Assembly (NCBI GenBank): GCA_034658935.1
Contig: JAYEGE010000008.1
Coordinates: forward strand, 68,678 to 132,677
Length of the DNA: 64,000 nucleotides
Reading direction: 5' to 3'
From: Patescibacteria group bacterium
GTDB lineage: Bacteria > Patescibacteriota > Minisyncoccia > Phycocordibacterales > JACOZG01
Shown: in pieces, positions 1-64,000 of the stretch
Layout of the letters: each line of letters starts with the position of its first letter
Numbering within the stretch: position 1 is the stretch's first letter
Program-made: the position numbers and the translations under genes
The notes under the pieces: generated by a model
What the model was told of the DNA's origin: nothing
The model's input: only the letters and a program-made list of their open reading frames with translations
The model's database searches: none

Positions 1-149
1 GTACCGATTCGGTACGGGCGGGGTGTCTCGGTCGCAGCCCCAGCTCGCTGCCTCGCTTGCTAGCTCGGTGTCGCTCCGCTTTTCGAGTCCCTCTGAGCGA
101 AGAATCACTGGAGCACCAACGCTATCACGTTGGTGCTAAGTGTTTCTAG

Positions 150-222
150 TCCGCTCAGAGGGATTCGAACCCCCGACCGTTCGGTTAAGAGCCGACTGCT
201 CTACCAACTGAGCTATGAGCGG
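150..222 (-). tRNA. tRNA-Lys (anticodon CTT)
   Basis: The reverse complement folds as a cloverleaf: acceptor CCGCTCA/TGAGCGG, D arm GCTC..GAGC, anticodon loop CTCTTAA, T arm GGGGG-TTCGAAT-CCCTC. The G27-A43 mismatch and C1 start are slightly atypical. Confidence 0.7.
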
Positions 223-394
223 AAACTTATTATTTACTGTCATCTGTCCACGCACCTCTAGTCCGATTACTCGGACCCTGTCCGCCCTCTGGCGGGAACT
301 GAGCCCCGCTCGTACCGAACAGTGGTGCGTTCGGGCGGGTATGAGCGGATGTTATGAGTGTAAAACTAAAGACGAAAAAAGTAAAATGAAGTAG

Positions 395-476
395 TGGGCC
401 AGGTGGGAATCGAACCCACATCCCTTGCGAGACACGATTTTAAGTCGTGCGCGTATACCAATTCCGCCACTGGCCC
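395..476 (-). tRNA. tRNA-Leu (anticodon TAA), class II with long variable arm
   Basis: The reverse complement reads GGGCCAG...CACGA-CTTAAAA-TCGTG with a long variable arm, then GTGGG-TTCGATT-CCCAC and CTGGCCC. CCA is not encoded. Confidence 0.85.
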
Positions 477-546
477 GAATATATTCTGCCTGCCTTCGGC
501 AGATGCTGAATTTTCATAGTCGCTTCTGCCCCTTAAAAATTCGCAG

Positions 547-618
547 AGGCCTAGGGCGGAATCGAACCGCCGTATAAGGGTTTTGCAGACCCTTGCCTTA
601 CCACTTGGCGACTAGGCC
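547..618 (-). tRNA. tRNA-Cys (anticodon GCA)
   Basis: The reverse complement reads GGCCTAG..AGGGT-CTGCAAA-ACCCT..GGCGG-TTCGATT-CCGCC-CTAGGCC. Confidence 0.85.
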
Positions 619-624
619 GTATTT

Positions 625-945
625 TTACTTTAACAATTCTTCTACCCTTTGCCTATTCTTTTCTCCCTGGTCAATCTCGAAGCTGAAGCGAGGAACAGCT
701 CGTGAGGATAGGTTCTTTTTGACATGTTGGCGCAGCTCGCTGAGCTGACGCCGGGCAAAGTCGAGCGCCGCCTGCTCTTTCTCTACTGGGTAGACGCTGA
801 GGAGAACATCTGCTCGACGGCCGTCACTAGACAGGTTTAAGCCCGTCACTGTGATTAGAGATTGCGGCCCAGCATGTTGCTGCAAGAAGCCGGCCGTTAA
901 TTGGCTGAGGGCGGCGATTAGACGCTCGCGACGATGTTCGCTCAT
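625..945 (-). CDS. rbfA: ribosome-binding factor A
   Basis: A 106-aa protein immediately downstream of infB in the conserved infB-rbfA arrangement. It is RbfA-like by size and charge pattern. Confidence 0.75.
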   Translation of the reverse strand: MSEHRRERLIAALSQLTAGFLQQHAGPQSLITVTGLNLSSDGRRADVLLSVYPVEKEQAALDFARRQLSELRQHVKKNLSSRAVPRFSFEIDQGEKNRQRVEELLK

Positions 946-951
946 GTTTGC

Positions 952-2478
952 TTATTGGGTGACGAGATCGAAAGCAACCAATTGGTCACCGGCGGCGATT
1001 GTCGCCTTGGTTTCTACTAAGGCTCCAAATTGATTACCTTCCTGCACTTCTTTGGTTTTCAGTTTTTGCTCTTGTAGCTCAACGATCTTACCCCGGTCTA
1101 TTTCGCTGTCCCGACGGAGTATCTTTACTTGTTTGCCAACCATCAATTTCCCCTCTAAGACATTCCCCCCAATGACCTGCTTATTCTTGGTGCCGCCGAA
1201 GACTTTAAGAATCTTGGCTCGGCCGATCTCATTCTCTACCTGTTTCAGGGGGGTGCGCCGCTTGATTTCTTCAGCCAACCACTCTGATAATTTATAGATG
1301 ATGTCGAAGGTGTGAACCACAACCTTATTTGTCTCCGCCAATTCGGTGGCCGCCTTCACTGCCTCTACATTGAAACCTAGCACCAAAGCCCCTTCTGTCG
1401 CTCGGGCCAATTTAATATCGGTCTCAGTGATCGTCCCAATTGAGGCATCGAGAAGCTTCAGTCCCACTTCCGGAGTTTCTAATTTAGCGAGCTCGTGTTT
1501 AACAGCCCCTAAACTACCAGCCACATCGGCCTTAATGATTATTGGGATGTTTATTTTATCGGCCTCCTCTGTGTTGGACGTTGCGTTACCGCCTTGGACT
1601 TGGTCTTCGGCGGCCTCGGCTTCTGCTGCCTTCTCAGCTTCGCGGCGATTACCGTAGGCGGTGAAAGTGGCCCCTACTGGGGGCAGATTGGAGAGACTTA
1701 TCAGGAGGGCGGGGGAGGAGAAGCTTAATTCCTTTACTCGTTCTCTGAGAAAATTCTGGAGAGATCTGACCTTATTAGTTTTGCCGCTGGCCACTAGATA
1801 ATCGCCTACATGCAAAATTCCATCTTTGATAATCAATACGGCAGAGTTGCCGCTCTTGGGGTCTAGATTGGTCTCAAGAATTACTCCAGTGCCAGGAGCC
1901 TTCGGGTCGCCCTTCAATTCTGCCAGCTCAGCAGTGAGGAGGAGGAGATCAAGGAGCTCCTCAACCCCCGCTCCCGTCTTAGCTGAGATCGCCGCCCAGG
2001 GAATGTCTCCACCATAACCTTCCACCAAGACTTCCGCCTCAGCCAATTCCTGTTTAATGGTATCCGGATTAGTGTTGGGGCGATCTATTTTATTAATTGC
2101 TACAACGTATGGCAGGTCCTGCTTCTGGATCGCCTTCAAGGCTTCCAGTGTTTGAGGTTTGACGCCCTCCTCGGCCGAGACTATGAGGATGGCAATGTCG
2201 GCTAGGCCAGCACTCCGCTCTCTAATATCGCCAAAGGCCTCGTGGCCAGGCGTGTCAATAAAAGTAATTCGACGTTTTTGCCCCTCACTGTCGGTGCGCT
2301 CAACTTCATAAGCACTGACGGCCTGGGTAATTCCCCCGGCCTCACTCTCGACCACTTTAGTTTGGCGGATATAATCAAGGAGAGTAGATTTGCCATGGTC
2401 GATATGGCCCATTACAACAATAACCGGCGGGCGCCGTGTTGATACCTCGGTATTTTTTTTGATCGCTTTTTTTGCCAT
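952..2478 (-). CDS. infB: translation initiation factor IF-2 (short form, 508 aa)
   Basis: G-domain motifs GHIDHGKST and DTPGHEAF, plus C-terminal IF-2 beta-barrel domains. Confidence 0.95.
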   Translation of the reverse strand: MAKKAIKKNTEVSTRRPPVIVVMGHIDHGKSTLLDYIRQTKVVESEAGGITQAVSAYEVERTDSEGQKRRITFIDTPGHEAFGDIRERSAGLADIAILIVSAEEGVKPQTLEALKAIQKQDLPYVVAINKIDRPNTNPDTIKQELAEAEVLVEGYGGDIPWAAISAKTGAGVEELLDLLLLTAELAELKGDPKAPGTGVILETNLDPKSGNSAVLIIKDGILHVGDYLVASGKTNKVRSLQNFLRERVKELSFSSPALLISLSNLPPVGATFTAYGNRREAEKAAEAEAAEDQVQGGNATSNTEEADKINIPIIIKADVAGSLGAVKHELAKLETPEVGLKLLDASIGTITETDIKLARATEGALVLGFNVEAVKAATELAETNKVVVHTFDIIYKLSEWLAEEIKRRTPLKQVENEIGRAKILKVFGGTKNKQVIGGNVLEGKLMVGKQVKILRRDSEIDRGKIVELQEQKLKTKEVQEGNQFGALVETKATIAAGDQLVAFDLVTQ

Positions 2479-2527
2479 GAGTAAAGTAATATGGAGCCGA
2501 TTCTAGGGCCTATTGGATGCGTGCTTG

Positions 2528-2974
2528 CTACTGCAATGCAGCCTGCTCTTCGTCGGTTAACTCGTATTCACTCCGCCGGCCAATAATGGGCTTAGCGTAA
2601 ACATTGACCTTGTCGCGAGAGTATAGACTAGAAACTACCGCTCCATTACCCCTTTCGTCAAGGAAGGCGGTGACAAAGCTCTGATTGCCACCTTGATCTT
2701 GGAAGGGGTTAAAGCGGACAGTTTTAACGTGCTGGATGCTACGCCGCAGGCGCTCCTCGACTTTTATGAGATGTTGAGTAATCTCTTCATTGATCTTATC
2801 TGTCTGCTGGACAGCTTCGTTTAGGTTATTGATAACCCCCTCAAGGCTCTTGGCGTTTTGGCCTCGGAGGAAGCGACTCAGCTTGATTTCCAGGCGGATA
2901 ATCCATACGAGTAAGACGACAATCGCCAATAGGGCTAGAAGAAAGGGGAGATCGTCTGTCAAATTAAAGGCCAT
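2528..2974 (-). CDS. DUF4446-family protein (N-terminal TM helix, coiled coil)
   Basis: Resembles DUF4446 proteins: N-terminal hydrophobic helix, coiled-coil region, conserved C-terminal VRFNPFQD..G..SFVTAFLDERGNGAVVSSLYSRD block. Confidence 0.6.
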   Translation of the reverse strand: MAFNLTDDLPFLLALLAIVVLLVWIIRLEIKLSRFLRGQNAKSLEGVINNLNEAVQQTDKINEEITQHLIKVEERLRRSIQHVKTVRFNPFQDQGGNQSFVTAFLDERGNGAVVSSLYSRDKVNVYAKPIIGRRSEYELTDEEQAALQ

Positions 2975-3012
2975 AGTTTCCCAATTATAAACGATTAGCT
3001 AGAATACGTCTA

Positions 3013-4251
3013 ATGCCTAAAACACGTCGAATTAATTTTGATACCGCCGCCGCTACACCACTGGACCCGGCAATCAAGCGAGAGATGAATGCTTATCTAC
3101 GCAGCAATTTCGCTAACCCGTCTGGCTTGCACCAAGAGGGGGTGGCGGCGGCGCGTGAGCTTGCCAATGCCCGTGCGCGAGTGGCTGCCATCCTTGGTGC
3201 TCACTCTGACGAGATTGTTTTCACTAGTGGCGGGACTGAGGCGAATAACTTGGCGGTTTTTGGCGTAGTTGAGGCTCTTGAATCATTTGGACACGCCGTG
3301 TCCAAATCAAGGAAGCCCATTTGGACATGGCGTGTCCAAATGCAGGTGGTTACTTCGGCCATTGAGCACGCCTCGGTATTGGGGGCGGTGCGGGTGCTCG
3401 AGGGGCGGGGAGTGAAGGTGAGTTATCTGTCAGTAAATCGTGAAGGCTTAGTTAATCAAAAAAAATTGAAGACCGCCTTAAATAAAAAAACCAAACTCGT
3501 TTCTATTATTTATGCCCATAATGAAATTGGGGTGGTCCAACCGATCAGGGAGATTGCTAAAATTATCCGTCACCATTGTAAGCGGCATGGGACGGTTTAT
3601 CCTTATTTACATATTGATGCCTGCCAGGCGCCGCGTTTTCTTGACATCAACGTGGCTCGCTTGGGCGTAGACTTGATGACAATCAATGCTGGTAAGATTT
3701 ATGGCCCGCGTGGTATTGGTGCGCTCTACGTTAGGCGAGGTGTCGAGCTTGGGGCGCAATCAGTCGGTGGTAGCCAGGAGGGTGGACGGCGAGCAGGGAC
3801 TGAGAACGTGGCCGGTGCCATCGGCCTAGCCGGGGCCCTAGAAATTTGTGCTAAGGAGCGCGAAAAAGAAGCCAAGAGATTAAGCAAATTGCGCGATCAA
3901 TTAATTGCTGGCTTATTAAAGATTGATGGTGTTGAGTTGAATGGGCCACTGACAGAAAGATTGCCCAATAACGTTAATATTGGTGTTGGTGTCCCTAATC
4001 TAGAAAGTGAACAGGTGGTCATCGAGCTTGATGCCCAGGGCATTGCTTGTTCTACTGGCGCGGCTTGTAGCATTCCTAAACGTGACGGTTCCTATGTTAT
4101 AATGGCTCTAGGCAGAGACGAAGTGGCGGCGCGGAATGCAATTAGATTTACCCTTGGGCGGGAGGCGACGTCGGCTGACGTTAGGCATGTATTAAAAAGT
4201 CTAATAGCAATTTTCAAAAAATATGTACCAAGTCCCATCACTAAAATTTAG
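3013..4251 (+). CDS. cysteine desulfurase (class V aminotransferase, IscS/NifS group I)
   Basis: Has the TSGGTEANNLA motif, a PLP-lysine region and the C-terminal active-site Cys loop (ACSTGAACS). It carries an unusual in-frame palindromic insert at 3285-3343. Confidence 0.9.
   Translation: MPKTRRINFDTAAATPLDPAIKREMNAYLRSNFANPSGLHQEGVAAARELANARARVAAILGAHSDEIVFTSGGTEANNLAVFGVVEALESFGHAVSKSRKPIWTWRVQMQVVTSAIEHASVLGAVRVLEGRGVKVSYLSVNREGLVNQKKLKTALNKKTKLVSIIYAHNEIGVVQPIREIAKIIRHHCKRHGTVYPYLHIDACQAPRFLDINVARLGVDLMTINAGKIYGPRGIGALYVRRGVELGAQSVGGSQEGGRRAGTENVAGAIGLAGALEICAKEREKEAKRLSKLRDQLIAGLLKIDGVELNGPLTERLPNNVNIGVGVPNLESEQVVIELDAQGIACSTGAACSIPKRDGSYVIMALGRDEVAARNAIRFTLGREATSADVRHVLKSLIAIFKKYVPSPITKI
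3285..3343. repeat. tandem pair of about 23-nt palindromes (ATTTGGACACGCCGTGTCCAAAT) embedded in-frame in the desulfurase CDS
   Basis: Copy 1 (3286-3308) is a perfect palindrome. Copy 2 (3320-3342) has one mismatch. The two are separated by 11 nt. Confidence 0.8.
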
Positions 4252-4370
4252 ATATTCTGACTTGGAACCACATATTTTCACCTCATAAATTGGCCGCGGA
4301 TTGAGAGCTTGCTTAATTCTTGAAATTATTGTATCATAGATTAATCAACATATAATCAATTTGTAAAAGA

Positions 4371-5282
4371 ATGGAGGAATTAAATAAAAACCAAATAGTT
4401 CTCTTGACTCTACTAGTTAGCTTTGTCACCTCGATTGCTACGGGCATTGTGACCGTTACTCTTATGGATCAGGCTCCGGCCCCGGTGACTCAGACCATTA
4501 ATCGGGTAGTTGAGCGAACTATTGAAAAGGCGGTCCCCGGCGAGACCAAAATAGAGACGGTCGTTAAGGAGGTCCCAGTAGTGGTAACCGAAGATAAATT
4601 GATTGTCGATGTTATTAACAATACTTCTCCGGGGGCGGTTAGGATTACCGACCTTGAGGGCGAGACTGTGGCGACTGGTTTTATCGCTGATGCAAGCGGT
4701 TTGGTGGCGACTGCCAAGTCCCTACTCATTCCTCTGGCCCCTATCGAGACTATTGATGATGATGCCGCCGGGCTCACAAATGAGGAGGAAGTAGAGATAG
4801 ATGCTGTAGAGGAAGAGACTCCAGAGTCGGAGCCTGCCCCCACTGATTACTTGGTTCACTTTAATAATGGTCAGAGTCTCTCAGCTAAATTACTAGAGAC
4901 CAATGCTGAAGTGGAGGTGGCTCTCTTGAAAGTTGATTTGGGGGAAGTGGCCGATATTGGTCAATTGGCCGGAGTTGGTGGCACCACCAGCAGGCAGCCA
5001 ATAGTTCTATCTCTCACTGACGACGAGCCTTTGCCTGGTCAGACAGTGGTCGCGCTTGGCCTACCAGATGCTGGGCCGATTAATGTCTCTGGAGGTTTGG
5101 TTTCTAGTGTTTACGCTGACGGCGCGGGCGTGACACTAATCGTTACTACTGCCGCCAATGTTAGTAACCTGGGTGGCCCACTCTTCAATACCGATGGTGA
5201 AGTGATTGGTCTCAATCGGTCGGTTGGGTCAGCGATTGGTGCGGAGGCGATTAGACAAGCTATTACTGAAATAAGCACTTAG
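4371..5282 (+). CDS. membrane-anchored trypsin-like (S1C/HtrA-fold) protein, probably catalytically inactive
   Basis: N-terminal TM helix. The C-terminal region aligns to the HtrA protease domain. The conserved GNSGGPL is replaced by SNLGGPLFNTDGEVIGLN (Ser to Leu), and the His region reads ATAKS. Confidence 0.6.
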   Translation: MEELNKNQIVLLTLLVSFVTSIATGIVTVTLMDQAPAPVTQTINRVVERTIEKAVPGETKIETVVKEVPVVVTEDKLIVDVINNTSPGAVRITDLEGETVATGFIADASGLVATAKSLLIPLAPIETIDDDAAGLTNEEEVEIDAVEEETPESEPAPTDYLVHFNNGQSLSAKLLETNAEVEVALLKVDLGEVADIGQLAGVGGTTSRQPIVLSLTDDEPLPGQTVVALGLPDAGPINVSGGLVSSVYADGAGVTLIVTTAANVSNLGGPLFNTDGEVIGLNRSVGSAIGAEAIRQAITEIST

Positions 5283-5297
5283 GCCCCACAATAACTT

Positions 5298-8003
5298 ATG
5301 CCTCCATTCCATAATTTCACTACTAAAGCCAAGGAAGTGATCCGTAAGACTCACGAGTTAGCAATTGAACGTGGTCGAAACCAAGTTGGACCTATCCAGC
5401 TTTTGGCAGCTTTATTGCTCCAGGAGGAGAGCTCTTTTATTTCCATTCTCGATAAAATTGAGATTGACACCGTCATGTTGACTGACCACGTTATCGAGCA
5501 TCTAGATGGCGCGTCAGGTGGTGGCGGAGTTTCGTCAGCTCCCTATCAGATTTACATTACCCCCGAGCTGGTTAAGGTTTTCGAGACCTCAGTTAAGATC
5601 GCCGCTAATTTACAAGACGAGTTTGTTTCCACTGAGCATTTATTACTCGCTTTGCTAGAGACTCCCAATCAAGCTCACGAAATCTTGCAACGCTTCCGAG
5701 TAAGTAAGGACCAGATTTTGAAAGTGCTCCAAGACTTGCGTGACAATAAGGTCCATGAAGTTGATCAGCCAAAAAAGCTCCGGGCAATTGAGCGCTACAC
5801 CAAGAATCTGACCGAAATGGCCAGGCAAGATAAACTCGACCCCGTTATCGGTCGAGAAGCTGAGGTCCAACGTCTGATGGAGATCTTGTCTCGTCGGACA
5901 AAAAATAATCCTATCCTAATTGGAGAGGCTGGCACTGGTAAAACCGCGATTGCTGAGGGTCTAGCTATTAAGATTGCCAAGGCCGATGTTCCTGAATCTT
6001 TGCGAGAGAAGGAAGTAGTTTCCTTAGACTTGGGCTCTTTAATCGCTGGCACGAAGTATCGTGGTGAATTCGAAGATCGGTTAAAGAATGTCCTTAAGGA
6101 AATCGAGCGCTCGGGCAATAAGCTAATTCTCTTCATCGACGAGATCCATACTATTGTTGGCGCTGGTGCTGCCGAGGGGGCGATTGATGCTTCTAATATG
6201 TTGAAGCCAGCCTTGGCGCGCGGTGAACTCCGCGCTATTGGGGCAACTACGCTTAAGGAGTACCAAAAGCATATTGAACGAGATCAGGCCCTGACACGCC
6301 GCTTCCAACCTATCCATGTTGAGGAGCCTAGCGTTGATGACGCCATTGCTATTTTGCGGGGCTTGCAGGATAAGTATGAGTTTCATCACGGCATTCATAT
6401 TACCGATAAGGCCATTGTTGCGGCAGTTAAACTCTCTAGCCGTTATATTACTGACCGCTTCTTGCCCGACAAAGCAATTGATCTTATTGATGAGGCCTCT
6501 TCAGCTTTGCGCTTACAGCTTGAGAGTAAACCTCGCGAGTTGTCCGAGTCTGATATTAAAATTATGCGCCTCGAGGTGGAGAGGGAAGCCCTAAAGAAGG
6601 AGGTGGAAGTGAATAAGGACGCCAAGGCCAAGACCCGAATTAAAAAAATTGATAAAGAAATTAGTGATTTGCGTGAGAAGGTCAGCGAACTCGAACTCAA
6701 GTGGAAGAATGAGAAGGAGACCATTGGTGAGATTAAGACAATGAAGGGTGAGCTAGAGAGCTTGCGACTAGAGGCTGAACAGGCCGAGCTGCGTTCAGAC
6801 TTAGCCAAGGCCGCCGAGATTCGTTATGGCAAGCTCCCAACTATCCAAAAGAATCTGTCTTCACGAGAGACTCGCCTGAAGAAACTCCAACGTTCGCGAC
6901 GCCTACTTAAGGAAGAGGTGAATGAGGAGGAGATCGCTCAAGTGGTTGCTCGTTGGACCCACGTGCCAGTAACTAAGATGCTCGAGGGCGAGGTTGATCG
7001 CTTGGAGAGGATTGAAGAGGAGCTACGGAAACGAGTTCGTGGTCAAGATGAAGCAATCAAGAAAATCTCAGAAGCGGTTAAGCGTTCGCGCGCCGGTGTT
7101 TCTGATCCCGATAGGCCGATTGGCTCCTTCATGTTCTTGGGGCCAACAGGCGTTGGTAAGACAGAACTTGCCAGGGCGCTCGCCGCCTTCATGTTTGATG
7201 ACGAGAAGGCACTCGTCCGGGTGGACATGAGTGAATACATGGAGAAGTACTCGGTCTCTAAGATGATCGGCTCGCCGCCTGGCTATGTTGGTCATGAAGA
7301 AGGTGGGGCGCTTACTGAGACGGTCCGTCACCGCCCTTATTCTGTTCTCCTCTTCGACGAGATTGAGAAAGCTCATCCTGAAGTCTTTAATATCTTCCTC
7401 CAAGTATTAGATAATGGCCGCTTAACTGACGCTAAAGGGCGAGTGGTCAATTTCAAAAATACGATTATTTTGCTGACTTCTAATTTGGGGAGTGAGTATA
7501 TTAATCGTTTGCAACAACGAATCGGCTTTAATCAAAAAGATGGTGCCGAGTTGCCTGATCCAGAAGAGATGAAAGCTAAGATTCATGAGAGCCTAAAGAG
7601 TCATTTCCGTCCGGAGTTTTTGAATCGGCTTGACGACATTGTGATTTTCAATTCTCTTTCGGTAGAGCAGATTAAAGAGATCGTAGATATTCAATTAGAA
7701 TTGGTGCGCGAGCGTCTATCTCATAAATTAATCAAATTAGAAATTACCCCAGAAGCGAGGGGGTATTTGGCTCGCGAAGGTTATAGCGTCGAGTATGGTG
7801 TCCGCCCACTCAAGCGCTTGATCCAGACCAAGGTGCTTAATCAAGTCGCCGAGCTTATTATTGCCCGCAAGATTGATCGCGGTGGGGAGGTTTTGGTGAG
7901 AATGAAAGACGGCAAACTTGTGGTGGAACTAAAGAAAGCCTCCCGCACCCGCCGTGTCCGTTCAACTATCGACTCTCGCCCCGTAGCCGGGGGAGTAAAA
8001 TAA
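5298..8003 (+). CDS. clpB: ATP-dependent chaperone ClpB
   Basis: Two AAA+ modules (GEAGTGKT and GPTGVGKT Walker A) and a long coiled-coil middle domain. The N-domain is ClpB-like. Confidence 0.95.
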   Translation: MPPFHNFTTKAKEVIRKTHELAIERGRNQVGPIQLLAALLLQEESSFISILDKIEIDTVMLTDHVIEHLDGASGGGGVSSAPYQIYITPELVKVFETSVKIAANLQDEFVSTEHLLLALLETPNQAHEILQRFRVSKDQILKVLQDLRDNKVHEVDQPKKLRAIERYTKNLTEMARQDKLDPVIGREAEVQRLMEILSRRTKNNPILIGEAGTGKTAIAEGLAIKIAKADVPESLREKEVVSLDLGSLIAGTKYRGEFEDRLKNVLKEIERSGNKLILFIDEIHTIVGAGAAEGAIDASNMLKPALARGELRAIGATTLKEYQKHIERDQALTRRFQPIHVEEPSVDDAIAILRGLQDKYEFHHGIHITDKAIVAAVKLSSRYITDRFLPDKAIDLIDEASSALRLQLESKPRELSESDIKIMRLEVEREALKKEVEVNKDAKAKTRIKKIDKEISDLREKVSELELKWKNEKETIGEIKTMKGELESLRLEAEQAELRSDLAKAAEIRYGKLPTIQKNLSSRETRLKKLQRSRRLLKEEVNEEEIAQVVARWTHVPVTKMLEGEVDRLERIEEELRKRVRGQDEAIKKISEAVKRSRAGVSDPDRPIGSFMFLGPTGVGKTELARALAAFMFDDEKALVRVDMSEYMEKYSVSKMIGSPPGYVGHEEGGALTETVRHRPYSVLLFDEIEKAHPEVFNIFLQVLDNGRLTDAKGRVVNFKNTIILLTSNLGSEYINRLQQRIGFNQKDGAELPDPEEMKAKIHESLKSHFRPEFLNRLDDIVIFNSLSVEQIKEIVDIQLELVRERLSHKLIKLEITPEARGYLAREGYSVEYGVRPLKRLIQTKVLNQVAELIIARKIDRGGEVLVRMKDGKLVVELKKASRTRRVRSTIDSRPVAGGVK

Positions 8004-8063
8004 GATTAATCGACCCCGAGGGTCGATTAAGGGGGACGCTCTTTCCTGGCGCTGAGGGTCCCC

Positions 8064-8092
8064 TTGAGACACCTGGTATCTTGGGTTATAAT
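8064..8092 (+). promoter_or_regulatory. sigma70-like promoter (TTGAGA-17 nt-TATAAT) upstream of tRNA-Tyr
   Basis: Near-consensus -35 and a perfect -10 with a 17-nt spacer. It lies about 140 nt upstream of the tRNA. Confidence 0.6.
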
Positions 8093-8231
8093 GCCGTTCG
8101 TTCGCATGTTTGTTCGTAAAAGCGTCGGTGGCCCTCCTTCGTTCGCTAGTAAGCGAACTACGGACGGGCGAGTGGTGAGGAGGCGCGTATGTTTTGTTTT
8201 CCGGGCTCCCATATTGTTGGAGTACCTGAGA

Positions 8232-8314
8232 GCGTCGGTGGCGGAGTGGTCAATCGCAACAGACTGTAAATCTGTCGACTTATGTCTACGCAGGTTCGAA
8301 TCCTGCCCGGCGCA
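8232..8314 (+). tRNA. tRNA-Tyr (anticodon GTA), class II
   Basis: Acceptor GCGTCGG/CCGGCGC, anticodon loop CTGTAAA, long variable arm, T arm GCAGG-TTCGAAT-CCTGC. Confidence 0.85.
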
Positions 8315-8397
8315 CAATTTGACAATTAGTTTTAAATAGTATATTGTGAAGAGGGTCGGTTAGATATTTCCAAGGTTCAAAAAGAAAGGGAAGTGCC

Positions 8398-8694
8398 ATG
8401 GAGCAGATTTTCGGTGTGGCGGCGCTGATTTGTGGGTTGCTGACATTTCTCGTGGGGTTGTCGGCGCAGGCGCTTAAGCAATACCGCGAGAAGAGATGCG
8501 GCATCAGTATCGTTTTCGCCGGGCTTGGGACTATCACCTGCATTGTCCGGATCACCTACTTTGCCTTGGCGGAAGCTTATTGGACGATTCCGCCGGACGT
8601 GGTGGGGCTAGCTGTTTCAGTTATCATACTGTACCAATATGGTGCCTATGAACGGCATTGGTGGGGCAATCTCGCTCGTCGTGGGCAGACCTAG
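8398..8694 (+). CDS. hypothetical small membrane protein (3 predicted TM helices)
   Basis: Hydrophobic 98-aa ORF with RBS-like AAAGAAAGGGAAG upstream. Confidence 0.5.
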   Translation: MEQIFGVAALICGLLTFLVGLSAQALKQYREKRCGISIVFAGLGTITCIVRITYFALAEAYWTIPPDVVGLAVSVIILYQYGAYERHWWGNLARRGQT

Positions 8695-9045
8695 TTGGCC
8701 CTAGACAGGGAATTGAGGCCATGATAAGCTACTAGACAGGTAGGACGTTGGCGATTTTTTGCGACACTGTGCCGTTGCGGCTGACCCTCGAACAAATTTC
8801 ATCCCTAATGTAATGCAAGTGGACTAGCCGCGATGGCCGTTCTCGATTAAATCGTAACGACACCACCCCCCCCCGACCTGATATATTGGGTCAACAGCCG
8901 CCACAGATGACTTCAAAGTTTGTGGCGGCACTTTTATTTTTTCCACTGGACTTTCGGGCTGCAATATGCCGTACTCCTAATGGAACAATTATTGAGCCGG
9001 GGTGGCTCGTGATGGTACATTCCAATACAAAGAAAGGGGGCTATC

Positions 9046-9477
9046 ATGCCCATTGTTGTTCAAGCAATTTTGCTCTTGGCCTACTTTATCACTGGCTGTA
9101 TTCTCTCGTGGCCTTACACTTATCTCGCTGGCGGGAGTCCCGGGCATTGGTCCTCGGCGGCCTGGCTGACGCCCGTTGCCACCCTTCTCCTATATGCCAC
9201 TTACCTGATGAAGAGAGGTCGATGTCGTAGGGAGAATCGGTGTGTTGCTCCATTTTGGGTGCTGCTGACTTACTTTTGTCTCCCCGTACTTTTGAACGGG
9301 GTTTCGTTTCTGCTAAAGTCGGTGGGGTGCGAGGTGGTGGGGAGTTACGTCTTCGAAGTTCGTTATGTCAGCCTCTTGTTTCTGCCGATGCTCCTTGTGA
9401 TCGGTCTGACGGTTGTCAGTGGGATGCACAGTATTTGTCGGTGGTTTAGCCGGGGCGGTGTAACATTGGTCATCTGA
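9046..9477 (+). CDS. hypothetical integral membrane protein
   Basis: 143-aa hydrophobic ORF. The same AAAGAAAGGGGG RBS-like motif sits 6 nt upstream of the ATG. Confidence 0.5.
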   Translation: MPIVVQAILLLAYFITGCILSWPYTYLAGGSPGHWSSAAWLTPVATLLLYATYLMKRGRCRRENRCVAPFWVLLTYFCLPVLLNGVSFLLKSVGCEVVGSYVFEVRYVSLLFLPMLLVIGLTVVSGMHSICRWFSRGGVTLVI

Positions 9478-9633
9478 CGGCAGTGGGAAGGCTAGATATC
9501 CTATGAGGCCGTGCTAGACTATCAGAAGATAAGATGTCGTCGACTTTGTGTGACCCTGCGCCCCGCCGTAGCAAAGATCCAAATAAATTCTACAAACTAT
9601 CTCACCCCGACCCAATTATGGGTCAGTCGCCGC

Positions 9634-9677
9634 TGCAGATACCTCAGAGTTCTGCAGCGGCTTTTTCATTTTCTTAG
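9634..9677 (+). terminator. rho-independent terminator
   Basis: GCCGCTGCAGA..TCTGCAGCGGC stem followed by TTTTTCATTTTCTT. Confidence 0.7.
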
Positions 9678-9702
9678 GTCTAACTGTTATAATAACTCTA
9701 CG

Positions 9703-9849
9703 ATGTCTAAATTTCTCTTAGGACTCTTTCTCTTCATTGTCGGTTTAGGACTACTCGCTGCTCTTTATCGGACTAGCTCTGGCTCAGCCACTCTAGCCTT
9801 CGCACTATTGGCTGGCGGGGCAGTCTATGTCTTTTTATTAAGGGGCTAA
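9703..9849 (+). CDS. possible small membrane protein (48 aa)
   Basis: Internal ATG of the 9511-9849 ORF, starting MSKFLLGLFLFIVGLGLLAA. It lies after the terminator, so the upstream part of the ORF is unlikely to be coding. Confidence 0.3.
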   Translation: MSKFLLGLFLFIVGLGLLAALYRTSSGSATLAFALLAGGAVYVFLLRG

Positions 9850-9891
9850 GAGCTATTGCCCTTAGGGGAGAAATGTATTAGTCTATAACCC

Positions 9892-10050
9892 ATGTCTCAG
9901 GATCACCTGATTAGATTAGCTTGCTCCAAATGTAAGCGAATAAATTATTGGAGCCGGAAAAATCGCAAACAAGTCGAGCGCAAAATTGAGCTGGCTAAGT
10001 TTTGTAAGTGGTGTAAGAAACGGACAGCTCATAAGGAATCGAAGAAGTAA
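9892..10050 (+). CDS. rpmG: 50S ribosomal protein L33
   Basis: The 52-aa translation MSQDHLIRLACSKCKRINYWSRKNRKQVERKIELAKFCKWCKKRTAHKESKK carries the L33 Cys4 zinc ribbon. The conserved rpmG-tRNA-Trp linkage follows. It is absent from the ORF track because it is under 60 aa. Confidence 0.85.
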   Translation: MSQDHLIRLACSKCKRINYWSRKNRKQVERKIELAKFCKWCKKRTAHKESKK

Positions 10051-10054
10051 GAAG

Positions 10055-10125
10055 GGGTCCATAGTTCAATGGTAGAATAACGGTCTCCAAAACCGTCGAT
10101 CGAGGTTCGAATCCTCGTGGACCCG
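10055..10125 (+). tRNA. tRNA-Trp (anticodon CCA)
   Basis: Acceptor GGGTCCA/TGGACCC, anticodon arm ACGGT-CTCCAAA-ACCGT, T arm CGAGG-TTCGAAT-CCTCG. Confidence 0.85.
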
Positions 10126-10149
10126 CCCGCAGTGCCGTAGCGCAGCGAG

Positions 10150-11031
10150 GTGGGCGGGCTTGTCCTCATTATCTGTATGCCTAATAACAACTCAAATAAC
10201 GATAGCCAACAAAACGCGGCAGTTGGTTCTGACGGTGTGCCTTTAACCAAGAAGGAGCGTCGCCGCTTGAAGCGCGAGAAGAAACGCCATGAGAAGGTGG
10301 TGGAGGTACGTCGAGTCAAGCGAGGTCGTTGGGGTTGGTGGTTGCTCATCATCATCATTATCGCCGCCGCTGTTTTTGGTATTTACAAACTCACCGCCAA
10401 CAGCGGTCCGAGTGGGAACGGCGGGGGGCTAGTGGGCCCTGTTACTGGTGCCGATTGGCGACGTGGGCCGGAAGATGCCTCGGTGGTCTTGGTTGAGTTC
10501 AGTGATTTCCAATGTCCAGCTTGTGCCTTCTATGCCCCCTGGACTAAACAATTAACCGAAGACTTTCCCGAAGATTTGGCCGTTGTTTATCGGCATTTTC
10601 CTTTAAGTAGTATCTATATAAATGCTGAGTGGGCCGCTCGTGCCACTGAGGCCGCTGGCCTCCAGGATAGTTTTTGGGAGATGCATGACCTCCTATTTGA
10701 TCGTCAGGGAGACTGGGCGGAACGCTTAGATGCTAAAAATCTCTTTATTGAATATGCCGCCAGTCTTCTTGGCTTAAATGCTACCAAGTTTAAGCAGGAT
10801 ATGAATAATAATGAGGCGAAGCGCTTAGTTCTGGCGGACCGCCAGAGTGGCGTACAGTCTGGTGTCCGGGGCACCCCCACTTTCTTCCTTAATGGGGTTC
10901 TTCTCGATACTCCTCCAAGCTATGACGACTTTGCTGACTTGATCAGAGCTGAATTCGGAGTAGTGCTCCCGACGCAAACAGAAGATTCGAGCGGCGGCGA
11001 TGAGTCTAGTGACAATGCTGGCGATCAATAA
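10150..11031 (+). CDS. membrane-anchored DsbA-family thiol:disulfide oxidoreductase
   Basis: N-terminal TM segment and a thioredoxin fold with a CPAC active site (FSDFQCPACAFYAPW). Confidence 0.8.
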   Translation: MGGLVLIICMPNNNSNNDSQQNAAVGSDGVPLTKKERRRLKREKKRHEKVVEVRRVKRGRWGWWLLIIIIIAAAVFGIYKLTANSGPSGNGGGLVGPVTGADWRRGPEDASVVLVEFSDFQCPACAFYAPWTKQLTEDFPEDLAVVYRHFPLSSIYINAEWAARATEAAGLQDSFWEMHDLLFDRQGDWAERLDAKNLFIEYAASLLGLNATKFKQDMNNNEAKRLVLADRQSGVQSGVRGTPTFFLNGVLLDTPPSYDDFADLIRAEFGVVLPTQTEDSSGGDESSDNAGDQ

Positions 11032-11482
11032 AAAATTAATCTGGTTTTTCATCATCGTTAGTTTTATTGGCTTCGCCGATGCTACTTATCTGACGATTGG
11101 CTATTACCAGGGTGTTGTCCCGCCTTGCTTGGCTGAAGGTTGCGATACCGTGACCACTAGCGAATATGCCACTCTCGGTGGTATTTCAGTGGCATTAATG
11201 GGCGCAGTCTATTACCTGCTGGTTTGCTTGGCCGCCCTTCTTTACTTGATTGAAGATTGGCAGCCGGGGCGGTCTATTTTGCGCGTTCTCCCGGTTCTCG
11301 GCTTTGTTGGCTCGCTCTATTTTCTCTATCTCCAGGGTTTTGTAATTGGCGCTTGGTGTCAGTATTGTATTGTTTCCGCCGTGATCTCCACGTTTTTATT
11401 TGTGGCATCATTTTGGCTACTTGCCCCGAGGAACTCGAGGGGTGCTCGTCTCTCATCCACTGGATCTGAGAGTCCCTCTTAA
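11000..11482 (+). CDS. vitamin K epoxide reductase (VKOR)-family / DsbB-like membrane protein
   Basis: Multi-TM protein with a loop Cys pair (PPCLAEGC) and a CQYC active-site motif. It is adjacent to DsbA. Confidence 0.7.
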   Translation: MSLVTMLAINKKLIWFFIIVSFIGFADATYLTIGYYQGVVPPCLAEGCDTVTTSEYATLGGISVALMGAVYYLLVCLAALLYLIEDWQPGRSILRVLPVLGFVGSLYFLYLQGFVIGAWCQYCIVSAVISTFLFVASFWLLAPRNSRGARLSSTGSESPS

Positions 11483-12338
11483 ACCAAGTCATTTGGCGTT
11501 TGGCATATTGCCAATTAGTGATTTCTAGCTTTCGCAACAAGCTAATTTTCTCGCGTTGGGAATTATTTTGTTGCTTCCGCAAGAAGTCTGCAACGTAACG
11601 ATATTCTAAACCGAAATCATCTAATCTCTGCCAGGAGATTTTTTGTTTAGCGTGCAAGTTTTTCACCTCAGTGGTCAGGCCCCGCCTTAGTCTCTGTTGC
11701 AGTCGTTTGTTTATTTTCTCTTGCAAAATTTGCTTGCCTGGATTGAGGCCAATCCAGAAGGTGTCAAAGATTTGCCCCCCCAAGGACTCTCCTTCTGCAG
11801 AAGGAGAGTCCTTGGGGGGATTGGACGTTCTTGTCGCACTGGCAATCTCAATAGCCCTAATAAGACGACGAGGGTTATGTTTGTCGATATTCTTCACCCG
11901 AGCAGGATCAAGGACCTGGAGTTTTTTAAACAATTTAGTCGCTCGCCATCTCTCTAGTTCTTTTCTCAGTTCCAAATTAGGTGGTATTGCCGGCAAAGAT
12001 AGCTCGTTTAGTGCTGCCTGGATATATAACCCAGTGCCGCCGCAGATAATGGGCAGGTGGCCGCGCTCGGTAATTTCTCGGATTTTTTTCTGTGCCAGCT
12101 TTTTATATTTAGCCACGGTGAATTGCCCTCGCGGACTGGCGATATCAAGTAGGTGATGGGGGACGCCTTTCATTTCCTGTTTAGTGATCTTGCCACTGCC
12201 TATATCTAGGCCACGATAAACCTGGCGAGAATCAGCTGAGATCACCTCGCCATCAAGTTCCTTTGCCAACTCTACTGCCAGACCACTCTTGCCTGAGGAA
12301 GTTGGGCCAACTATTACTAAGACTTTTTGTCTGTCCAT
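11274..12338 (-). CDS. miaA: tRNA dimethylallyltransferase (MiaA)
   Basis: P-loop GPTSSGKS and the conserved DSRQVYRGLDIGSGK motif. It contains a 44-nt perfect palindrome in-frame. Its C-terminal about 70 aa overlap the convergent VKOR gene. Confidence 0.85.
   Translation of the reverse strand: MDRQKVLVIVGPTSSGKSGLAVELAKELDGEVISADSRQVYRGLDIGSGKITKQEMKGVPHHLLDIASPRGQFTVAKYKKLAQKKIREITERGHLPIICGGTGLYIQAALNELSLPAIPPNLELRKELERWRATKLFKKLQVLDPARVKNIDKHNPRRLIRAIEIASATRTSNPPKDSPSAEGESLGGQIFDTFWIGLNPGKQILQEKINKRLQQRLRRGLTTEVKNLHAKQKISWQRLDDFGLEYRYVADFLRKQQNNSQREKISLLRKLEITNWQYAKRQMTWFKRDSQIQWMRDEHPSSSSGQVAKMMPQIKTWRSRRKQYNTDTKRQLQNPGDRENRASQQSREPGERAK
11776..11819. repeat. 44-nt perfect palindrome inside miaA coding sequence
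   Basis: CCCCCCAAGGACTCTCCTTCTG|CAGAAGGAGAGTCCTTGGGGGG, with 22-bp arms and no mismatches. It encodes the same peptide PPKDSPSAEGESLGG on both strands. Confidence 0.9.
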
Positions 12339-12341
12339 TCA

Positions 12342-12413
12342 TGCTCTCGGCAGGAATCGAACCTGCATCACGAGCTCCGGAGGCCCGCGTTCTATCCGTT
12401 GAACTACGAGAGC
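12342..12413 (-). tRNA. tRNA-Arg (anticodon CCG)
   Basis: The reverse complement reads GCTCTCG..CGGGC-CTCCGGA-GCTCG..GCAGG-TTCGATT-CCTGC-CGAGAGC. It lies 4 nt upstream of the miaA start on the same strand. Confidence 0.8.
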
Positions 12414-12579
12414 AAGTCAACCACCCACATATGGAGTCTACCATTGAATCCCGACGTTCGCTTCGCTTCAGTCGGGACCCCGACCCCCATGCAAGGGCGT
12501 CGGGGCTACGAGAGCTTTTGTTGGTTTAGCCTATCAATTTTTTGCCTTTTTGCCCATTTTGGCCTAGAATTTCTTTTGA

Positions 12580-12661
12580 GCCGGGATGGCGGAATTGGTA
12601 GACGCGCACGACTCAAAATCGTGTGGGGCAACCCATGGGAGTTCGATTCTCCCTCCCGGCA
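12580..12661 (+). tRNA. tRNA-Leu (anticodon CAA), class II
   Basis: Acceptor GCCGGGA/TCCCGGC, anticodon arm CACGA-CTCAAAA-TCGTG, long variable arm, T arm GGGAG-TTCGATT-CTCCC. A TAGAAT -10-like hexamer sits about 10 nt upstream. Confidence 0.85.
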
Positions 12662-12709
12662 CTACGAAGTACACAGCACGCCCATCTGTTTATGTGTTAA
12701 AATAGTCCT

Positions 12710-13672
12710 ATGTCAGAAAGTCGTGCTAACGCTGTTTTTTGGATCGAAGTTGATAAGATTCGACCCAACCCCTTCCAACCTCGGAAGGAATTTGACGAGG
12801 ACAAGATCCAGACGCTGGCCGATTCTATTCGCCAATATGGTATTCTCCAGCCTCTAGTTGTGACCCGCCAGGAAGTGTCTCGAGAAGATGGTGGTATTGG
12901 AGTGGAATACGAGCTAATCGCTGGCGAACGTCGTTGGCGTGCCTCTCAGGTCGCTGGGATTTCTCAGGTACCAGCGGTGATTCGTGATAGTGAAGAAAGC
13001 GACAAGCTTAAATTGGAGATGGCGATTATCGAGAATCTTCAACGTGAAGATTTAAATCCAGTAGACCGAGCTCACGCTTTTCAACAATTAACTGAGCAAT
13101 TTGGCCTGAAGCATCATGAAGTGGGTAAGCGGGTAGGTAGGAGCCGTGAATATGTTTCTAATACTATCCGCATTGCCGCCCTTCCAGAAGAAATGCTCCA
13201 GGCCCTGGTGGAGGGGAAGATTAATGAAGGGCATACCAGGCCACTCTTGATGTTAAACGATAGACCCGAGCAACAACTGACCTTCTTCCAAGAGCTCTTA
13301 GTCAAGAAGATGACTGTTCGTGAAGCTGAGTCTATTGCTCGCCGTATTGCTTACGACAAGGTCCGAAAAAAAGACCATCTCATTGACCCACAAATTGTTG
13401 AGATTGAACAGCAATTAACCGAGCAATTGGGAACTCGTGTTCGGGTAGAGCGCAAGGATGTCGGCGGTAAGGTGCTAATAGATTTTTTCTCTCCCGATGA
13501 TCTAAGTGCTATCCTGAATCTACTCTCGGCCAGACAGCAAGTTACCAATCCGGCTCTGGAGCAAGCGGGGTTGGAAGAGTCAGTCGGCGAGGGTGAGGCA
13601 GTTGCCGAGGGGGCCAGCCAACCTGAAGAGGGAGAAGAAGGTCTTTACGATCTCAAAAATTTTTCTATCTAA
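12710..13672 (+). CDS. parB: ParB/Spo0J-family partition protein
   Basis: ParB N-terminal box (GERRWRAS), an HTH region and an acidic C-terminus. Confidence 0.85.
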   Translation: MSESRANAVFWIEVDKIRPNPFQPRKEFDEDKIQTLADSIRQYGILQPLVVTRQEVSREDGGIGVEYELIAGERRWRASQVAGISQVPAVIRDSEESDKLKLEMAIIENLQREDLNPVDRAHAFQQLTEQFGLKHHEVGKRVGRSREYVSNTIRIAALPEEMLQALVEGKINEGHTRPLLMLNDRPEQQLTFFQELLVKKMTVREAESIARRIAYDKVRKKDHLIDPQIVEIEQQLTEQLGTRVRVERKDVGGKVLIDFFSPDDLSAILNLLSARQQVTNPALEQAGLEESVGEGEAVAEGASQPEEGEEGLYDLKNFSI

Positions 13673-13769
13673 TTATTTTCCCAGCTAGTATTGTGCTACC
13701 TTGCTTTAACTATTTAAGGTAACTATCCCATCTCGTTAAGTGGCTAAATGTAGTGGATGATTTTATACC

Positions 13770-13799
13770 TTGACATAAATAGCCTATTCATGATATACT
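13770..13799 (+). promoter_or_regulatory. sigma70-like promoter (TTGACA-18 nt-TATACT) in the AT-rich region upstream of the DGR target gene
   Basis: Consensus -35 and a good -10. It is about 140 nt upstream of the SD-preceded ATG at 13941. Confidence 0.5.
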
Positions 13800-13940
13800 T
13801 CACGCAGTTCTTTCAAATAGGCTTAGAATCTTGAGACTAGCTTTTTGTAGCTCATATCGGGCTCCAAAGAGCCAGTCTCAAGACGAGACAGTCGCTTACC
13901 CACAGCGTTTGTGGGTGATTTAACAAAGGGAGGTATAACG

Positions 13941-14756
13941 ATGACGATTCGATCGATCACGCCCAACCGAACCCAGAGGCAAGAGAAACAGTACAAGCGA
14001 TTCGTCGGGGATGCGGGTGACCGCGGACTCGTCGAGGTGGATCCTGACAAGGACGCTATTCAACGGCTCATTAGTCGTGGCGGCGAGTTCCAGGGCCACC
14101 TGATCGCAGGCATTCGCCGGTTCTCGGCCGAGCAGACCGACTACACGCACGCGCAGTCTATCCTCGGTACGGACTTTATCATTCCCGAGGAGGTCATGGA
14201 AGCTCGTTCCGGCATCACCTACGCCGGCAGGCATCTGGCCTTCCTGGCGGAGACGATGCCGAGCGAGGAGAATCTGCGGTGGTGCAAGGACAACGGCTAC
14301 GCCGTCATGCCGGCACCGCCTAAGCCGATTGCACTTTTGCCCGTCCGTGCCCTCAAGCCTGCCAACTTCTATCTGAAGACCGGTGGATGGTATGCGGATG
14401 AAAGTGAGAAGTTTGCCTCAAGCGACAAGACCCGTCGGGGATGGCTCGCGGTTCGCAAGACCCTGGTGCCGAACTCGACCTCAAAGACTTGGGACGAACA
14501 AAACGAGCTCCTCTCGAGTGTCGAGGAGGTACCGAATGCGGCCGAGATGGCGTGGTTTATCACCACCTACTTCGACGTCCGTGGCATTCGTCTTTTCGAG
14601 GACATCTGGGTTCGTACTTCTAGCGTCGACTCGGACGGTAACCATGTCGACGTCGGCCATTTCGGCCAGGACGGTCTCCACGTCGGCGACGATTGGGATG
14701 ACGGGCGCAGTGGCAACGTCGGTGTGTCCTCTGCTCGGAAGTTTTCTGAGCCTTGA
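13941..14756 (+). CDS. DGR target (variable) protein with C-terminal variable repeat
   Basis: Strong SD (AAGGGAGG) 7 nt before the ATG at 13941. The last about 42 codons are the VR matching the downstream TR. The gene is GC-rich relative to its surroundings. The fold was not identified; the ligand-binding region may be C-type-lectin-like (inference). Confidence 0.75.
   Translation: MTIRSITPNRTQRQEKQYKRFVGDAGDRGLVEVDPDKDAIQRLISRGGEFQGHLIAGIRRFSAEQTDYTHAQSILGTDFIIPEEVMEARSGITYAGRHLAFLAETMPSEENLRWCKDNGYAVMPAPPKPIALLPVRALKPANFYLKTGGWYADESEKFASSDKTRRGWLAVRKTLVPNSTSKTWDEQNELLSSVEEVPNAAEMAWFITTYFDVRGIRLFEDIWVRTSSVDSDGNHVDVGHFGQDGLHVGDDWDDGRSGNVGVSSARKFSEP
14620..14744 (+). repeat. DGR variable repeat (VR)
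   Basis: 125 nt matching TR at 15213-15337 with 13 mismatches, 11 of them at TR adenines. The 3' 35 nt are identical to TR and are IMH-like. Confidence 0.85.
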
Positions 14757-14757
14757 G

Positions 14758-14771
14758 CCGCCAGCTGGCGG
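14758..14771 (+). promoter_or_regulatory. GC hairpin downstream of VR (CCGCCAG|CTGGCGG)
   Basis: Perfect 14-nt palindrome 14 nt after the VR end, just past the stop codon. It is positioned like the stem-loop that promotes DGR homing in phage BPP-1. Confidence 0.55.
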
Positions 14772-15212
14772 TCTGGAGGGCTTGAGCCTCTTGGATTCTT
14801 GACCCGTCTGACGAACCTTGTCTAGCCCGTGCCGACGGCACGTCGGCCTAGGGAGCCTCCGCGCAAATTTTTCTACCAGGGATATTTGCCGGAGGCTCTT
14901 TTTATTTACCTACATATCACTTATAATACAGATATCTTGCTCATGAAGGCTAGATTACGGTTTAGTCTCGCGAGATGTCTCATCTTTGAGATCGCCAGAA
15001 TGTTTGCGTTTACGCCTGCCTGCTGGCAGGCAGGGATTCAAGCAGAGCGCGAAAAAGATAGGGATTTAACTTCTTGCTCGTTTCTAGCAGAGGTTTTTTG
15101 TCTTTAGGCAAGAGATGCTCTCGAATAAAATACAGGAAGGAGAGGACATAGGGATTGGGCTTTTGTCTACCCACAAACCTCGGCTTCTAGTGGCACAGAC
15201 GGAAACGGGCAA

Positions 15213-15337
15213 CTAGCGTCAACTCGGATGGTAACCATGTCAACGTCGGCAATTTCGACCAGGACGGTCTCAACGTCAACGACTATTGGGATGACAAGCG
15301 CAATGGCAACATCGGTGTGTCCTCTGCTCGGAAGTTT
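15213..15337 (+). repeat. DGR template repeat (TR)
   Basis: Intergenic A-rich copy of VR. In the VR frame it reads as a run of AAC/AAT codons (SVNSDGNHVNVGNFDQDGLNVNDYWDDKRNGNIG). It is not part of any ORF. Confidence 0.85.
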
Positions 15338-15369
15338 CTTCTCTACTATAAACGCCTCTTTCGGGGCGT

Positions 15370-15726
15370 TTAGTCTTTCTGTTGTTTGGAGGATTTAATC
15401 CAGCCACCAAGCATTCGTCCGATTTCATCCATAATTTCTTGGAGGGAGGTGTATTTCATGACATCGATGGATTTTGTGTCATGCGAGAGTCTGGCAAAGA
15501 TGCGAAGTAAGTTAAGCTTGATACTTACTTTATTCAAAACTGGCACCTTTTCAGTTCTAGGCATCGATGTTGCTTGTAGGATTCCCTCGATAATATCAAG
15601 CGAGGTATCTTCGCATCTCTGCCACAACGTATGTCTGTCTTGTTTAGGAACGGAAGCGCGGATATGATGTACAGTTTTATACAAATCATACACTTTTTTG
15701 AAAATCGGTATATCAAATTCATCCAT
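15370..15726 (-). CDS. avd: DGR accessory variability determinant (Avd), four-helix-bundle protein
   Basis: 118 aa. The C-terminal GRMLGGWIKSSKQQ closely resembles Bordetella phage Avd (GRILGSWIARVNRKGQ). It is adjacent to the TR and the RT. Confidence 0.75.
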   Translation of the reverse strand: MDEFDIPIFKKVYDLYKTVHHIRASVPKQDRHTLWQRCEDTSLDIIEGILQATSMPRTEKVPVLNKVSIKLNLLRIFARLSHDTKSIDVMKYTSLQEIMDEIGRMLGGWIKSSKQQKD

Positions 15727-16787
15727 GAGAACATTTGAACATATTTACAATCTGATAATTTCTCCCGAGAGCCTTTTCATTGCTTGGAAACGATTTAGCA
15801 GAGATAAACACAAAAAGAAAGATGTTCTGCAATTCGAGTGGAATTTGGAGCAAAACATTTTTGCATTGTGCCGAGAGCTGAAAAACAAAGTCTACCAGCA
15901 TGGACCATATACTGATTTTTACATTACTGACCCCAAACAACGACACATCCACAAGGCACTCGTTCGGGACAGGGTATTGCACCATTCGATTGTCCGCATA
16001 CTCACTCCGATCTTTGAACCAACATTTATCGCTAATTCTTTTTCTTGTCGAATTGGTAAAGGAACACACAAAGGAGTATTGATGGTGGAGAAAATGTTGC
16101 GCACGGTGAGTCGAAATAACACTAGAAGTTGCTACGTTCTTAAATGTGATATCAGGAGATTTTTTGACTCCATTGACCATAATATCCTGCTCAAAATGTT
16201 GGAGCAAAAAATTAAAGACCCAGCCGTGATGTGGCTCTTGGAAAGAATTGTCAGCAGTTACGAGAGAGAGGGAGAGAGAGAGGAAAAATTGCGCGGGGAA
16301 AGGGATACCCGTTGGCAATCTCACCTCCCAATTGTTTGCGAATATCTATATGAACAAGTTCGATCAGTTTGTAAAGCATGAATTGAGAACAAAATATTAC
16401 GCACGATATGCGGATGATTTCGTAATTATAGCAGATAATAGAGAAAAACTCGAGCGACTGGTGGTGCAAATCACAAACTTTCTTTCGGGCCAATTGGCGC
16501 TTTCGTTGCACCCGCATAAAGTTTCTATACAGGCATATACTTGCGGGGTAGATTTTCTGGGACAAATTATTTTTCCACATTACCGTCTACTTCGCGCCAA
16601 GACAAGAAAGAGAATCTTCAAGCAAATTAGACGTAAGGTTGAGCGATGCAACGATGGTTTAATTTCAGAGAAAACTTTGCACCATTCACTACAATCGTAT
16701 TTGGGCGTTCTCTCACATACCAATACATATGGGGATCTCAAGGAATTAAAAAATCAGGTTTGGTTTTGGTCCATAAAGGATAATTAG
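15725..16787 (+). CDS. DGR reverse transcriptase, reading frame interrupted in a (GA)n tract near 16262-16283
   Basis: The N-terminal part (15725-16381) has GPYTDFYITDPKQRHIHKAL and CRIGKGTHKGV. The second frame (16248-16787) has GKGIPVGNLTSQLFANIYMN and YADDFVII. The IGxxxSQ motif is diagnostic of DGR RTs versus group II intron RTs. Confidence 0.85.
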
Positions 16788-16876
16788 GGGGCCCTTGTTG
16801 TCTTAAATGAGCAAGTGGTGAGGGGTTTTGGTGCCTTCCCCTCCTTCGCTAAAGCTACGGTAGGACTGCGGCACTA

Positions 16877-19105
16877 CTACTTTGTTAATTTATGCGGATT
16901 ATGGTTTGGACAAGATTTGCTGCTACATCTCTCGGGGATCGTTTTTGTGCCTTGCATCATTAGGGAGCCGCACATGGTGCAGAGGGCGCCGGTTGGCTTG
17001 GCCTTGATGGCGTTCTTACAGGTGGGGTAATTGGAACAAGAATAGAAGATACCGAAACGTCCACGTTTCTCGGTCATCTCGCCCGTCTGACTTATCCCCG
17101 ACAAGCCTTTTTTGCAGACTGGACATTTGACACCAGTCCTTTTGGCCTCTTCAGCAGCTTCATCTTTCTTTATGTATTTACATTTTGGATAATTCGCACA
17201 AGAGACAAAGGTGCCGAAACGTCCTTCGCGCTCAACGAGTTTTCCATTTTTGCACTCAGGGCAAGCCTCACCAGTTTCTTTGGGGGCCATTTCCTTACCT
17301 TCAAGTGTCTTGGCACCAGTACACTCTGGGAATTTAGCGCAGGAATAGAATTTGCCTGAGCGGCTCAATTTGATAATCATCGGGCCATCGCAGGTTGGAC
17401 ATTTCATATCATCAGGCGCTTCACCAAGATTGGTGATCTTTGGCATCTTCTTCTTGGAGGCGATCTCGAGAGTGAAGGGGCCGTAGAAATCTTTCAGAGT
17501 TTTTACATAGTCGCGTTTGCCGTCGGCGATCTCGTCGAGCTCGTTTTCCATCTCGCTAGTGAAGGAGTCGCTGATATAAGAGGCGAAATTATTTTCCAAG
17601 AACTCGCTTACAACATCACCGGTCTCAGTCGGCTTCAGGCTCCGGCTCTCTTTATCAACATAGCCACGGTCGATGATGGTCTTAATAGTTGGTGCGTAGG
17701 TAGAAGGTCGGCCAATGCCGCGCTTCTCCAGCTCTTTTACCAATCCCGCTTCAGTGTAGCGATTGGGCGGCAGGGTTTCCTTGCCCTCGCTATTTATTTC
17801 CTTTAGATCGAGTGTCTCACCTTCTTCAACCACAGGTAATTCTGTTTCTTCGCCTTTGGCCGCCGGATCAGCTTTGAGCCAACCATCGAAGGTGGTTATG
17901 GAGCCGTTGGTTTCGAAGTTCGGCAGGGCCGCGGTTTTAACATCTGATGTTTTGACCGCGGCAGCAATTATCAATTTTGTTCGCTTAATTTTGGCGTCAC
18001 TCATCTGGCTAGCCACGACACGCGACCAGATCAATTTATAGAGTTTTTGTTCCTGCGGTGTTTTGCCGGCGCTACTTACGTTGGCATGAGATGGTCGTAC
18101 TGCCTCATGGGCTTCTTGGGCACTCTTAGATTTTGCGGCGTAACGACGTGTTTGTAGGTGGTCGGTACCAAATTTGTCTTTGACTACTCTAGCAATTTCA
18201 CCCAAGGCCTGTTGGCTTAGGTTAGTGCTGTCGGTACGCATATAGGTGATATGCCCGGCCTCGTAGAGTTTTTGAGCTAAGCGCATAGTAATAGAGGGGG
18301 AGTAACCTAAGCGTGACGAGGCCGCTTGTTGGAGGGTGGAGGTAGTGAAAGGTGGGCGCGGTGAGCGTTTGGCCTCGGTTTGCTTCACTTCCTTAATTTG
18401 CCATTTAGCTTTTTTGGCTTCAGTAACGATTTGCTCAGCTTCTTCACCCGCTTTCGGTTCTTCTGTGCAATGGGCCGGAAGCTCCTCCTTCTTGCTTGTC
18501 GCAAATAGTCCGTCGATTACCCAGAACTTCTCTGGGATGAAGGCGCGGATTTCTCGCTCGCGCTCAACCAAGATGCGGAGGGCGGGGGACTGAACGCGGC
18601 CGGCCGAGAGGCCATAGCGGAGCTTCTGCCATATTAGCCCAGACAGGTCGTAGCCGAAGAGTCGGTCAAGGACTCTCCTTGCTTCTTGGGCCTTCAATAG
18701 ATCCTCATCGATATCGCGTGGGTGCTTCATTGCTTCTTGCACTGCCCCCTCGGTGATTTCGTTGAAGGTGATCCGCTTGGTCTTAGATTTAGGTAATTTT
18801 AAGACTTCAGCGACGTGCCAGGCGATGGCTTCTCCTTCGCGGTCAGGGTCTGTGGCCAGGACTATTTCCTCCGCCTTTTTTGCCTTTTCTTTAAGTTCAG
18901 AAACGATCTTCTCTTTACCTTTGCTGATTTCGTAATGAGGAATAAAGCCGCCCTCGATATCGATGGCGTTCTTGTTTGATTTTGGTAAGTCGCGGACGTG
19001 CCCAACTGAGGCACGGACTGTGTATTCGTTATTTAAATATTTCTCAATTGTCTTCGCTTTGGCGGGCGACTCAACAATTAATAATTTGTTTGTTTTGTTT
19101 GGCAT
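16877..19105 (-). CDS. topA: DNA topoisomerase I
   Basis: TOPRIM start MPNKTNKLLIVESPAKAKTI, the catalytic core and multiple C-terminal Cys4 zinc ribbons. The start is taken at the internal ATG (19105) of the longer ORF. Confidence 0.9.
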   Translation of the reverse strand: MPNKTNKLLIVESPAKAKTIEKYLNNEYTVRASVGHVRDLPKSNKNAIDIEGGFIPHYEISKGKEKIVSELKEKAKKAEEIVLATDPDREGEAIAWHVAEVLKLPKSKTKRITFNEITEGAVQEAMKHPRDIDEDLLKAQEARRVLDRLFGYDLSGLIWQKLRYGLSAGRVQSPALRILVEREREIRAFIPEKFWVIDGLFATSKKEELPAHCTEEPKAGEEAEQIVTEAKKAKWQIKEVKQTEAKRSPRPPFTTSTLQQAASSRLGYSPSITMRLAQKLYEAGHITYMRTDSTNLSQQALGEIARVVKDKFGTDHLQTRRYAAKSKSAQEAHEAVRPSHANVSSAGKTPQEQKLYKLIWSRVVASQMSDAKIKRTKLIIAAAVKTSDVKTAALPNFETNGSITTFDGWLKADPAAKGEETELPVVEEGETLDLKEINSEGKETLPPNRYTEAGLVKELEKRGIGRPSTYAPTIKTIIDRGYVDKESRSLKPTETGDVVSEFLENNFASYISDSFTSEMENELDEIADGKRDYVKTLKDFYGPFTLEIASKKKMPKITNLGEAPDDMKCPTCDGPMIIKLSRSGKFYSCAKFPECTGAKTLEGKEMAPKETGEACPECKNGKLVEREGRFGTFVSCANYPKCKYIKKDEAAEEAKRTGVKCPVCKKGLSGISQTGEMTEKRGRFGIFYSCSNYPTCKNAIKAKPTGALCTMCGSLMMQGTKTIPERCSSKSCPNHNPHKLTK

Positions 19106-19200
19106 GTACTTGTTAGAGCACATTAGTACTATGTATCCACATTTTTTGCAAATAGAAGATAGAAAAGGCCGCCCCGAAGTGGGGCGGCTGACGTTTCCGT

Positions 19201-20064
19201 TCATCCAAAGTATTCTTGTCGCGGTGGGCCGAGGCGAACAAGTTCGCAGAGCTTGGCTAAACCGGCAAGGAGGGTTAATTGATCGGTTCCCGCATCAATA
19301 TTGTGTGAGGATAGTGTGTAGCCTCTGTCCGGCCTCTCCGCCCCCATTGCTCGGCGATCTTCTCCCGGCCCAAGGGTGCAGGCGCTACCCGGTATTCGTA
19401 ACATAAGCCATTTTCCTCGCTGACACGATGCCTCGAAATCCCAATGACGGCCTGTATGCGGGGTGCCTGTAGAACACATCTTGGCATCAGCCTGGATCAT
19501 GGCAAGCTTGATGGGGATCAGGCGTGCTTCGTCGGGGCAATGAGCTAACCACCGAATTATAGCAGGCGATAGATCGACATCGAAGCCGGCAGCTTCCCTG
19601 CCGATTCCTGCACCTAAGCCGTTAATGAGCAGGAGTTGGTTGCCGGTGGCGCCGGTGTTACCTTCCCAATACAATAGGTTCCCGAGAAGGAGTTCCAGGG
19701 TGGAGCGAATGCATCGCATTATCGTCAAGCCTTTGACTCTGGCTTTGTCTGGAGAATGGATAGTCAATAGGGTGGGCAATTCAAAATTCCAACCTTGCCA
19801 GTTTTCGGGATCATCCTCTTCCATTGGTGAAAGCACCTCGCTGAAACCCCATGCCCGGCTTTTTTCAGGTGGTACGAAGTCGGGCAAATCGAATCGTTCT
19901 TGCCGATGTCTGATTCCGGCTGCACCAGAGCGTAAGTAGCTAATCAATGCAGGCCAGACTGCCCAATGAATTCTAATCCCGATTGTTTGCCCCTTGGACC
20001 CAAGAGTTAACTCATACCAAGCCGGACGGTCCTGGCGAACCAAGGCCGTAGAGTTTATGGTCAT
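19201..20064 (-). CDS. hypothetical protein, GC-rich relative to neighbours
   Basis: 287-aa ORF with no recognisable family. Possible Rossmann-like GLGAGIG. It is followed by its own hairpin plus T-run terminator at 19140-19187. Confidence 0.5.
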   Translation of the reverse strand: MTINSTALVRQDRPAWYELTLGSKGQTIGIRIHWAVWPALISYLRSGAAGIRHRQERFDLPDFVPPEKSRAWGFSEVLSPMEEDDPENWQGWNFELPTLLTIHSPDKARVKGLTIMRCIRSTLELLLGNLLYWEGNTGATGNQLLLINGLGAGIGREAAGFDVDLSPAIIRWLAHCPDEARLIPIKLAMIQADAKMCSTGTPHTGRHWDFEASCQRGKWLMLRIPGSACTLGPGEDRRAMGAERPDRGYTLSSHNIDAGTDQLTLLAGLAKLCELVRLGPPRQEYFG

Positions 20065-20144
20065 AATTATCCCTCCGCATATATTTTGAATTAACTGTAA
20101 TGAACAACGCTGTGCTGAGTTTAACTATCTGGATGTTTTTTGCA

Positions 20145-20172
20145 AATGTTAAACACCGGGTGTTTAACATTT
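20145..20172. repeat. REP-like 28-nt perfect palindrome (AAATGTTAAACACC|GGTGTTTAACATTT)
   Basis: It overlaps the dprA stop codon. The arms closely resemble the palindromes flanking the RAYT gene at 63272-63965 (AATGTTAGACATT..AATGTCTAACATT). Confidence 0.7.
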
Positions 20173-21038
20173 CAATTTAGCCGAATTTCCCCGCCTGTTT
20201 CCTTGACGATGCCTTTGATTTCAAGAATACCGAGGAGAGAATTGGCGGTGCTGGTTTCAAGTCCGAGGGCGCGGATGAGGTTGTCGCGTGGGAGAGTCTC
20301 GATTTGGAGAATGTCTACTATCTTTTTTTCGTCCGGCGATAAATCTTGGAGCGGTAATTTAGCTGGCCCGCTTTCTTCGGTATTGAAACTCAAGGCTTCT
20401 AATAATTCCTGAGAGGAAGTAATGGGAGTGGCGCCTTGGCGAATTAACCAATTGGTCCCGGCAGAGCCGGGCGAGAAGATGGAGCCAGGCACGGTCAATA
20501 CGTCGCGGTTATAATCGAGTGCTAAGCGGGCGGTGATAAGGGTCCCCGACTTGAGTCCGGCCTCTATCACTAAGGTGGCCTGAGACAGGCCGGCCATGAT
20601 GCGATTGCGGCGGGGGAAGGTATGGATTCCGGCTGGCTTGGTGGGCGAGTATTCTGAGAGGAGGGCTCCGCCGTGCTCGACGATCTCGTCGGCCAAGTGT
20701 TTGTTTGAGTGGGGATGAAGAACGGACCTATCTAATCCAGAACCAGGCACGGCAATGGTGGTGAGTCCGGCGCTTAGCGCCGCCTGGTGGGCGATAGTGT
20801 CTATACCCAAGGCTAAACCAGAAACTATAACAATTGGATAAGCCGCTAGTCCGGCGATTAATACCTCGCAAACCTCGCGGCCGTAATGGGAGTATTTGCG
20901 TGAGCCGACTACAGTCAAAAACACAGCGTTGTCTTGCGGCCAGGCGCTCTCTAAATAGAGTTTTTCTGGCGGATCGGCCATTTCAGCCAATGCCTTCGGA
21001 AACTCTTCTGGGCCCAGCTCTCTAATGGGAGATGGCAT
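20172..21038 (-). CDS. dprA: DNA processing protein DprA (Smf)
   Basis: Rossmann-like DprA core: VVGSRKYSHYGREV..VSGLALGIDTIAHQAAL. A C-terminal winged-helix-like tail follows. Confidence 0.85.
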   Translation of the reverse strand: MPSPIRELGPEEFPKALAEMADPPEKLYLESAWPQDNAVFLTVVGSRKYSHYGREVCEVLIAGLAAYPIVIVSGLALGIDTIAHQAALSAGLTTIAVPGSGLDRSVLHPHSNKHLADEIVEHGGALLSEYSPTKPAGIHTFPRRNRIMAGLSQATLVIEAGLKSGTLITARLALDYNRDVLTVPGSIFSPGSAGTNWLIRQGATPITSSQELLEALSFNTEESGPAKLPLQDLSPDEKKIVDILQIETLPRDNLIRALGLETSTANSLLGILEIKGIVKETGGEIRLN

Positions 21039-21265
21039 GATGAAGTAATTGTATCAGGATTTGGCCAATTGCTATGAACGAGTATAATTGAGTGATGGAA
21101 AATTTCCCAAGTCAGGAGCATTTTAGAGAGAATGTGGGGCGTGCGGACAAGGAGCGTGTAGCAGCTGAATTAGTGGCGAATCGATTTGAGGCGGTCCTTG
21201 CTAGAGTGCCGAAACAGCTCAGGGAGGACCCCACCTTTGAGTCTAGCGCTGAGCGATTTTAAAAT

Positions 21266-21556
21266 ATGAGACATAAAATAGAAGACGAGTGTGATTATCT
21301 AGTGGCTGAGGCTCAAAAGGTCACCGATCAGGCTCGTAAGATTTTGGACGAAGCCAAGGAGGCCAATGATTATTACCGAGAAAAACTAGCTGCCAAGCTG
21401 GTAGCCTTTTGTGAAGCTGAGGAAAAATATTTTTCTCATTATATTGAGCTCAAACTTTATTATCCAGATCTAGCTAAGACGATTGAGAGCCATCGGTCAC
21501 ATTTGCGAGAGATTATGAACCAAGCCACCACCGATCATGAACAACTCAAGTCCTGA
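21266..21556 (+). CDS. hypothetical coiled-coil protein
   Basis: 96-aa helical ORF with no recognisable family. Confidence 0.4.
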   Translation: MRHKIEDECDYLVAEAQKVTDQARKILDEAKEANDYYREKLAAKLVAFCEAEEKYFSHYIELKLYYPDLAKTIESHRSHLREIMNQATTDHEQLKS

Positions 21557-22583
21557 TACTGAACAACACCTGGCATATATTAGGGGACTCCAGGCATCTT
21601 CCGGTCTTTTCATGGCCTCGGCGGCAGAGGTGGCTACTGGTTACAATAAAGCTTGGCTACGTGATAATTTTTACACCGCCATGGCTTTTGAGGCGGTAGA
21701 GGATTGGGAGACGGTGCGTCGTGTCTGGCGGACTCTGCTTGCCGTCTTGGCTAAACATGAGGATAAGATCACCTGGGCTGCGGCCAATAAGCCGCATGCC
21801 TCTTGGCAATACATTCATGCTCGTTATCACCCCGAGACCTTCGAAGAGTTTTGGGAAGAGTGGGGAAATAAGCAGAATGATGCGGTGGGCGCTATTTTGT
21901 TTAAGCTAGGCGAACTGGAGATGGGTGGGCATGGAGTGATCGAGAGCGAGGCCGATAAACGACTGATACAGAAATTAATTGATTATGTTCAAAACATTGA
22001 ATATTGGCATGACCCAGATGCCGGAATGTGGGAGGAGAACGAGGAGGTGCATGCTTCTTCAATTGGCGCCGTGGTAGCCGGGTTAAAGCAGATTGCCCAA
22101 CTTGATTATATCCAGGTGCCCAACGATTTAATTGCCAAAGGTGAAAATGCCCTACAAAGTCTCTTGCCGCGAGAGTCGCATGGCAAATTTTCTGACTTGG
22201 CGCAATTAAGTTTGATTTGGCCCTACCAAGTAGCTAATGAAGAGCAAATAATCGAAATTTTAAAAAATCTTGAATACCATTTGGAAAAAGAGCGTGGAAT
22301 TGTCCGTTACAAAACCGACAAATATTACAACTATAATAAAGATGGTTGGAGCGAGGAAGCCGAGTGGACCTTCGGTTTCCCCTGGCTGGCCATTATCTGT
22401 GCCGAGCGTGGCGACTTAGATAAGGCGCGTGAGTATCTCGCTAAGGCTGAAGCAGTCTTGACTCCAGAGCGAAAGATGCCCGAACTATATTATTCTAATA
22501 CGGATAAAACAAACGAGAATGTGCCCCTTGCTTGGTCGCAAAGTCTCTTGGTGGTGGCCAAGATCAAGTTGTCACAGGGTTAG
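21537..22583 (+). CDS. glycoside hydrolase family 15-like (glucoamylase-type alpha/alpha barrel) protein
   Basis: W- and E-rich motifs (AWLRDNFY, GMWEE) typical of GH15 catalytic domains. The family assignment is tentative. Confidence 0.55.
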   Translation: MNNSSPDTEQHLAYIRGLQASSGLFMASAAEVATGYNKAWLRDNFYTAMAFEAVEDWETVRRVWRTLLAVLAKHEDKITWAAANKPHASWQYIHARYHPETFEEFWEEWGNKQNDAVGAILFKLGELEMGGHGVIESEADKRLIQKLIDYVQNIEYWHDPDAGMWEENEEVHASSIGAVVAGLKQIAQLDYIQVPNDLIAKGENALQSLLPRESHGKFSDLAQLSLIWPYQVANEEQIIEILKNLEYHLEKERGIVRYKTDKYYNYNKDGWSEEAEWTFGFPWLAIICAERGDLDKAREYLAKAEAVLTPERKMPELYYSNTDKTNENVPLAWSQSLLVVAKIKLSQG

Positions 22584-22584
22584 T

Positions 22585-22818
22585 ATGTATATTCGGCTTA
22601 ATGTTATTGCCGGTGCCAAGAAAGAAAAACTCAAATGTCGCGGCAGTGGTAAATATGATATTAGCGTAAAGGAACCAGCTGAACTCAATCGGGCCAATAA
22701 ACGAGCTCTAAGTGTGCTGTCCAAAGAACTCGGAGTGCCAATAAAAAATCTACGTATTCTCATTGGACATCATTTATCTCGTAAATTAGTTTCTGTTCGT
22801 AAGGTTGACACTTCTTAA
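22585..22818 (+). CDS. DUF167 (YggU-like) family protein
   Basis: 77 aa: MYIRLNVIAGAKKEKLK...LSKELGVPIKNLRILIGHHLSRKLV matches the DUF167 pattern. Confidence 0.6.
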   Translation: MYIRLNVIAGAKKEKLKCRGSGKYDISVKEPAELNRANKRALSVLSKELGVPIKNLRILIGHHLSRKLVSVRKVDTS

Positions 22819-22892
22819 AATAATGCTAGTTTGGGAGCAGTAATGAGGAACGGTTCCTGGTCTTTGTCTAAGGCCTAAGAAAGGAGGGTGAG

Positions 22893-22982
22893 ATGAATGC
22901 CTCTCCCCAAAGCGGTCCTCTGGTCATTACCGACGTCTTTTCCAGTCTGGTCGAGGAGCTTATAGCCCAGAGTTCGTTGTAG
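22893..22982 (+). CDS. possible 29-aa small protein
   Basis: Strong SD AAAGGAGGGTG 5 nt upstream of the ATG. It is followed by a hairpin plus T-run terminator at 23010-23043. Confidence 0.3.
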   Translation: MNASPQSGPLVITDVFSSLVEELIAQSSL

Positions 22983-23009
22983 TCAACCTGAAGAGTTAGG
23001 CGCTCTAAA

Positions 23010-23043
23010 GCCCCCTGAACCACTACAGTGGTCGGGGGCCTTT
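23010..23043 (+). terminator. rho-independent terminator
   Basis: GCCCCCTGAACCACT..AGTGGTCGGGGGC stem followed by CTTTTTAT. Confidence 0.6.
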
Positions 23044-25014
23044 TTATACAAACTCGAAATCGATTACCTTATCTTTGAGGTCGGCCTTAACTACTTTTAT
23101 TTTAACTTGGTCGCCGAGGCGGTAGCGTCGGCCGCTATCTTTACCAACCATGGCGTAATTTTTTTCATCGAAGATATAGAAGTCGTCACTTAAGTCAGCT
23201 AGTCGTACCATTCCTTCAGATAAAGTTTCTTGCTCTTGAACATAGATACCCCACTTACTTAATCCGGAGATTATGCCATCGTAAGATTGGCCAATGCGCT
23301 CACTCATGTATTCGATCTGCTTATAGCGAATAGATTCTCGTTCGGCCTCTTGGGCGGCGACTTCTCGTTCAGTAGCATGTTCGGCCAGTCGATGATATTC
23401 CTCTAGGAGTTTGCTGGACGGCGCTTTGCCGCGGATATAATGATCAAGGAGGCGATGAACCATAATGTCTGGGTAGCGACGGATGGGGGAAGTAAAGTGG
23501 GCGTAATGTTTGAAGGCCAGCCCGTAATGCCCAATATTCTTCATCGAGTAGGTGGCCTTAGACATTGTCCGTAGGGCAGCGGTGTGGATCATCGCTTCTT
23601 CTGGGGTGCCCTCCACCGCCCTCAATAATTTATTCATGTTCTCTTGAGTGACGCCGTCCTCGTCGATCTTTAAGCGGTAACCTAGGGGCTCAATAAAATC
23701 GGCCAATTGTTTGAGTCTGTCGGTATCGGGGATGTCGTGGACGCGATAGACGAAGTGCTTGTCTTTATTCTCCACGATCTTAGAGACGAACTCAGCCACC
23801 TTACGATTAGCCAGGAGCATTAGGTCTTCTATTAAGAGATGCGTATCGGTGCGCTCCTTACGGATAACCTTAAGTGGCTTGCCGTTTTTGTCGAGAACGA
23901 ATTTAACCTCGTCAGATTCAAAGGCGATGGAGCCAGCATCCTCGCGTCCACGGCGCAGGTGCTTGGCTAGTTTGTTGAGGGCGGTAATTTCCCCGTGGTG
24001 CTTGCTCTGCTTGTCGTCTAGGGTCTCCTGGGCATCTTCGTAAGAGTAACGTTGGTCAGAATGGATTATGGTTCGGCCATACCACTCGTCGATTAGTTCG
24101 AACTTTGTTGCCTGTGCCGAGCCTGTCGAGGTAAAGGTGAAGACAGCCGAGAAGGTGAGCTTGTCTTCATTGGGGTTAAGGCTACATAAATCGTTTGAGA
24201 GCACCTCCGGCAACATAGGGATGGTGCGGTCAACTAGGTAGATAGAGGTAGCCCGTTTGATGGCCTCCCTGTCTAATTTGGTGCCTGGGCGGACATAATG
24301 GGCTGGGTCGGCAATATGGACTCCGACTTCTATTTGCCCGCTTTCCAATTCTTGGTAGGAGATGGCGTCATCAAAATCCTTAGCGTCAGCCGGGTCGATA
24401 GTGAAGGTGAGGACGGGGCGGAAATCGCGGCGCCCTTCTTTGTCCTCTGACTCGATCAGTTTAATTTCCTCGGCGAAGTCTGCCGCCGCGCCGGCCTTAA
24501 TTTCTTTAGCTTCTTTCTCAACCTCTGCTGGGAAACCAGAATCAAAGCCGCGCTCATAAACAATGGCTTGCATCTCAGTTTCGTGGCGACCAGCTACGCC
24601 GATATCCTTCATAACTTCGCCAACAGGATCTTTTTTGGAGTCTTTCCAATCAGTGATTTTAGCTAATACCTTGTCGCCGGGTTTAACCCCCTTTGTTTTT
24701 TTGTCAGCAACTAAGATGTCCTTATAGACCCGCTTATCGTCGGGAACCACAAAGAAAGAGTTGCCGTCTTTCTCAAGTAGCCCCACAAACTCTAGTCGTT
24801 TGCGCTCAACGATTTTAATAACTTGGCCGGAGCGTCTGTCGCTCCTGGAACTAGGGTCTATTTCTATTTCTACCAGGTCGCCCGGTAGGGCAGTGTTTAG
24901 TGAATTAGGCTCTATCTCTACTGCCTCGCTATCGCGCCCAAGTTCAGGGTCTAGCCTAACGTAGCCAAAACCCTTGGTTGAGATTCGGATTTCTCCGGTA
25001 AGTGTTTTTTTCAT
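23044..25014 (-). CDS. rnr: ribonuclease R (RNase II family, RNB domain + C-terminal S1)
   Basis: N-terminal cold-shock/OB region, RNB catalytic domain and C-terminal S1 domain. Confidence 0.9.
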   Translation of the reverse strand: MKKTLTGEIRISTKGFGYVRLDPELGRDSEAVEIEPNSLNTALPGDLVEIEIDPSSRSDRRSGQVIKIVERKRLEFVGLLEKDGNSFFVVPDDKRVYKDILVADKKTKGVKPGDKVLAKITDWKDSKKDPVGEVMKDIGVAGRHETEMQAIVYERGFDSGFPAEVEKEAKEIKAGAAADFAEEIKLIESEDKEGRRDFRPVLTFTIDPADAKDFDDAISYQELESGQIEVGVHIADPAHYVRPGTKLDREAIKRATSIYLVDRTIPMLPEVLSNDLCSLNPNEDKLTFSAVFTFTSTGSAQATKFELIDEWYGRTIIHSDQRYSYEDAQETLDDKQSKHHGEITALNKLAKHLRRGREDAGSIAFESDEVKFVLDKNGKPLKVIRKERTDTHLLIEDLMLLANRKVAEFVSKIVENKDKHFVYRVHDIPDTDRLKQLADFIEPLGYRLKIDEDGVTQENMNKLLRAVEGTPEEAMIHTAALRTMSKATYSMKNIGHYGLAFKHYAHFTSPIRRYPDIMVHRLLDHYIRGKAPSSKLLEEYHRLAEHATEREVAAQEAERESIRYKQIEYMSERIGQSYDGIISGLSKWGIYVQEQETLSEGMVRLADLSDDFYIFDEKNYAMVGKDSGRRYRLGDQVKIKVVKADLKDKVIDFEFV

Positions 25015-25058
25015 TATTTACGTATATTAGCTGATTTAGACGAAAAACAAAATGGCCT

Positions 25059-25080
25059 CGTGATTCACCGGTGAATCACG
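25059..25080. terminator. 22-nt perfect palindrome CGTGATTCACC|GGTGAATCACG with T-run on minus strand
   Basis: It overlaps the stop of the small acidic ORF. On the minus strand ATTTTGTTTTT follows. It lies 45 nt upstream of the rnr start, so it could act as terminator, attenuator or operator. Confidence 0.5.
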
Positions 25081-25306
25081 AGACCTCCTGGCTGGGAGAA
25101 TCCTCATCGCTGCTCTCTGACTCGGAGCCGCTTTGGGGACGAAGGAGCTTGGGGTCTACCGGAGGCAGGCTATCGAAATGTCGGTCGCAATCTGACAAGG
25201 CCGCCGCCGCCGCTTCTTCCTCCGTAGTCTCAGCTAGGCTGTGGGGTACTGCTATCCTTTTGACGCGTGCCCGCAGGCTCTCTGCCCATAGTCGTAACCA
25301 GTGCAT
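25076..25306 (-). CDS. possible small acidic Ser/Glu-rich protein (76 aa)
   Basis: Strong SD GAAGGAGGTG 6 nt upstream of the ATG on the minus strand. Low-complexity C-terminus, GC-rich. Confidence 0.35.
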   Translation of the reverse strand: MHWLRLWAESLRARVKRIAVPHSLAETTEEEAAAAALSDCDRHFDSLPPVDPKLLRPQSGSESESSDEDSPSQEVS

Positions 25307-25364
25307 TCTACACCTCCTTCTGCGCTCACTGTGTCATATTTTCTCATAAAGATCAAGCCGAGCA

Positions 25365-25393
25365 TTGACTCTTCTGGGAAGGATTGCTACACT
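25365..25393 (+). promoter_or_regulatory. sigma70-like promoter (TTGACT-17 nt-TACACT) for rpsP
   Basis: About 10 nt upstream of the rpsP ATG at 25404. Confidence 0.5.
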
Positions 25394-25403
25394 GGTCCCC
25401 ACA

Positions 25404-25835
25404 ATGTTGAAGATCAGATTACAGCGCGTCGGCCGCAGAAATGACCCCTCCTTTAGGGTGGTTGTTATGGATTCTCATAAAGAGTCTCAGAGTGGTAAGT
25501 TTGTGGAGATCCTCGGCTCCTATAACGCTCGCCATGGCAAGCCACAATTTAAGGCCGAGCGGGTTAAGCATTGGATCAGTGTTGGCGCCCAAGTGTCTGG
25601 CACTGTCCACAATCTATTAATTAATCAGAAGATCATCGAGGGCAAAAAGATCAACGTCTTGCCTAAGAGGAAGCCCAAAGCTGAAGAACCAGCTGAAGAG
25701 TTGAAGGATGAGACTAAAGCCGAGCCCAAAGTCGAGGAGGGCGAAGTAAAAGAAGAAAAAACTGAAGAGCCGGAAGCAAAAGAAGAGAAAGTGGAAGAGA
25801 AAAAAGACGAAAAACTTGACGCTCCGGCAACCTAG
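25404..25835 (+). CDS. rpsP: 30S ribosomal protein S16 with Lys/Glu-rich C-terminal extension
   Basis: Starts MLKIRLQRVGRRNDPSFRVVV, the S16 signature. The first ATG of the track ORF (which begins at TTG) is used. Confidence 0.9.
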   Translation: MLKIRLQRVGRRNDPSFRVVVMDSHKESQSGKFVEILGSYNARHGKPQFKAERVKHWISVGAQVSGTVHNLLINQKIIEGKKINVLPKRKPKAEEPAEELKDETKAEPKVEEGEVKEEKTEEPEAKEEKVEEKKDEKLDAPAT

Positions 25836-25895
25836 CCCCATAATGGAGTCAGCGCAACGCCACCAGGTGTTGCTTTAACAGCTAACCTAGAATTT

Positions 25896-26237
25896 ATGGC
25901 AGAAAATTTCCAAGATCAGGAGTTTCTTGAGTCTCTTGTCAAGTCCTTAGTTGATAATCCCGTAGACGTTAAGATAGATCGTCGGGTTGATGAGATGGGG
26001 GTCCTGATGACTCTCGACGTTAATCCAGCCGATATGGGTAAGGTTATCGGTCGCCAAGGCAATACTGCCAAGGCAATCCGGACTCTGCTCCGAGTTGTTG
26101 GGATGAAGAACAACGCCCGAGTTAATTTAAAGATTAATGAACCAGCTGGTTCAACTCGTGAAGCTCCGGAGGCACCAGCTGAGGTCCCCAGTGCTTCGGC
26201 CGCGGTTGAAGATGCGATGCGCGATATAAAAGCTTAA
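25896..26237 (+). CDS. KH-domain RNA-binding protein (KhpA/YlqC-like)
   Basis: GxxG KH motif (VIGRQGNTAKAIRTL) in the conserved position after rpsP. Confidence 0.8.
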   Translation: MAENFQDQEFLESLVKSLVDNPVDVKIDRRVDEMGVLMTLDVNPADMGKVIGRQGNTAKAIRTLLRVVGMKNNARVNLKINEPAGSTREAPEAPAEVPSASAAVEDAMRDIKA

Positions 26238-26427
26238 TTAACCCTTTTTGTGTTTAAAACACTCTCGCTTAGCGCGGGTGTTTTTTCGTTGAAATATTAT
26301 CCCACATTTTTTTCAGAGATATCCACATATTTTTCTAATACCGTTTTTGCTCTAGACCCCGGACGTTTACAATTAGGACGATCTCTTAAGAACTAAGAAC
26401 TTAAGGAGCTATTTTTTTCTCTCTAAT

Positions 26428-28764
26428 ATGCCACCAACTAATAAAAAATTCATAGGCGGTCCAGCCATAACTAAGATTGTTAAGCGAGACGGGAGCATCG
26501 TGAAGTTCGACAGGGCTCATATCGTGGCGGCGGTTAGTAAGGCCATGATCGCTGGCGGCGCTTCCAAGCCGGAATGGCCTAAATTGATTGCCGACGCGGT
26601 TATCGATGATCTGAAGAAAAGCCATAAAGACGAACGGCATTATATTCCTAATGTTGAAGAAGTTCAGGACACCGTTGAGAAGCAATTGATCCTCAAAAAA
26701 TTTACGGCAACCGCCAAGGCCTATATTATCTATCGCCAAAAGCATGCTGAATTGCGCAAACAGGGGAGACATGTGCCCGACAAGGTCAAAGAATTAGTTC
26801 ACGAGAGTAAGAACTATTTCTCTAATCACCTGTCTGAGTTCATGTTCTATAGTACCTACTCTAAATGGATTCCGGAGGAGGGGCGCCGAGAATCGTGGAT
26901 TGATACGGTCGGCCGCTATATTAATTTTATGAAGGAGAACTTGGGCAAGAGACTCAAGTCGGAGGAGTATGAAGAGATTCGGGGCTATATGCTGGCGATG
27001 AAGGCTCTGGGCTCTATGCGGCTCCTATGGAGTTCTGGCCCAGCTGCTCGTAAGAGTAATGTTTGTGCCTATAATTGTTCCTTCATTGCCCCTAGCAAGT
27101 GGCAGGACTTTGGAGAGATTATGTATATCTCGATGTGTGGCACGGGGCTAGGCTTTAGTGTCGAGGAGCAGAGTACTGGACTCCTGCCCATTGTTAAGCG
27201 TCAGTCCGGTGAGACTCTGCCAACCCATGTGGTGGATGATTCTCGAGAGGGCTGGGCCGACTCTCTGGTCTTGGGTCTTAAGACCTGGTCGGGGGGCAAG
27301 GATATCGATTTTGATTATTCTCAGGTGAGGCCAGCGGGAGCTAGGCTTCAAACCATGGGCGGGCGGGCTTCGGGCCCAGACCCCTTGCGAGCTCTCCATG
27401 AGTTTGCCCGAGAACGGATCTTGTCTAAGCAGGGGAGGCGATTATCGCCCATTAATGTCCACGATATCATTTGTAAGATCGGTGAGATTGTTGTTTCTGG
27501 GGGTGTTCGTCGCAGTGCCCTGATCTCAATTTCTGATCTGGACGATCCGGCAATGCGAGAAGCCAAGACGGGTCAGTTCTACCTTACTTATCCAGAGCGG
27601 TCTATGGCCAATAACTCCGCCGCCTATAATGGGAAGCCTTCAGTAGCCGAATTTCTAGATGAGTGGAATAGCTTGATCAAGAGTGGTAGTGGGGAGCGGG
27701 GGATATGGAATAGAGGTAGTCTCGAGAAACAATTACCGAAGCGGCGTTGGCCGATCTTTGCTCCCGATGCTCAAACTAGCGGTGTTAATCCTTGCGGAGA
27801 GATAGTACTAAAATCAAAACAATTTTGTAACTTGAGTGAGGTGGTGGCTCGTAAGGAGGATACTGAAGAAAGTCTGATGAACAAGGTACGGATTGCTACT
27901 ATCCTCGGCACTTATCAGTCTAGACTGACTAAGTTTGAGTATCTTTCTAAGGAGTGGAAGGAGAATTGTGAAGCCGAAGCTCTACTCGGAGTGTCTATTA
28001 CTGGCCAATGGGATTGTCCGACCGTGCGCAACCCCGAGACTCTCCGTAAGCTTAGAGAATTAGCAATTAAGGTTAATAAAGAGTATGCTCGCAGATTTGG
28101 CGTCCGGCCCTCTACTTGTATCACTTGCGTTAAGCCTTCTGGTAATGGTTCGCAGCTCTTCAACTCCAGCTCTGGCATGCATCCACGCCACGCCCCTTAT
28201 TATATTAGGCGCGTCAGGATTGAGTCTCACAATCCCATTTTCAAGATGCTTAGAGATATTGGGGTGCCCCATCACCCGGAGGTGGGTCAAGATCCAGAGA
28301 ACGTGACCACCTATGTTCTCGAGTTCCCAGTGAAAGCGCCGGATAAGTCTATTTTCAAGAATGATATTACTGCTTTGGAGCAACTTGAGTATTGGAAGAT
28401 GGTCAAGGTTAATTACACTGAACATAATCCTTCCTCAACTATCTCGATTGGGGAAGAGGAGTGGTTGGATGTGGCTGAGTGGGTTTATAAAAATTGGGAT
28501 ATTGTTGGTGGACTATCTTTCTTGCCACGCTCTAATCATGTCTATCGTCTAGCCCCATACGAGGAAATAAGTTACGACCATTATAGGGAGTTGATGGCCA
28601 AATTCCCTAAGATAGATTTTGCTAAATTAGTTTTGTACGAAGAAACGGATAACACAGTAGGGGCCAAGGAGTTAGCCTGTGTCTCTGGCACCTGTGAAAT
28701 CGACGCTGTCCCTTCTGCCCCTGCCCTTAACACCGACGACCCCCAAACCTCAAGCGCCCAGTAA
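26428..28764 (+). CDS. nrdJ: ribonucleotide reductase class II, adenosylcobalamin-dependent, with N-terminal ATP cone
   Basis: ATP-cone (VKRDGSIVKFDRAHIVAAV), active-site NPCGEI and CNLSEV motifs, monomeric NrdJ length. Confidence 0.85.
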   Translation: MPPTNKKFIGGPAITKIVKRDGSIVKFDRAHIVAAVSKAMIAGGASKPEWPKLIADAVIDDLKKSHKDERHYIPNVEEVQDTVEKQLILKKFTATAKAYIIYRQKHAELRKQGRHVPDKVKELVHESKNYFSNHLSEFMFYSTYSKWIPEEGRRESWIDTVGRYINFMKENLGKRLKSEEYEEIRGYMLAMKALGSMRLLWSSGPAARKSNVCAYNCSFIAPSKWQDFGEIMYISMCGTGLGFSVEEQSTGLLPIVKRQSGETLPTHVVDDSREGWADSLVLGLKTWSGGKDIDFDYSQVRPAGARLQTMGGRASGPDPLRALHEFARERILSKQGRRLSPINVHDIICKIGEIVVSGGVRRSALISISDLDDPAMREAKTGQFYLTYPERSMANNSAAYNGKPSVAEFLDEWNSLIKSGSGERGIWNRGSLEKQLPKRRWPIFAPDAQTSGVNPCGEIVLKSKQFCNLSEVVARKEDTEESLMNKVRIATILGTYQSRLTKFEYLSKEWKENCEAEALLGVSITGQWDCPTVRNPETLRKLRELAIKVNKEYARRFGVRPSTCITCVKPSGNGSQLFNSSSGMHPRHAPYYIRRVRIESHNPIFKMLRDIGVPHHPEVGQDPENVTTYVLEFPVKAPDKSIFKNDITALEQLEYWKMVKVNYTEHNPSSTISIGEEEWLDVAEWVYKNWDIVGGLSFLPRSNHVYRLAPYEEISYDHYRELMAKFPKIDFAKLVLYEETDNTVGAKELACVSGTCEIDAVPSAPALNTDDPQTSSAQ

Positions 28765-28808
28765 GAGGTGTTTGCTACTCTAGGTAAAACATGGTTTAAT
28801 TTAGGGGC

Positions 28809-29495
28809 ATGACTTTTCATATTATTAGTTTATTTCCTGAAGCCTTTGACTCCTATCTAGAGGAGTCTATTATTGGTCGCGCTATAGGGAAGAAGAAAAT
28901 CAAGGTCAAATTCTATAATCCGCGAGATTCCCTCAAGGCCAGCGCCTCTGGTTATAAGGCCACTGATGACAAGCCCTATGGCGGTGGTCCTGGCATGGTG
29001 ATGCTGGCTGAACCAATTCTCAGAGCTGCTTTGCGGGCTAAGTCCAATATTAAGAAATCAAGGTCTAAAGAGGTGAAGGTAGAAACAATAATCTTCTCGC
29101 CTGGTGGTAAGCAATTTACCAACACCTTAGGGCGGCAATGGGCCAAGAAATATGACCACTTAATCCTGATTTGCGGTCGTTATGAGGGCATAGATGATAG
29201 AGTGCGCAAGATCCTCGAGGCCCAAGAGATTTCTATTGGCGATTATGTATTGACTGGGGGTGAATTGCCGGCAATGGTAGTACTCGATGCGATGAGCCGT
29301 CAGATCCCGGGGGTATTGGGTAAACTCGAGTCTGTGGAAGAGGGTCGGGTGTCTAGCCACGAAGTTTATACACGTCCTGAGGTTCTGGAGTGGCCGCCCA
29401 AGATGGCTCAAGGTAAGCAGAAGAAGTACCAGGTCCCCAAAGTGCTCCTGTCTGGCCACCATGCCAAGATCAATAAGTGGCGAGGCGGGAAATAA
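28809..29495 (+). CDS. trmD: tRNA (guanine37-N1)-methyltransferase
   Basis: SPOUT-knot motifs (GGGPGMVM, GRYEGIDDR). Confidence 0.9.
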   Translation: MTFHIISLFPEAFDSYLEESIIGRAIGKKKIKVKFYNPRDSLKASASGYKATDDKPYGGGPGMVMLAEPILRAALRAKSNIKKSRSKEVKVETIIFSPGGKQFTNTLGRQWAKKYDHLILICGRYEGIDDRVRKILEAQEISIGDYVLTGGELPAMVVLDAMSRQIPGVLGKLESVEEGRVSSHEVYTRPEVLEWPPKMAQGKQKKYQVPKVLLSGHHAKINKWRGGK

Positions 29496-29538
29496 TCATA
29501 TATAATAGCCTTGTTTATTAACTTTAATTAATTATTTT

Positions 29539-30057
29539 ATGTCAGAGATACCAGAGGCAGAGAAGAAATCTCGGGGATTCAATGCCAGCCACGTTGCTAT
29601 TATAATCTTGATCGTGGCCCTGAGTTGGGTTAGTTGGAGTTATTACCAGGGTGATCCGCAGGCTGCCGATGATCAATTGGCTACGACTGGTGTGATTGCA
29701 GGTGCGGCTGATGAAGAGGAGGCCGCCAGATTGGCTACCGAAGAGGCTGCTGAAATTGCCGCTTTGATTAAAGAGTTTGAGGGGTTAGTTCTTCTGCCTT
29801 CTGGTGAGCAGCCTCAATTGGCGACTATCACTGACGCAGAAGCTCTTGCCGCCGAGGATCCTTTCTTTGATGGGTCTCAGGATGGCGACAAGGTTTTGCT
29901 CTATCTGAGTGTGGGTAAGGCTTATATACTCAGCCCCGATCGTGACCTAGTGGTTAATGTTGGCCCCATCATTCAGGAACCCACTCCTACTCTTGAAGCC
30001 CAACCAGTAGAAGATGCTGAGGAAGGCCCAGAAACGATAGAAGCTGAAGGGGAGTAA
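29539..30057 (+). CDS. hypothetical membrane-anchored acidic protein
   Basis: A single N-terminal TM helix, then an Ala/Glu-rich region. Confidence 0.4.
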   Translation: MSEIPEAEKKSRGFNASHVAIIILIVALSWVSWSYYQGDPQAADDQLATTGVIAGAADEEEAARLATEEAAEIAALIKEFEGLVLLPSGEQPQLATITDAEALAAEDPFFDGSQDGDKVLLYLSVGKAYILSPDRDLVVNVGPIIQEPTPTLEAQPVEDAEEGPETIEAEGE

Positions 30058-30221
30058 CTTATCCACAGATTCTGAGAGAGGGTTGACATCTCCAAATAGC
30101 CTTGCTAGCCTTAGCTCAACAAGCAAGATTGTGTTGTTGTTGTTTGCTTGTCTTGATATCTTGCTCTCTCAAGGCTCTAGTTAATTTTTATTAAAAGCTT
30201 CAATATAGCGGCTAATTTTTT

Positions 30222-33200
30222 ATGCAGAAAAAATACTTTTCTAAGTATCGGGAACCTCTGTCCGAGCTTCCTAACTTGGTTACTACTCAACGTTGGTCCT
30301 ATCAATGGTTGGTTAAGGAGGGGTTGAAAGAGTTATTTAAAGAGTTTTCACCGATCAAGGATCACTCTGAGAAAAAGTTCGAATTGGAGTTTTTGGGTTT
30401 TCAAATTGAGCAACCTAAGAATGATGAAAATTATGCCAAGGTCAATCAGCTAACCTATGACGCCCCTTTGCGTGTTCGGGTTAAGTTGAACAACAAAATT
30501 ATTGGTAGCGAGAAAGAACAAGAGATTTTCTTGGCCGATTTCCCTTTGATGACCGACCACGGCACCTTTGTTATCAATGGCAATGAGCGGGTGGTGGTTA
30601 CCCAGCTAGCACGTAGTTTCGGTATCTTCTTTACCGAGAATGAGTTGCGCGGACGCAAGCGCTTCGGCGCTAAAATCATCCCTGCTTCTGGTGTCTGGAT
30701 AGAGTTTGAAACTGAATTCGACAACGTTATCTATGTCCGGATCGACCGCAAGCGCAAGTTCCCCGTAACATCTTTGTTGCGGGTTTTTGCTGATCGTGAG
30801 GGCCGAGAGGTGAGCGACAAAGAGTTGGCTGGCTTGGCCGCTGGCATTGAAAGCGACGTTGATTATCTTGGTATGGCTCTGGCTAAGGATCATGCCAAGA
30901 CGGCAGACGAGTCTTATTTGGAGATCTATAAGCGTCTTCGTGATAGCGACCTGGCGACGGTCGCTAGCGCTCGTGAGTTCTTAGATACGATTTTTAGTCG
31001 TGAACGTTACGACCTTTCAAGTGTCGGCCGCTTGCGTTTCAATAGGCGTTTTGAAAAGTCTATCGACGAAGATGAGTTGGCCAGACGGACTCTCGGTTTT
31101 GATGATTTGGCCACTATTGTTAAGTATATTATTACTCTCAATAATGATAAGACGGCGGTGGCCGACGATATCGACCACCTCGGTCTACGTCGAGTCCGTT
31201 CGGTGGGCGAGATGCTCCAACAGAAATTGAAGATAGGGTTAATGCAGATGAAGCGCAATATCCAGGATCGGATGTCCACTATCGATTCCAGCACCTCCCT
31301 TCCCATTCAATTGATCAGCCCTCGTCCACTCCAGGCTCGCTTGAAGGAGTTTTTCACTACCAGCCAGTTGTCGCAATTTATGCACCAAAAGAACGCTCTC
31401 TCGGAGATTGAGCATTTGCGAACCCTCAGTGCTTTAGGGCCGGGTGGTCTGACTCGTAAACGTTCTGGCCTTGAGGTTAGAGACGTTCACACTTCTCATT
31501 ATGGCCGGATTTGCCCTATCCATACTCCCGAGGGTCCGAATATTGGTTTGATCCTCCATTTAACTAATTACGCTAGGATCAATGAGTTTGGAGTAATCGA
31601 GACACCTTATCGAGTAGTTAAGGGTGGCCGAGTTACTGAGGAGCTAGTCTACCTCAACGCTTTGGAGGAAGAAAAACATATTATTGCCCACGGAGCGACG
31701 GTTTATGACGAAGGCGGACAATTGGCAGAGAATTTTGTCCAAGCTCGATGTAACGGTCAGCCAGGCGTTGTTGCTCGTGACGAGATCGACCTGATCGATG
31801 TTTCGCCGCACCAAGCCTATTCCTCGGCCACCACATTAATTCCTTTCTTGGAGCATGATGACGCCAATAGAGCCTTGATGGGTTCCAACATGCAAAAGCA
31901 GGCAGTCCCTTGTGTGGTCCCAGAACTGCCTCTCGTTGCTACTGGCTTGGAAACACGGATTGCCCAAGATTCGGGGCGTTTGGTAATTGCTAAACGGGCG
32001 GGAACGGTTAATGCGGTTGATGGTCGCCACATTGTTGTTAAGAACGACCATGCGTCTGGTAAGGGTGATGGAGACGAGTATGCGCTGGTCAATTTCATGC
32101 GGACCAACGACAACTCAGCTCTCCATCAAAGACCCTTAGTAAAGGTGGGACAGAAGGTCAAGGCCGGTCAAGTTCTAGCCGATACTTCATGTACAGTCGA
32201 TGGCCAATTGGCTTTGGGTCAGAACGCCTTGGTTGCTTTCATGTCACTTGATGGCGCTAATTACGAGGACGCGATTATTATCTCAGAGCGACTTGTGCAT
32301 GGTTACAAATTTAGTAGTGTCCATATTGAAGAATTTACAGTCAGTGTCCGTGACACTAAACTTGGTTCGGAAGTAACTACTCATGATATCCCTAATGTTG
32401 GAGAGACCAAGCTCCGCAATCTCGATGAAGAGGGGGTGATCCGGGCTGGGGCAGAAGTCGGTCCTGGCGATATTCTCGTTGGTAAAATTACTCCCAAGGG
32501 TGAAACAGAGCTAACTCCTGAAGAGCGTCTACTCCGCTCAATTTTCGGTGAGAAGTCGCGCGATGTTAAGGATTCCTCTTTGCGGATGCCAAACGGTAAG
32601 AAGGGGAAGGTAATCGGGATTCGCATCTTCAGTCGTGAGCGTGGTGATAAACTAGATTCGGGAATCATTAAACAGATTCGTGTGGAAGTCGCTGAGCTAC
32701 GTAATATCCAAGTCGGCGATAAGCTGGCCGGGCGGCATGGCAATAAGGGGGTGATCTCCCGAGTATTGCCGGTTGAGGACATGCCTTACCAGGCTGATGG
32801 AACCCCTGTTGATATTGTTTTAACGCCGCTCGGTGTGCCTTCTCGAATGAACTTGGGGCAGATTTTTGAAATGCATTTAGGCTTAGCGGCGGGGGCCTTA
32901 GGTTACCAAGCTATTACCCCACCTTTCATGGGGGTGACTGAACCAGAGATTAGAGGGGAGTTGGAGGAGGCCAGCTTTCCAGCTAATGGAAAGGTTAAAC
33001 TTTACGACGGTCATACTGGCCTAGCTTTCGATCAAGATATCGCTATTGGTGGCATGTATATGCTCAAGTTGGACCACATGGTTGAAGATAAAATCCACAT
33101 GCGCTCCATCGGCCCCTACTCGCTCATTACCCAACAGCCTCTCGGCGGTAAGGCTCAACGTGGAGGTCAGCGTTTTGGAGAGATGGAGGTTTGGGCCCTA

Positions 33201-33395
33201 GAGGGATACGGTGCGGCCTACACCTTGCGCGAAATGTTGACGATTAAGTCTGACGACATCGTCGGCCGTTCTCAGGCCTTCGACTCCATTGTTAAGGATG
33301 AAGAGATCCCGCCACCTAACCTGCCGGCTTCCTTTAATGTCATGTTGAACGAGCTACGTGGTTTGGCACTCGACGTAGAGCTTAAAAATATTTAA
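30222..33395 (+). CDS. rpoB: DNA-directed RNA polymerase subunit beta (compact, 1057 aa)
   Basis: Conserved beta-subunit blocks throughout, ending ...NELRGLALDVEL. Confidence 0.97.
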   Translation: MQKKYFSKYREPLSELPNLVTTQRWSYQWLVKEGLKELFKEFSPIKDHSEKKFELEFLGFQIEQPKNDENYAKVNQLTYDAPLRVRVKLNNKIIGSEKEQEIFLADFPLMTDHGTFVINGNERVVVTQLARSFGIFFTENELRGRKRFGAKIIPASGVWIEFETEFDNVIYVRIDRKRKFPVTSLLRVFADREGREVSDKELAGLAAGIESDVDYLGMALAKDHAKTADESYLEIYKRLRDSDLATVASAREFLDTIFSRERYDLSSVGRLRFNRRFEKSIDEDELARRTLGFDDLATIVKYIITLNNDKTAVADDIDHLGLRRVRSVGEMLQQKLKIGLMQMKRNIQDRMSTIDSSTSLPIQLISPRPLQARLKEFFTTSQLSQFMHQKNALSEIEHLRTLSALGPGGLTRKRSGLEVRDVHTSHYGRICPIHTPEGPNIGLILHLTNYARINEFGVIETPYRVVKGGRVTEELVYLNALEEEKHIIAHGATVYDEGGQLAENFVQARCNGQPGVVARDEIDLIDVSPHQAYSSATTLIPFLEHDDANRALMGSNMQKQAVPCVVPELPLVATGLETRIAQDSGRLVIAKRAGTVNAVDGRHIVVKNDHASGKGDGDEYALVNFMRTNDNSALHQRPLVKVGQKVKAGQVLADTSCTVDGQLALGQNALVAFMSLDGANYEDAIIISERLVHGYKFSSVHIEEFTVSVRDTKLGSEVTTHDIPNVGETKLRNLDEEGVIRAGAEVGPGDILVGKITPKGETELTPEERLLRSIFGEKSRDVKDSSLRMPNGKKGKVIGIRIFSRERGDKLDSGIIKQIRVEVAELRNIQVGDKLAGRHGNKGVISRVLPVEDMPYQADGTPVDIVLTPLGVPSRMNLGQIFEMHLGLAAGALGYQAITPPFMGVTEPEIRGELEEASFPANGKVKLYDGHTGLAFDQDIAIGGMYMLKLDHMVEDKIHMRSIGPYSLITQQPLGGKAQRGGQRFGEMEVWALEGYGAAYTLREMLTIKSDDIVGRSQAFDSIVKDEEIPPPNLPASFNVMLNELRGLALDVELKNI

Positions 33396-33406
33396 TCAAT
33401 TTCACC

Positions 33407-36400
33407 ATGATTACCCAAAATAAAAGACGAGTTGCCACTCCCGACTTCAATGCCATCAGTTTGAAGTTGGCTTCGCCAGACAGAATCAAAGAGTGGTCCT
33501 ATGGTGAGGTAACCAAGCCGGAAACGATCAATTATCGTACCGGCCGAAGTGAGCGAGGGGGCTTATTTGATGAGCGGATTTTTGGCCCCGAAAGAGATTA
33601 CGAATGTTATTGTGGAAAATATAGACGGATTCGTTACAAAGATATTGTTTGTGAGCGTTGTGGCGTGGAGGTAACCCATTCTATTGTTCGCCGTGAGCGA
33701 ATGGGACATATTGAGTTGGCCTGCCCGGTAGCCCATATCTGGTTCTTGCGGACCATGCCTTCGCGGATTAGCCTTTTCCTCAATCTGTCGGCTGCCGATC
33801 TGGAGAAGGTGGTTTATTTTGCCGGCTACATTTTGACCAAGGTTAACGAAGAAGAGAAGGCCAAAATGCTTAAAGAAATTGATGGTGAGTACAAACAGCG
33901 CTTAAGGAATCTCCAAGACGATAGGAGCAAGGAAGCTCTCAAGGAAACGATGCTCGCGGCAAAGAAAAGTCTAGAGGCCTTATCCCCCGGCAAAGTCCTT
34001 GACGAGGTTTCTTATCACCGTCTATCGCTTAAGTATGGCTCGGTCTTTGAGGCGGCTATTGGCGCTGAAGCAATCTACGATATTTTCCGTCGAGCAGACC
34101 TCAATAAATTGCTCGACGAAGTGGCTACCGACTTAGAGAAGGCTAGTAGCCTAGAGAGGCCGCGGATTCAGAAGCGCTATAATCTTATCCGTGCTATGCG
34201 ACGCTCTGGAGTCCGGCCAGAATGGATGTTCTTGACCGTTCTGCCGATTATTCCACCAGATCTTAGGCCAATGGTTGCTCTCGACGGTGGCCGCCATGCC
34301 ACCTCTGACATCAACGATCTTTATCGCCGAGTGATCAATCGCAATAATCGCTTAAAGAAATTACAGGAGCTCAAGGCGCCCGAAGTGATCTTGCGTAACG
34401 AGAAGCGTATTCTCCAAGAAGCAGTCGATGCCTTAATTGATAATTCCATTCGCCGTTCTGGTAGCGGGGCGATGAGTCAGACTCAACGTCGACCCCTTAA
34501 GTCACTCTCGGATGGCTTGAAGGGCAAGCAGGGGCGTTTCCGACAGCATCTCTTGGGTAAGCGGGTAGATTATTCTGGCCGTTCGGTGATCGTGGTTGGT
34601 CCCAATCTTAAATTGTCCGAATGTGGTTTACCTAAGGATATCGCCCTAGAACTTTTCCGCCCCTTTGTTATCTCCAGGATTTTGTTAAATGAATTGGCCT
34701 ATAATATTCGCGGTGCTAGCCGCCTGATTAATGATCGGGAGCCAGAGGTCTGGGCGATCTTAGAGGAGGTGATTAAAGATAAGTATGTTCTCTTGAATCG
34801 GGCGCCAACTCTCCATCGGCTCGGCATTCAGGCTTTTAGGCCAATTTTGATTGAGGGTAACGCTATTCGAGTTCACCCCTTAGTTTGTGCCGCCTTCAAC
34901 GCAGACTTTGATGGTGACCAGATGGCGGTCCATGTCCCGCTCTCGACTGCCGCCCAGAAGGAGGCTCATGAGTTGTTGGCCGCTAACCACAATATTCTCA
35001 AGCCAGGTAATGGTCAACCGATTGTTAATCCCAAGCTGGACATTATTCTGGGTTGTTTTTGGATGACGAAATTCCGCCCTGGCGCCCTGGGTGAAAACAA
35101 TGTTTTTACTAGTGCCGAAGAGGCGATCATAGCTTTCCATTTTGATCAGGTTGATATGCGAGCAAAGATTAAGGTTGGTATTGATGATTCGCCCAAATTT
35201 GCTGGCATCGAAGGTGACGCGATAGAAACTTCTATTGGTCGAGTGCTCTTTAATCGAGCTCTCCCGGTCGATTTTCCCTTCGTTAATCAAGAATTAACTG
35301 GCAAGGAAATTAGCGCTTTGGCTGAAGAATTAATTGTAAGATATGGGGCCGAGAATATCGCTGACATCTTAGATCAAATCAAGAATTTCGGTTTTAAATA
35401 TGCTACTCGCTCGGGTACCACCTGGGGAATGGATGAAGTGGTCGTGCCGGAGGAGAAGAAGGTTATCGTCGCTGAAGCGTTGAAAGAAGCTGAATCGTTG
35501 GAGGATAAATACAATGCGGGCCTTCTCTCTAAAGATGAAAAATACCGACTAACAATTAAAGTCTGGAATACGGTGAAGAGTAAGATTGAGAAAATACTCT
35601 TAGACACTTTAGAGCCTGAAAGTTCGATTGGCTTTATGCTTACATCTGGTGCTCGGGGCTCAGTTAGTCAGGTCAGTCAGATGTCGGGCATGAAGGGGCT
35701 GATTATAAACCCGGCTGGTCGCTTGATCGAATTCCCGATTATTCCATCTTATAAGGAAGGATTGTCTCCTCTCGAATACTTTATTACTACCCACGGTTCT
35801 CGCAAGACCCTAACCGACACTGCTCTCAATACCGCCAAGGCCGGTTATCTAACTCGTCGTCTGGTTTATGTGGCGGAGGAGATCATTATTACCGAAAAAG
35901 ATTGTGGTGACACCGAAGGCAAATTGGTTTCTACTGCCCAAGTCTCTAGCTTTGATCGTGGGCTCGGCAAATTGATTCAGGGGCGTTTCTTGGCTCGTGA
36001 TTTGAAAGACGCTGACGGTAAGATTGTGCTGAAAAAGGGCAAATTGATTTCTCCTACTGATGTGGCGGCGGCCGAGAAACAAGGGGCGACTGAAGCTCAG
36101 ATCCGCTCTCTCTTGTCTTGTAAGACTGGACATGGAGTCTGCCAGACCTGTTATGGGTTGGACCTTGGTCGTGGTCGATTAGTTAAGATCGGTGAGTCAG
36201 TGGGTATCGTGGCGGCACAGGCGATCGGCGAACCCGGTACTCAATTGACCATGAGAACTAAGCATACTGGTGGTGTCGACGTTGGTGGCGACATCGTTGG
36301 TGGCTTACCTCGAGTGGAAGAAATCTTTGAACGTCGCTTGCCTAAGAACGCAGCAATAGTTTGCTCTGTTAACGGAGTGGTGTCGGAGGTCCAAGCTACG

Positions 36401-37105
36401 TCTACTGAAAAGACTATCGTGGTACTCGGTGATTCCGATACTAAACTAACTAAGACCAAGACTAAGACTAAGACCACCGATGGTCAGAGTGTTGAGTACA
36501 AAGTCCCTTCAGGCCGCGACATTTTAGTTAAAGAGGGCGAAGCTGTAATTGCCGGCCAACTATTAACTAGTGGTTCGGCTGACCTGCAGGAATTATTCAA
36601 ATATGCGGGCAAGGATGTGACTGAGGCGTATATCATTAGTGAAATCACTAAGATCTATGAGCTCCAAGGAGCCTTCATCTCCCGCAAGCATTTGGAGGTT
36701 ATTATCCGTCAAATGTTTTCCCGCCGACGAATTAAGCAGCCCGGTGATACTGCCTTTGAACCCGGTGAGATGGTTGGCGCAGCTCCGTTTGCTGAGGCGA
36801 ATGAACAGGTGCGAACTGCCAAGACCGGCCAAGAGGCAATTGCCGATACCGTTCTCTTGGGAATTTCGGAAGTCTCCCTAACTAATCCTAGCTTTATCTC
36901 CGCTGTATCCTTTGGCCAGTCAACCAGAGTCTTAATCAAGACTGCTGTGCGCGGTGGCCTAGATGATCTGCGGGGCCTTAAAGAAAATGTTATTGTGGGC
37001 CGTTTGATCCCAGCTGGGACCGGCCTGGTACCTGATTATGAACCCAAGCAGGAAGTGCCAACCGAGCCTTCGCCGATGGTCAAAGAAGTAGAATTGGCGG
37101 AATAA
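33407..37105 (+). CDS. rpoC: DNA-directed RNA polymerase subunit beta'
   Basis: Zn-finger CYCGKYRR...CERCG, NADFDGD catalytic motif, trigger loop. It contains a [12 protein letters not shown] simple repeat. Confidence 0.97.
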
Positions 37106-37120
37106 ACAATCAAAGGGGGG

Positions 37121-38818
37121 TTGATGTCCTCACCAGCAGAACAAATCAAAGAACGTCTCGATATTGTCGAGGTAATTAGCGCCTATCTTCGCCTAGAGCA
37201 GGCGGGGGCTAATTGGCGTGCGCGTTGCCCTTTCCACCAAGAAAGGACACCCTCTTTCTTTGTTTCGCCGGCGCGCCAGAGTTACCATTGCTTTGGTTGC
37301 CAGCGAGGTGGAGACATCTTTAGTTTTGTTGAAGAGGTTGAAGGACTCGATTTTGTTGGTGCCTTGCGGGTGTTGGCCGATAAGGCCGGTGTCGAATTGG
37401 GGCCGACCCGCGGTCGTCGAGCCGACGAGGGACAGGAGCGCCTCTACCGTCTCTTAGAGAAAGCAACTCTTTTCTATCAGGAGCGACTAACCAATTACCC
37501 CCCAGCGTTCGCCTATCTTAAAGAGCGGGGCTTGAATGCAGAGACTATTGAAGAATGGCGTCTAGGCTGGGCCCCAGACGATTGGCGGGTTATAACCGAC
37601 TACTTAATCGCCCAAGGGTTCAACGAGATAGAGCTAGAGCAGTCTGGTATGGTTGGCCGCTCGCCCAAGGATCAGAGCCGTGTCTATGATCGTTTCCGTG
37701 GACGTTTAATGTTTCCTCTCTTTGATAATGCTGGGCGAGTAGTGGCCTTCTCTGGTCGTTTGTTCAAGCAGGGAGAAATTGAGGCGGCGAAATATTTGAA
37801 TTCGCCAGCCACCCAACTTTACGACAAGTCAAAGTTGCTTTATGGCTTCCATCGAGCTAAGGCCGCTATTCGTCGGGCCGATACCTGTGTATTGGTAGAG
37901 GGTCAATTTGACCTCCTTCTATCCCACCAGGCTGGCGTTGGTTATACTGTGGCCACATCTGGCACTGCTTTGACCGAGAAACATTTCAGTGAGCCAATCA
38001 AGCGTCTAACCAAAACTCTAGTGATGGCTTTCGATGCTGACCAAGCGGGCGTGGCCGCCTCTCGTCGGGCGGTGGGAGTGGCTTTGGGGCAAGGCTTCGA
38101 GTTGAAATTGGCAGCCTTGCCCTCTGATAAAGATCCAGCTGACCTAATCAGTCATGACCCGGCTGATTGGCTAAAACTTATTAATGAATCCCAACACGTG
38201 ATTGATTTCTTCTTGAGAAATATTGAAAGTCAAAACTTGTCCGCACGTCGTCGTGCTCAGGTAATTGTCACTGAAATTTTACCTCTTATCTCTCAATTAG
38301 TCAGCCAAGTTGATCAAGCCTTCTTTATTTCTCGGGCCAGCAGTTTGGCTGGGGTCAGCGAAGAGGTATTATGGCAAGAATTAAAGCGATTAAAGCCGGA
38401 TGATTCACTGGCCTCTAGAAGCGTTAGTTCGGCCGCTTCGCCAGTGGTTCCGCCAGACAAAAATCGGCGGCAGAGAATAGAAGAGCAAATTCTGGGGTTG
38501 CGGTGGTGGCGGTTAGAAGAATTAGACCCGGTGGTCAAGAGTGTTTGGTCTCAAGACTTGCTCGATCGTTTGACCGCAGAGGCGGCTCCAAGAAAGGACG
38601 ATTTGATTTTGGCAGCGGAATTGCGTTGCACTAGCCTAAGCGCTGAAGAAGTAACCACTGAGCTGGAGGTCCTATTGGCCGCTTGGCAGCAGGAGACTGA
38701 TAGGGAGGCGCTGGTAGCTGTTCGGCAACGGTTGACTGAGGCTGAGCGTCGGGGTGATGAGGAGGCCTTACGGCAATATTTGCAGGAGTTTCAAGATTTA
38801 TCCAAACGTTTGCAATAA
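37121..38818 (+). CDS. dnaG: DNA primase
   Basis: CHC2 zinc finger (CPFHQERTPSF..CFGC) and TOPRIM domain. Confidence 0.9.
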   Translation: MMSSPAEQIKERLDIVEVISAYLRLEQAGANWRARCPFHQERTPSFFVSPARQSYHCFGCQRGGDIFSFVEEVEGLDFVGALRVLADKAGVELGPTRGRRADEGQERLYRLLEKATLFYQERLTNYPPAFAYLKERGLNAETIEEWRLGWAPDDWRVITDYLIAQGFNEIELEQSGMVGRSPKDQSRVYDRFRGRLMFPLFDNAGRVVAFSGRLFKQGEIEAAKYLNSPATQLYDKSKLLYGFHRAKAAIRRADTCVLVEGQFDLLLSHQAGVGYTVATSGTALTEKHFSEPIKRLTKTLVMAFDADQAGVAASRRAVGVALGQGFELKLAALPSDKDPADLISHDPADWLKLINESQHVIDFFLRNIESQNLSARRRAQVIVTEILPLISQLVSQVDQAFFISRASSLAGVSEEVLWQELKRLKPDDSLASRSVSSAASPVVPPDKNRRQRIEEQILGLRWWRLEELDPVVKSVWSQDLLDRLTAEAAPRKDDLILAAELRCTSLSAEEVTTELEVLLAAWQQETDREALVAVRQRLTEAERRGDEEALRQYLQEFQDLSKRLQ

Positions 38819-38845
38819 TTTATTAACCTAAAGCAATCTTTTAAC

Positions 38846-40177
38846 ATGGTTAAGCAGAAGAAAAAGAAGAGTGTCGCCAAGAAAGCTCCACGGAAAGTGA
38901 AGGCCAAGAAAGTGGTAAGAAAGAAGGCCCGAGTCGGTGGGGCAACGAAGAAGACCGAGACTAAAACTAGGGTCAAAGCCAAAACTAAGGCGACTAAGGT
39001 TAAGAAACCTGCTCGTAAACAGACCAAAAAAACCACTTCAGTAAAATCGGCGAAGTCGACGAAGAAGATTGTGTCCAAGGTTAAGAAAAAGAAAAAAAGT
39101 CCCAAGACTAAGGAGCAGAAAGAGCAAAAAATAGAACGCCTATTAGAGAAGGGGCGCGGGCGGGGGTTTGTCACCTACGCTGAGCTTCTCAAAGAATTGC
39201 CCAATGTCGAAAAAGACCTGGTTTTTTTGGAAGAGATATATGACCGCTTCGAGGCGGCAGGAGTTGATGTTTTAGAGGAGGGGGGTCTCCTAGACGAGGT
39301 TAGCGATGAAAAGCTTCAGAAAAGTGGCCTGTTGAGTAGTGAAAGTACGTCATTAGATTCAATCCAGCTCTATCTTAAGGAGATTGGTAAACATAAACTG
39401 ATTAGTGCGGCCGATGAACGAGAATTAGCGCGACGTATTCTCAAGGGTGATGACGAGGCTAGACAGGCTTTGGCTCATGCCAACTTGCGTTTGGTGGTCT
39501 CCATCGCCAAACGTTATATCGGCCGGAGCCAGGACTTAACCTTGCTCGACTTGATCCAAGAGGGGAATCTGGGCTTGTTCAAAGCAGTGGAGAAGTTTGA
39601 CTGGACTCGCGGTTATAAATTTTCCACTTATGCTACTTGGTGGATTCGCCAGGCGGTAACTCGGGCTCTAGCTGACCAATCACGGACTATCCGGATTCCT
39701 GTTCACATGGTAGAGACGATTGCTAAATACAAGCAAGTAGTCCGGCGGTTGACCCAAGAGCTTGGCCGTGAACCTCTGGCCTCGGAAGTCTCGACTGAGA
39801 TGGGGATAGATATTGAAAAAGTTTATACTATCGAAAAGATTGACCAGAGTACAGCCTCACTTGATAAGCCGACTGATAACGATGAAGAGAAGTCTACTCT
39901 AGGTGAATTTATTGCCGATAATAAGATTGCGGCGCCAGATAAAGATTCTTCTCAACGTATTCTGCGGGATCAGATCCAAGAAATCTTGGGCGATCTTACT
40001 CCCAAGGAAAGGCGTATTTTAGAAATGCGTCATGGTCTGGATGATGGTATTATGCGGACTCTTGAGGAGGTGGGGAGGGAGTTTGGTGTGACCCGTGAAC
40101 GTATCCGTCAAATTGAAGCTAAGGCCCACGAAAAAATCCGCCAACACGGCAAGGTAAAAAGATTGCTCGGATACTAG
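38846..40177 (+). CDS. rpoD: RNA polymerase sigma-70 factor with Lys-rich N-terminal extension
   Basis: Regions 2-4 conserved ([31 protein letters not shown]). Confidence 0.9.
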
Positions 40178-40184
40178 CCACTTG

Positions 40185-40258
40185 CTCCACTTGGAGGAAG
40201 AACCTCCAAGTGGGGGTGTTTAAATAAAAACAACAGTGCCACGGCGCTGTTGTTTGAA
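40185..40258. terminator. two back-to-back hairpins forming a bidirectional terminator between rpoD and the convergent DsbA-like gene
   Basis: CCACTTGGAGG..CCTCCAAGTGG and AAACAACAGTGCC..GGCGCTGTTGTTT. Confidence 0.55.
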
Positions 40259-40278
40259 GTCTTTCGGTCAGACGGGTC

Positions 40279-41103
40279 TTAATTATTACCACCAGTTAGG
40301 CGGAGGTAGCTCTCTTGCTGTGCGGCGTCGAGGAATTCAATAACTTCCTTAGTTAGGTCATCTGCCTCGGCTGGTGCTGGGCCACGGAGGGCAACAGTTA
40401 AGATGTCGTTAGGGGCAGAAAGGATTACGAAGGGAGTTCCGTCCAGGCCAATGGCGGTACCGTTGGTGGTGTTGTCAATGACCTTTTGGGCGTGTCGCCT
40501 ATCAGTTAGACATTGGTTGAAGTCGGCCTCCTCAATACCTAGCTCGCCTGCATAGACGGGCAATTGCTCAAGGTCTAGGCCGTCGTTAGATGGAGTTGCA
40601 TCAAAGATCTTATCAATATAGGTCCAGAACGTCGACTCGCCGCCAAGCTCGGCTACACATTCAGACGCCTCGGCTTCTTGGCGGGCCTTGGTGTGGAGGA
40701 CGCGGCAACCAGGTGTCTCGCCGCCGTTACAATCTAGGGGGTAATGTCTATAAACCCAAGCTACTCGGTCGCCATATTCTTCCATCAAGGCCTCCATAGA
40801 CCAATGAAACATTTTACAGAAAGGGCATTCTAGGTCGGAATAATCGAAGAAGACGATGCTGGCATTTGGGTTGCCGCGGACATTATCACTTGCCGTTATT
40901 GGTGCGATTTCGTCAAGTTGGTAGGCCTTATCAGAGGAGCCTACTGGCGGTGTCTGGTCGCCTGGCGCCGGTGTACTGCCTCGATAGAAGACGGCCCCAG
41001 CAATTAATAAACCTGCAATAATAATGGCAATCGGTACCCCCAAACTGCTTTTTTTGTTGTTTTCCATGAATGTCACCTTAACATGGCCGCTCTCGGCAGA
41101 CAA
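40279..41103 (-). CDS. membrane-anchored DsbA-like thioredoxin-fold protein
   Basis: CPFC active site (DYSDLECPFCKMFHWS) and an N-terminal TM helix. Confidence 0.75.
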   Translation of the reverse strand: MSAESGHVKVTFMENNKKSSLGVPIAIIIAGLLIAGAVFYRGSTPAPGDQTPPVGSSDKAYQLDEIAPITASDNVRGNPNASIVFFDYSDLECPFCKMFHWSMEALMEEYGDRVAWVYRHYPLDCNGGETPGCRVLHTKARQEAEASECVAELGGESTFWTYIDKIFDATPSNDGLDLEQLPVYAGELGIEEADFNQCLTDRRHAQKVIDNTTNGTAIGLDGTPFVILSAPNDILTVALRGPAPAEADDLTKEVIEFLDAAQQESYLRLTGGNN

Positions 41104-41205
41104 ATGTGGATAGCCTCTTGAATTACTGGATTCTCCTCATGCTATAATATTTGTGGGTGTAGAGATAAAGGTCGAACTTTATCCGTATCGTAGGTTATAA
41201 AGCAC

Positions 41206-41424
41206 ATGCTTAAAAAAATCGCTTGGGTCCTTTTGGTCATCGGTGGCTTAAATTTAGGCCTAGTTGGCCTTGGCCAGTTGTTTGGCAGTTCCAGTTGGGA
41301 CGTAATACATTGGATCCTCGGCTCAGTCTCAGTTATTGAGGCATTGGTTTACCTGCTAATTGGTATTTCCACCGTGATTCTACTTTTCGGTGGTCGTGGC
41401 AATGGGCAGAGCCAGATGAGCTAG
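41206..41424 (+). CDS. DUF378-family small membrane protein
   Basis: Two TM helices with a GGLNLGLVGL motif. Confidence 0.6.
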   Translation: MLKKIAWVLLVIGGLNLGLVGLGQLFGSSSWDVIHWILGSVSVIEALVYLLIGISTVILLFGGRGNGQSQMS

Positions 41425-41502
41425 GTAGCACTCTACGGAATTCGTTCTCGCTACGCGGGGACGGATTTTGTTATCTGGCGATAATCACGTTAAAATAAGT
41501 CC

Positions 41503-42570
41503 ATGAAATTAGCCAATTCGACCATTGCAATTTTGCTTTTAGCCTTAACCATAGAGGTGGGTTTGATTGCTGATGATTTCAGTCAGCAACATAGGCAAGT
41601 TGATTTGGCATCAGTATCATCTCTGGCTTTAACTCCTGCTCAGCCCCCAGTTAAAGAAGTCGAAGAGGTAGAGGTTTTACCCCCACCTCCGCCGACTCCA
41701 ATTATCCCAATAGCCGATACCGAGATTGCTGAGGTTGTAGAGATTGAAGAGGCCAAGCCGTCGTCGCCTAAACCGCGTGGTAGTGGGCCCCTGGCCCTCT
41801 CGGCTCAGGCTTGGCTAGCAGTTTTTATCCCCCCCGCTGGTGACCCTCAAGTTTTGGCTAGCCACAATGCGTCTCAGTCCTTGGCTATTGCTAGTTTAAC
41901 TAAACTCATTACAGCCATTGTCTCCAATAAGGAGATTGATTCTGGTGTTGCCCTATCTCTTGATGGTGATTTGAAAACCCTTGGCGGCGATCAGGGCTCA
42001 GCTCCAACAAATATTCCAGGCGCTCAGATGGTGCGGGCTGGTGACCTTGTTTACCCCCTATTAGTAGAATCAAATAATAATGCCGCGAGCGCTTTGGCTT
42101 CAGTTATGCCGGAGGGGGAATTTGTCGTCCAGATGAACCTAATGGCTCAAGATCTGGGGTTACTCAATACTGGTTTTTATAATCCACATGGCCTAGATTC
42201 GGAGGGGGCAGTTCCGCCTAATTATTCTACTGCCGAGAATCTGGTCCGCTTAGCTGAGATTATCGTTAGCGATTATCCAGAACTTCTGGCGGTGACGAAA
42301 AATAAGGCCTACTCGATTCAGGCTATTGATGGTACAACTGTCAGGCAATTTAAAAATACGAACAAATTAATTGATGCTACTGATTGGCCGGCCACTGTGT
42401 TGGGTGGTAAGACTGGTCATACTGATCTCGCTAAACGTAATCTCCTATTGATTCTCCGTGATCAAGGTAGTGGGGGGCTGTTGATTACCGTTGTGCTGGG
42501 GGCCGATGATCATTTTGCTACTACTACTGATTTCCTCGATTGGATTTATTACCACCACGATTTTTCTTAA
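41503..42570 (+). CDS. D-alanyl-D-alanine carboxypeptidase (peptidase S11, PBP5-like) with Pro-rich linker
   Basis: SLTK (SxxK), SNN and KTG motifs. Confidence 0.8.
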   Translation: MKLANSTIAILLLALTIEVGLIADDFSQQHRQVDLASVSSLALTPAQPPVKEVEEVEVLPPPPPTPIIPIADTEIAEVVEIEEAKPSSPKPRGSGPLALSAQAWLAVFIPPAGDPQVLASHNASQSLAIASLTKLITAIVSNKEIDSGVALSLDGDLKTLGGDQGSAPTNIPGAQMVRAGDLVYPLLVESNNNAASALASVMPEGEFVVQMNLMAQDLGLLNTGFYNPHGLDSEGAVPPNYSTAENLVRLAEIIVSDYPELLAVTKNKAYSIQAIDGTTVRQFKNTNKLIDATDWPATVLGGKTGHTDLAKRNLLLILRDQGSGGLLITVVLGADDHFATTTDFLDWIYYHHDFS

Positions 42571-42668
42571 TAAAAAAGCCCCGACCTATGGTGTCGGGGC
42601 TGCCTCTTGTCTTACGGCTCATTATTGTTTCCGATCTTGAGTCATCAGGGAGATGATGCTGGACTGAG

Positions 42669-42947
42669 TTAAGCCGGGCTTCCTTTCTCTGCTTCCTCCT
42701 CCGTCAGGGCTCCGCAGATATAGTCGATGGCGCCGCCCACGGTCTGGAGTTCCTCAGCTTCCTCGTCTGGAATCTTGATCTCAAACTCTTCCTCGAATTT
42801 CATCACCAATTCGACCTGGTCGAGTGAGTCGGTGTTCATGTCGCCTACGAAGCTGGCTATTTCGTCGATATCTTCCCCCGGCTCCCTGCCCATCTGCTCT
42901 CGGATTACTCTCAGCGCCCTTTCTTTGACTTCGTTACGTGTTACCAT
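42669..42947 (-). CDS. acpP: acyl carrier protein
   Basis: A DSLD phosphopantetheine-attachment motif and an acidic helical bundle. The internal ATG is used. Confidence 0.8.
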   Translation of the reverse strand: MVTRNEVKERALRVIREQMGREPGEDIDEIASFVGDMNTDSLDQVELVMKFEEEFEIKIPDEEAEELQTVGGAIDYICGALTEEEAEKGSPA

Positions 42948-43067
42948 TAGTCCGTCCTTTTCTCTGAAAATGTTCCAGTTTAGCCACATAGCCAAACTTA
43001 TCTACTCACCAAACTAGCATTTTTAATAAAAGTTGTAAAGGTCGCCCTATGAAATGTTGAGAGAGAT

Positions 43068-43649
43068 TTATTCAGCTATTTCACGAATAGCCGAGAGGGC
43101 TGAGGGTAATTCTTTGACCTCGTTGTCATCACTGAAATGGCCCTTCCCGTGCTCGGTTATGATTTCTGCCCCCAATTTGTCGGCAAAGATTGTCGAGTCA
43201 CTGAAGGGGACAAAGGGGTCATCGTCTGAAAATATCGCCGTGAATTTATCAGTATGTGATCTGACTTTACCCCAATCAATTGGGGTTTCTAGCCAGGGTT
43301 TGGCTATTTCTTTGTCCTCCTCGTCTTCGAATGTCTCGTCTGTTAAATGGAGCCAGCCGGCCAGGAGGACGGCTCCGCCAATTTTCTCGTCTTCCTTTAG
43401 TTGTTCTAAATATCTCAATACCGTTTGCGCGCCGATCGAGTGTCCGAGTAAGAAAGTGTTTTCGTTTGGTGTGCCGATCTTGTCGGCCAGAAAAGGGACC
43501 CAGGTATCAATTTTGGGTTCTAGCGGGGTGGGCATAGAGAGGGCCTCAACCCGGTAGCCCTGCCCCTCCAACTCCTTTTTCAGCCACGGGAAACACTTCG
43601 CATCTTTGTGGCTATCCCATCCGTGAATCAAAAATACTCGTTTTTGCAT
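43068..43649 (-). CDS. alpha/beta hydrolase, YdeN/RBBP9-like serine hydrolase
   Basis: GHSIG nucleophile elbow. It has the family size and layout. Confidence 0.65.
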   Translation of the reverse strand: MQKRVFLIHGWDSHKDAKCFPWLKKELEGQGYRVEALSMPTPLEPKIDTWVPFLADKIGTPNENTFLLGHSIGAQTVLRYLEQLKEDEKIGGAVLLAGWLHLTDETFEDEEDKEIAKPWLETPIDWGKVRSHTDKFTAIFSDDDPFVPFSDSTIFADKLGAEIITEHGKGHFSDDNEVKELPSALSAIREIAE

Positions 43650-43698
43650 AATTGTTTGTGTCTTGCACCGCGTAGCTCCGATGGCCATCGGAGCGAAG

Positions 43699-43772
43699 TG
43701 GTGGACCTACGGGGAGTCGAACCCCGGCTTCATCCATGCCATGGACGTGTGATACCGTTTCACCATAGGCCC
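43699..43772 (-). tRNA. tRNA-Ala (anticodon GGC), CCA encoded
   Basis: The reverse complement reads GGGCCTA.. with a G3:U70 pair, anticodon loop ATGGCAT and T arm CCGGGGTTCGACTCCCCG. A hairpin terminator follows at 43660-43698. Confidence 0.8.
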
Positions 43773-43857
43773 AAATTTATTGAGAAAAAAAGCTTCTCCG
43801 CTACCACACCGCTCGGTGCATAATAGCAAAGAAGCTCGTCGCCTGTCACGACCCTCG

Positions 43858-44304
43858 TTATTTCTTAACGAGGCTCTTGACACGCACTTGGTCCGCCGCG
43901 CCATCTGGCAACGCTCCATCGTCATTTTCGAGTACTCCTACGAAAATCCCCGTCGCTCCACTTGCCTTTAGCTCGTCTACTACTAGCCCTAGAGCCAGTC
44001 GATCGCCAGAGCCCAAGCGATCAGTAACTACCAGAATCTTCTTTCCTTGGACCAGGGCGCGAACAGTGTCGGTAATATATCCTTGACCATCGGCTCCTGA
44101 CTCGAGGCAGGCAAAACCGACATCTGTTCGTTGCATAGCGCAAGCAATATGCTTGGCCACCGTAAGCGCCATTGCTACCCCCGCAGTCCTCCAGCCTGCG
44201 ACGATCTGAATTCCGTCCTGGAAGAAAAGGGCTGCCAATTCACCCAACCGAAACTCTGCCTTCCGTGGGTCCAACCAATCCAAATTATTATTGGTGGTGA
44301 CCAT
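43858..44304 (-). CDS. phosphoribosyltransferase-domain protein (type I PRT fold)
   Basis: PRPP-binding-like motif KKILVVTDRLGSGDRL. The assignment is tentative. Confidence 0.5.
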   Translation of the reverse strand: MVTTNNNLDWLDPRKAEFRLGELAALFFQDGIQIVAGWRTAGVAMALTVAKHIACAMQRTDVGFACLESGADGQGYITDTVRALVQGKKILVVTDRLGSGDRLALGLVVDELKASGATGIFVGVLENDDGALPDGAADQVRVKSLVKK

Positions 44305-44501
44305 CTTCTCCTTTCGTTGTTAAGGGCCTAAGACTTGACTCACTAACGTTTTTATTTTCTCCTTTCTATTATTCATCCTAACTTAGTCAAGCTTGAAAGG
44401 CAAGTTCTCGGGTGCTAAACTTGGGCGGGAATGGTCTCTGGTTTTTTATAGTAACAATTATTAGTTTGTCGAGTTTAATTATAAAGACTGAAAAATAAAA
44501 T

Positions 44502-45731
44502 ATGAGCACAACAGGTAAAACTATCGTCTGGCTAATCGTTATTATCTTGATCGTCTGGCTGGGCTATTTCTTAGTTACTAAGCCCGACATCAGTGGTCCA
44601 GCCACTGGCGAGCCGATTACTATCGGCTTCATCGGGCCTCTGACAGGGGACGGAGCCAGTATTGGCCAGAACGCTATGGCCGCCACTCAGCTGGCGGTTG
44701 AAGAGGTGAATGAGGTTGGCGGCATCGACGGCCGGCTCTTAGAAGTCATTTACGAAGATGGTAAATGTAATGGTCGCGATGCTTCTAATGCCGCTAATAA
44801 GTTAATAAATGTTGACGAGGTGCCGGTGATCTTGGGTGGGGGTTGCTCAAGCGAGACTTCCGCTTTTGCTGGCTTAGCCGAGCAAACTGAGACAGTTGTC
44901 CTTTCTTATTGTTCTACAGCCCCGCCACTAACAGAGGCTGGTGATTATATCTTCCGTAATATGCCCTCTGATATCTATCAGGGTGAATTTGCCGCTGATT
45001 ACGTCTACAACACTCTCGGAGTAAGTAAGGTCGCGATACTTTTCGTAAAGGCCGATTGGGGAGTGGGGATTAGCAGTCAATTCGTCGAGAATTTTGAGGA
45101 ATTGGGCGGGACAATCACTGCTAATGAGGGCTATGAACAGACGGCCCGTGACCTACGATCATCACTGACTAAAATTAAAGCTTCAGAACCAGAGCTACTC
45201 TATTTCGTTGGTTATTCCGAGGCCTCGATCCCTGGCTTAAAACAGGCTCGGGAATTAGGTCTCGACATGCCTATCCTCGGTGCTGACGCTTGGGACGATC
45301 CTAAGATTTGGGCAGACGCTGGTGAGGCGGCTGAGGGAATCAGCTTTGTGAAGCCGGAGGCTCAAAATGTTGAGAAGTATCGAGTCAAGATGCAAGAGAA
45401 GACCGGCAGTGACGAGATTGGTCTATGTAGCCCAACGGCCTACGATGGCGTCTATATTCTGTCGCAGGTTATGAATGATGTCGGTACTGACTCGACAGCG
45501 ATTAAGGATGCTCTTTACCAAGTAGAATACACTGGTGGAGTCTTTTCTTCAGAAGTTCGCTTCGATGAGAATGGTGATGTCTTGGGGGCCAATTATATTG
45601 TAAAAAAAGTCAGCAATGGCGTAGCCACTAAGATTGGCGAGGAGCCGGTGGCGGAGGGTGATGAAGAAGCCGACAACAATGAAGAGAACGAGGAAGCCGA
45701 CGGTGGTGACTCTGACGACACAGAAGAATAA
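44502..45731 (+). CDS. ABC transporter substrate-binding protein, LivK/LivJ (type I PBP) family, TM-anchored, acidic C-terminal tail
   Basis: IGFIGPLTGDGASIGQ Leu/Ile/Val-binding family signature and an N-terminal TM anchor. Confidence 0.8.
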   Translation: MSTTGKTIVWLIVIILIVWLGYFLVTKPDISGPATGEPITIGFIGPLTGDGASIGQNAMAATQLAVEEVNEVGGIDGRLLEVIYEDGKCNGRDASNAANKLINVDEVPVILGGGCSSETSAFAGLAEQTETVVLSYCSTAPPLTEAGDYIFRNMPSDIYQGEFAADYVYNTLGVSKVAILFVKADWGVGISSQFVENFEELGGTITANEGYEQTARDLRSSLTKIKASEPELLYFVGYSEASIPGLKQARELGLDMPILGADAWDDPKIWADAGEAAEGISFVKPEAQNVEKYRVKMQEKTGSDEIGLCSPTAYDGVYILSQVMNDVGTDSTAIKDALYQVEYTGGVFSSEVRFDENGDVLGANYIVKKVSNGVATKIGEEPVAEGDEEADNNEENEEADGGDSDDTEE

Positions 45732-45756
45732 TTATTAACACTGAGTACAAATAATC

Positions 45757-46938
45757 ATGAACAATACTTGGAAGATAATCATTGGGATAATCGTTATTAT
45801 CCTAGTGATTTGGCTGATTGCCTCGACGGGCGACAAGCCAAATCAACCAGCCACCGGTGAGCCGATTAAGATTGGGTTTGTCGGTCCTTTGACGGGAGAT
45901 GGGGCTAGTTATGGTGAGACAGAAAAGAATGCCACTGAATTAGCTTTGGCTGACTTGGCTGAAGATGATTCTGCGCCGAGGTTCGAAATCGTCTATGAAG
46001 ATGGTAAATGCAACGGCAAGGATGCGGCTACTGCTATACAGAAGTTAATTAATGTTGACCAAGTCAAGATTATCCTCGGTGGTACTTGTAGTGCAGAAAC
46101 TTTAGCAATGGCTCCGATTGCTGAACAAAATGAGGTGCTTCTCTTGTCAGCATTCTCAAGTAATCCTGCCATTACAGAGGCCGGCGACTATATCTTCCGT
46201 AATTCTCCCAAGGACGATGACGTCGCCAGTTTAGATGCTGGTACTATTGCGGACATTTACGATAAAGTCGGTGTAATTTCTGAGAACACCGACTACTCTT
46301 TGGGTGTCAGGAATACAATGAAGGAAATATTCGCCAGCCGAGGTGTGGAGGTTGTTGCTGACGAGCTCTATACCAATACCGATGGTCAGTCGACTGATTT
46401 CCGAAGTATTTTGGCCAAGGTCAAAACCGCACACCCAGAAGTTCTCTATATTAATCCCGGAACTTCGACCAATGCTGGTGGTGTAATTGTCAAACAGGCC
46501 AGAGAGCTCGGGATCCAGGTTCCGATTCATGGCAATTTCTCTCTTGGAACTTCTGACGCTCTCACAACTGGGGGAGATGCTATGGACGGGGTAGTGATCA
46601 GTGATTCTTCAGGGTTGGCGGATGCTGGTAGGGTAGTAGCCGAGAGATACAAAAATCAATTTGGGATCGATCCGGCCAATGAATTCGAAATGGGCGCTGC
46701 TTATGATCGTGTCATAATTATTGCTGATGCCATTAGAGATGTCGGTTATGACGTAGAGGAGATAAAACGGTATCTGTACGATCTACCTAATTTTTCTGGA
46801 GTGGTAGGTGATTACCGCTTTGACGAGAACGGAGATGTGGTTGGAGTCGGTTTCACTAATTTTGTTCTCAGAGATGGAGAGAAAGTGCCTTATGTTAGTG
46901 GCGTTGACGACAATGTAGACGAGAACCCAGAAGAGTAA
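45757..46938 (+). CDS. LivK-family substrate-binding protein (paralogue 2)
   Basis: IGFVGPLTGDGASYGE. It has the same architecture. Confidence 0.8.
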   Translation: MNNTWKIIIGIIVIILVIWLIASTGDKPNQPATGEPIKIGFVGPLTGDGASYGETEKNATELALADLAEDDSAPRFEIVYEDGKCNGKDAATAIQKLINVDQVKIILGGTCSAETLAMAPIAEQNEVLLLSAFSSNPAITEAGDYIFRNSPKDDDVASLDAGTIADIYDKVGVISENTDYSLGVRNTMKEIFASRGVEVVADELYTNTDGQSTDFRSILAKVKTAHPEVLYINPGTSTNAGGVIVKQARELGIQVPIHGNFSLGTSDALTTGGDAMDGVVISDSSGLADAGRVVAERYKNQFGIDPANEFEMGAAYDRVIIIADAIRDVGYDVEEIKRYLYDLPNFSGVVGDYRFDENGDVVGVGFTNFVLRDGEKVPYVSGVDDNVDENPEE

Positions 46939-46997
46939 TCTTTAAGTTGTTCACAAACAAAATCCCTCTGATCTAAGGTCGGGGGTGTTTTGTTTTG

Positions 46998-48101
46998 CTA
47001 CTTAATTTCCACGAATTCGCCTCCCTTGAACTCGTAGGAGTGGAGGGGCACATGGACGGTGCGATTAGGCTTGAAGCGGAAGCCGTCTACGGCGGCGTCA
47101 GGAGAGCTAGCGCCAATGATATCTTCGATCAGATCGGACATATTAAACCGGTTTTCTTTAAGGGTATCGAGGAGAAGGGTGGTGGCTGAGTGGCCGAGAG
47201 CGGCAAAATAATCAGGGTCGGCATCATAAGATTCACGGAAAGTTCTCACGAAGTCGGGATTATAATCCTCGGATAAACGGGCGGCGAAATAAATCTCTTC
47301 CGCTTCCTCGCCAAACAAGTCCTTGAGCTGGTCCTTATTCACGTCGCTACTGATATAGAGTGGGGTACCCTTGGACAGTATTGGATATTGTCGCAGGGTG
47401 ATAAAGCCTTCTGTTGGAGAGAGCATGGTGTAGACGACGTCAGGCTTGGCGGCGATCATTTTGGCAACCAAAGTTCGGATGTCCTTGGTCTGATTCGGCA
47501 CGATCTTTTCTACACCCAAGAGAGTAATCTCGTCGGAGTGCTCTTCAAGGATGTCCTCAACCAGCAAACCAAACTCGCTGTTCTCAGTGAAGAAGTAAAT
47601 CTTTTTCCAGCCCTGAGATTTCATGAAGTCAATGGCATGTTCGACTTGATCGGTAAGCCCAGGGTAGATGCAGAAAACAGTTGGGTAATCTTGGAATCTA
47701 TCGTCACAATTAGAGGCACTGATAACTGTTGGCCCACTATCGGGATCTAAGGTAGGGGCGATGGTCAGAGTCTGGGCGGGGCCGAAAGGGCCGATAACTA
47801 CGTCTACTTGGTCTTGCTCAACCACTTTTCTAAAAGCCGATAGGGCGCCGCTAGTGGTGAAGCCGGCAGTATCTTCGGGGACTAATTCAACGGTCGAAGA
47901 GTCTAAACCGCTTTGGGCTAGGGCAATTTCTACGCCGTGCAAAACATTATCTCCAAAGGCGGCTAATTCACCAGAGAGGGGCATCACCAGGCCTATTTTA
48001 GTAAGCTCGGGGTCGCTTGGGCGACTGGCTTGGGTGACAATAACAATAATAATTACTACCAAGGCCAGGCCTATTAACCAGGCTATTTTTCTATTTTTCA
48101 T
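46998..48101 (-). CDS. LivK-family substrate-binding protein (paralogue 3, opposite strand)
   Basis: IGLVMPLSGELAAFGD and an N-terminal TM anchor. Confidence 0.75.
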   Translation of the reverse strand: MKNRKIAWLIGLALVVIIIVIVTQASRPSDPELTKIGLVMPLSGELAAFGDNVLHGVEIALAQSGLDSSTVELVPEDTAGFTTSGALSAFRKVVEQDQVDVVIGPFGPAQTLTIAPTLDPDSGPTVISASNCDDRFQDYPTVFCIYPGLTDQVEHAIDFMKSQGWKKIYFFTENSEFGLLVEDILEEHSDEITLLGVEKIVPNQTKDIRTLVAKMIAAKPDVVYTMLSPTEGFITLRQYPILSKGTPLYISSDVNKDQLKDLFGEEAEEIYFAARLSEDYNPDFVRTFRESYDADPDYFAALGHSATTLLLDTLKENRFNMSDLIEDIIGASSPDAAVDGFRFKPNRTVHVPLHSYEFKGGEFVEIK

Positions 48102-48232
48102 CGTCCTAGTATGGCAAGATTCTTGTTAGATGAGAAATGGGGGGAGTAAGCGAGACTTGACTTTTACGAGGATTAGGGCTATTTTGGGTGGGTAAAGTGA
48201 CAATCTTGTCGTCGCTTTTAAACACATACTTT

Positions 48233-48991
48233 ATGAAAGCATATAAGACTCTTTCTCAGTTTTTTAATCTTGGTGAGGCAGAGGCCAAGATCTATATTGC
48301 GGCCACTAAGGCCAAAGATGCCCTAATTAGTGATTTAGCCAAAGCAGCAGGCCTAAGGCGTACTTCTGTCTATCTACCCTTGGAGAAATTAATCGAGAAG
48401 GGCCTGATTACTAAAACTAAAGTTGGTAAGCGGATTAAATACAACGCGGTTGATCCTCAAACTCTATCCTCCATCTTCGATCAGCATAAGGGTGACATTG
48501 ATCAATTGGTCCAGAACTTAAGTCAATCATATCTTAGCTCTCAGGCCGTCGCTTCAGTGGAATACTTTAGTGGCACCACTGGGGTTAATTCGGCACTAGA
48601 GATATTCTTAGATCAAACCAAGGATGGGCTTTGGAAAACTTTCGAATCTAATCTTAATTCACCCATTCCCACTCTTCATCGTTTCGAGGATTATATCTGT
48701 CGCCGGGTTAAGCGTAAAATTGCCAGCCGCTGCATCATCTCTATGGGCCACATGACTCCTTGGTTGAAAGAGCGTTTGGCTCGGGGTAAGGAAGAATTGC
48801 ACGAGGACTTACTAATATCTGAGAAGATTTTCCCTATGCCTGCCTTAGCTGGTATTACTAGCGGGGTGGTTATCTTTATTGCTGTAGCCGAGGTGCCTTA
48901 CGCGGTGCTACTTAAGAGCGACGAGATATCGGCCACCTTGTCTACGATTCACGATTTAGTTTGGAGTCGCTATAGTCTTGCGAACTCTTAG
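48233..48991 (+). CDS. TrmB-like transcriptional regulator
   Basis: N-terminal winged HTH (TLSQFFNLGEAEAKIYIAATKAKDALISDLAKAAGLRRTSVYLPLEKLIEKGL). Confidence 0.55.
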   Translation: MKAYKTLSQFFNLGEAEAKIYIAATKAKDALISDLAKAAGLRRTSVYLPLEKLIEKGLITKTKVGKRIKYNAVDPQTLSSIFDQHKGDIDQLVQNLSQSYLSSQAVASVEYFSGTTGVNSALEIFLDQTKDGLWKTFESNLNSPIPTLHRFEDYICRRVKRKIASRCIISMGHMTPWLKERLARGKEELHEDLLISEKIFPMPALAGITSGVVIFIAVAEVPYAVLLKSDEISATLSTIHDLVWSRYSLANS

Positions 48992-49024
48992 CCGAAGCCC
49001 TATAATTCGATTAAATAAACGGCC

Positions 49025-49885
49025 ATGGAGATTATTCCGCAATTGGTGCTCAACAGCATTATCGCCGGGTCCATCTACGCAATGGTGGCGCTCGGCTTTA
49101 ATCTTATCTATGGTACGGCCCGCTTCTTTGATCTCGGCTATGGTGCTCTGGCGGTGGTTGGCGGCTATACCGTCTTCTATCTAAGCAAGATGCTCGGCTG
49201 GCCTCTACCCTTGGGCATAATTTCAGGGGTAGTGGTAGCTGGGTTAGTCGGCGCTCTAATCTATTATTTCGTCTATCAACCTCTCCGGGCGCGTCAGGCC
49301 TCGCCCATGGTCCTCCTGGTAGCCTCTCTGGGAGTCTTCACTGTTATCCAGGCCCTTATTGCCATTCTTTTCTCTAGTCAATTCCAGACTCTTAGTGCTG
49401 GTAGCTCCAAGGTTTATGAAATCTTTGGTGGGGTGATTACTCAAGTGCAATTGGTAATTTTCCTTTCCGGTTTAGCCATCATGGTGCTCTTGGGGCTGGC
49501 CCTCCGCTACACCATGTTTGGCAAGGCGGTTAAGGCGGTGAGCGACGACGAAGAAGTGGCCAAGATGGTTGGCATCAACACCACTAAGATTATTGGTTGG
49601 GTCTTCTTTATCGGTTCGGCCATTGCTGGGTTGGCTGGAGTGCTGGTCGGTTTTGATACTGGCCTCGAACCAACCATGGGCATGAACCTGCTTCTTAAGG
49701 GGGTGATCGCTTCTATCGTCGGCGGCATTGGTAATGTGTATGGCGGCGTTATCGGCGCCTTTCTCCTCGGCTTTGTTGAGAATTTTGGTATTTGGCAGAT
49801 CTCTGGGGAATGGAAGGACGCAATAGCTTTCGGCCTGCTGATCGTTTTCTTATTATTCAGACCACAAGGAATCTTCAAAAAATAA
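49025..49885 (+). CDS. livH: branched-chain amino acid ABC transporter permease (LivH type)
   Basis: LivH-like multi-TM topology and conserved loop. Confidence 0.85.
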   Translation: MEIIPQLVLNSIIAGSIYAMVALGFNLIYGTARFFDLGYGALAVVGGYTVFYLSKMLGWPLPLGIISGVVVAGLVGALIYYFVYQPLRARQASPMVLLVASLGVFTVIQALIAILFSSQFQTLSAGSSKVYEIFGGVITQVQLVIFLSGLAIMVLLGLALRYTMFGKAVKAVSDDEEVAKMVGINTTKIIGWVFFIGSAIAGLAGVLVGFDTGLEPTMGMNLLLKGVIASIVGGIGNVYGGVIGAFLLGFVENFGIWQISGEWKDAIAFGLLIVFLLFRPQGIFKK

Positions 49886-49928
49886 CAAGGGAGATATAAG
49901 ATTTAAGATTTATGATTCAAGAATAAGG

Positions 49929-50312
49929 ATGCAAGACACAAGTGATAAGAAAATTAAAGAATTTACTGATCTGAAGGCTTGGCAAGAAGCGCATAGTTTA
50001 GTGTTGGCCGTTTATCATCTGACGAGACGTTTCCCTAAAGGGGAGCTGTTTGGATTAACGAGCCAAATGCGTCGAGCTGCTGTGTCTATTACTTCTAATA
50101 TCGCTGAGGGATTTGGCCGGCGGAGCTACAAAGAAAAAATCCAATTTTATTATCTGACCCAAGGATCTCTAACAGAATTGAAGAACCAAATATTGATAGC
50201 CAGAGATGTAGAGTATATGATGATGCCGGAGTACGAGTCTCTTGCTGCCAAGGCTGACTCCGCCCACCGTTTACTGCAAGGTTTGATTACGAAGTCGAAA
50301 TTTTTTCTTTAA
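49929..50312 (+). CDS. four-helix-bundle protein (23S rRNA intervening-sequence protein family, Avd-related)
   Basis: DLKAWQEAHSLVLAVY..FGLTSQMRRAAVSITSNIAEG is the hallmark of this family. Confidence 0.8.
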   Translation: MQDTSDKKIKEFTDLKAWQEAHSLVLAVYHLTRRFPKGELFGLTSQMRRAAVSITSNIAEGFGRRSYKEKIQFYYLTQGSLTELKNQILIARDVEYMMMPEYESLAAKADSAHRLLQGLITKSKFFL

Positions 50313-50352
50313 CTTTCTTGAATCTTAAATCTAGATTCTTAAATCTATTCCT

Positions 50353-51219
50353 ATGGCTTACGTTGTTCACTTATTAATACTTATCGGTATCTACGCTATC
50401 CTTGGCGTCTCTTTGAACTTAGTGGTTGGCTATACTGGCTTGCTTAGTGTCACGCACGCCGCCTTTTATGGAGTGGGTGGGTATGCGGTGGCCATTATGC
50501 TTACTAGCCTAGGGCTTAATTTTTTCTTGGCCCTATTGCTGGCGGTGATAATTACTGGTTTGGCCAGCTTATTGATTGGTTTGGTTTTGAGTAAGTTCAG
50601 TGATGATTATTATGCTTTGGGGTCCTTTGGCTTTAATATAATTATCTATAGCATTTTTCTTAATTGGCAGGGCCTAACTCGTGGCCCCTTGGGGATCCCA
50701 GGTATTCCTCGACCCAGCGCCTTCGGCTTTGAGTTTGGTAGCAATATAAGTTTTTTGATTTTGACTGTCGCCGCTGCGCTTTTAATCTATTGGTTGGCTC
50801 AATGGTTGGCCAGGTCTTCCTTCGGTCGAGCCCTGAAGGCTATCCGGGAGGACGAGGAAGCTCTCCGCGTCTTTGGTTACCGGACGACTTATTATAAGCT
50901 GGCCATCTTTGTTATTGGCGCCATGATGGCGGCGGTGGCTGGCGGACTCTTTGCCGCTTACATTACCTTCATTGATCCCTCCACCTTTACCCTCAACGAA
51001 TCGATTTTCTTATTGGCTATCGTCATCTTGGGCGGCCTGTCTAATAATAGGGGGGCGGTGATTGGTGCGGTGGCTCTAGTTCTCTTGCCAGAGGCTCTTC
51101 GCTTCGTTGGGTTTCCTACCGACATCGCCGCTCAAATGCGCCAAGTAGTTTACGGCCTCGTTCTTATCCTCCTAATGCTCTATCGCCCACAAGGCCTGAT
51201 CGGAGAGTATAAATTATAA
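50353..51219 (+). CDS. livM: branched-chain amino acid ABC transporter permease (LivM type)
   Basis: LivM-like TM protein. Confidence 0.85.
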   Translation: MAYVVHLLILIGIYAILGVSLNLVVGYTGLLSVTHAAFYGVGGYAVAIMLTSLGLNFFLALLLAVIITGLASLLIGLVLSKFSDDYYALGSFGFNIIIYSIFLNWQGLTRGPLGIPGIPRPSAFGFEFGSNISFLILTVAAALLIYWLAQWLARSSFGRALKAIREDEEALRVFGYRTTYYKLAIFVIGAMMAAVAGGLFAAYITFIDPSTFTLNESIFLLAIVILGGLSNNRGAVIGAVALVLLPEALRFVGFPTDIAAQMRQVVYGLVLILLMLYRPQGLIGEYKL

Positions 51220-51221
51220 TT

Positions 51222-51968
51222 ATGCCTACCCTAGAAACAAAAAATATAAAGAAGCATTTTGAGGGCGTTAAGGCGGTGGATGGTCTGTCGCTTAAGTTTG
51301 AGGCCGGGCAAATCACTGGCGTGGTCGGCCCTAATGGTTCGGGTAAATCAACCTTAGTTAACCTATTGACCGGTATGGCCCCCTACCAAGACGGTGAGGT
51401 GATATTCTCGGGCGCCGAGGGCTTGCGGAAATTACTGCCCCACGAGGTGGCTAATTATGGCGTTGCTCGAACTTTTCAAGATGTCCGCCTTTTCGAGCAA
51501 ATGCCAGTGCTCGACAATATTTTGGTGGTGCTTACTGAGCGCGGCGTTTTCAGCTCTATCTTTGAGCGCCACGGCGATTTTCACTTAGCTCAAGCGGAAG
51601 AAGTACTCCGCAAGGTTGGCCTCTGGAGTAAGCGCAACGAATTGGCAGTTAATCTTTCTTACGGTCAACGCAAACTCTTAGAGATTGCTCGAGTGCTGGC
51701 AATGATCTTTGGTCGTGGTGCCAGCATCGTCTTCTTGGACGAGCCCTTTGCTGGCCTCTTTCCTGAAATGATCAAAGTGGTGGTTAGTGTCCTTGAGGAA
51801 CTCAAACAGCAAAATAGAACCATTATTCTGATTGAACATAATATGGAGCTTATCCGCCAGCTGAGCGATCACGTCTATGTATTAGATGCTGGCCAAGAAC
51901 TGGCGGCTGGCAAACCCGAAAAAGCCCTCGGCCGACCAGAGGTTATCGAGGCTTATCTGGGGGAGTGA
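51222..51968 (+). CDS. livG: ABC transporter ATP-binding protein (LivG type)
   Basis: Walker A GPNGSGKST, ABC signature, LivG-specific insertion. Confidence 0.85.
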   Translation: MPTLETKNIKKHFEGVKAVDGLSLKFEAGQITGVVGPNGSGKSTLVNLLTGMAPYQDGEVIFSGAEGLRKLLPHEVANYGVARTFQDVRLFEQMPVLDNILVVLTERGVFSSIFERHGDFHLAQAEEVLRKVGLWSKRNELAVNLSYGQRKLLEIARVLAMIFGRGASIVFLDEPFAGLFPEMIKVVVSVLEELKQQNRTIILIEHNMELIRQLSDHVYVLDAGQELAAGKPEKALGRPEVIEAYLGE

Positions 51969-52049
51969 TTTGCACATTCTCGTTACCCTCTCAGACATTA
52001 GGTGTCGCACTCCCAGAGACACCCAGTGTCGTTGGTGGTTGGAGGAGTT

Positions 52050-52520
52050 CTAGCGAGTAACAGAAATGGTTTCTCCGCCTTCGGCGTAGGGGGCGATTAG
52101 AGTGATGCGGCCGGCGGTGTTTTTACTAATGCGGTAGCAAGTGTCGTAACTGCTCGCGCTAGTCCAGGCCGAGGTGCAGGTGCTACCGCCGGTGTCGCCG
52201 GTAGGGTCGGTAGGTAAGGTGCCGAGGAAGCCTGGGACTAGGCAGGCGGCTAGGTCATAATTGCCGGCCCCAGAAGCGACGTCAGTTTCAGTGGCTGGGA
52301 TATCGTCGCAGGTGGTGTCGGTGTAGGTACCTCTATTGTCGACGATTCGCAAGCCAATCGCATCTAAGACAGAGGCCAAGTGGGCTCGGCGGGTGGTGTT
52401 ATTGGCTTCTTGGAAGCGCTTGCTGGGGTTAATAGCGACGAAGACGATTGTTGCTAAGATGGCAATGAGGGCGATGACGATCAAAATTTCAATGAGCGTG
52501 AATCCTTTTTGTTTCTTCAT
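52050..52520 (-). CDS. type IV pilin (prepilin N-terminal methylation motif)
   Basis: KGFTLIEILIVIALIAILA class III signal and Cys-containing C-terminal domain. Confidence 0.85.
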   Translation of the reverse strand: MKKQKGFTLIEILIVIALIAILATIVFVAINPSKRFQEANNTTRRAHLASVLDAIGLRIVDNRGTYTDTTCDDIPATETDVASGAGNYDLAACLVPGFLGTLPTDPTGDTGGSTCTSAWTSASSYDTCYRISKNTAGRITLIAPYAEGGETISVTR

Positions 52521-52526
52521 GTTGTT

Positions 52527-52922
52527 TTAATTCGTTAATTCTTGTTGAGTAATAATGTTGAATCCTCGGTCGATCTTTGCTGATAACTTGGTGTAGATAT
52601 TTTGTACCTCTGCTCGGGCGACGATGATCTTGGGCCAAGTGCCGCCCGAGGGGCCCACGGTAAGTACCTCACATTCGCTGTCACCAAGAACCACTCTGCT
52701 TCCGCCGCCATAGTCTAGATCACGGGCGAGTTCCAACCTGGCGGTTTCTATGCAAGCTTGAGCCAGCCCGCCGCTCATTTCTTTCAGCTCGCTATTGAGA
52801 ATATTGAATCTTGTTAGAAAGCTGCTGTCACTGCGGCGGACGAGGATGACCATTAATAAAGCGGAGATCATAATCACTGAGGTCAGGGCGATGAAGCCTT
52901 TGTTTTTGTTTCTATTGTTCAT
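52527..52922 (-). CDS. minor pilin / pseudopilin-like protein
   Basis: KGFIALTSVIMISALLM is a degenerate prepilin leader. It sits in the pilus operon. Confidence 0.55.
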   Translation of the reverse strand: MNNRNKNKGFIALTSVIMISALLMVILVRRSDSSFLTRFNILNSELKEMSGGLAQACIETARLELARDLDYGGGSRVVLGDSECEVLTVGPSGGTWPKIIVARAEVQNIYTKLSAKIDRGFNIITQQELTN

Positions 52923-52923
52923 A

Positions 52924-53343
52924 TTATGGTGGGACTAATTGCTCTAAATAAAATTCCCGTTCATTTACTTTGAAGCCTATTCCTACTCGATTAGAACCAG
53001 GGGCCGTGAATTCTAGATCCTCGATTTGAATCCGTTGGGTGTTTAGTGATTGATTATCTAGAGTCAATGCTTGACCATTATTACTCGGGCTTAAGGTGTA
53101 GACGTCGCCAAGCCTGTTTATTTCTAAAATGTCCGGGCCGAGAATATTAGCGCTGGTGGCCCCCATGAAAAGCCAAGAGATTTTCCGAAAGATGAAGTCA
53201 ATCTCTCCACTCACTACGTTATCGGCGCCTAATTGTTCGCCGCTTCTCGCTAATTGGTAAGTGCTCGCTACGGCGCCGCTCATCATGATAGAAAAAATAG
53301 CTAGGTATATTATCGTTTCAATTAAAGTCATACCTCTTTGCAT
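52924..53343 (-). CDS. pseudopilin (prepilin-type N-terminal domain)
   Basis: GMTLIETIIYLAIFSIMM. Confidence 0.65.
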   Translation of the reverse strand: MQRGMTLIETIIYLAIFSIMMSGAVASTYQLARSGEQLGADNVVSGEIDFIFRKISWLFMGATSANILGPDILEINRLGDVYTLSPSNNGQALTLDNQSLNTQRIQIEDLEFTAPGSNRVGIGFKVNEREFYLEQLVPP

Positions 53344-53344
53344 A

Positions 53345-54769
53345 TTAATCGCTTCTGATGAGATGTAATTGCGGCCGTAGACTGCCCACGGCATAGATAT
53401 AGTCCTCGTCTATATCCAGGCCGACAATGCCGGGTATGGGGAAGATGCTCCCCGGGGTAGCCGCCTCTGCGCCGCCCAAGTTCCAGATCTCTACCTGGCT
53501 GCCGCGTCCGACCCTAGATAAGAAGGCGTAATTGGCAGACGCTTTGGTATCCAAAATGGTGCCGCCAATCTCCCGGCTACTGACGATTGGTAATCCGGTA
53601 CTTACTGCGAATGGGTCAAGATTATCGAGAACAAAGAGATCGTCTCCGGCGCCGGACTCTAGGCCAATCACAATCTTGGTCCCAAGTAAGAAGAGTGACC
53701 GGCCATCTTTGTTCCCCGGCAGATTAGTTCGGCCCCCTGTTAATTCGCTTATTGCTCCTGGGTTAGTGACGTCTAAGACGATGAGTTCTTTGTTATTGTG
53801 CGAAGTTGCCAAATAAGCAAATAGTTTTGGCGCATTGGCGACGAAGTGTTTCTGCGCGGCCAGGCCATATATCGAAGTATTGGGATTGAAATTGCCGAGC
53901 TCTATCGGGTTGCTCTGGTTACTAACGTCGAAGACATATAGCTCCGGCCTGCCGGCGTTGTAGCGAGTACTTACGTAGACCTTTTGATCGTAATAGAGGA
54001 CACGCCAGCCTTCCATCCCCGTACCAGCTGGATCATTTAAGCGCCGGCTTGATTCTAATCTGGGGTCCGGGCCGGTGACATCAGCAATCACTAATTGCTC
54101 AGCGGTGGTGGTGGCTCTAGCCAGGTAAGCATAAGTTTTATTGCTTGAATCGTCTCGAGCTACGTCTAAGGAATTAAAACCATCCCCGTCGGCCAAGAAA
54201 CCCTGGGTCAATGGTGTCGCGGGGTCGACGACATGTAGCCCCCTATTGGAGGTGATATAGGCGATACCAGCAAGTACGTCGATGTCTGTTGGAATGCCGA
54301 GGTCGACCAGTTCGATTGTTAAATGTGATTCAGGGGCGACCCAGTTACCTGCGGGGGCACTCGATAAGCAATCATTGCCCAGAGACTCCATCTCGCTTGG
54401 CCAACTGATCCCGGTGCTGAGGCTGACTTCCTTTTCTTTGTCGGCTATCGGGTAGCCGACCGAGCTAGTTATTAATTTAAGGCAGGGAGAGATGTCCAAG
54501 ATCCCCAAGGACGCAGTGAAGATGTTTTGTTGGGTTGAGGAGGCGTTGATAATGGAATTGAAATCACTAGCTTCAGCGCGCGTTAAGGTTAATTGATTCT
54601 TGGCAAAATGAATTGCTTGCCCCGATAACTCCGCATCTAAGGCGACCATTCGTTGGCCGAAGGAGACTAGCACTAAGGCGCTGAATGATATGGCCAACAC
54701 GGCTAGAGCGACCACCAACTCCAAGGTGCTGGATCCCCGCTGGGGCGAATTACCAATTGATACCACCAT
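53345..54769 (-). CDS. large pilus-associated protein with prepilin-like N-terminus and beta-propeller-type (LVIVD-like) repeats
   Basis: GSSTLELVVALAVLAI leader, then repeated ..YV.D..N.. blocks (ELYVFDVSNQSNP, LIVLDVTNPGA). Confidence 0.55.
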   Translation of the reverse strand: MVVSIGNSPQRGSSTLELVVALAVLAISFSALVLVSFGQRMVALDAELSGQAIHFAKNQLTLTRAEASDFNSIINASSTQQNIFTASLGILDISPCLKLITSSVGYPIADKEKEVSLSTGISWPSEMESLGNDCLSSAPAGNWVAPESHLTIELVDLGIPTDIDVLAGIAYITSNRGLHVVDPATPLTQGFLADGDGFNSLDVARDDSSNKTYAYLARATTTAEQLVIADVTGPDPRLESSRRLNDPAGTGMEGWRVLYYDQKVYVSTRYNAGRPELYVFDVSNQSNPIELGNFNPNTSIYGLAAQKHFVANAPKLFAYLATSHNNKELIVLDVTNPGAISELTGGRTNLPGNKDGRSLFLLGTKIVIGLESGAGDDLFVLDNLDPFAVSTGLPIVSSREIGGTILDTKASANYAFLSRVGRGSQVEIWNLGGAEAATPGSIFPIPGIVGLDIDEDYIYAVGSLRPQLHLIRSD

Positions 54770-55226
54770 ACTCGTTTATTATTACTGTTTCGCTATGTTC
54801 GCCGTCGCTCACTTCAATCGTCGCGCCCGCCGTGTTGCCAGATAATTGTTCAAACTGGATTCCATTGCTTGGCCAGTCGGCGAGACCTACTCGCTGGGGT
54901 AATCCCAAGTCTTCTCTATCGATTGGTGCTTGGCAGGTGCCGGCGGCGATTTGTAATTGGTGCGCGCCGGCGTCGTAGCAAACACTATGTCCTGTTCGAC
55001 TTAGATTATTCATCGCCCGATTGCGAGCAATAGATAGGGCGCCAATTACACGCTCGTATTCACTTTGGAAGGAATAGGTCTCATAACTGCGGAGGCTAAT
55101 GGGCAAGCCTAGGCCGACTAATAAGGCAAAGATTCCCAAGACGACTAAAATTTCTATAAGAGTCAGCCCTGCCCGGACTCGCCTTGGGCGAGACGGGCCG
55201 CTTTTATATATTCTGAGTGATCTCAT
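54750..55226 (-). CDS. pseudopilin (prepilin-type N-terminal domain)
   Basis: AGLTLIEILVVLGIFALLV. Confidence 0.65.
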   Translation of the reverse strand: MRSLRIYKSGPSRPRRVRAGLTLIEILVVLGIFALLVGLGLPISLRSYETYSFQSEYERVIGALSIARNRAMNNLSRTGHSVCYDAGAHQLQIAAGTCQAPIDREDLGLPQRVGLADWPSNGIQFEQLSGNTAGATIEVSDGEHSETVIINEYGGINW

Positions 55227-56247
55227 AGATAGGAGTAATAATTGAGATAGCCACCAAGCCAACCAAGAAGCCCATAATTATCATCAGGGTCGGTTCAATG
55301 GTGCTCGATAGGTTCTTGGTCAGATTGTCGATCTCTTGTTCATAAAACTCATTAAGATGCAGCAGGGTGTCGGCCAGGGCGCCGGTCTTTTCTCCGATGG
55401 CCGTTAGGTTTGTCATTAGGGGAGGGAAATAGGTGGGCTGAGTCGTGAGGTAATTAGAAACTCTTTCGCCTCGAAGTATGTCTTTGTCAATGCATTGGAT
55501 ATGTCTCCGATAGAGTGGGTGTCTTACTGTGTCGGCCGTTATCTTCAGAGCCTCGCTCAAGGGCGTTCCACTCTTCAATAATAATCCGAGGGTTCGGCAA
55601 AAACCGGCCAATTGGTAATTAAGGGTGAGGCGGCCGAGGACGGGGGCGCGTAAGTTTAACCAGGCTAACCCATTCCGGAAATGTCTGGAATAATGTCGGG
55701 CGATGTAGATGGTAATGACGCCGCCTACTAAGGTGCCCAATAACCAAAGGCCATCCTGGCGCAAGAAATTGCTCACCCCCATCATTATTTGAGTAATGAG
55801 AGGTAATTCTAATTGCATCCCTCGGAAGACCGGTGTGATTTTGGGTAGGATAAAAACCATCAGACCGCCGACTAGAACTAAGGTGGCGATGGAAATGAAG
55901 ACGGGATAGATTAGGGCGCTAATGATCTTGCGCTTCAGGAGTCGCTCCTTCTTTAATTCCGCCGCCAAGTACTCAAGATTACGGCTGAGCGTCCCACTCC
56001 GCTCGCCGATTTTGATTAAGTTAATAGTCATTTGTCCCAGTCTCCGGCCGGAGTGAGCGAGGCTGGCATGGAGGGATCGCCCGCCGGCCACCTTACCCAT
56101 CACTTGTTCTAGCCAGGCCTGTTCTCTGGGTGAGCGAGCCTGCTCCTGCAAGACTCGCAGGCTAGCGAGGATAGGAATACCGGCGCGCACCAAGAAGCTC
56201 AGGTCGCGAGCGAAACTTATTTGATCTTTGGCAGATAGTCTAATCAT
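55204..56247 (-). CDS. pilC: type IV pilus / T2SS platform protein (GspF/PilC family)
   Basis: Two GspF repeats with three TM segments. Confidence 0.85.
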   Translation of the reverse strand: MIRLSAKDQISFARDLSFLVRAGIPILASLRVLQEQARSPREQAWLEQVMGKVAGGRSLHASLAHSGRRLGQMTINLIKIGERSGTLSRNLEYLAAELKKERLLKRKIISALIYPVFISIATLVLVGGLMVFILPKITPVFRGMQLELPLITQIMMGVSNFLRQDGLWLLGTLVGGVITIYIARHYSRHFRNGLAWLNLRAPVLGRLTLNYQLAGFCRTLGLLLKSGTPLSEALKITADTVRHPLYRRHIQCIDKDILRGERVSNYLTTQPTYFPPLMTNLTAIGEKTGALADTLLHLNEFYEQEIDNLTKNLSSTIEPTLMIIMGFLVGLVAISIITPIYEITQNI

Positions 56248-57361
56248 GAGCCACGCGAAGTACTTCTTCTGGTGTAGTTAGGCCTTCAATAATCTTGCGC
56301 CGCCCGTCTTCGGTAATGGTTGCCATTCCCTGGCTGGCGGCCAATTTCTTTAATTCACTTGCTGGCACCTTGGCCAAGATGGCTTCTCGGATCTCGTCAT
56401 TGACCACCAACACTTCATTAATACTGATCCTCCCGCGGTAGCCACTTTGCTTACATTCCTCACAGCCCCGCCCTTTGGAAATAGTCGATGCCCACTCGCC
56501 GGACCCCAATTGTGTTTGCTCTCGGCAGTTTTGGCAGACTCGTCGCACCAGACGTTGGCTGAGTACTAGGCTGACGGTGGAGGCGACGAGGAAGGGCTCG
56601 ATCTTCATATCAAGTAGGCGGGGTAGGGTAGTGGCAGCGTCAGAGGTGTGCAGAGTGGAGAGGAGGAGGTGGCCGGTTAGGGCGGTGTTGATGGCGATGC
56701 CGGCTGTTTCTAGGTCTCGAATCTCGCCGACCATGATAATGTCTGGGTCCTGGCGTAGGATAGAGCGCAAACCGCTTGAGAAATTCAAACTAGTTCGCTC
56801 GTTAACCTGGATTTGCTCAATGCCGGGGATGGCGTACTCAATGGGGTCCTCGATAGTGACGATGCTTACCTCTGGGGTGTTCAATATTTTAAGTAAGGTA
56901 TAGAGAGTAGTGGTCTTGCCAGAGCCGGTAGGGCCAGTGGCCAAGATCATTCCTCCTCGAGCTGTGGATTGGATGATCTTATCGCGATTCTCAGCATTGA
57001 AGCCAAGGGCCTCCAGGGTGAAGTTCTCGGCCTGGTCGGCGAGGAGGCGGAGGACGGCGTTCTCACCATAATAAGTGGGGACAATGGAGACTCGGATATC
57101 TATTGTTTTTGTTCGGCTCAAAGATAGGCGGAAGCGACCGTCTTGAGCCGCTTGGTGTTCGTCGGTCCGCAGGGAGGCGAGGATCTTAATGCGACTGATT
57201 ATTTCGTCCCCAATATTTGGAGGCAGGTCTTGGGTGTCGCGGAGTGCGCCATCGATGCGGAGACGCACTCTCAGACCCTGCTCGGTTGGGTCGATGTGGA
57301 TGTCTGAAGCCTTGAGGTCGCAGGCCTCAGCAATTAAGGCGTTAAGTAGCTTGACCACCAT
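56240..57361 (-). CDS. type IV pilus assembly ATPase, GspE/PilB family (short, lacks N1 domain)
   Basis: Walker A GPTGSGKTT, Asp/His boxes and a tetracysteine motif (CQNC...CEEC) typical of GspE/PilB rather than PilT. Confidence 0.8.
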   Translation of the reverse strand: MVVKLLNALIAEACDLKASDIHIDPTEQGLRVRLRIDGALRDTQDLPPNIGDEIISRIKILASLRTDEHQAAQDGRFRLSLSRTKTIDIRVSIVPTYYGENAVLRLLADQAENFTLEALGFNAENRDKIIQSTARGGMILATGPTGSGKTTTLYTLLKILNTPEVSIVTIEDPIEYAIPGIEQIQVNERTSLNFSSGLRSILRQDPDIIMVGEIRDLETAGIAINTALTGHLLLSTLHTSDAATTLPRLLDMKIEPFLVASTVSLVLSQRLVRRVCQNCREQTQLGSGEWASTISKGRGCEECKQSGYRGRISINEVLVVNDEIREAILAKVPASELKKLAASQGMATITEDGRRKIIEGLTTPEEVLRVAHD

Positions 57362-57637
57362 AGGGAAATTCTAAGTTCCCCTCAATTGTTTTCAATAGTT
57401 AACAATGCTCATTACGTTTAGTTTCTTAGATGTCAAAATGTGTTACCGAAATGCAACAGGGGATACTGTCTTAATCCAATGGCTCTCGATTATCTGATGG
57501 CCACTAAGAACTTGAAAATCGGGCCGAGATAAGAACGAAAACTCTCTTGTCGGCCCTATTTGACAGGTCTTGGTGGGGGAGCTGGGAGATGCTAAAATGA
57601 GTTTGCAAGCTTAAACTAATAATAATCAATCGCCATT

Positions 57638-58741
57638 ATGTCAACTTCAAGAAAATTGATCTGGATTGTTGTTCTTGTCGCCATCTTGCTCATCCTCTGG
57701 TGGCTCGGCGGTGGCAACACTCAAACACCACCCGCCGCCGACATCCAAGAGCCGATAAAGGTAGGAGTTCTCGTGCCGCTCAGTGGGCCAGCTGCGTATT
57801 ATGGTGATCAAGCAAGAATAGGTGTCGAGTTGGCTGTTGGTCGTCTGGATTCGCTATACCCCGACCTTGATTTTTCCATTGTCTATGAAGATAGTCTTTA
57901 CAATCCTAAAACAGCTGTTGAAGTCTACGCTAAATTAAGGGAGATCGACGGGGTTGATGCTGTTGTCACTATGGCCAGTCATGTGTCGTTAGCTGTCCAA
58001 CCTCTGGCCGAGGGAGACGGGATTTTACAGATGGCCATTGCCTCAACTGCCGGGGCGTATAGTACACCCGGCGACTTATCTTTCAGGACTATCCCCGTGA
58101 TCAAGAGGCAAACGGATCTCCTTGTTGATTACGTGTTGAGCCAAGAATATTCAGAGATCGGGATACTAAATGTTAATAACGATTTTGGTATCGGGGGCAG
58201 GGATGCTTTCAGAAGTTCTCTGCAAGATCGGGGATTGATCGAGCAAGTCGTGATTGAGGAGAATTTCCTCACTAATGCCACAGATTTCAGAACACAATTG
58301 ACTAAGATCAAAGCCGCTGACCCCGATACTTTATTTGTTATCGGGACTGCTACTGATTATTCTAGTCTATTGCGGCAGGCATCAGAGCTCGGTCTTGAGA
58401 CTCAGTTTGTCTCTGTTAGTTCTACTGAGGACCCGGGTTTGATTGCTAATGCTGGGGAGTACGCTGAGGGGGTAATTTATACCTACTATCCAATTGATCA
58501 AGGCGTTAAAAATCAATTACCAGATGGTTATGCGGCGGAGGGATACGAGGCGGTTAACCTGGTCGCCTCGTCTTTTCAGAAATGTGGTAAGGATTACCAA
58601 TGCATACAGAACTACCTGACGAATCTGGATGGTTACGATTCGATCTTTGGCGATTTAAGTTTCGATAATAGCGGGGATGTTGATTATCCCTTTATCATGA
58701 AAACTGTTCGCGATGGTCAGTTTGTCAGACTAGAAGAATAA
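57638..58741 (+). CDS. LivK-family substrate-binding protein (paralogue 4)
   Basis: VGVLVPLSGPAAYYGD and an N-terminal TM anchor. Confidence 0.75.
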   Translation: MSTSRKLIWIVVLVAILLILWWLGGGNTQTPPAADIQEPIKVGVLVPLSGPAAYYGDQARIGVELAVGRLDSLYPDLDFSIVYEDSLYNPKTAVEVYAKLREIDGVDAVVTMASHVSLAVQPLAEGDGILQMAIASTAGAYSTPGDLSFRTIPVIKRQTDLLVDYVLSQEYSEIGILNVNNDFGIGGRDAFRSSLQDRGLIEQVVIEENFLTNATDFRTQLTKIKAADPDTLFVIGTATDYSSLLRQASELGLETQFVSVSSTEDPGLIANAGEYAEGVIYTYYPIDQGVKNQLPDGYAAEGYEAVNLVASSFQKCGKDYQCIQNYLTNLDGYDSIFGDLSFDNSGDVDYPFIMKTVRDGQFVRLEE

Positions 58742-58750
58742 ATAACAAAT

Positions 58751-59857
58751 ATGAGAAAAATCATCTGGATCATCATAATAATCATCGCCGCGCTTTTCCT
58801 CGGATGGGCGTGGGGCGGTGACGACCAAGCGCCGGCTAGTGGTGAACCGATTAGGATTGGAGTATTAGTTCCGCTTTCGGGAGATGCGGCAGCTTGGGGC
58901 GAGAATGCTAAACAAGGTATCGACTTGGCCCTTTTGGCGCTACGGGAAAAATGTTTGGCCGAGAAATGTGAGTCGACTCCGGTCGAACTAATTTATGAAG
59001 ACACTCGCGGCGAAGCCAGGCAGACAGTTTCTGCCTACCAGAAATTAACCAATATCGATAAGGTTAATGGAATTATTGGGCCGATATCACAAACGGCAAT
59101 GGCTTCCCTCATTCCTCTTATTGAGCAAAATCCGATTCCTGTTATTGCCCCTAGTTATGTTTCGCCAGAGGCTCGGCGCAATCCTCGTAATCCTCTTTTG
59201 ATCTGGACTGACGTGCAAGTTGAGGCGGAACGAATGGCCGAATACGTCTTCGGTCAGGGTGCTCGTAGTGTTGCTATTCTCGGTAGCCTAGATGCTTGGG
59301 AAAGTGAGGTTTCTCAAGCTTTTGAACAGAAATTTAAAGACCTGGGTGGTGAGACGAGTATCGAGCTAGTTCAACCCAATACTTTGGAGGTCAAGACAAC
59401 AGTCACTAAATTACTTGCCAACAAACCAGATGCGGTATTCCTTGGCACTTATTATCAATTTATCAATGCTACCAAAACTTTAGCCGAGTTTAATTTCGAG
59501 GGCAGTGTCTACGGTATTGAGGTGGATCAATACCTGGCCACAGAGACAAGGCCACGCAGCAACGGCCTCCAATTCATAGCTCCTGATTTCTACAATCCTA
59601 ATTTTGTCGACCAATTTGAAGAAATGTATGGACGTAAGCCAGGCATCCCGTCTGGCCAAGCTTACGATGCCGCCTCTATCTTTTTTGGTTTGTGGCGGTC
59701 TGCCGGCAACAAGGACGATGTTGTAAGGGCGATGGAGGACTTCGAAACTCATAATGGAGTTTCTGGGGAGATCACAATAACACCAGAACACATAACTTTA
59801 ATGCCGACTGCTATCTTTGAAGTTGAAGATGGCGAGATTATTAGACTGGAAGAATAA
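58751..59857 (+). CDS. LivK-family substrate-binding protein (paralogue 5)
   Basis: IGVLVPLSGDAAAWGE. Confidence 0.75.
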   Translation: MRKIIWIIIIIIAALFLGWAWGGDDQAPASGEPIRIGVLVPLSGDAAAWGENAKQGIDLALLALREKCLAEKCESTPVELIYEDTRGEARQTVSAYQKLTNIDKVNGIIGPISQTAMASLIPLIEQNPIPVIAPSYVSPEARRNPRNPLLIWTDVQVEAERMAEYVFGQGARSVAILGSLDAWESEVSQAFEQKFKDLGGETSIELVQPNTLEVKTTVTKLLANKPDAVFLGTYYQFINATKTLAEFNFEGSVYGIEVDQYLATETRPRSNGLQFIAPDFYNPNFVDQFEEMYGRKPGIPSGQAYDAASIFFGLWRSAGNKDDVVRAMEDFETHNGVSGEITITPEHITLMPTAIFEVEDGEIIRLEE

Positions 59858-59866
59858 ACAATAAAT

Positions 59867-60871
59867 ATGAAAAAATTAATCTGGATTATTGTCATAATCG
59901 TAGTTGTCGGTCTGATCTGGTGGGCGGGGAGTGGTAATGAGCGGGAGTCGGCCATTGGCGAGCCGATTAGGATTGGTGTTATTGCTCCGTTGACCGGCAT
60001 TATCGCTGATTATGGAGAAGAAATGCAGCGGGGAGTGGAGGCGGCCCAGGTTGAAGGCGTTGAGTTTGTCTACGAAGATAGTCAATGTGATGCCAAGACG
60101 ACTGTCTCGGCTTATCGCAAATTGACTGAAATAGACGAGATCAAATTTATTATCGGTCCCGGCTGTGGTGCGCCGCAGGAAGTCATCACCCCTCTTCTGG
60201 AAGAGGATCAAACCATTGTGGTAGTACCTTCGGCGGCCACTCAAGAACTCTACGCGCGGAGCGGTGGTAATTTCTATAATCTCCAGTATGCCCTTGAGGA
60301 TGAGTCTAAGTTCATTGCCGACGAGATGTACGATGCGGGTTACGAGAAGGTAGTCCTCATTGGTTACCAGAATAATTTTTCTAAAATCCATGAAGATACC
60401 TTCATTGCTAATTATCAGGGGGAGATTGTCGAGCATGTCTCCTTCCCCTTTGATGCCTCTGATACCTTGGGCGAATTAACTAAAATCAAACATAAGGAGT
60501 TCGACGCGATTTTTTCTACTGACATTACCTTTCTCTTCGGCAATGGCATGAAGCGCTTGGGCCAATTGGGTATCGAGGTGCCTGTTTTCTCACAATACGC
60601 CACCGAGTTGCCGGCAGTACGTGGATTGGCTGAAGGCATCATTTACTCCTTCCCCGATGATGTTATTGAGGGCGAGGGGGCTGTTTACGGGCTCTCTAAG
60701 CAGGCCACTGAGTTATTGTCGTCTATCGTACTTGGGTGTACCGGGGATTATGCCTGCGTTAAGGAGGGCTTAGATCAGTCGGGGCATTTTGATGAGAACG
60801 GCGTCAGTGTGCGCCCCTTGCTTCTGAAAACTATTAAAGATGGCCAAGCTGTTCCTTACGTCGTAGAATAG
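59867..60871 (+). CDS. LivK-family substrate-binding protein (paralogue 6)
   Basis: IGVIAPLTGIIADYGE. Confidence 0.75.
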   Translation: MKKLIWIIVIIVVVGLIWWAGSGNERESAIGEPIRIGVIAPLTGIIADYGEEMQRGVEAAQVEGVEFVYEDSQCDAKTTVSAYRKLTEIDEIKFIIGPGCGAPQEVITPLLEEDQTIVVVPSAATQELYARSGGNFYNLQYALEDESKFIADEMYDAGYEKVVLIGYQNNFSKIHEDTFIANYQGEIVEHVSFPFDASDTLGELTKIKHKEFDAIFSTDITFLFGNGMKRLGQLGIEVPVFSQYATELPAVRGLAEGIIYSFPDDVIEGEGAVYGLSKQATELLSSIVLGCTGDYACVKEGLDQSGHFDENGVSVRPLLLKTIKDGQAVPYVVE

Positions 60872-60880
60872 ATAGTAATT

Positions 60881-61612
60881 ATGACCGACACCCTGCTCCA
60901 ACTTAAAGATGTCCACGTTCAATACGGCGGCGTTAAGGCCCTCGATGATGTGTCAGTGGAGATTGATGAGGGAGAGGTGGTGGCCTTGATGGGGCCCAAT
61001 GGGGCAGGGAAGTCGACGGTGCTTAAGGCGATCTTTGGCCTGGCGCCAATTGCCAAGGGTAAAGTGCTCTGGCATGAGCATCCGGTGGCTCCGCGACCAG
61101 ACGAGATGGTGGCTCGAGGACTCTCCTTCGTTCCTCAAGGTCGGCGGGTGTTCCGCCGCCTAACGGTGCAGGAGAACTTGGAGATTGGTGGTTATGTTAT
61201 TAAAGATAAGAAATTGGTCCAGGAGAGGATAAAGGAAGTCTCAGAAATCTTCCCTGACCTCAAAACTAAACTTAAGGCCAAATCGGGGACCCTCTCTGGC
61301 GGCCAACAACAAATGCTCGCCATCGCCCGCGGCCTCATTACTGAGCCTAAGGTACTCTTACTCGACGAACCTTCGCTCGGCCTCTCGCCTAAATTAGTTA
61401 AGGAAGTCTTTGCTAAAATTAAAGAAATAAACGAGCGCCATAAGACGGCGATTATGGTAGTAGAACATAATTTGAAGTCCCTTCTCCAAATTGTCCACCG
61501 AGCCTATGTTCTCGACAAGGGGCGCCTGGTCGGCGATGGTCCCGCCGCCCAATTTGCTGAAAAAGATTTCCTCAAGAAAGTCTTTCTCGGCCAAGTTGAA
61601 GCAGCAGCCTAG
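60881..61612 (+). CDS. livF: ABC transporter ATP-binding protein (LivF type)
   Basis: Walker A GPNGAGKST, signature LSGGQQQ, Walker B LLLDEP. Confidence 0.85.
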   Translation: MTDTLLQLKDVHVQYGGVKALDDVSVEIDEGEVVALMGPNGAGKSTVLKAIFGLAPIAKGKVLWHEHPVAPRPDEMVARGLSFVPQGRRVFRRLTVQENLEIGGYVIKDKKLVQERIKEVSEIFPDLKTKLKAKSGTLSGGQQQMLAIARGLITEPKVLLLDEPSLGLSPKLVKEVFAKIKEINERHKTAIMVVEHNLKSLLQIVHRAYVLDKGRLVGDGPAAQFAEKDFLKKVFLGQVEAAA

Positions 61613-61617
61613 CTGTG

Positions 61618-61650
61618 CAACACTAAGTGTTGCACAGCTAGTGTCTTGAA
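61618..61650 (+). terminator. hairpin terminator after livF
   Basis: AGCTGTGCAACACTAAGTGTTGCACAGCT is a perfect palindrome. Confidence 0.5.
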
Positions 61651-61685
61651 GGGGGGGGTGCTCTTATTTTGTTAATCTAGAACTC

Positions 61686-61925
61686 ATGTTTAAAAATATG
61701 ATAATGAAAAGGATGCTCAAGTCCCAAGGGGCGACGGATGAGCAGGCGGGAGTGATTTTGGAATTGGTGGAGAAGAACCCTGAACTCTTCCAAAAGATTG
61801 CTTCTGAGGTAGAGGCGCGAGTTAAGAATGGGGAAGACAAGCAACAAGCCTCCATGGCGGTAATGGCCGCTCACCAAGAAGAACTCAAGCAAGTAATAGG
61901 GGACCCAAGTAAGTTGCAGCTCTAA
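61686..61925 (+). CDS. hypothetical small helical protein
   Basis: 79 aa with no recognised family. Confidence 0.35.
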   Translation: MFKNMIMKRMLKSQGATDEQAGVILELVEKNPELFQKIASEVEARVKNGEDKQQASMAVMAAHQEELKQVIGDPSKLQL

Positions 61926-62263
61926 CGAGAAGTCTTAAAGAATCTACAGTCGTAGGTTCTTTAAGACTCGAAGATAGAAAGAGACCCCAGTGTCAGTTGA
62001 CACCGGGGTCGTGGTTTAGCGCGGGTGGGGTTTTTATCCCCCCAACGCCACCCTGATCTTCTCGCTCAGGGTTGCCGTCTCGAAGGGGATTGTACTGTTC
62101 TTTTAAATCAAGGTCCACCTTGATCCCACCACATCTTAACTGCGCCAATTATAGCATGGCCAACTCCCTTGTCAAGTTCTCACTATCCTCACGGTCGTAG
62201 AGATAGTGAGAATTTATCCCGGGCTTGAATTTTGGCGGCGGAAAGGGGATAGTTAGCAGAATG

Positions 62264-63262
62264 AGTTTAAGTATTGGAATTGTGGGGTTGCCAAACGTCG
62301 GGAAGTCGACGCTTTTTAATGCGCTCACCAAGAAGGAGGTGCCGGCAGAGAATTATCCTTTCTGCACTATTGATCCATCGGTGGGCATTGTCACTGTGCC
62401 TGACAAACGGCTGGACATATTAACCAAGCTTTCTAAGTCGGCCAAGACTATCCCCGCCGTGGTTGAGTTTGTCGACATTGCTGGGCTGGTTAGGGGTGCG
62501 GCTGATGGAGAAGGGTTGGGCAATAAATTTCTTTCCCATATTCGCGAGGTAGACGCCATTGCCCAAGTGGTCCGCGCCTTTTCTGATAGCAAGGTCACTC
62601 ACGTGGCTGACAAAATTGACCCGCTTAGTGACGCTGAGGTCATTAATCTCGAGCTGGTTATGGCTGATGCTCAGACAATAGCGAAGCGCCAAGGGAGCAT
62701 CGCTCGAGAGGTGAAGCGAGGCGATAAGGAGGAAGTAGCGGAGAATAAACTTCTGATCAAGCTGGGAGAAGCGCTCGAGGCGGGCCAATTAGTTTCTGGT
62801 TTGGAGTTGGATGAGGTCGAACAAGTCCAACTTAAGTCCCTTCACCTACTCACCGCCAAGCCAATCTTATATGTCGTCAACACTTCTGAGGCGACAGAGA
62901 ATTTACTTGAGGGTCTCAAAGAACAATTGCCTGGTCCCTCGCTCGAGATTGACCCGATCTTTGGAGAGGGGCTTGATAAGCTAACTCAGGCTAGTTATGA
63001 GCTGCTCGACCTGATCACTTTTTTTACCACTGGAGAAGATGAGACCCGGGCCTGGACCATTAAGCGGGGGAGCACAGCACCAATTGCTGGCACTGCCATT
63101 CATACCGATTTTAAAGATAAATTTATTAAGGCCGAAGTGATTACTTATGAAAAATTAGTTGATGCCGAAGGCTACGCAATGGCCCGTGAAAAAGGATGGG
63201 TCCGAACCGAGGGCAAAGAATACATTGTTCAAGACGGCGATGTCATTGAGTTCAAAATCTAG
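62264..63262 (+). CDS. ychF: redox-regulated ribosome-binding ATPase YchF (Obg-family GTPase)
   Basis: G1 motif GIVGLPNVGKSTLFNAL and a C-terminal TGS domain. The start is taken at the internal ATG. Confidence 0.9.
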   Translation, partial: SLSIGIVGLPNVGKSTLFNALTKKEVPAENYPFCTIDPSVGIVTVPDKRLDILTKLSKSAKTIPAVVEFVDIAGLVRGAADGEGLGNKFLSHIREVDAIAQVVRAFSDSKVTHVADKIDPLSDAEVINLELVMADAQTIAKRQGSIAREVKRGDKEEVAENKLLIKLGEALEAGQLVSGLELDEVEQVQLKSLHLLTAKPILYVVNTSEATENLLEGLKEQLPGPSLEIDPIFGEGLDKLTQASYELLDLITFFTTGEDETRAWTIKRGSTAPIAGTAIHTDFKDKFIKAEVITYEKLVDAEGYAMAREKGWVRTEGKEYIVQDGDVIEFKI

Positions 63263-63271
63263 AGGACATCT

Positions 63272-63300
63272 AGATGTTAGACATTCAATGTCTAACATCT
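63272..63300. repeat. 29-nt perfect palindrome (AGATGTTAGACATT-C-AATGTCTAACATCT), REP-like element flanking RAYT
   Basis: It overlaps the RAYT stop codon. It is the exact reverse complement of the core of the palindrome at 63937-63965. Confidence 0.85.
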
Positions 63301-63924
63301 GTTGATATCTAACTCCTCTTCTATTTCCTCAGCCTTTTTCTTGGCTACAGAGCTGGCGAGAAAGCTTTTGTATTCGTCTTTATCATTAAATTGATCAGTG
63401 ACGATACTCGGAGTCAATAAACAGGGCCAGCGATTAGATTTTAAGTAATCGTTACGGCTATTCCATCCGCCGGTATGTTTATGAATATAGGCAGAGAGAT
63501 GAAGAAGTTGGTCATTATCTTCAATATGAACCGATTTGTATCGTCCTTGAAATAAATGGCCAGATTGCTGGTATTTATTATTGAAGTATTTGGTATGGGA
63601 ATTGAGCAATCTTTGCATGTAGCGAAATATCCCCTCATCGACATGGTTTTTTAGTAAGAGGTGGAAGTGGTTGGGCATAAGGGAGAAAGCCACCAAGGAG
63701 ACCTTCCTTTGCTGGACAATTTCTTTAATCGTTTCTTGGGAAGTGTTAAACATTGAATGTCTAACAAAATAGGAGACAGGGCGGGTTAGATTGGTGAGGG
63801 TTAGGTCTGATTGAAAGTGTAAGATCGAGAACAAAAATCTCACCCAATCTTGTTGATCCCGAAAAATCTGGTTTTTCAAAACCCCGCGGTTATATACATG
63901 GTAGTATTCGTCAGGAATTTTCAT
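63292..63924 (-). mobile_element. REP-associated tyrosine transposase (RAYT), IS200/IS605 Y1 HUH family
   Basis: N-terminal YHVYNRG, HUH motif MPNHFHLLL and catalytic Tyr in GRYKS. Inverted palindromic repeats flank it. Confidence 0.8.
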
Positions 63925-63936
63925 CTGTCTATTATC

Positions 63937-63965
63937 TAATGTTAGACATTGAATGTCTAACATTA
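63937..63965. repeat. 29-nt perfect palindrome (TAATGTTAGACATT-G-AATGTCTAACATTA), REP-like element
   Basis: It sits 12 nt upstream of the RAYT ATG. It is inverted relative to the downstream copy. Confidence 0.85.
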
Positions 63966-64000
63966 ATGAACAAGTATTGAGTGTTGGATACAAAAACACC

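Follow-up and report, generated by a model that had tools for sequence, protein, structure and literature searches.

An in-frame, REPIN-like palindrome doublet in a Patescibacteria cysteine desulfurase gene, probably linked to a repeat-flanked Y1/HUH transposase

A cysteine desulfurase gene of a Patescibacteria group bacterium carries, in frame, a 59-nt element made of two inverted 23-nt palindromic units, which belongs to a family of repeats dispersed through Patescibacteria genomes and found mostly inside genes; within the same 64-kb stretch of DNA (hereafter the window), repeats of the same kind flank the gene of a Y1/HUH tyrosine transposase. We consider it probable (roughly 70%) that the element is a REPIN-like doublet of a Patescibacteria REP/RAYT system, moved by a Y1/HUH (RAYT-like) transposase. 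Such a system has apparently not been described before: a search of the full-text literature, with most subscription journals outside its scope, returned no account of a CPR palindrome family, of REP/RAYT in Patescibacteria or of the core sequence.

The coordinates of all features are collected in Table 1. As an earlier note on this DNA had stated, two 23-nt palindromes lie 11 nt apart in the desulfurase gene; the first, ATTTGGACACG-C-CGTGTCCAAAT, consists of perfect 11-bp arms around a single central base, and the second, ATTTGGACATGGCGTGTCCAAAT, contains one arm mismatch (T.G). That note had also called the pair tandem; it is more than a simple tandem, as unit 2 is the reverse complement of unit 1, from which it differs by one transition. 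Because the copies are inverted, with C and G as their respective central bases, and the flanking C and G also pair, the whole region from 3284 to 3342 constitutes one 24-bp hairpin, as in a REPIN. Its predicted fold has an energy of −46.6 kcal/mol as RNA (z −8.6) and a z-score of −8.3 as DNA, and shuffled windows yielded no match to the 23-mer at up to three mismatches. The spacer, compared by eye, is homologous to the 13-nt spacers of loci L003 and L002, being inverted in the latter. A scan of positions 3150-3480 against Rfam 15 returned only miRNA-precursor hairpin models, far under the gathering score, and a promoter and terminator scan gave no signal at the element.

Table 1. Positions of the desulfurase element, its host gene, related repeats and the transposase gene in the window
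Feature	Position	Strand	Details
NifS/IscS-type cysteine desulfurase (host gene)	3013-4251	+	412 aa, intact; class-V aminotransferase
Whole hairpin	3284-3342	+	24-nt arms 3284-3307 / 3319-3342, 96% complementary; 11-nt loop; in-frame peptide SFGHAVSKSRKPIWTWRVQM, residues 91-110; peptide stretch here GHAVSKSRKPIWTWRVQ
REP-like unit 1	3285-3307		ATTTGGACAC-GCC-GTGTCCAAAT; peptide GHAVSK
Spacer (loop of the long hairpin)	3308-3318		11 nt, CAAGGAAGCCC
REP-like unit 2	3319-3341		ATTTGGACAT-GGC-GTGTCCAAAT; other frame than unit 1, peptide WTWRVQ
Intergenic family member	20144-20172		AAATGTTAAACAC-CGG-GTGTTTAACATTT; 3' end of dprA; subfamily also at L007:18075
Possible further family member	61609-61641		CTAGCTGTGCAACAC-TAA-GTGTTGCACAGCTAG; overlaps stop codon of an ABC ATPase gene
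3'-flanking REP of transposase	63272-63300		AGATGTTAGACAT-TCA-ATGTCTAACATCT; overlaps stop codon
Y1/HUH tyrosine transposase, RAYT-like	63292-63924	-	210 aa; motifs YHVYNRG, NHFHLLL, SAYIH
Imperfect REP-like sequence inside transposase gene	63745-63765		in frame; encodes FVRHSMFN
5'-flanking REP of transposase	63937-63965		TAATGTTAGACAT-TGA-ATGTCTAACATTA; 12 nt upstream of ATG

The protein encoded by the host gene matches IscS/NifS structures in the PDB at E 1e-74 and retains the PLP lysine K228, the catalytic C352 and H119; both palindromes lie in frame within its open reading frame, as the earlier note had placed them. Its suggestion that they interrupt a region continuous in IscS/NifS homologues is borne out by alignment, which opens a 16-residue gap in the solved IscS structures; relative to A. 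fulgidus IscS2, the 16 extra residues fall exactly at the element, and the loop is shorter still in close CPR homologues that lack it, the insertion amounting to about 16-20 added residues. In an AlphaFold2 model of the enzyme (mean pLDDT 88.5), residues 91-110 are predicted as a coil that links helix 74-94 to strand 111-115, with pLDDT values of only 56-59. This poorly ordered prediction speaks against the reading that the enzyme gained the extra loop as an adaptation under protein-level selection, as do three further observations: the reading frame differs between the units (GHxVSK against WTxxVQ; in the Vogelbacteria-like orthologues L007 and L008, both give GHxVS), with conservation of nucleotides and not of residues; orthologue L006 has a single unit at this site; and the same DNA encodes three different peptides in other genes. 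Despite the maintenance of the reading frame in seven of seven orthologues, such an adaptation is thus very improbable.

The element occupies the same site in seven syntenic orthologues with protein identities of 50-67%, and in them the segment is itself palindromic, whereas the earlier note had held that a mobile origin would be contradicted by relatives sharing it as non-palindromic DNA. Among the orthologues, the stems are 94% identical and the four-fold sites 40%; the triplet at the centre of each unit is randomised, yet complementary between the two copies in every two-unit orthologue (GCC/GGC, TTC/GAA, CAG/CTG, CCA/TGG and CGA/TCG). When the element is treated as one long hairpin, 10 of its pairs show compensatory changes on both sides across the seven orthologues, a number attained in none of 500 shuffles, against 3 such pairs for a model of two small hairpins. 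The insertion in the desulfurase appears old and common to the orthologues, not recent, repeated insertion at a hot spot being the alternative to one old event; and since a dead insertion would decay, the difference between stems and four-fold sites means that some constraint or repeated homogenisation must be assumed. The palindrome is absent from the site in 80 of 80 more distant metagenomic desulfurase homologues (the best being 50% identical), which bounds the clade that carries it, and a tblastn search of the desulfurase against the 119 pattern loci described below gave no match. Neither a target-site duplication nor a target motif was identified. Hairpins and repeats do disturb assemblies, and many transposase homologues lie on contigs of about 1 kb; however, an assembly or amplification artefact producing inverted chimeras has a negligible chance of explaining an element found at the same site in independent NCBI, ENA, JGI and Logan assemblies, always in frame and with lineage-specific variants.

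Beyond the focal gene, the units conform to a consensus, GGACAY-N3-RTGTCC, that is not gene-specific. The exact 23-mer and its 9-mer half-site have no second copy within the window, so that the other copies that the earlier note proposed to search for are present here as a degenerate consensus only: TTRGACAY-N3-RTGTCYAA, common to the focal units and the transposase-flanking repeats, has 6 matches in the 64 kb against 0.11 expected. The possible further member at the end of the ABC ATPase gene agrees with the family in its ACAC-N3-GTGT core only. A scan for the doublet pattern GGACAYNNNRTGTCC-N0-30-GGACAYNNNRTGTCC, for which about one chance match is expected on a uniform-base estimate, hit at least 119 genome loci, overwhelmingly from Patescibacteria and often on several contigs of one genome. 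Among 126 doublets, 81 have complementary centres (1/64 expected by chance), and the 15-nt pairing between copies is perfect in 57 of 73 genic doublets. These loci also contain single units outside doublets (26 per 887 kb, compared to about 0.2 expected). The copies, which share a 15-nt core, occur about once every 13-25 kb at the loci sampled. Core variants GGACTT/AAGTCC and GGACGT/ACGTCC exist, whereas the sequence at the foot of the hairpin is not conserved: the flanks read TTTGG, CTTGG, GTTAGG, TGTAGG, GCGG and others, with GTAG in a subset such as L013 and L014. Viral contigs, used as a control, contributed 54 pattern matches, mainly from one phage family in which the palindromes form operator-like pairs without complementary centres; over all viral contigs, 2 of about 60 doublets have complementary centres. 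Unrelated perfect hairpins are also found inside genes, at 11776-11819 of the window in miaA and at L264:18237 in an enolase gene.

This distribution bears on the possibility that the element arose locally, without transposition, through hairpin-templated replication errors (template switching, quasi-palindrome correction or fold-back duplication) in a lineage that tolerates palindromes. Such a process would agree with the recurrence of a palindrome nested in a hairpin, with unrelated sequence, in miaA and enolase, with outer stems that vary between copies in the manner of extensions from the neighbouring sequence, with the observation that a mismatched unit of a doublet always has the complementary mismatch in its partner, and with the record inverted-repeat density of CPR phyla. 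It cannot, however, yield the same 15-25-nt sequence at 119 or more unrelated loci and genomes, and it leaves unexplained both the flanking of a Y1 transposase by that sequence at six loci and the homogeneity of centres within genomes (59% of pairs within a locus match, compared to 18% between loci). As an account of the whole element it is therefore quite improbable; it is nonetheless plausible as the mechanism that turns single units into inverted doublets and keeps these perfect. Since the hairpins in miaA and enolase are perfect and unrelated to the family, a more general palindrome-generating process may contribute.

The family resides mainly inside genes: an open frame of 450 nt or more runs through 91 of the 126 doublets (72%). 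Hosts include the genes for RecG, DnaE, SHMT, MetRS, ComEC, TsaD, LigA, GltX, UvrB, TGT, GatB, PheT and PriA, and UvrA carries a doublet in three genomes. Intergenic copies in the window include those starting at 20144, 63272 and 63937. Genic copies use all reading frames, with a mild excess of second units in the GGA-CAY-NNN-RTG (GHxMS) frame (41 of 73, about 24 expected); the idea that GGA...RTG serves as an internal start site was dropped because of the core variants, which lack RTG. Polymorphism of the insertion is known from the LigA site rather than from the desulfurase, whose nearest orthologue is about 64-67% identical. Among LigA proteins that are 73-81% identical, the site is found empty, with one unit, with a doublet, with a palindrome of another core or with a nested 45-nt hairpin; most close relatives lack the element, and no target-site duplication is evident for the nested 45-nt insertion of L263. 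Presence, absence and nesting at this site, together with the size of the family and the repeat-flanked transposase, uphold the earlier suggestion of a small mobile palindromic insert.

The transposase gene at the end of the window encodes a protein that passes the gathering score of Pfam PF01797 (E 1.1e-12) and has an insert of 70 residues separating its YHV..RG motif from its HUH motif. Its best NCBIfam match is REP_Tyr_transpos, at 37 bits and under the cut-off of 80, with IS200 at 16.7 bits; by fold, the best PDB match is 4er8_A, the E. coli RAYT bound to a REP hairpin (E 3.8e-5), with ISDra2 and IS608 TnpA just behind, and a sequence profile against the PDB retrieved only ISDra2 TnpA (IS200/IS605), weakly (E 0.006). 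A tblastn search with approximate E. coli RAYT and IS200 queries gave no match, a false negative in view of the Pfam match, and a Pfam scan of the repeat-rich locus L123 found no transposase. About 2957 homologues were retrieved, of which those with a named source are from Patescibacteria, and the gene looks single-copy. The two flanking repeats are inverted, have complementary centres and lie within 12 nt of the gene; GGACAY palindromes also stand on both sides of its homologues in L048, L094, L083, L120 and L066. Y1/HUH (RAYT-like) enzymes act on hairpins in single-stranded DNA. The resident transposase or its ancestors would be the agent that moved the desulfurase element; because the focal units, TTGGACAC, are not the same in sequence as the repeats on either side of this gene, TTAGACAT, the resident enzyme may not recognise them.

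The constraint on the stems could also be read as purifying selection on a host-selected cis-element, in which the hairpin or the paired palindromes would be functional at this position, with roles in mRNA stability or RNase III control, in making ribosomes pause ahead of the next domain, or in chromosome organisation, replication or repair; the palindromes might be binding sites of a conserved protein, possibly a domesticated RAYT itself. The 94% stem conservation against 40% at four-fold sites and the covarying centres are in line with this, as are the retention of sites across deep lineages in UvrA (three genomes), RecG, ComEC and LigA, the position of many copies at domain borders, the frame excess of second units, the phage family in which the same palindrome forms paired, operator-like sites, and the view that RAYTs are domesticated single-copy genes, possibly serving the host (PMC3337134). 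The sites are nevertheless dispensable: most of the close relatives compared at the LigA site, and every one of the 80 distant homologues of the desulfurase, are without the element; no function unites the host genes; copies vary freely in reading frame, in outer stem and in spacer length (0-30 nt); and the Rfam, promoter and terminator scans found no signal. We regard a host-selected cis-element as unlikely. A test for G.U wobble pairs on the sense strand gave 3 G.T against 2 A.C, counts that do not separate the RNA from the DNA level. IscR/LexA-type operators, parS/matS-like sites, DNA-uptake sequences, bulge-helix-bulge or bypass elements and DGR hairpins were dropped because the insertion is dispensable in close relatives, the family is dispersed over unrelated genes and a Y1 transposase is flanked by it.

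REP and REPIN elements are considered extragenic, and Proteobacteria are their best-known hosts. The Patescibacteria repeats resemble these REP/REPIN-RAYT systems (Nunvar 2010; Bertels & Rainey 2011; PMC3337134) in being short imperfect palindromes of about 20 nt, in forming inverted pairs that fold into a near-perfect hairpin, in having their own variant per genome, in being long-lived and vertically inherited at orthologous sites, and in directly flanking the gene of a short Y1/HUH transposase whose fold is predicted to be closest to that of E. coli RAYT (4er8). They differ in that most copies lie in frame within protein-coding genes, REPINs being extragenic by definition; in their shorter units, with the 15-nt core and 0-30-nt spacers, and their moderate copy density; in lacking a conserved GTAG foot; in a single core, GGACAY/RTGTCC, common to many class- and phylum-level lineages of a Patescibacteria host; and in a transposase of about 210 aa that has the 70-residue insert and falls short of the cut-off of the RAYT model. 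IS200/IS605-derived non-autonomous elements (PATEs, MITE-like) are similar as small hairpin elements that depend on a Y1 HUH enzyme and single-stranded DNA and leave no evident target-site duplication, which is also the case for the L263 insertion; unlike them, the Patescibacteria repeats have no distinct left and right ends, no tnpB and no identified target tetranucleotide, and the RAYT-like transposase gene is apparently single-copy and repeat-flanked.

Two further systems combine palindromes with coding sequence. The RPEs of Rickettsia (Ogata et al. 2000), as summarised in PMC10969869, likewise form a palindromic family whose copies interrupt, in frame, a large number of unrelated housekeeping genes in a reduced genome, adding peptides at positions compatible with the protein fold. 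They measure about 100-150 bp, code for a conserved peptide and decay over time; they occur in Rickettsia only, and no transposase is known for them. The Patescibacteria units, by contrast, are 15-25 nt long, use three reading frames, stay perfect for long and co-occur with a Y1 transposase. The likeness is one of analogy, the desulfurase element measuring 59 nt with 23-nt units. In the mitochondrial coding palindromes of Nematomorpha (PMC6649704), perfect inverted repeats also lie in translated sequence, with hairpin and frame both preserved; these, however, reach 284 bp, overlap conserved protein regions and have neither a dispersed family nor an associated transposase.

Under the REPIN-like reading, which we prefer, the doublet consists of two inverted REP-type palindromes (GGACAY-N3-RTGTCC) that fold into the 24-bp hairpin in single-stranded nucleic acid, and the family would proliferate within Patescibacteria genomes, probably mobilised by the RAYT-like Y1/HUH enzyme whose gene, at 63.3-63.9 kb, has these repeats on both sides. 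One copy would have inserted into the codons for a surface loop of the desulfurase, where the roughly 16-20 added residues would form a floppy loop; because the core is stop-free in all frames and the insertion lengthens the gene by a multiple of three, the gene stayed open. The perfection of the hairpin over long times would then reflect processes at the level of the element rather than a benefit to the desulfurase, candidates being re-copying or gene conversion from family members, hairpin-templated repair and selection for recognition by the transposase.

A broader and tentative reading, which we hold possible, is that of an ancient, Patescibacteria-wide REPIN-RAYT pair, located mainly in open reading frames in contrast to all REP systems described so far, whose hairpins have long been kept at orthologous core-gene sites under nucleotide-level constraint, with frozen stems and with centres that may change so long as they remain complementary, serving the cell or the RAYT. 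Possible services would be the action of the transposase on hairpins during replication or repair, a pause in translation where domains meet and autoregulation through the REP-like copy embedded in the RAYT gene. If true, this partnership would account for the record inverted-repeat density of the CPR and be a steady source of new protein surface loops.

To our knowledge, in-frame selfish palindromes have been known essentially from Rickettsia alone. The family described here would represent a REP/RAYT-type system across the Candidate Phyla Radiation that lies mostly inside essential-type genes, and whose hairpins stay perfect, with compensatory changes, while the surrounding genes diverge to 50% identity. 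CPR phyla (Campbellbacteria, Kaiserbacteria) have the highest density of perfect inverted repeats among the phyla surveyed (PMC13155455), and the family offers a concrete cause for it; it would also account for some of the numerous small insertions that give CPR proteins their unusual appearance in alignments, and warns annotators and assemblers of breaks and spurious loops at hairpin sites. Moreover, since hairpins and enzyme alike are open to synthesis and assay, the system makes the question of whether RAYT-type transposases have been domesticated tractable by experiment.

The palindromic element lies within a cysteine desulfurase in which the usual invariant residues are all present, and an identical protein is recorded from a Patescibacteria MAG (P0001). 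As the earlier note had claimed, two palindromes 11 nt apart are inserted in frame: the ORF continues through both units, and alignment with solved IscS structures places 16 additional residues exactly at the element. Together with this excess, the AlphaFold model (mean pLDDT 88.5), where residues 91-110 form a coil of pLDDT only 56-59 between helix 74-94 and strand 111-115, bears out the insertion. The description of the units as tandem holds insofar as two copies are present, but they are inverted and pair as one hairpin. Unit 1 has C at its centre and unit 2 has G, and a flanking C...G extends the pairing, so that 3284-3342 constitutes a single hairpin whose arms measure 24 nt and whose loop measures 11 nt; this is the predicted minimum-energy fold of both RNA (−46.6 kcal/mol, z −8.6) and DNA (z −8.3). 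Shuffles of the window contained no match to the 23-mer, even allowing three mismatches.

Features of the window and of related loci (L numbers)
Feature	Position	Strand	Description
Unit 1	3285-3307		ATTTGGACACG-C-CGTGTCCAAAT
Unit 2	3319-3341		ATTTGGACATGGCGTGTCCAAAT
Host gene	3013-4251		412 aa, NifS/IscS-type cysteine desulfurase
Hairpin	8006-8030		perfect, 10-11-bp stem; directly after clpB (ORF end 8003)
Hairpin in miaA (ORF 11274-12338)	11776-11819	minus	perfect 20-bp, CCCCCCAAGGACTCTCCTTC-TGCA-GAAGGAGAGTCCTTGGGGGG
Hairpin	25057-25082		perfect, 10-11-bp stem; directly after ORF 23044-25014
Hairpin	40187-40213		perfect, 10-11-bp stem; directly after ORF 38846-40177
Palindrome	61609-61641		15-bp stems, CTAGCTGTGCAACAC-TAA-GTGTTGCACAGCTAG; overlaps stop codon of ABC-transporter ATPase gene 60881-61612
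Predicted transposase gene	63292-63924	minus	Y1/HUH, bracketed by two palindromes
Vogelbacteria orthologue locus	L007:10539-10577		second doublet
Vogelbacteria orthologue locus	L007:17540-17578		inverted copy
Vogelbacteria orthologue locus	L007:18075-18097		singlet
Doublet hairpin in enolase gene	L264:18237-18283		TGCGGAAGT-CAA-ACTTCCGCA ... TGCGGAAGT-TTG-ACTTCCGCA, 22-bp stems

Checking orthologues, as the earlier note had proposed, revealed palindromic DNA at the same site in all seven desulfurases compared (the five closest, 62-67% identical, and two Vogelbacteria-like, ~52%), whose loci share the gene order IF-2, DUF4446, desulfurase, SOD, protease, ClpB. The palindromes have the core GGACAC-NNN-GTGTCC and start-to-start spacings of 34, 22 or 18 nt, with a single unit in L006. 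In every two-unit orthologue the N3 centres are mutually reverse-complementary (GCC/GGC in the window, TTC/GAA in L001 and L005, CAG/CTG in L002, CCA/TGG in L003, CGA/TCG in L007 and L008), and an internal mismatch in each unit of L003 and L008 is exactly compensated by the partner unit. On the seven-sequence alignment, with 500 shuffles per model, one long hairpin gives 10 pairs changed on both sides (21 cells; reached by 0/500 shuffles) and two small hairpins give 3 (reached by 76/500), a covariation count that supports the long-hairpin model. Stem positions are 94% identical, compared to 40% for the four-fold degenerate sites in these genes, and centres 25%, which equals random. The two units are translated in differing frames (GHxVSK and WTxxVQ; one frame for both in L007 and L008), so that conservation applies to the nucleotide sequence and not to the peptide. 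In L007, all four elements across 21 kb have the centre CGA/TCG, making the repeat family homogeneous in that genome; the desulfurase gene there holds a second doublet hairpin, whose element recurs downstream of rpmG in inverted orientation, and miaA contains a singlet.

The doublet pattern GGACAYNNNRTGTCC-N0-30-GGACAYNNNRTGTCC, scanned in one genome per species, occurs at 119 or more genome loci, with ~1 chance match expected by our estimate under uniform base use. Almost all of the matches listed come from Patescibacteria (Saccharibacteria, Paceibacterota, Kaiser-, Moran-, Falkow-, Niyogi-, Jorgensen-, Nealson-, Portnoy- and Vogelbacteria), often on several contigs per genome. Within the same set, centres are complementary in 81/126 doublets versus 1/64 by chance, doublets with 13-nt spacers form perfect 20-26-bp hairpins with a 3-nt loop, and the 8-kb loci hold 26 more singletons plus extra doublets against ~0.2 expected; centres agree in 59% of pairs within a locus versus 18% between loci, indicating that copies in one genome are interrelated. 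As a control, only 2 of ~60 doublets on 54 viral contigs that match this pattern have complementary centres. A phage family in IMG/VR (L209, L210, L215, L218, L223 and ~20 more) carries GGACACGGGATGTCC-N18-GGACATTCGATGTCC flanked by G/C runs, with the same palindrome core, fixed 33-nt spacing and non-complementary centres; these pairs look like paired operator sites.

Most repeat copies lie within genes, 91 of the 126 doublets among the matches listed being spanned by open frames of 450 nt or more (88% for random positions). Pfam-identified hosts comprise RecG, DnaE, SHMT, MetRS, ComEC, TsaD, a glycosyltransferase, LigA, GltX, UvrA (at the same site in three genomes), UvrB, TGT, GatB, PheT and PriA; domain borders are a frequent position, and all three reading frames are used. 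Since no frame of the repeat core contains a stop codon, a multiple-of-three insertion in a loop-coding region keeps the gene open. One DnaE gene (DNA polymerase III alpha, L013:865-3726) holds a doublet plus an intein with a LAGLIDADG domain. In LigA, examined with one Saccharibacteria MAG as query against its 120 closest relatives (73-81% identity), the site between FDERVRK and YDLELKIDG (L262-L266, L038) is a hot spot whose varied palindrome states point to turnover. It is empty in most relatives (in L265, DNA without a palindrome), and otherwise holds a singlet (L266, TGCGCGGACAT-CCG-ATGTCCGCGCA), a doublet encoding GHPMSxGHRMS, compensated core variants (GGGACGT-ACG-ACGTCCC, and a doublet of GGGACTT-ACG-AAGTCCC) or, in L263, a nested arrangement in which a perfect 45-nt hairpin adjoins an older palindrome.

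Four more extended palindromes with an ACAY-N3-RTGT core occur in the window and none in its shuffles. Two, with complementary centres TGA and TCA, bracket ORF 63292-63924, one 12 nt upstream of the ATG and the other overlapping the stop codon. They read TTAGACAT and the desulfurase units TTGGACAC, sharing TTRGACAY-N3-RTGTCYAA, which has 6 window matches versus 0.11 expected. The product is a predicted RAYT-like (REP-associated tyrosine transposase) Y1/HUH enzyme: it matches PF01797 (E 1.1e-12, over the gathering score), carries the motifs YHVYNRG, NHFHLLL and SAYIH, and has as top NCBIfam model "REP-associated tyrosine transposase" (37 bits, cut-off 80; IS200, 16.7 bits). Its AlphaFold model (pLDDT 91) best matches 4er8 (E. 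coli RAYT in complex with a REP hairpin; E 3.8e-5), followed by IS608 and ISDra2 TnpA; by sequence profile, ISDra2 TnpA alone is reached in the PDB, weakly. About 2957 homologues were recovered from public data, those named being from Patescibacteria and one annotated by JGI as REP-associated tyrosine transposase; seven pattern-selected loci contain homologues, and in five of these loci (L048, L094, L083, L120, L066) the gene is immediately bordered by GGACAY-N3-RTGTCC palindromes. Many homologues (P0242-P0360) lie on contigs of only ~1-2 kb; these repeats probably interrupt metagenome assemblies, so that MAG copy numbers are likely underestimated.

Within the transposase gene, a REP-like sequence at 63745-63765 encodes FVRHSMFN in frame. 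Of the 35 closest homologues inspected, most conserve FV[KR]HS[VM]FN, and the 70-residue spacing around it is retained in 84/120; its back-translation, GTTAAACAY-NNN-RTGTTTAAC, is the repeat subfamily of window position 20144 and L007:18075, and L048, L094 and L083 have a perfect palindrome or doublet in the corresponding region. This sequence could serve in autoregulation or be the source from which the repeat arose.

The hairpin in miaA, translated in frame as ...PPKDSPSAEGESLG..., has the nested build of the family (AAGGA-CTC-TCCTT / AAGGA-GAG-TCCTT) in unrelated sequence, and the window MiaA is there only ~4 residues longer than that of B. halodurans. Palindrome 61609-61641 shares only the ACAC-N3-GTGT core. 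The three hairpins directly after gene ends, unlike one another in sequence, may represent terminators or belong to other repeat families. The enolase doublet, whose core is unrelated to the family, points to multiple hairpin families, or to a general process of palindrome formation, in these genomes.

From these sequence comparisons, we conclude that the desulfurase element is probably an in-frame, REPIN-like (inverted REP pair) member of a Patescibacteria REP/RAYT-type family. Inverted doublet hairpins, variants particular to each genome and a short, repeat-flanked Y1 gene are the arrangement that defines REP/REPIN-RAYT systems (PMC3337134); the location in frame within housekeeping genes is shared with Rickettsia palindromic elements, which are known for such insertion (PMC10969869). 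The resident transposase would have moved the desulfurase copy; the repeats flanking its own gene differ from the units there. If each copy had arisen purely locally by template switching, the recurrence of one sequence at hundreds of loci next to a transposase could not be explained; template switching may nonetheless be the route from singlets to doublets, and may underlie unrelated in-gene hairpins such as 11776-11819. Frozen stems, with centres that are free but complementary and follow the genome's own family, fit a hairpin kept perfect by re-copying or gene conversion from family members and by hairpin-templated repair; selection on the nucleic acid, the main rival, fits this pattern equally well, and we regard it as rather unlikely.

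Full-text searches yielded no description of such palindromic elements in CPR (Patescibacteria). A 2026 survey reports the highest perfect inverted-repeat density of any phylum in CPR phyla (Campbellbacteria, Kaiserbacteria; PMC13155455), a density for which this repeat family helps to account.

Follow-up and report, generated by a model that had tools for sequence, protein, structure and literature searches.

A perfect 44-nt palindrome in a variable loop of a patescibacterial miaA gene and its probable origin by local inverted duplication

The window (the whole 64,000-nt stretch of DNA analysed here) carries miaA, the gene for tRNA dimethylallyltransferase, on its minus strand. The encoded protein has the same sequence as NCBI MEA1929710.1, which comes from a 132,795-bp contig of a Patescibacteria MAG, and is a 100% match to P0001. 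Its relatives in the PDB include 2qgn and 3d3q (both at about E=1e-55), and the nearest MiaA relative is only 59% identical to it. A sequence-only reading of this DNA had reported a perfect 44-nt palindrome inside the gene, and positions 11776-11819 do read CCCCCCAAGGACTCTCCTTCTG followed directly by CAGAAGGAGAGTCCTTGGGGGG, two 22-nt arms that are 100% complementary with a 0-nt spacer. The features that concern us are as follows.

11274-12338, minus strand: miaA (tRNA dimethylallyltransferase), a 354-residue ORF with a match to Pfam IPPT (E=2.8e-63)
11754-11840, minus strand: hypervariable MiaA loop, residues 167-195 (SATRTSNPPKDSPSAEGESLGGQIFDTFW), placed by alignment between the RAIEIA helix and the IGL strand
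11776-11819, no strand assigned: palindrome, which together with base 11775 encodes MiaA residues 174-188 (PPKDSPSAEGESLGG)
11798-11819, minus strand: gene-5' arm, CCC CCC AAG GAC TCT CCT TCT G (PPKDSPS)
11776-11797, minus strand: gene-3' arm, CA GAA GGA GAG TCC TTG GGG GG ((A)EGESLGG)
11795-11800, no strand assigned: symmetry centre CTGCAG, itself a 6-bp palindrome, as read from the sequence
11782-11794, no strand assigned: nested hairpin AAGGA-CTC-TCCTT in one arm
11801-11813, no strand assigned: nested hairpin AAGGA-GAG-TCCTT in the other arm
11671-12156, plus strand: antisense ORF of 161 residues
3284-3342, plus strand: palindromic site in the cysteine desulfurase gene, (ATTTGGACACG-C-CGTGTCCAAAT)-11 nt-(ATTTGGACATG-G-CGTGTCCAAAT)

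All 22 of the 22 arm pairs are Watson-Crick, with no G-U pair, and each arm is the reverse complement of the sequence immediately adjoining it. About 4e-9 such palindromes would be expected by chance in the window (64000 x 4^-22), and shuffled sequence gave zero matches to either arm. Thirteen sites in the window have a perfect stem of at least 10 bp with a loop of at most 12 nt, against 0-2 in each of 10 shuffles, and the palindrome in miaA is the longest of the thirteen. Its layout is nested: CCCCCC, the small hairpin AAGGA-CTC-TCCTT, the centre CTGCAG, the small hairpin AAGGA-GAG-TCCTT and finally GGGGGG, with one small hairpin in each arm. An inner hairpin of this kind would occur by chance in about 0.1-0.9% of 22-nt arms. 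The second small hairpin is an inverted and not a tandem copy of the first, since its loop complements the loop of the first. As RNA, the palindrome with its surroundings (104 nt in all) has a folding energy of -54.3 kcal/mol (z = -5.9).

The palindrome sits in frame within miaA, as had been claimed, and the ORF appears intact and conserved on both sides of it, with both arms in frame and free of stop codons. The length of the palindrome, 44 nt, is not a multiple of three. The plus-strand ORF at 11671-12156 reads the identical peptide, again as proposed from the sequence. The further suggestion that the palindrome explains this antisense ORF holds for its openness across the 44 nt and not for the whole 486 nt; the ORF is most likely not a gene.

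We then compared the loop across 120 MiaA homologues, in which its length ranges from 19 to 38 residues with a mode of 20 (found in 58 of the 120), while the loop in the window has 29. Other MiaA loops had been stated to be shorter, but 16 of the 120 loops, counting the window's own protein, have 29 residues or more, and the loop of Bacillus halodurans MiaA (2qgn) is only 4 residues shorter. Conserved protein sequence at this position would have spoken against the sequence-only reading, and the alignment showed the loop to be hypervariable. In the AlphaFold2 model, residues 174-187 have a pLDDT below 50 and are flanked by a helix (156-171) and a strand (191-200). The description of the palindrome as an insert is not supported by this comparison, because removal of the 15 palindrome-encoded residues would leave a loop of 14, below the minimum of 19 found in any homologue.

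The homologues also offered an indication of which arm is native. An xP motif early in the loop was present in 104 of the 120 homologues and PP in 23 (for example VPPK in P0006), and hairpin-free homologues likewise have a motif at the PP[K/R] position (VPPK, VPPL, VPPA and others). In codon alignments, the gene-5' arm starts at this PP[K/R] position of the MiaA loop, and we therefore infer that it is the native source arm, the similarity being weak in a loop that is hypervariable. The gene-3' arm would then be the derived reverse-complement copy, supplying most of the 9-residue excess over the modal loop; this excess corresponds roughly to one arm (7.3 codons) plus QI. PP followed downstream by GG is rare and was seen in just 4 of the 120 homologues. 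Three of these are the window, L026 and L024, where the codons for GG are base-paired to those for PP; the fourth, L028, has a weaker 7-bp stem between the neighbouring ACC CCT TTT codons and AAG GGG. At L026 (P0095), miaA reads TTCCTCCAAGGG.CCA.CCCTTGGAGGAA and encodes PPRATLGG; read from the codons, third codon positions pair with one another in this hairpin, as they do in the window. The nearest MiaA relatives of L026 have loops of 19-20 residues, so its hairpin looks like an independent, similarly built event. The PP..GG clamps of the window, L026 and L024 look homologous. We considered an ancestral hairpin common to the three and rejected it, the three belonging to different MiaA groups whose other members are hairpin-free; independent origins are more likely. 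In other cases one arm is clearly native. The hairpin arm RQGFL in the alanine racemase gene (alr) of relatives lies after VDTGMH, and the arm AKRSEN in L022 miaA matches the non-hairpin sequences ATRTSN and AKRTEN elsewhere. In L018 miaA, the S-N codons of the arm are common to L019 and L020, both of which are without the other arm.

A second gene in the window, that for cysteine desulfurase (3013-4251; Pfam Aminotran_5, E=1.7e-62), had also been said to carry palindromic sequence, and this is present at 3284-3342. It had been called unrelated to the palindrome in miaA, and the two sequences do differ, but both have an identical nested double-hairpin design. This arrangement, a palindrome of hairpins, is common to several of the palindromes. 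All 4 of the desulfurase orthologues read carry long palindromes at one loop, in four different sequences. In the MiaA loop, hairpins with differing sequences were found in the window, L024, L026, L022/L023, L025 and L020/L021, and at least 7 of the 11 distinct MiaA loci read have one. Since they are spread over three or more distinct groups of MiaA, hairpins of this loop probably arose several times. Hairpins were also present in the unrelated genes alr and topA (topoisomerase I). The coding palindromes span 27-59 nt and lie mostly in hypervariable loops, and every coding hairpin seen in relatives is in frame and contains no stop codon. Perfect and decayed hairpins exist side by side (L022 and L025; L018 and L021), which is consistent with mutational birth followed by decay.

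Taken together, we consider it probable (about 0.62) that short-range template switching during replication duplicated part of a permissive and predictedly disordered loop of miaA in inverted orientation. A polymerase copying the region of the MiaA surface loop would have come off its template near CTGCAG, used the opposite or nascent strand to copy some 22 nt in the reverse direction, and then returned. The native stretch coding for PPKDSPS would have gained an adjoining reverse-complement copy, now read as (A)EGESLGG, and the loop would have grown from about 21-22 to 29 residues with the frame kept. A copy of 22 nt is not a multiple of three, so a few nucleotides (1, 4 or thereabouts) must have been lost or replaced in the same event. 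The small hairpin AAGGA-CTC-TCCTT, if it already existed in the source arm, would have been copied as well, giving rise to the nested design, and it may have contributed to polymerase stalling. The switch points named here are presumptive, and the centre CTGCAG is a plausible place for the change of strand. Fully complementary arms, the lack of a spacer and pairing that is entirely Watson-Crick support templated copying of DNA. A two-step course, in which an older 20-nt palindrome (PPKALGG) was joined by a 24-nt apical palindrome, is not distinguishable from the copying of one arm. Once formed, the palindrome would add residues to the translated loop, probably with little or no effect on fitness; the same process may keep hairpins perfect in this lineage. 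Random template switching would not predict as much order as is seen in the recurrence of hairpins at the same loops and in their nested design, and this order could reflect selection or active maintenance.

Could the palindrome instead be a mobile palindromic element that had inserted in frame, of the type of the Rickettsia palindromic elements, REP/REPIN or a miniature transposon? Like Rickettsia palindromic elements, it is a palindrome read in frame within a loop of an essential gene; its nested 'palindrome of palindromes' resembles a REP doublet; and one hairpin, TAATCGACCC-N3-GGGTCGATTA, occurs at two unconnected sites, in intergenic DNA at 8006-8030 of the window and inside L018 miaA. 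Yet a search of the 64-kb window with the 22-nt arm, allowing up to 3 mismatches, returned only the arm itself, and an exact 18-mer of the arm gave 4 single hits in a genome collection, 13 in a metagenome collection and none in a viral one, none of them palindromic. The genome and metagenome hits were all in unrelated organisms and were taken as chance. Multiple copies with a common consensus, as expected of a dispersed repeat, were thus absent from the 64 kb and the three collections, and each coding hairpin that we found has a distinct sequence. Nor is the host protein longer by a full element, given 29 - 15 = 14 against a minimum of 19; adding 44-45 nt to any observed loop is incompatible with the loop lengths, one arm seems to overlap native residues, and 44 nt is not a whole number of codons. 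We regard a mobile element as very improbable, and the evidence points to local inverted duplication of native loop sequence and not to a foreign 44-nt element. One-mismatch copies of the 14-mer AAGGACTCTCCTTC lie at 18668 and 61116, neither in a palindromic context, and were treated as coincidence, though two exceed the expectation; the copy at 61116 would read RGLSFVPQGR in another frame of an ORF that resembles an ABC-type ATPase. An artefact of assembly or amplification is nearly as improbable as a mobile element. Perfect palindromes without a spacer are a known signature of fold-back chimeras, and this organism is represented by a single assembly (a one-member cluster). A fold-back chimera would keep running backwards, whereas here the inverted copy is just 22 nt long, lies in the middle of a 132.8-kb contig, and is followed by correctly oriented, in-frame gene sequence that continues into the conserved FDTFWIGLNP. 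Analogous coding hairpins also occur in JGI, ENA, NCBI and Logan assemblies, and the independent JGI assemblies L022 and L023 differ at 1 of 20,454 bases with their hairpins included.

Selection for the hairpin as RNA or DNA, for instance as a pause, an mRNA stability element or a recognition site kept despite drift of its sequence, is a somewhat less remote explanation that we nevertheless think unlikely. It would account for MiaA-loop hairpins of different sequence in several lineages, for the long palindromes of distinct sequence at the same loop in all four desulfurase orthologues, and for the recurrence of nested double hairpins. The TTTGGACAC stems of the desulfurases of the window and L019 also share 5 of 6 codons, as compared to 38% elsewhere (P = 0.03). 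Selected RNA helices usually contain G-U pairs, and the stems found here are purely Watson-Crick, an observation that is only partly independent because the finder demanded perfect stems. L025 represents uncompensated decay of the L022 hairpin and L021 decay of the L018 hairpin, while L018, L019 and most homologues (58 of 120, with 20-residue loops) have no room for a hairpin or no sign of one. The occurrence of hairpins in the unrelated topA and alr argues against a common function. No Rfam family scored above threshold, the only matches being to generic miRNA-precursor hairpin models at 20-35 bits against gathering scores of 63-107. A simple terminator scan of 11776-11819 found no T-rich tail and no site on either strand, and a role as intrinsic terminator of miaA or of the convergent VKOR operon was rejected. 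Programmed frameshifting or bypass was likewise discarded, there being no slippery site at the right distance and the sequence being in frame without a stop codon. Translational bypass elements, such as T4 gene 60 and the yeast mitochondrial 'byps', are mentioned in PMC6649704; ribosomes pass over such elements between matching take-off and landing codons, so that the elements can dispense with the frame and often contain stops. Here the frame is kept, stops are absent, and the codons on either side, AAT and CAA, differ from each other.

Template switching of the kind we favour is known to create and repair perfect stems (PMC8794818, PMC5941160) and to alter coding sequence (PMC8604942), and bacterial genomes contain an excess of perfect inverted repeats (PMC5941160, PMC7202029, PMC8794818). 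The palindrome in miaA resembles quasi-palindrome mutations, for which template switching is the known mechanism: copying of the adjoining sequence as its reverse complement yields a perfect stem in a single step, and imperfect stems are corrected to perfect ones. A survey of Escherichia coli K-12 focused on non-coding DNA found short inverted repeats that all had arms of less than 20 bp (PMC5941160); in contrast, the arms here are 22 bp long without a spacer, lie in an essential gene and show a nested design, and the same protein loops repeatedly carry such hairpins within a clade of Patescibacteria. In yeast, homogenisation of arms by template switching alters several codons at once (PMC8604942), but that work deals with eukaryotic genomes and mostly short arms and does not describe hairpins growing repeatedly at one loop in different lineages. 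A parallel within coding sequence is with palindromes that are perfect, in frame and gained or lost between species, the long ones being nearly always perfect, for which the authors propose conversion of arms by template switching and persistence as functionless 'parasitic' sequence (PMC6649704). Those repeats reach 284 bp, are found in mitochondrial DNA, and have both arms encoding conserved protein regions. Ours is also a perfect inverted repeat in predicted coding sequence, with arms that read in frame and without a stop, but both arms lie in a hypervariable, low-pLDDT loop and not in conserved parts, and the palindromes of this group measure 27-59 nt, are on bacterial chromosomes and are mostly confined to hypervariable loops.

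REPINs and REP doublets are moved by RAYT transposases and lie outside genes in tens to hundreds of near-identical copies. As in a REPIN, two small inverted hairpins form one long hairpin in miaA, but we saw none of the extragenic location, the many copies or the linkage to RAYT. Rickettsia palindromic elements, each roughly 100-150 bp long, form families of many copies that share a consensus, and their arm identity is lost over time. They are likewise palindromic DNA translated in loops of essential proteins whose function is not destroyed, as would appear to be the case for MiaA, whereas the miaA palindrome is single-copy in the sequences searched, 44 nt long, perfect and apparently partly native. 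The Rickettsia elements, which PMC6649704 cites, are selfish DNA in protein-coding genes. A search of the literature for coding-sequence palindromes in Patescibacteria or the candidate phyla radiation returned nothing relevant.

The palindrome in miaA thus provides a clean and unusually long case in which one slip of replication would have written amino acids into an essential protein. For annotation, it is best treated as neither a mobile element nor an assembly error, and its 15 residues as extra loop. A single palindrome is of an already known kind, and the interest lies in the pattern across the lineage. We tentatively raise the possibility that coding palindromes are a trait of this patescibacterial clade as a whole, with hairpins, often nested ones, repeatedly made and kept perfect at the same permissive loops of essential genes (miaA and those for cysteine desulfurase, alanine racemase and topoisomerase I). 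If true, bacteria would have an equivalent of the coding palindromes in mitochondria of Nematomorpha. Exonucleases and hairpin nucleases normally suppress template switching, and the cause could be a peculiarity of replication or repair in reduced genomes, such as the loss of these enzymes; alternatively, the hairpins could be functional. A genome-wide survey could test the pattern and link it to the repair genes lost by these bacteria. The pattern suggests that, in this uncultivated group with reduced genomes, either templates are switched at a high rate or hairpins are actively maintained, and, if the trait is real, much of the new loop sequence in these proteins would stem from template switching.

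The palindrome lies at window positions 11776–11819 and reads CCCCCCAAGGACTCTCCTTCTG followed directly by CAGAAGGAGAGTCCTTGGGGGG, with 22-nt arms, full complementarity and a spacer of 0. Palindromes of such kind are expected about 4e-9 times by chance in 64 kb, and shuffled sequence held no arm match even at 3 mismatches. The gene around it is:

11274–12338, minus strand: miaA, a 354-aa ORF (Pfam IPPT, E=2.8e-63; PDB 2qgn and 3d3q, ~E=1e-55)

The miaA product matches NCBI MEA1929710.1 at every residue; that entry comes from a Patescibacteria MAG contig 132,795 bp long. The sequence-only reading, which placed a perfect palindrome inside miaA, thus held in both respects. Its claim that the opposite strand gives the same peptide was also correct: the palindrome together with base 11775 encodes MiaA residues 174–188 (PPKDSPSAEGESLGG), and an antisense ORF (11671–12156) yields the identical peptide across it. 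RNA folding of the 104-nt palindrome context gave −54.3 kcal/mol (z = −5.9). The palindrome is itself nested, with one 5-bp hairpin per arm, in the layout CCCCCC(AAGGA-CTC-TCCTT)CTGCAG(AAGGA-GAG-TCCTT)GGGGGG. The two small inner loops are complementary, and one inner hairpin is therefore an inverted, not a tandem, copy of the other; a 22-nt arm would contain an inner hairpin of this kind by chance with a probability of 0.1–0.9%. On the plus strand a C7 run (11775–11781) and a G6 run (11814–11819) border the palindrome (C6 and G7 on the coding minus strand); homopolymers this long, here within an essential gene, tend to provoke slippage and frameshift. The miaA ORF also overlaps a convergent VKOR-family gene (11000–11482, plus strand) by 209 nt (11274–11482). 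Four loci of relatives (L018–L021) show the overlap too, at 119–161 nt, along with the MiaA tail motif (…P.IK.W[RK]S…). The overlap may be genuine and conserved, or else gene callers may be carrying miaA on into sequence kept open by the VKOR gene on the opposite strand.

We then considered the protein segment that carries the palindrome, using an alignment of 120 MiaA homologues, the window's own included. The closest homologues were all Patescibacteria-type sequences, the nearest only 59% identical to the window protein. The segment from the RAIEIA helix to the IGL strand is hypervariable, ranging from 19 to 38 aa with a mode of 20 (58/120). The window loop has 29 aa, a length reached or exceeded in 16 proteins (itself included), and the loop of Bacillus halodurans MiaA (2qgn) is 4 aa shorter. 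The palindrome had been described as an in-frame insert, but removal of its 15 residues would leave a loop of 14 aa, below the minimum of 19 and thus shorter than in any homologue, so that a clean insertion of 44–45 nt does not fit and the description is not supported. The palindrome length, 44 nt, is not a multiple of 3, and the excess over the mode, 9 aa, is roughly what one arm (7.3 codons) and two further residues would supply. In the AlphaFold2 model (mean pLDDT 80), residues 174–187, between a helix (156–171) and a strand (191–200), have pLDDT below 50, which puts the palindrome peptide in a predicted disordered loop.

At the DNA level, ten additional, distinct MiaA genes from relatives (loci L018–L028, where L023 duplicates L022; P numbers denote the proteins) showed the following in the same loop:

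L026 (P0095): TTCCTCCAAGGG.CCA.CCCTTGGAGGAA, 12-bp stem, encoding VPPRATLGG
L024 (P0066): ACCCCCCGATGTT-11 nt-AACATCGGGGGGT, 13-bp stem, PPD…SGG
L022 = L023 (P0069): ~22 bp, near perfect, −52.4 kcal/mol, z = −5.4
L025 (P0093): decayed L022 hairpin with uncompensated changes, −38.3 kcal/mol
L020, L021: imperfect hairpin, z ~ −2.2 to −2.4
L028 (P0061): 7-bp stem
L027: weak fold, z = −2.5, without a perfect stem of at least 8 bp
L018, L019: no significant fold

With the loop excluded from the identity matrix, the window protein grouped with P0002–5 (63–66%), P0066 with P0069 and P0093 (71–73%), and P0095 with proteins having loops of 19–20 aa. Hairpin-bearing MiaAs thus fall into separate groups, which probably reflects at least 3–4 origins of hairpins at this loop. 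The dipeptide PP occurs in 23 of the 120 loops, mostly as the common VPP, and is followed by GG in only 4. In L024, L026 and the window, the codons for GG are base-paired to those for PP, LGG being the reverse complement of PPK or PPR, and by our reading of the codons third positions appear to pair with third positions in all three. In the L028 stem, adjacent ACC CCT TTT codons are paired with AAG GGG. The rarity of PP followed by GG, together with this codon pairing, is our strongest evidence that the gene-5′ arm (11798–11819) is probably native loop sequence and the gene-3′ arm (11776–11797) its inverted copy.

Short-range template switching during replication is the best-supported explanation of the miaA palindrome. 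Published studies describe such switching as able to produce a perfect stem in a single event and also to repair existing stems (PMC8794818), have drawn on it to account for why perfect inverted repeats are over-represented and conserved in Proteobacteria (PMC5941160), and have shown that it alters coding sequence in yeast (PMC8604942). A switch near CTGCAG would have copied the native PPKDSPS codons backwards, along with the inner hairpin of the source arm, which may itself have stalled the polymerase. The loop would have grown from ~21–22 to 29 aa, and a small loss alongside would have preserved the frame. Every coding hairpin seen keeps the frame and is free of stop codons, suggesting that these hairpins are translated rather than bypassed. 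The palindrome may well be neutral.

Hairpins were also present at two further variable sites in the miaA genes of relatives:

L018, 1454–1476: TAATCGACCCT.C.AGGGTCGATTA, encoding SNRPSGSI
L020, 2714–2736: CCCCCTCCCC.TTC.GGGGAGGGGG, inside an insertion of 10 codons (PSPSGRGVGG) at a third variable site

The L018 hairpin is decayed in L021, and L019 and L020 have the native S-N codons without the other arm. For the cysteine desulfurase gene (window 3013–4251, plus strand), 4/4 orthologues read have a long palindrome in the loop that follows GGTEANNLA, each of different sequence, and other coding hairpins were found in L022 and L025:

Window desulfurase, 3284–3342, plus strand: (ATTTGGACACG.C.CGTGTCCAAAT)-11 nt-(ATTTGGACATG.G.CGTGTCCAAAT)
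L019 desulfurase, 14979–15019: (TTGGACAC.TTC.GTGTCCAA)AGT(TTGGACAC.GAA.GTGTCCAA), 41 nt, perfect
L022 desulfurase, 17765–17811: (TGTAGGAGT.TTG.ACTCCTACA)AGACC(TGTAGGAGT.CAA.ACTCCTACA)
L025 desulfurase, 16505–16544: GCGAGGCTCAACCTC-10 nt-GAGGTTGAGCCTCGC
Desulfurase helix, L022 17899–17923 and L025 16632–16660: GGCGCGCGCGAC.N.GTCGCGCGCGCC
Alanine racemase, L022 11887–11921 and L025 11533–11567: GCAGGGTTTTTTGTT…AACAAAAAACCCTGC, one arm encoding RQGFL
Topoisomerase I, L022 4982–5006 and L025 3870–3894: GCGCCGCGCC…GGCGCGGCGC

Three of the four loop palindromes are, like that of miaA, inverted duplications of a smaller hairpin (probability of an 8–9 bp inner stem ≤2e-4). The hairpins in topoisomerase I and alanine racemase are perfect, and the 5′ arm of the latter looks native, since it encodes RQGFL directly after VDTGMH. 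These two genes and the desulfurase helix indicate that coding palindromes of the clade are not confined to variable loops. Perfect stems of at least 10 bp occurred at 31 sites in 134 kb of these loci, whereas a small control of unrelated loci (71 kb) had 3.

A mobile element could also place hairpins in genes, and one pair of 10-nt arms (TAATCGACCC…GGGTCGATTA) does form a perfect hairpin both within L018 miaA and in the window at 8006–8030 (TTAATCGACCC-CGA-GGGTCGATTAA), which is intergenic, just past the clpB stop codon. However, the L018 arms overlap native S-N codons, making a common mobile origin doubtful, and the 8006–8030 hairpin had no match in viral contigs. The window holds no second copy of the miaA arm at up to 3 mismatches. 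Searched exactly, the 18-mer arm CCAAGGACTCTCCTTCTG matched singly and in unrelated organisms only, 4 times in genome_contigs and 13 times in metagenome_contigs, and not at all in viral_contigs, the MAG itself being absent from all three collections. No above-threshold Rfam family matched the palindrome, and a terminator scan gave no site there. With the loop-length arithmetic unsuited to clean insertion, relatives carrying hairpins of other sequence at the loop, and one arm of the palindrome probably native, a mobile element is disfavoured. A Rickettsia palindromic element or REPIN was rejected as a class for the same length misfit and probably native arm, and because the palindrome is single-copy in the sequences searched. 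The arm core AAGGACTCTCCTTC recurs twice with one mismatch (18668–18681 and 61116–61129; ~0.02 expected at ≤1 mismatch), probably by coincidence; neither copy is in a palindromic context, and the latter encodes RGLSFVPQGR in a different frame.

Selection on the hairpin itself would account for recurrence at fixed loops despite unrelated sequences, and for the nested design. The desulfurases of the window and L019 have TTTGGACAC/GTGTCCAAA stems in common, written in the same codons, and differ at flanking synonymous sites; identity of 5/6 TTTGGACAC stem codons, against a 38% background, lends modest support (P = 0.03). Yet the hairpin decays without compensation in L025 and L021, many relatives have none, the stems are purely Watson-Crick and unrelated genes carry them too, and we consider selection improbable. 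An assembly artefact is also unlikely, as the inversion spans just 22 nt, in frame and in the middle of a long contig. L022 and L023, two independent JGI assemblies, show a single difference in 20,454 bases and have all these hairpins in common, indicating that such hairpins are reproducible and not assembler noise.

The window contains other palindromes:

20144–20172, 63272–63300 and 63937–63965: three related 14-bp perfect palindromes, intergenic or at gene edges, consensus (A/T)(A/G)ATGTTA(A/G)ACA(C/T)(C/T)-N-complement
25054–25085: 32-nt near-perfect palindrome, spacer 0, GGCCTCGTGATTCACC then GGTGAATCACGAGACC, ~40 nt upstream of the RNase R gene (23044–25014, minus strand)
9629–9661: 11-bp perfect stem, GCCGCTGCAGA-11 nt-TCTGCAGCGGC, then TTTTTC; the arms include CTGCAG

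The 14-bp palindromes look like a shared operator or terminator motif, and L019 has a similar one at 570–594 (GTTAAACATC…GATGTTTAAC). The 9629–9661 stem resembles a standard terminator.

In form, the miaA palindrome comes closest to the palindromes that Nematomorpha mitochondria carry in coding sequence, which are perfect, dynamic and possibly maintained by arm conversion (PMC6649704). Unlike the miaA palindrome, they are much longer, organellar and located in conserved protein regions. We found no description of such palindromes in Patescibacteria in the literature. The single miaA palindrome, as a probable template-switch product, is of an already-known kind, and it is the clade-wide, site-recurrent and nested pattern that may be new. 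Tentatively, this pattern could be a true trait of the lineage, due either to some peculiarity in how DNA is maintained or to a function, though we consider this clearly less likely than not.

Follow-up and report, generated by a model that had tools for sequence, protein, structure and literature searches.

The region at positions 13770-16787 of the window, by which we mean the whole 64,000-nt stretch of DNA analyzed here, is a diversity-generating retroelement (DGR) of the Patescibacteria (CPR) clade. What sets it apart, and was overlooked in the first-pass annotation, is a frameshift of the reverse transcriptase (RT) gene at a repeat whose length varies among members of the clade. Rather than a decaying element, the window probably contains an ordinary CPR DGR that a slipped-strand (simple-repeat) switch has turned OFF. 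All parts of the cassette other than the RT are intact.

The cassette follows the order target gene, VR, TR, inverted avd, and RT. The TR, the opposite-strand avd, and the RT, together with the Patescibacteria host and the cellular context, place it in the B3 architecture documented for CPR DGRs by Wu et al. 2018 (PMC5758913) and in DGR clade 2. An avd gene opposite to and abutting the RT gene was found in 77 of about 80 related loci, as in the window, and adenine-biased VR/TR pairs were observed in about 60 of these loci. Homologues number more than 7,500, and all those that bear a name belong to Patescibacteria, as do the window's own proteins by their NCBI label, 'Patescibacteria group bacterium'.

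The genes flanking the cassette, parB (12710-13672) and topA (16877-19204, minus strand), are housekeeping genes. Three relatives, whose ParB proteins are 69-71% identical to that of the window, share the gene order clpB-dsbA-vkor-miaA-parB-(0-3 small ORFs)-topA-dprA-serS and lack the DGR. Given these relatives with the same synteny and no cassette, the cassette is an insertion in the variable parB-topA gap. No further VR, RT, or target paralogue was found within the 64-kb window. The DGR is chromosomal and aimed at a cellular protein, as follows from (i) the adenine-specific VR/TR pattern, (ii) the bAvd protein and the bRT-like RT, (iii) the C-type-lectin-fold VR domain, and (iv) the cassette-free syntenic relatives. 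Thus, the initial proposal of a DGR between parB and topA that diversifies a cellular protein holds. Its location outside a prophage, to which attention had been drawn, agrees with the housekeeping flanks but is nothing out of the ordinary; the Patescibacteria DGRs of clade 2 have been described as almost entirely cellular (Roux et al. 2021, PMC8144416). Both the cassette and its position amid housekeeping genes are ordinary for the phylum.

The VR (14620-14744, plus strand), a final segment of 125 nt homologous to the TR, forms the 3' end of the target ORF. The TR (15213-15337, plus strand) is non-coding, contains 31 adenines among its 125 bases, and has a single VR partner in the 64-kb window. 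A repeat of the VR about 470 nt downstream, with adenine-specific mismatches, had been described from inspection, and the computed alignment bears out both points: it is ungapped over 125 nt with 90% identity, and the TR starts 468 nt after the VR end. Among the 13 mismatches, 11 are at TR adenines (9 A>G and 2 A>C) and two at TR thymines (hypergeometric p=2.5e-6 for 11 or more of the 13 mismatches on 31 adenines), and all are at codon position 1 or 2, except for one synonymous T>C change. This adenine-specific pattern implies that homing has occurred at least once in the past. The share of non-adenine mismatches is 15% (2/13) in the window versus about 8% on average in relatives; such mismatches would also fit drift after inactivation, and occasional ones are often carried by CPR DGRs (PMC5758913).

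The last 26 nt of the VR (14719-14744) are identical to the TR and constitute an IMH-like boundary with no distinct IMH*. The GC palindrome CCGCCAGCTGGCGG (14758-14771), previously presented as the hairpin component of the DGR, folds no better than shuffled sequences (z=-0.22) and is not conserved at the same position in relatives, so we do not retain it; a post-VR inverted repeat is present in only 34% of DGRs (Wu et al., PMC5758913). The conserved element here is a series of CTTGA repeats (14752-14802, plus strand), with exact copies at 14752, 14781, and 14798 and additional degenerate ones, the first copy overlapping the target stop codon. Among the VR flanks of relatives, 59 of 64 contain between one and five exact copies, in many cases spaced 8 nt from each other, and the repeats are absent after the TR; they are a candidate mark distinguishing VR from TR.

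The target (variable-protein) gene (13941-14756, plus strand) encodes 271 aa from its ATG codon or 281 aa from a GTG codon at 13911. The C-terminal part of about 125 residues has a C-type-lectin/FGE-like fold, with the VR at the 3' end of the gene as is characteristic of DGR targets. The N-terminal part of about 140 residues is helical and unmatched, the protein has no Pfam domain, and visual inspection suggested neither a signal peptide nor a membrane segment. The target shows no sequence similarity to the DGR variable proteins TvpA (2y3c), Mtd (1yu0), and TaqVP (5vf4). As the only member of its 90% cluster, this protein has no recorded VR variants.

A promoter-like site of the target gene (13770-13799, plus strand; TTGACA, 18 nt, TG-n-TATACT) agrees with the consensus at 11 of 12 positions; this is a consensus match only, and such sites are no commoner in the region than in shuffled sequence. 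The 5' UTR of the target mRNA contains a hairpin (13829-13883, plus strand) formed by the inverted repeat TTGAGACnAGC ... GCTnGTCTCAA, with a DNA fold of -15.6 kcal/mol (z=-4.7). This hairpin is conserved in 24 relatives, 15 of its 16 pairs having compensatory changes (RNAalifold). At the other end of the gene, an intrinsic-terminator-like hairpin (14853-14907, plus strand; -15 kcal/mol, z=-5.5) is formed by GAGCCTCCG...CGGAGGCTC, with a T run after it, and the same element, GCCTCCG...CGGAGGC-TCTTTT, is found 3' of the CTTGA repeats in many relatives.

The avd gene (15370-15726, minus strand) encodes a protein of 118 aa that matches Pfam family PF22296 bAvd (E=1.9e-17; 64 bits versus a cut-off of 40); its comparison with PDB sequences by phmmer gave nothing meaningful. 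The size and family of the Avd homologue noted earlier are thus correct, but the gene is on the minus strand and not in line with the RT gene; the two genes are head-to-head, their start codons overlapping by 2 nt.

The RT gene (15725-16787, plus strand) is interrupted. Positions 10-100 of RVT_1 are found in the frame 15725-16381 and positions 111-205 in the frame 16248-16787, which amounts to a +1 shift, and the C-part carries VGNLTSQ, YADD, and the thumb. The fused RT of 354 aa aligns end to end with single-ORF relatives of 349-350 aa. The best PDB match of the RT family profile is the Bordetella bRT (8ub7, 1e-59, 205.5 bits), a group II intron RT reaching 1e-31, and the fused window RT itself scores 167.7 bits against bRT. 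Thus, the earlier assignment to the DGR lineage stands, with RVT_1 present and bRT as the nearest match, but the motif reads PVGNLTSQ and not IGNLTSQ, and two frames replace the single ORF. The possibility that the element is not a DGR, with an RT of group II intron, retron, or defence type and a coincidental repeat, is negligible. Database names of homologues such as 'retron-type' and 'group II intron reverse transcriptase/maturase' point in this direction, but bRT leads the solved matches by about 90 bits, and adenine-specific VR/TR pairs accompany bAvd across about 60 related loci. A search of positions 12000-17500 against Rfam 15 (E<=1) revealed only two tRNAs and no group II intron, retron, or RT-associated RNA; together with the above E-values for bRT and the group II intron RT, this refutes a group II intron or retron identity.

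The frameshift coincides with a (GA)4-GG-(GA)5 tract (16262-16281, plus strand). The 64 kb contain just four GA/CT tracts with four or more units, and the (GA)4 and (GA)5 runs make up two of them. Addition of one GA, or deletion of 1 nt anywhere in 16255-16299, restores an ORF of 353-354 aa. The RT loop bearing the tract is absent from bRT. As in phase-variable loci, the tract is inside an ORF and the length of its unit is not a multiple of three. The window has no single-ORF RT; this lowers the probability that the DGR is currently active, but not that it is a DGR. The first-pass description of the cassette as complete and canonical does not apply, since two assemblies show an out-of-frame RT, avd is inverted (CPR B3, not the Bordetella order), and the post-VR hairpin is unsupported.

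The break occurs in a simple-sequence stretch of the kind in which indel errors accumulate, and a discrepancy of 1 or 2 nt in this low-complexity stretch with A5, G4, and GA runs could hide an intact RT. Such a sequencing or assembly error is, however, very improbable. The same frameshift is present in a second assembly made by an independent assembler (Logan assembly of SRR26901924, 100% identical over 9,130 nt), long ORFs are uninterrupted across the 64 kb, where the other long genes are intact, and 57-64 further contigs from many projects are alike, including those with short tracts.

Comparison with relatives revealed (GA)6-25 at the same RT loop in at least 120 metagenome contigs. From these contigs, a set of 80 loci was fetched; this metagenome set was selected for long tracts, and within it the ORF method yielded 64 loci out of frame and 16 in frame, whereas tblastn placed 14 in frame, 33 at +1, and 24 at +2 (57 out). 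Both halves of the gene mostly remain open in the out-of-frame loci (49 of 50 N-parts and 46 of 57 C-parts). Among tracts with n<=10, 40 are OFF versus 12 ON. The OFF excess overall, being seen in assemblies, is consensus-level evidence. Adenine specificity of the VR/TR pairs is 92.0% beside OFF RTs versus 92.5% beside ON RTs. One group of loci with identical 400-nt flanks includes both states: L123 has (GA)9 and is in frame, and L091 and L136 have (GA)8 and are out of frame. Across the cassette, L123 and L091 differ only by one GA unit, 19 VR positions (18 of them at TR adenines), and one other base, and the VRs of L091 and L136 are identical.

Slippage at the level of the transcript or the ribosome would yield the same DNA pattern as a switch. 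RNA polymerase slippage, or a ribosomal slip of +/-2 nt, on GAGAGA might restore the frame in some products; a 2-nt shift on a GA repeat preserves the codons, and any allele would then give a little full-length RT. The roughly comparable tblastn counts for the three frames, as expected without selection on the DNA frame, the functional appearance of out-of-frame cassettes, and the GC hairpins with UUCG-type loops that follow some of the tracts agree with such recoding. We nevertheless rate it as quite improbable. A conserved stimulator hairpin was not found after the tract in the 80 loci (stems of 6 bp or longer occur in only about 20 of them, and the spacer varies from 3 to 32 nt). The tract length differs in DNA between near-identical contigs, the VR differs between in-frame L123 and out-of-frame L091 and is identical between the two out-of-frame loci, and the tract of the window has only 4+5 units.

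Alternatively, the window could contain a dead relic, in which an ordinary inactivating frameshift of the RT ended diversification and left the VR/TR pattern as a fossil. We consider this unlikely, even though the RT is out of frame in both assemblies, reversion would be rare with a short, interrupted tract, two mismatches are at non-adenine positions (one of them synonymous), and the target protein cluster has only one member. The frameshift is the sole lesion, leaving both RT halves open, and it is exactly at the polymorphic GA site of the clade; avd, the TR, the 3' hairpin, and all 50 leader pairs (see below) are intact, and out-of-frame relatives keep their VR/TR specificity. Because the short interrupted (GA)4GG(GA)5 should slip far less than the (GA)8-25 tracts of relatives, the RT may be permanently dead; by analogy, we infer that the tract of the window may still switch.

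The switch interpretation also agrees with the integrity of the TR RNA, for which a structured leader was reconstructed. A -10-like box (14922-14927, plus strand; TATAAT, consensus TGnTAtAAT) is a conserved column block in the 45- and 57-sequence alignments, and transcription of the TR RNA is presumably driven from this box, which was missed by the promoter scan because its -35 element is weak. It is followed by a structured non-coding leader of about 275 nt located 5' of the TR (14938-15212, plus strand; RNAalifold, 57 loci). The leader comprises local helices (14938-14972, 14992-15052, and 15089-15121), a helix between 15135-15139 and 15184-15188, and a long-range helix between 15074-15085 and 15201-15212 that ends 1 nt before the TR, all on the plus strand. 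Compensatory changes were observed for 43 of the 50 predicted pairs. Paired cells make up 94.5%, versus 38-51% with partners slid, and covariation is 0.77, versus at most 0.195 in controls, with none of 500 shuffles reaching the observed value. In the leader of the window itself, all 50 pairs are standard. The structure is specific to the plus strand, given its many G-U pairs, and no Rfam family matches it at E<=1. With an nhmmer profile based on sequence alone, the leader was detected in 22 of 38 independent loci that carry a tract, always about 525 nt from the RT start.

Immediately downstream, 11 nt after the TR, the terminator scan identified a hairpin (15349-15372) with a stem of 9-10 bp and a tetraloop (z=-6.9), preceded by an A-rich and followed by a T-rich segment; the avd stop codon is within the stem. 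The sequences of such hairpins in relatives are unrelated and could not be aligned by MAFFT for RNAalifold, so they were counted by a per-locus search, which detected at least seven pairs at this position in about 54 of 57 relatives, with loops mostly of 4-5 nt. An Avd-binding stem-loop just downstream of the TR was described by Handa et al. (bioRxiv 10.1101/2023.10.23.563531), and by analogy the hairpin fits an Avd-binding stem-loop, a bidirectional terminator, or both. Pairing of the conserved post-TR segment TTCTTCTCT with the GAGAG block of the leader, sought by eye, showed no covariation. An Sp-like element antisense within avd was considered and dropped, as RNAalifold gave no consensus structure on either strand for the stretch from the hairpin to the RT start.

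The DGR of Bordetella phage BPP-1 has the order mtd-VR, avd, TR, Sp, brt, and its bRT-Avd-RNA structure is available (8ub7; Handa et al., bioRxiv 10.1101/2023.10.23.563531). The window and BPP-1 both have an RT of this family, with [IV]GxLTSQ and Y[AM]DD, and an accessory protein of the bAvd family, and in both the transfer of TR sequence to the VR is adenine-specific. They also have in common that the VR domain adopts a C-type-lectin fold and that a stem of 9-10 bp capped by a tetraloop follows shortly after the TR. In contrast to BPP-1, where Sp is downstream of the TR, the large structured RNA of the window is upstream, and no conserved structure was found downstream of its TR hairpin. The window also lacks a distinct IMH/IMH* pair, its post-VR GC hairpin is unsupported, and it is chromosomal, whereas BPP-1 is a phage.

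By homology with the Bordetella system, a non-coding RNA of about 440 nt, comprising the leader, the TR, and the 3' hairpin, would be transcribed from the conserved -10 box. The RT and Avd would copy the TR into cDNA with misincorporation opposite adenines, and the cDNA would replace the VR, thereby recoding about 11 surface codons in the C-type-lectin-fold C-terminus of the 271-aa target. The RT would be OFF owing to the +1 shift, and the gain of one GA unit would restore the enzyme.

DGRs of Patescibacteria/CPR are reportedly the subject of Paul et al. 2017 (Nat Microbiol 2:17045). The window resembles CPR DGRs in host group, in its cellular and not phage context, in the order of TR, inverted avd, and RT, in its small target without a recognizable domain and with a C-terminal VR, and in occasional non-adenine mismatches; it differs in its out-of-frame RT, with the break at a GA repeat. 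No description of this tract, of the ~275-nt leader, of the post-VR CTTGA repeats, or of the hairpin in the target 5' UTR was found in the DGR literature examined, the scope of which did not include Paul et al. 2017.

In Neisseria, Haemophilus, and Campylobacter, slipped-strand mispairing at simple-sequence-repeat contingency loci brings about phase variation. The GA tract is similar to these loci in that a dinucleotide repeat occupies a length-tolerant loop within an ORF, and in that both in-frame and out-of-frame natural alleles, as well as near-identical genomes one repeat unit apart, are seen in relatives. It differs in that the controlled gene is the RT of a mutagenic retroelement and not a gene for a surface structure or a restriction-modification enzyme, that the hosts are uncultivated Patescibacteria, and that the tract of the window is short and interrupted.

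On a wider scale, we see an even chance that, in a sizeable subset of Patescibacteria DGRs, a hypermutable (GA)n in an RT surface loop before GNLTSQ acts as a stochastic ON/OFF switch, a contingency locus that gates a targeted hypermutator, with most natural alleles OFF and the window representing one of these, and that, alongside, the template RNA of the clade has its large structured domain for protein binding 5' of the TR, as a permuted equivalent of Sp, which in Bordetella is located 3' of the TR. The covarying 5' leader offers a concrete RNA for reconstituted CPR DGR reactions, and it suggests that the RNA scaffold known from the Bordetella cryo-EM structure also allows other arrangements. 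If the RT switch is real, surveys that demand an intact RT ORF would undercount these elements, as about 80% of the tract-bearing set would be scored as broken. How cells limit DGR activity is, to our knowledge, largely unknown; with such a switch, only a random subpopulation would diversify its target at any time, which would amount to bet-hedging on mutagenesis.

The first-pass annotation had described a complete diversity-generating retroelement (DGR) at 13770-16787; its observations were partly confirmed and its interpretation is partly supported. As it claimed, the 3' end of a protein-coding gene is repeated as non-coding DNA. The target ORF (13941-14756 from ATG, or from GTG at 13911; plus strand) ends in the upstream copy of a 125-nt direct repeat (14620-14744), and the downstream copy occupies 15213-15337 of the same strand. 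The two copies align without gaps at 90% identity and are the variable repeat (VR) and template repeat (TR) pair that is the signature of a DGR. They differ at 13 positions, 11 at TR adenines (nine A>G, two A>C) and two at TR thymines, an adenine bias with p=2.5e-6 given 31 adenines among the 125 TR bases. The adenine mismatches fall on codon positions 1 and 2, mostly in AAC/AAT codons, and the 3'-terminal 26 nt are identical in VR and TR. No further copies of the VR, the reverse transcriptase (RT) or the target were found in the 64-kb window. By analogy with the Bordetella system, TR RNA would be copied into cDNA, which would then replace the VR.

The target gene has a GC content of 59-62%, compared with 39-40% for avd and RT (15370-16787) and 49% for the window overall. 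Among related genome loci (L002-L081), 38 of 41 also have a GC-rich target, with a median excess of 16 points over RT and 14 over the flanks. Because all parts of the cassette travel together, horizontal transfer does not account for the contrast. The 5' UTR of the target forms a long hairpin (13829-13883) with conserved GAGACnAGC and GCTnGTCTC arms, covarying at 15 of 16 pairs among 24 relatives, and another, small hairpin comes next (13900-13925). The long hairpin is a candidate cis-regulator of the variable protein.

The predicted 118-aa Avd (accessory variability determinant) matches the Pfam bAvd family (E=1.9e-17), and its gene lies on the minus strand (15370-15726), in the inverted layout typical of its clade. 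The start codons of avd and RT share two bases (RT start 15725). The two genes begin back to back at CATG (15724-15727) with zero intergenic DNA; the corresponding gaps in relatives are 0-25 nt. No Shine-Dalgarno sequence is evident for either gene around 15724-15727. The avd and RT promoters must be located within the coding sequence of the partner gene, and both mRNAs may be leaderless.

The DGR-type RT of the first-pass annotation is retained with two corrections: its motif is PVGNLTSQ (together with YADD) rather than IGNLTSQ, and the gene is divided between two frames of the plus strand. The N-part (15725-16381) covers RVT_1 profile positions 10-100, and the C-part (16248-16787) covers positions 111-205 in a different frame. 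Over its full length, the fused 354-aa protein can be aligned with more than 7,500 homologues, of which those top-listed are nearly all single ORFs of ~340-390 aa, most of 349-350 aa. The named homologues come from Patescibacteria MAGs, the best match having 64% identity. The RT family profile is closest to the Bordetella DGR RT (bRT; 8ub7, sequence checked) at 1e-59, followed by a group II intron RT at 1e-31 and retron RTs at 1e-5 or worse. This ranking settles the refuting condition named in the first-pass annotation, an RT grouping with those of group II introns or retrons.

The element is a DGR of the type known from Patescibacteria (CPR), and its layout matches that of the CPR clade and not that of Bordetella. 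Of ~80 related genome loci, 77 have avd opposite to RT and abutting its start; the TR lies on the RT strand just past the 3' end of avd, and the VR is usually ~500 nt upstream of the TR. In some loci there are two or three VRs, or a VR on the opposite strand. Sub-architecture B3 makes up 90% of Wu et al.'s CPR collection, in which several non-adenine substitutions are frequent (PMC5758913); therefore, the inverted avd and the two mismatches at thymines are family traits. One Paceibacterota contig (L025) carries two cassettes of the clade (941-2892 and 4002-6038) ~3 kb apart, and both have an RT and an adenine-biased TR/VR pair of their own.

The cassette is flanked by clpB, a dsbA-like gene, VKOR, miaA, two tRNA genes (12342-12413, minus; 12580-12661, plus) and parB on one side, and by topA, an uncharacterized ORF, dprA, a GH15 gene, RNase R and ribonucleotide reductase on the other. 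ORFs listed across the tRNA genes (12263-12857) are spurious. The order clpB-dsbA-vkor-miaA-parB ... topA-dprA-serS is kept in three relatives (ParB 69-71% identity) that have no DGR between parB and topA, only 0-3 small unrelated ORFs; therefore, the cassette was inserted into a variable gap, as the first-pass annotation proposed. Its placement is not unusual. DGR clade 2 is reported to be confined to Patescibacteria and almost entirely cellular (PMC8144416); neither the cassette nor its location is out of the ordinary for this phylum. The topA-dprA gap holds a 287-aa ORF (19201-20064, minus) of raised GC (~55%) and without a Pfam match; in relatives it instead holds a 44-aa ORF, a PaaX-like gene or a pair of small ORFs, which makes it a second variable slot within the conserved block. 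The closest RT relative (64% identity; L002/L003) carries the same cassette beside genes for a serine recombinase, an rve-family integrase, an SNase-domain protein and DNA methyltransferases; this recombinase/integrase-rich setting contrasts with the housekeeping setting of the window.

The two RT frames overlap across 16248-16381, and the junction (16262-16281) reads GAGAGAGA-GG-GAGAGAGAGA, followed by A5 and G4 runs. One added GA, or a 1-base deletion anywhere in 16255-16299, restores an ORF of 353-354 aa. GA/CT tracts of 4 or more units occur only four times in the 64 kb; two of the four are those at the junction, and these two fall in a loop that has no counterpart in bRT. A Logan assembly of SRR26901924 matches the window at 100% identity across 9,130 nt, break included, and the other long ORFs of the window are uninterrupted; therefore, an assembly error is unlikely. 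Permanent inactivation of the RT, making the element a dead relic, deserves some weight because the window tract is short and interrupted, but we consider it unlikely; every cis element is intact, as are avd and the target, and the RT frame breaks at the GA site that is polymorphic in the clade.

At this site (RT residues ~184-191), related genome loci have (GA)8 (L009), (GA)15 (L072), (GA)9 (L074), (GA)4 (L065) or G9 (L064), and 7 of the top 120 RT proteins contain (RE)n or (ER)n. Metagenomes were scanned for (GA)6, a 3-33-nt spacer and a GxPxGNLTxQ coding motif, yielding at least 120 contigs, from which 80 loci (L090-L169) were fetched and eight inspected by eye. By tblastn, the N- and C-parts were in the same frame in 14 loci and in different frames in 57 (33 at +1, 24 at +2); by an ORF criterion, 16 were in frame and 64 out. 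Among out-of-frame loci, 49/50 have an N-part that stays open over 170 aa or more (contig-end cases excluded), and in 46/57 the C-part runs 140-200 aa to its stop; therefore, the tract is the only lesion. Tracts of up to 10 units, which are unlikely to be mis-assembled, were out of frame in 40 loci and in frame in 12. VR/TR adenine specificity is 92.0% (355/386) beside out-of-frame RTs and 92.5% (135/146) beside in-frame ones. GTAA directly follows many of the tracts, and therefore one of three frames stops at TAA right after the repeat, which may be relevant to the products of out-of-frame alleles.

In the clearest case, three metagenome loci share 100% identical 400-nt flanks: L123, with (GA)9, is in frame, whereas L091 and L136, both with (GA)8, are out of frame. 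The L123 and L091 cassettes differ only by one GA unit, 19 VR positions, of which 18 correspond to TR adenines, and a single additional base; the VRs of L091 and L136 are identical. Judged from sequence, these loci and the census have the appearance of slipped-strand phase variation. Transcript- or ribosome-level slippage would account for the near-uniform frame distribution and could coexist with DNA switching; however, no conserved stimulatory structure was found 3' of the tract, and we regard this explanation as improbable. The window RT is most likely the OFF (out-of-frame) allele of a reversible switch. Our literature search found no paper linking DGRs to phase variation or simple repeats.

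The VR-TR spacer (350-470 nt) is conserved among relatives. The GC hairpin first annotated after the VR (14758-14771) was not upheld, with z=-0.22 against shuffled sequence and no conservation in relatives. The same region contains CTTGA repeats (14752, 14781, 14798 and degenerate copies; span 14752-14802, plus), the first at the target stop codon. They follow 59/64 VRs of relatives, often with 8-nt spacing, and in multi-target loci they also come after the second and third VRs; after TRs they are absent in the loci examined (L002-L081). They are a candidate mark steering cDNA to the VR. Further downstream on the plus strand are a terminator-like hairpin with a T run (14853-14907; z=-5.5), common to many relatives, a conserved -10-like box (14922-14927) and a structured leader of ~275 nt (14938-15212). 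The RNAalifold consensus of the leader (57 loci) has 50 pairs in 8 helices, with compensatory changes at 43; 94.5% of alignment cells are paired, versus 38-51% with partners slid 1-3 columns, and covariation is 0.77 versus at most 0.195; the observed values were reached by 0/500 shuffles. The window copy keeps 50/50 pairs, and the structure is specific to the TR strand, because many conserved pairs are G-U. A long-range helix of 12 bp pairs 15074-15085 with 15201-15212 and stops one base short of the TR. Past the TR, a hairpin (15349-15372; 9-10-bp stem, tetraloop, z=-6.9) includes the avd stop codon in its stem; at the equivalent site, ~54/57 relatives have a hairpin whose sequence is unrelated. 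No consensus structure was found among relatives in the antisense-avd stretch between this hairpin and RT, and no Rfam family matches the spacer, leader or post-TR hairpin at E<=1.

In Bordetella, the RNA enveloping bRT-Avd is located largely 3' of the TR (Sp), the TR is followed directly by a stem-loop that binds Avd, and a duplex of an upstream avd segment with Sp halts cDNA synthesis (bioRxiv 10.1101/2023.10.23.563531). In the window clade, by contrast, the large RNA structure is 5' of the TR, and by analogy we infer that the scaffold has shifted to that side. The helix adjoining the TR could likewise serve as a cDNA stop, and the post-TR hairpin could bind Avd, act as a bidirectional terminator, or do both. 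The putative switch at the GA tract, the structured leader 5' of the TR and the repeats flanking the VR, for which no description was found in the literature examined, lift this cassette above a routine DGR call, and each is open to direct test.
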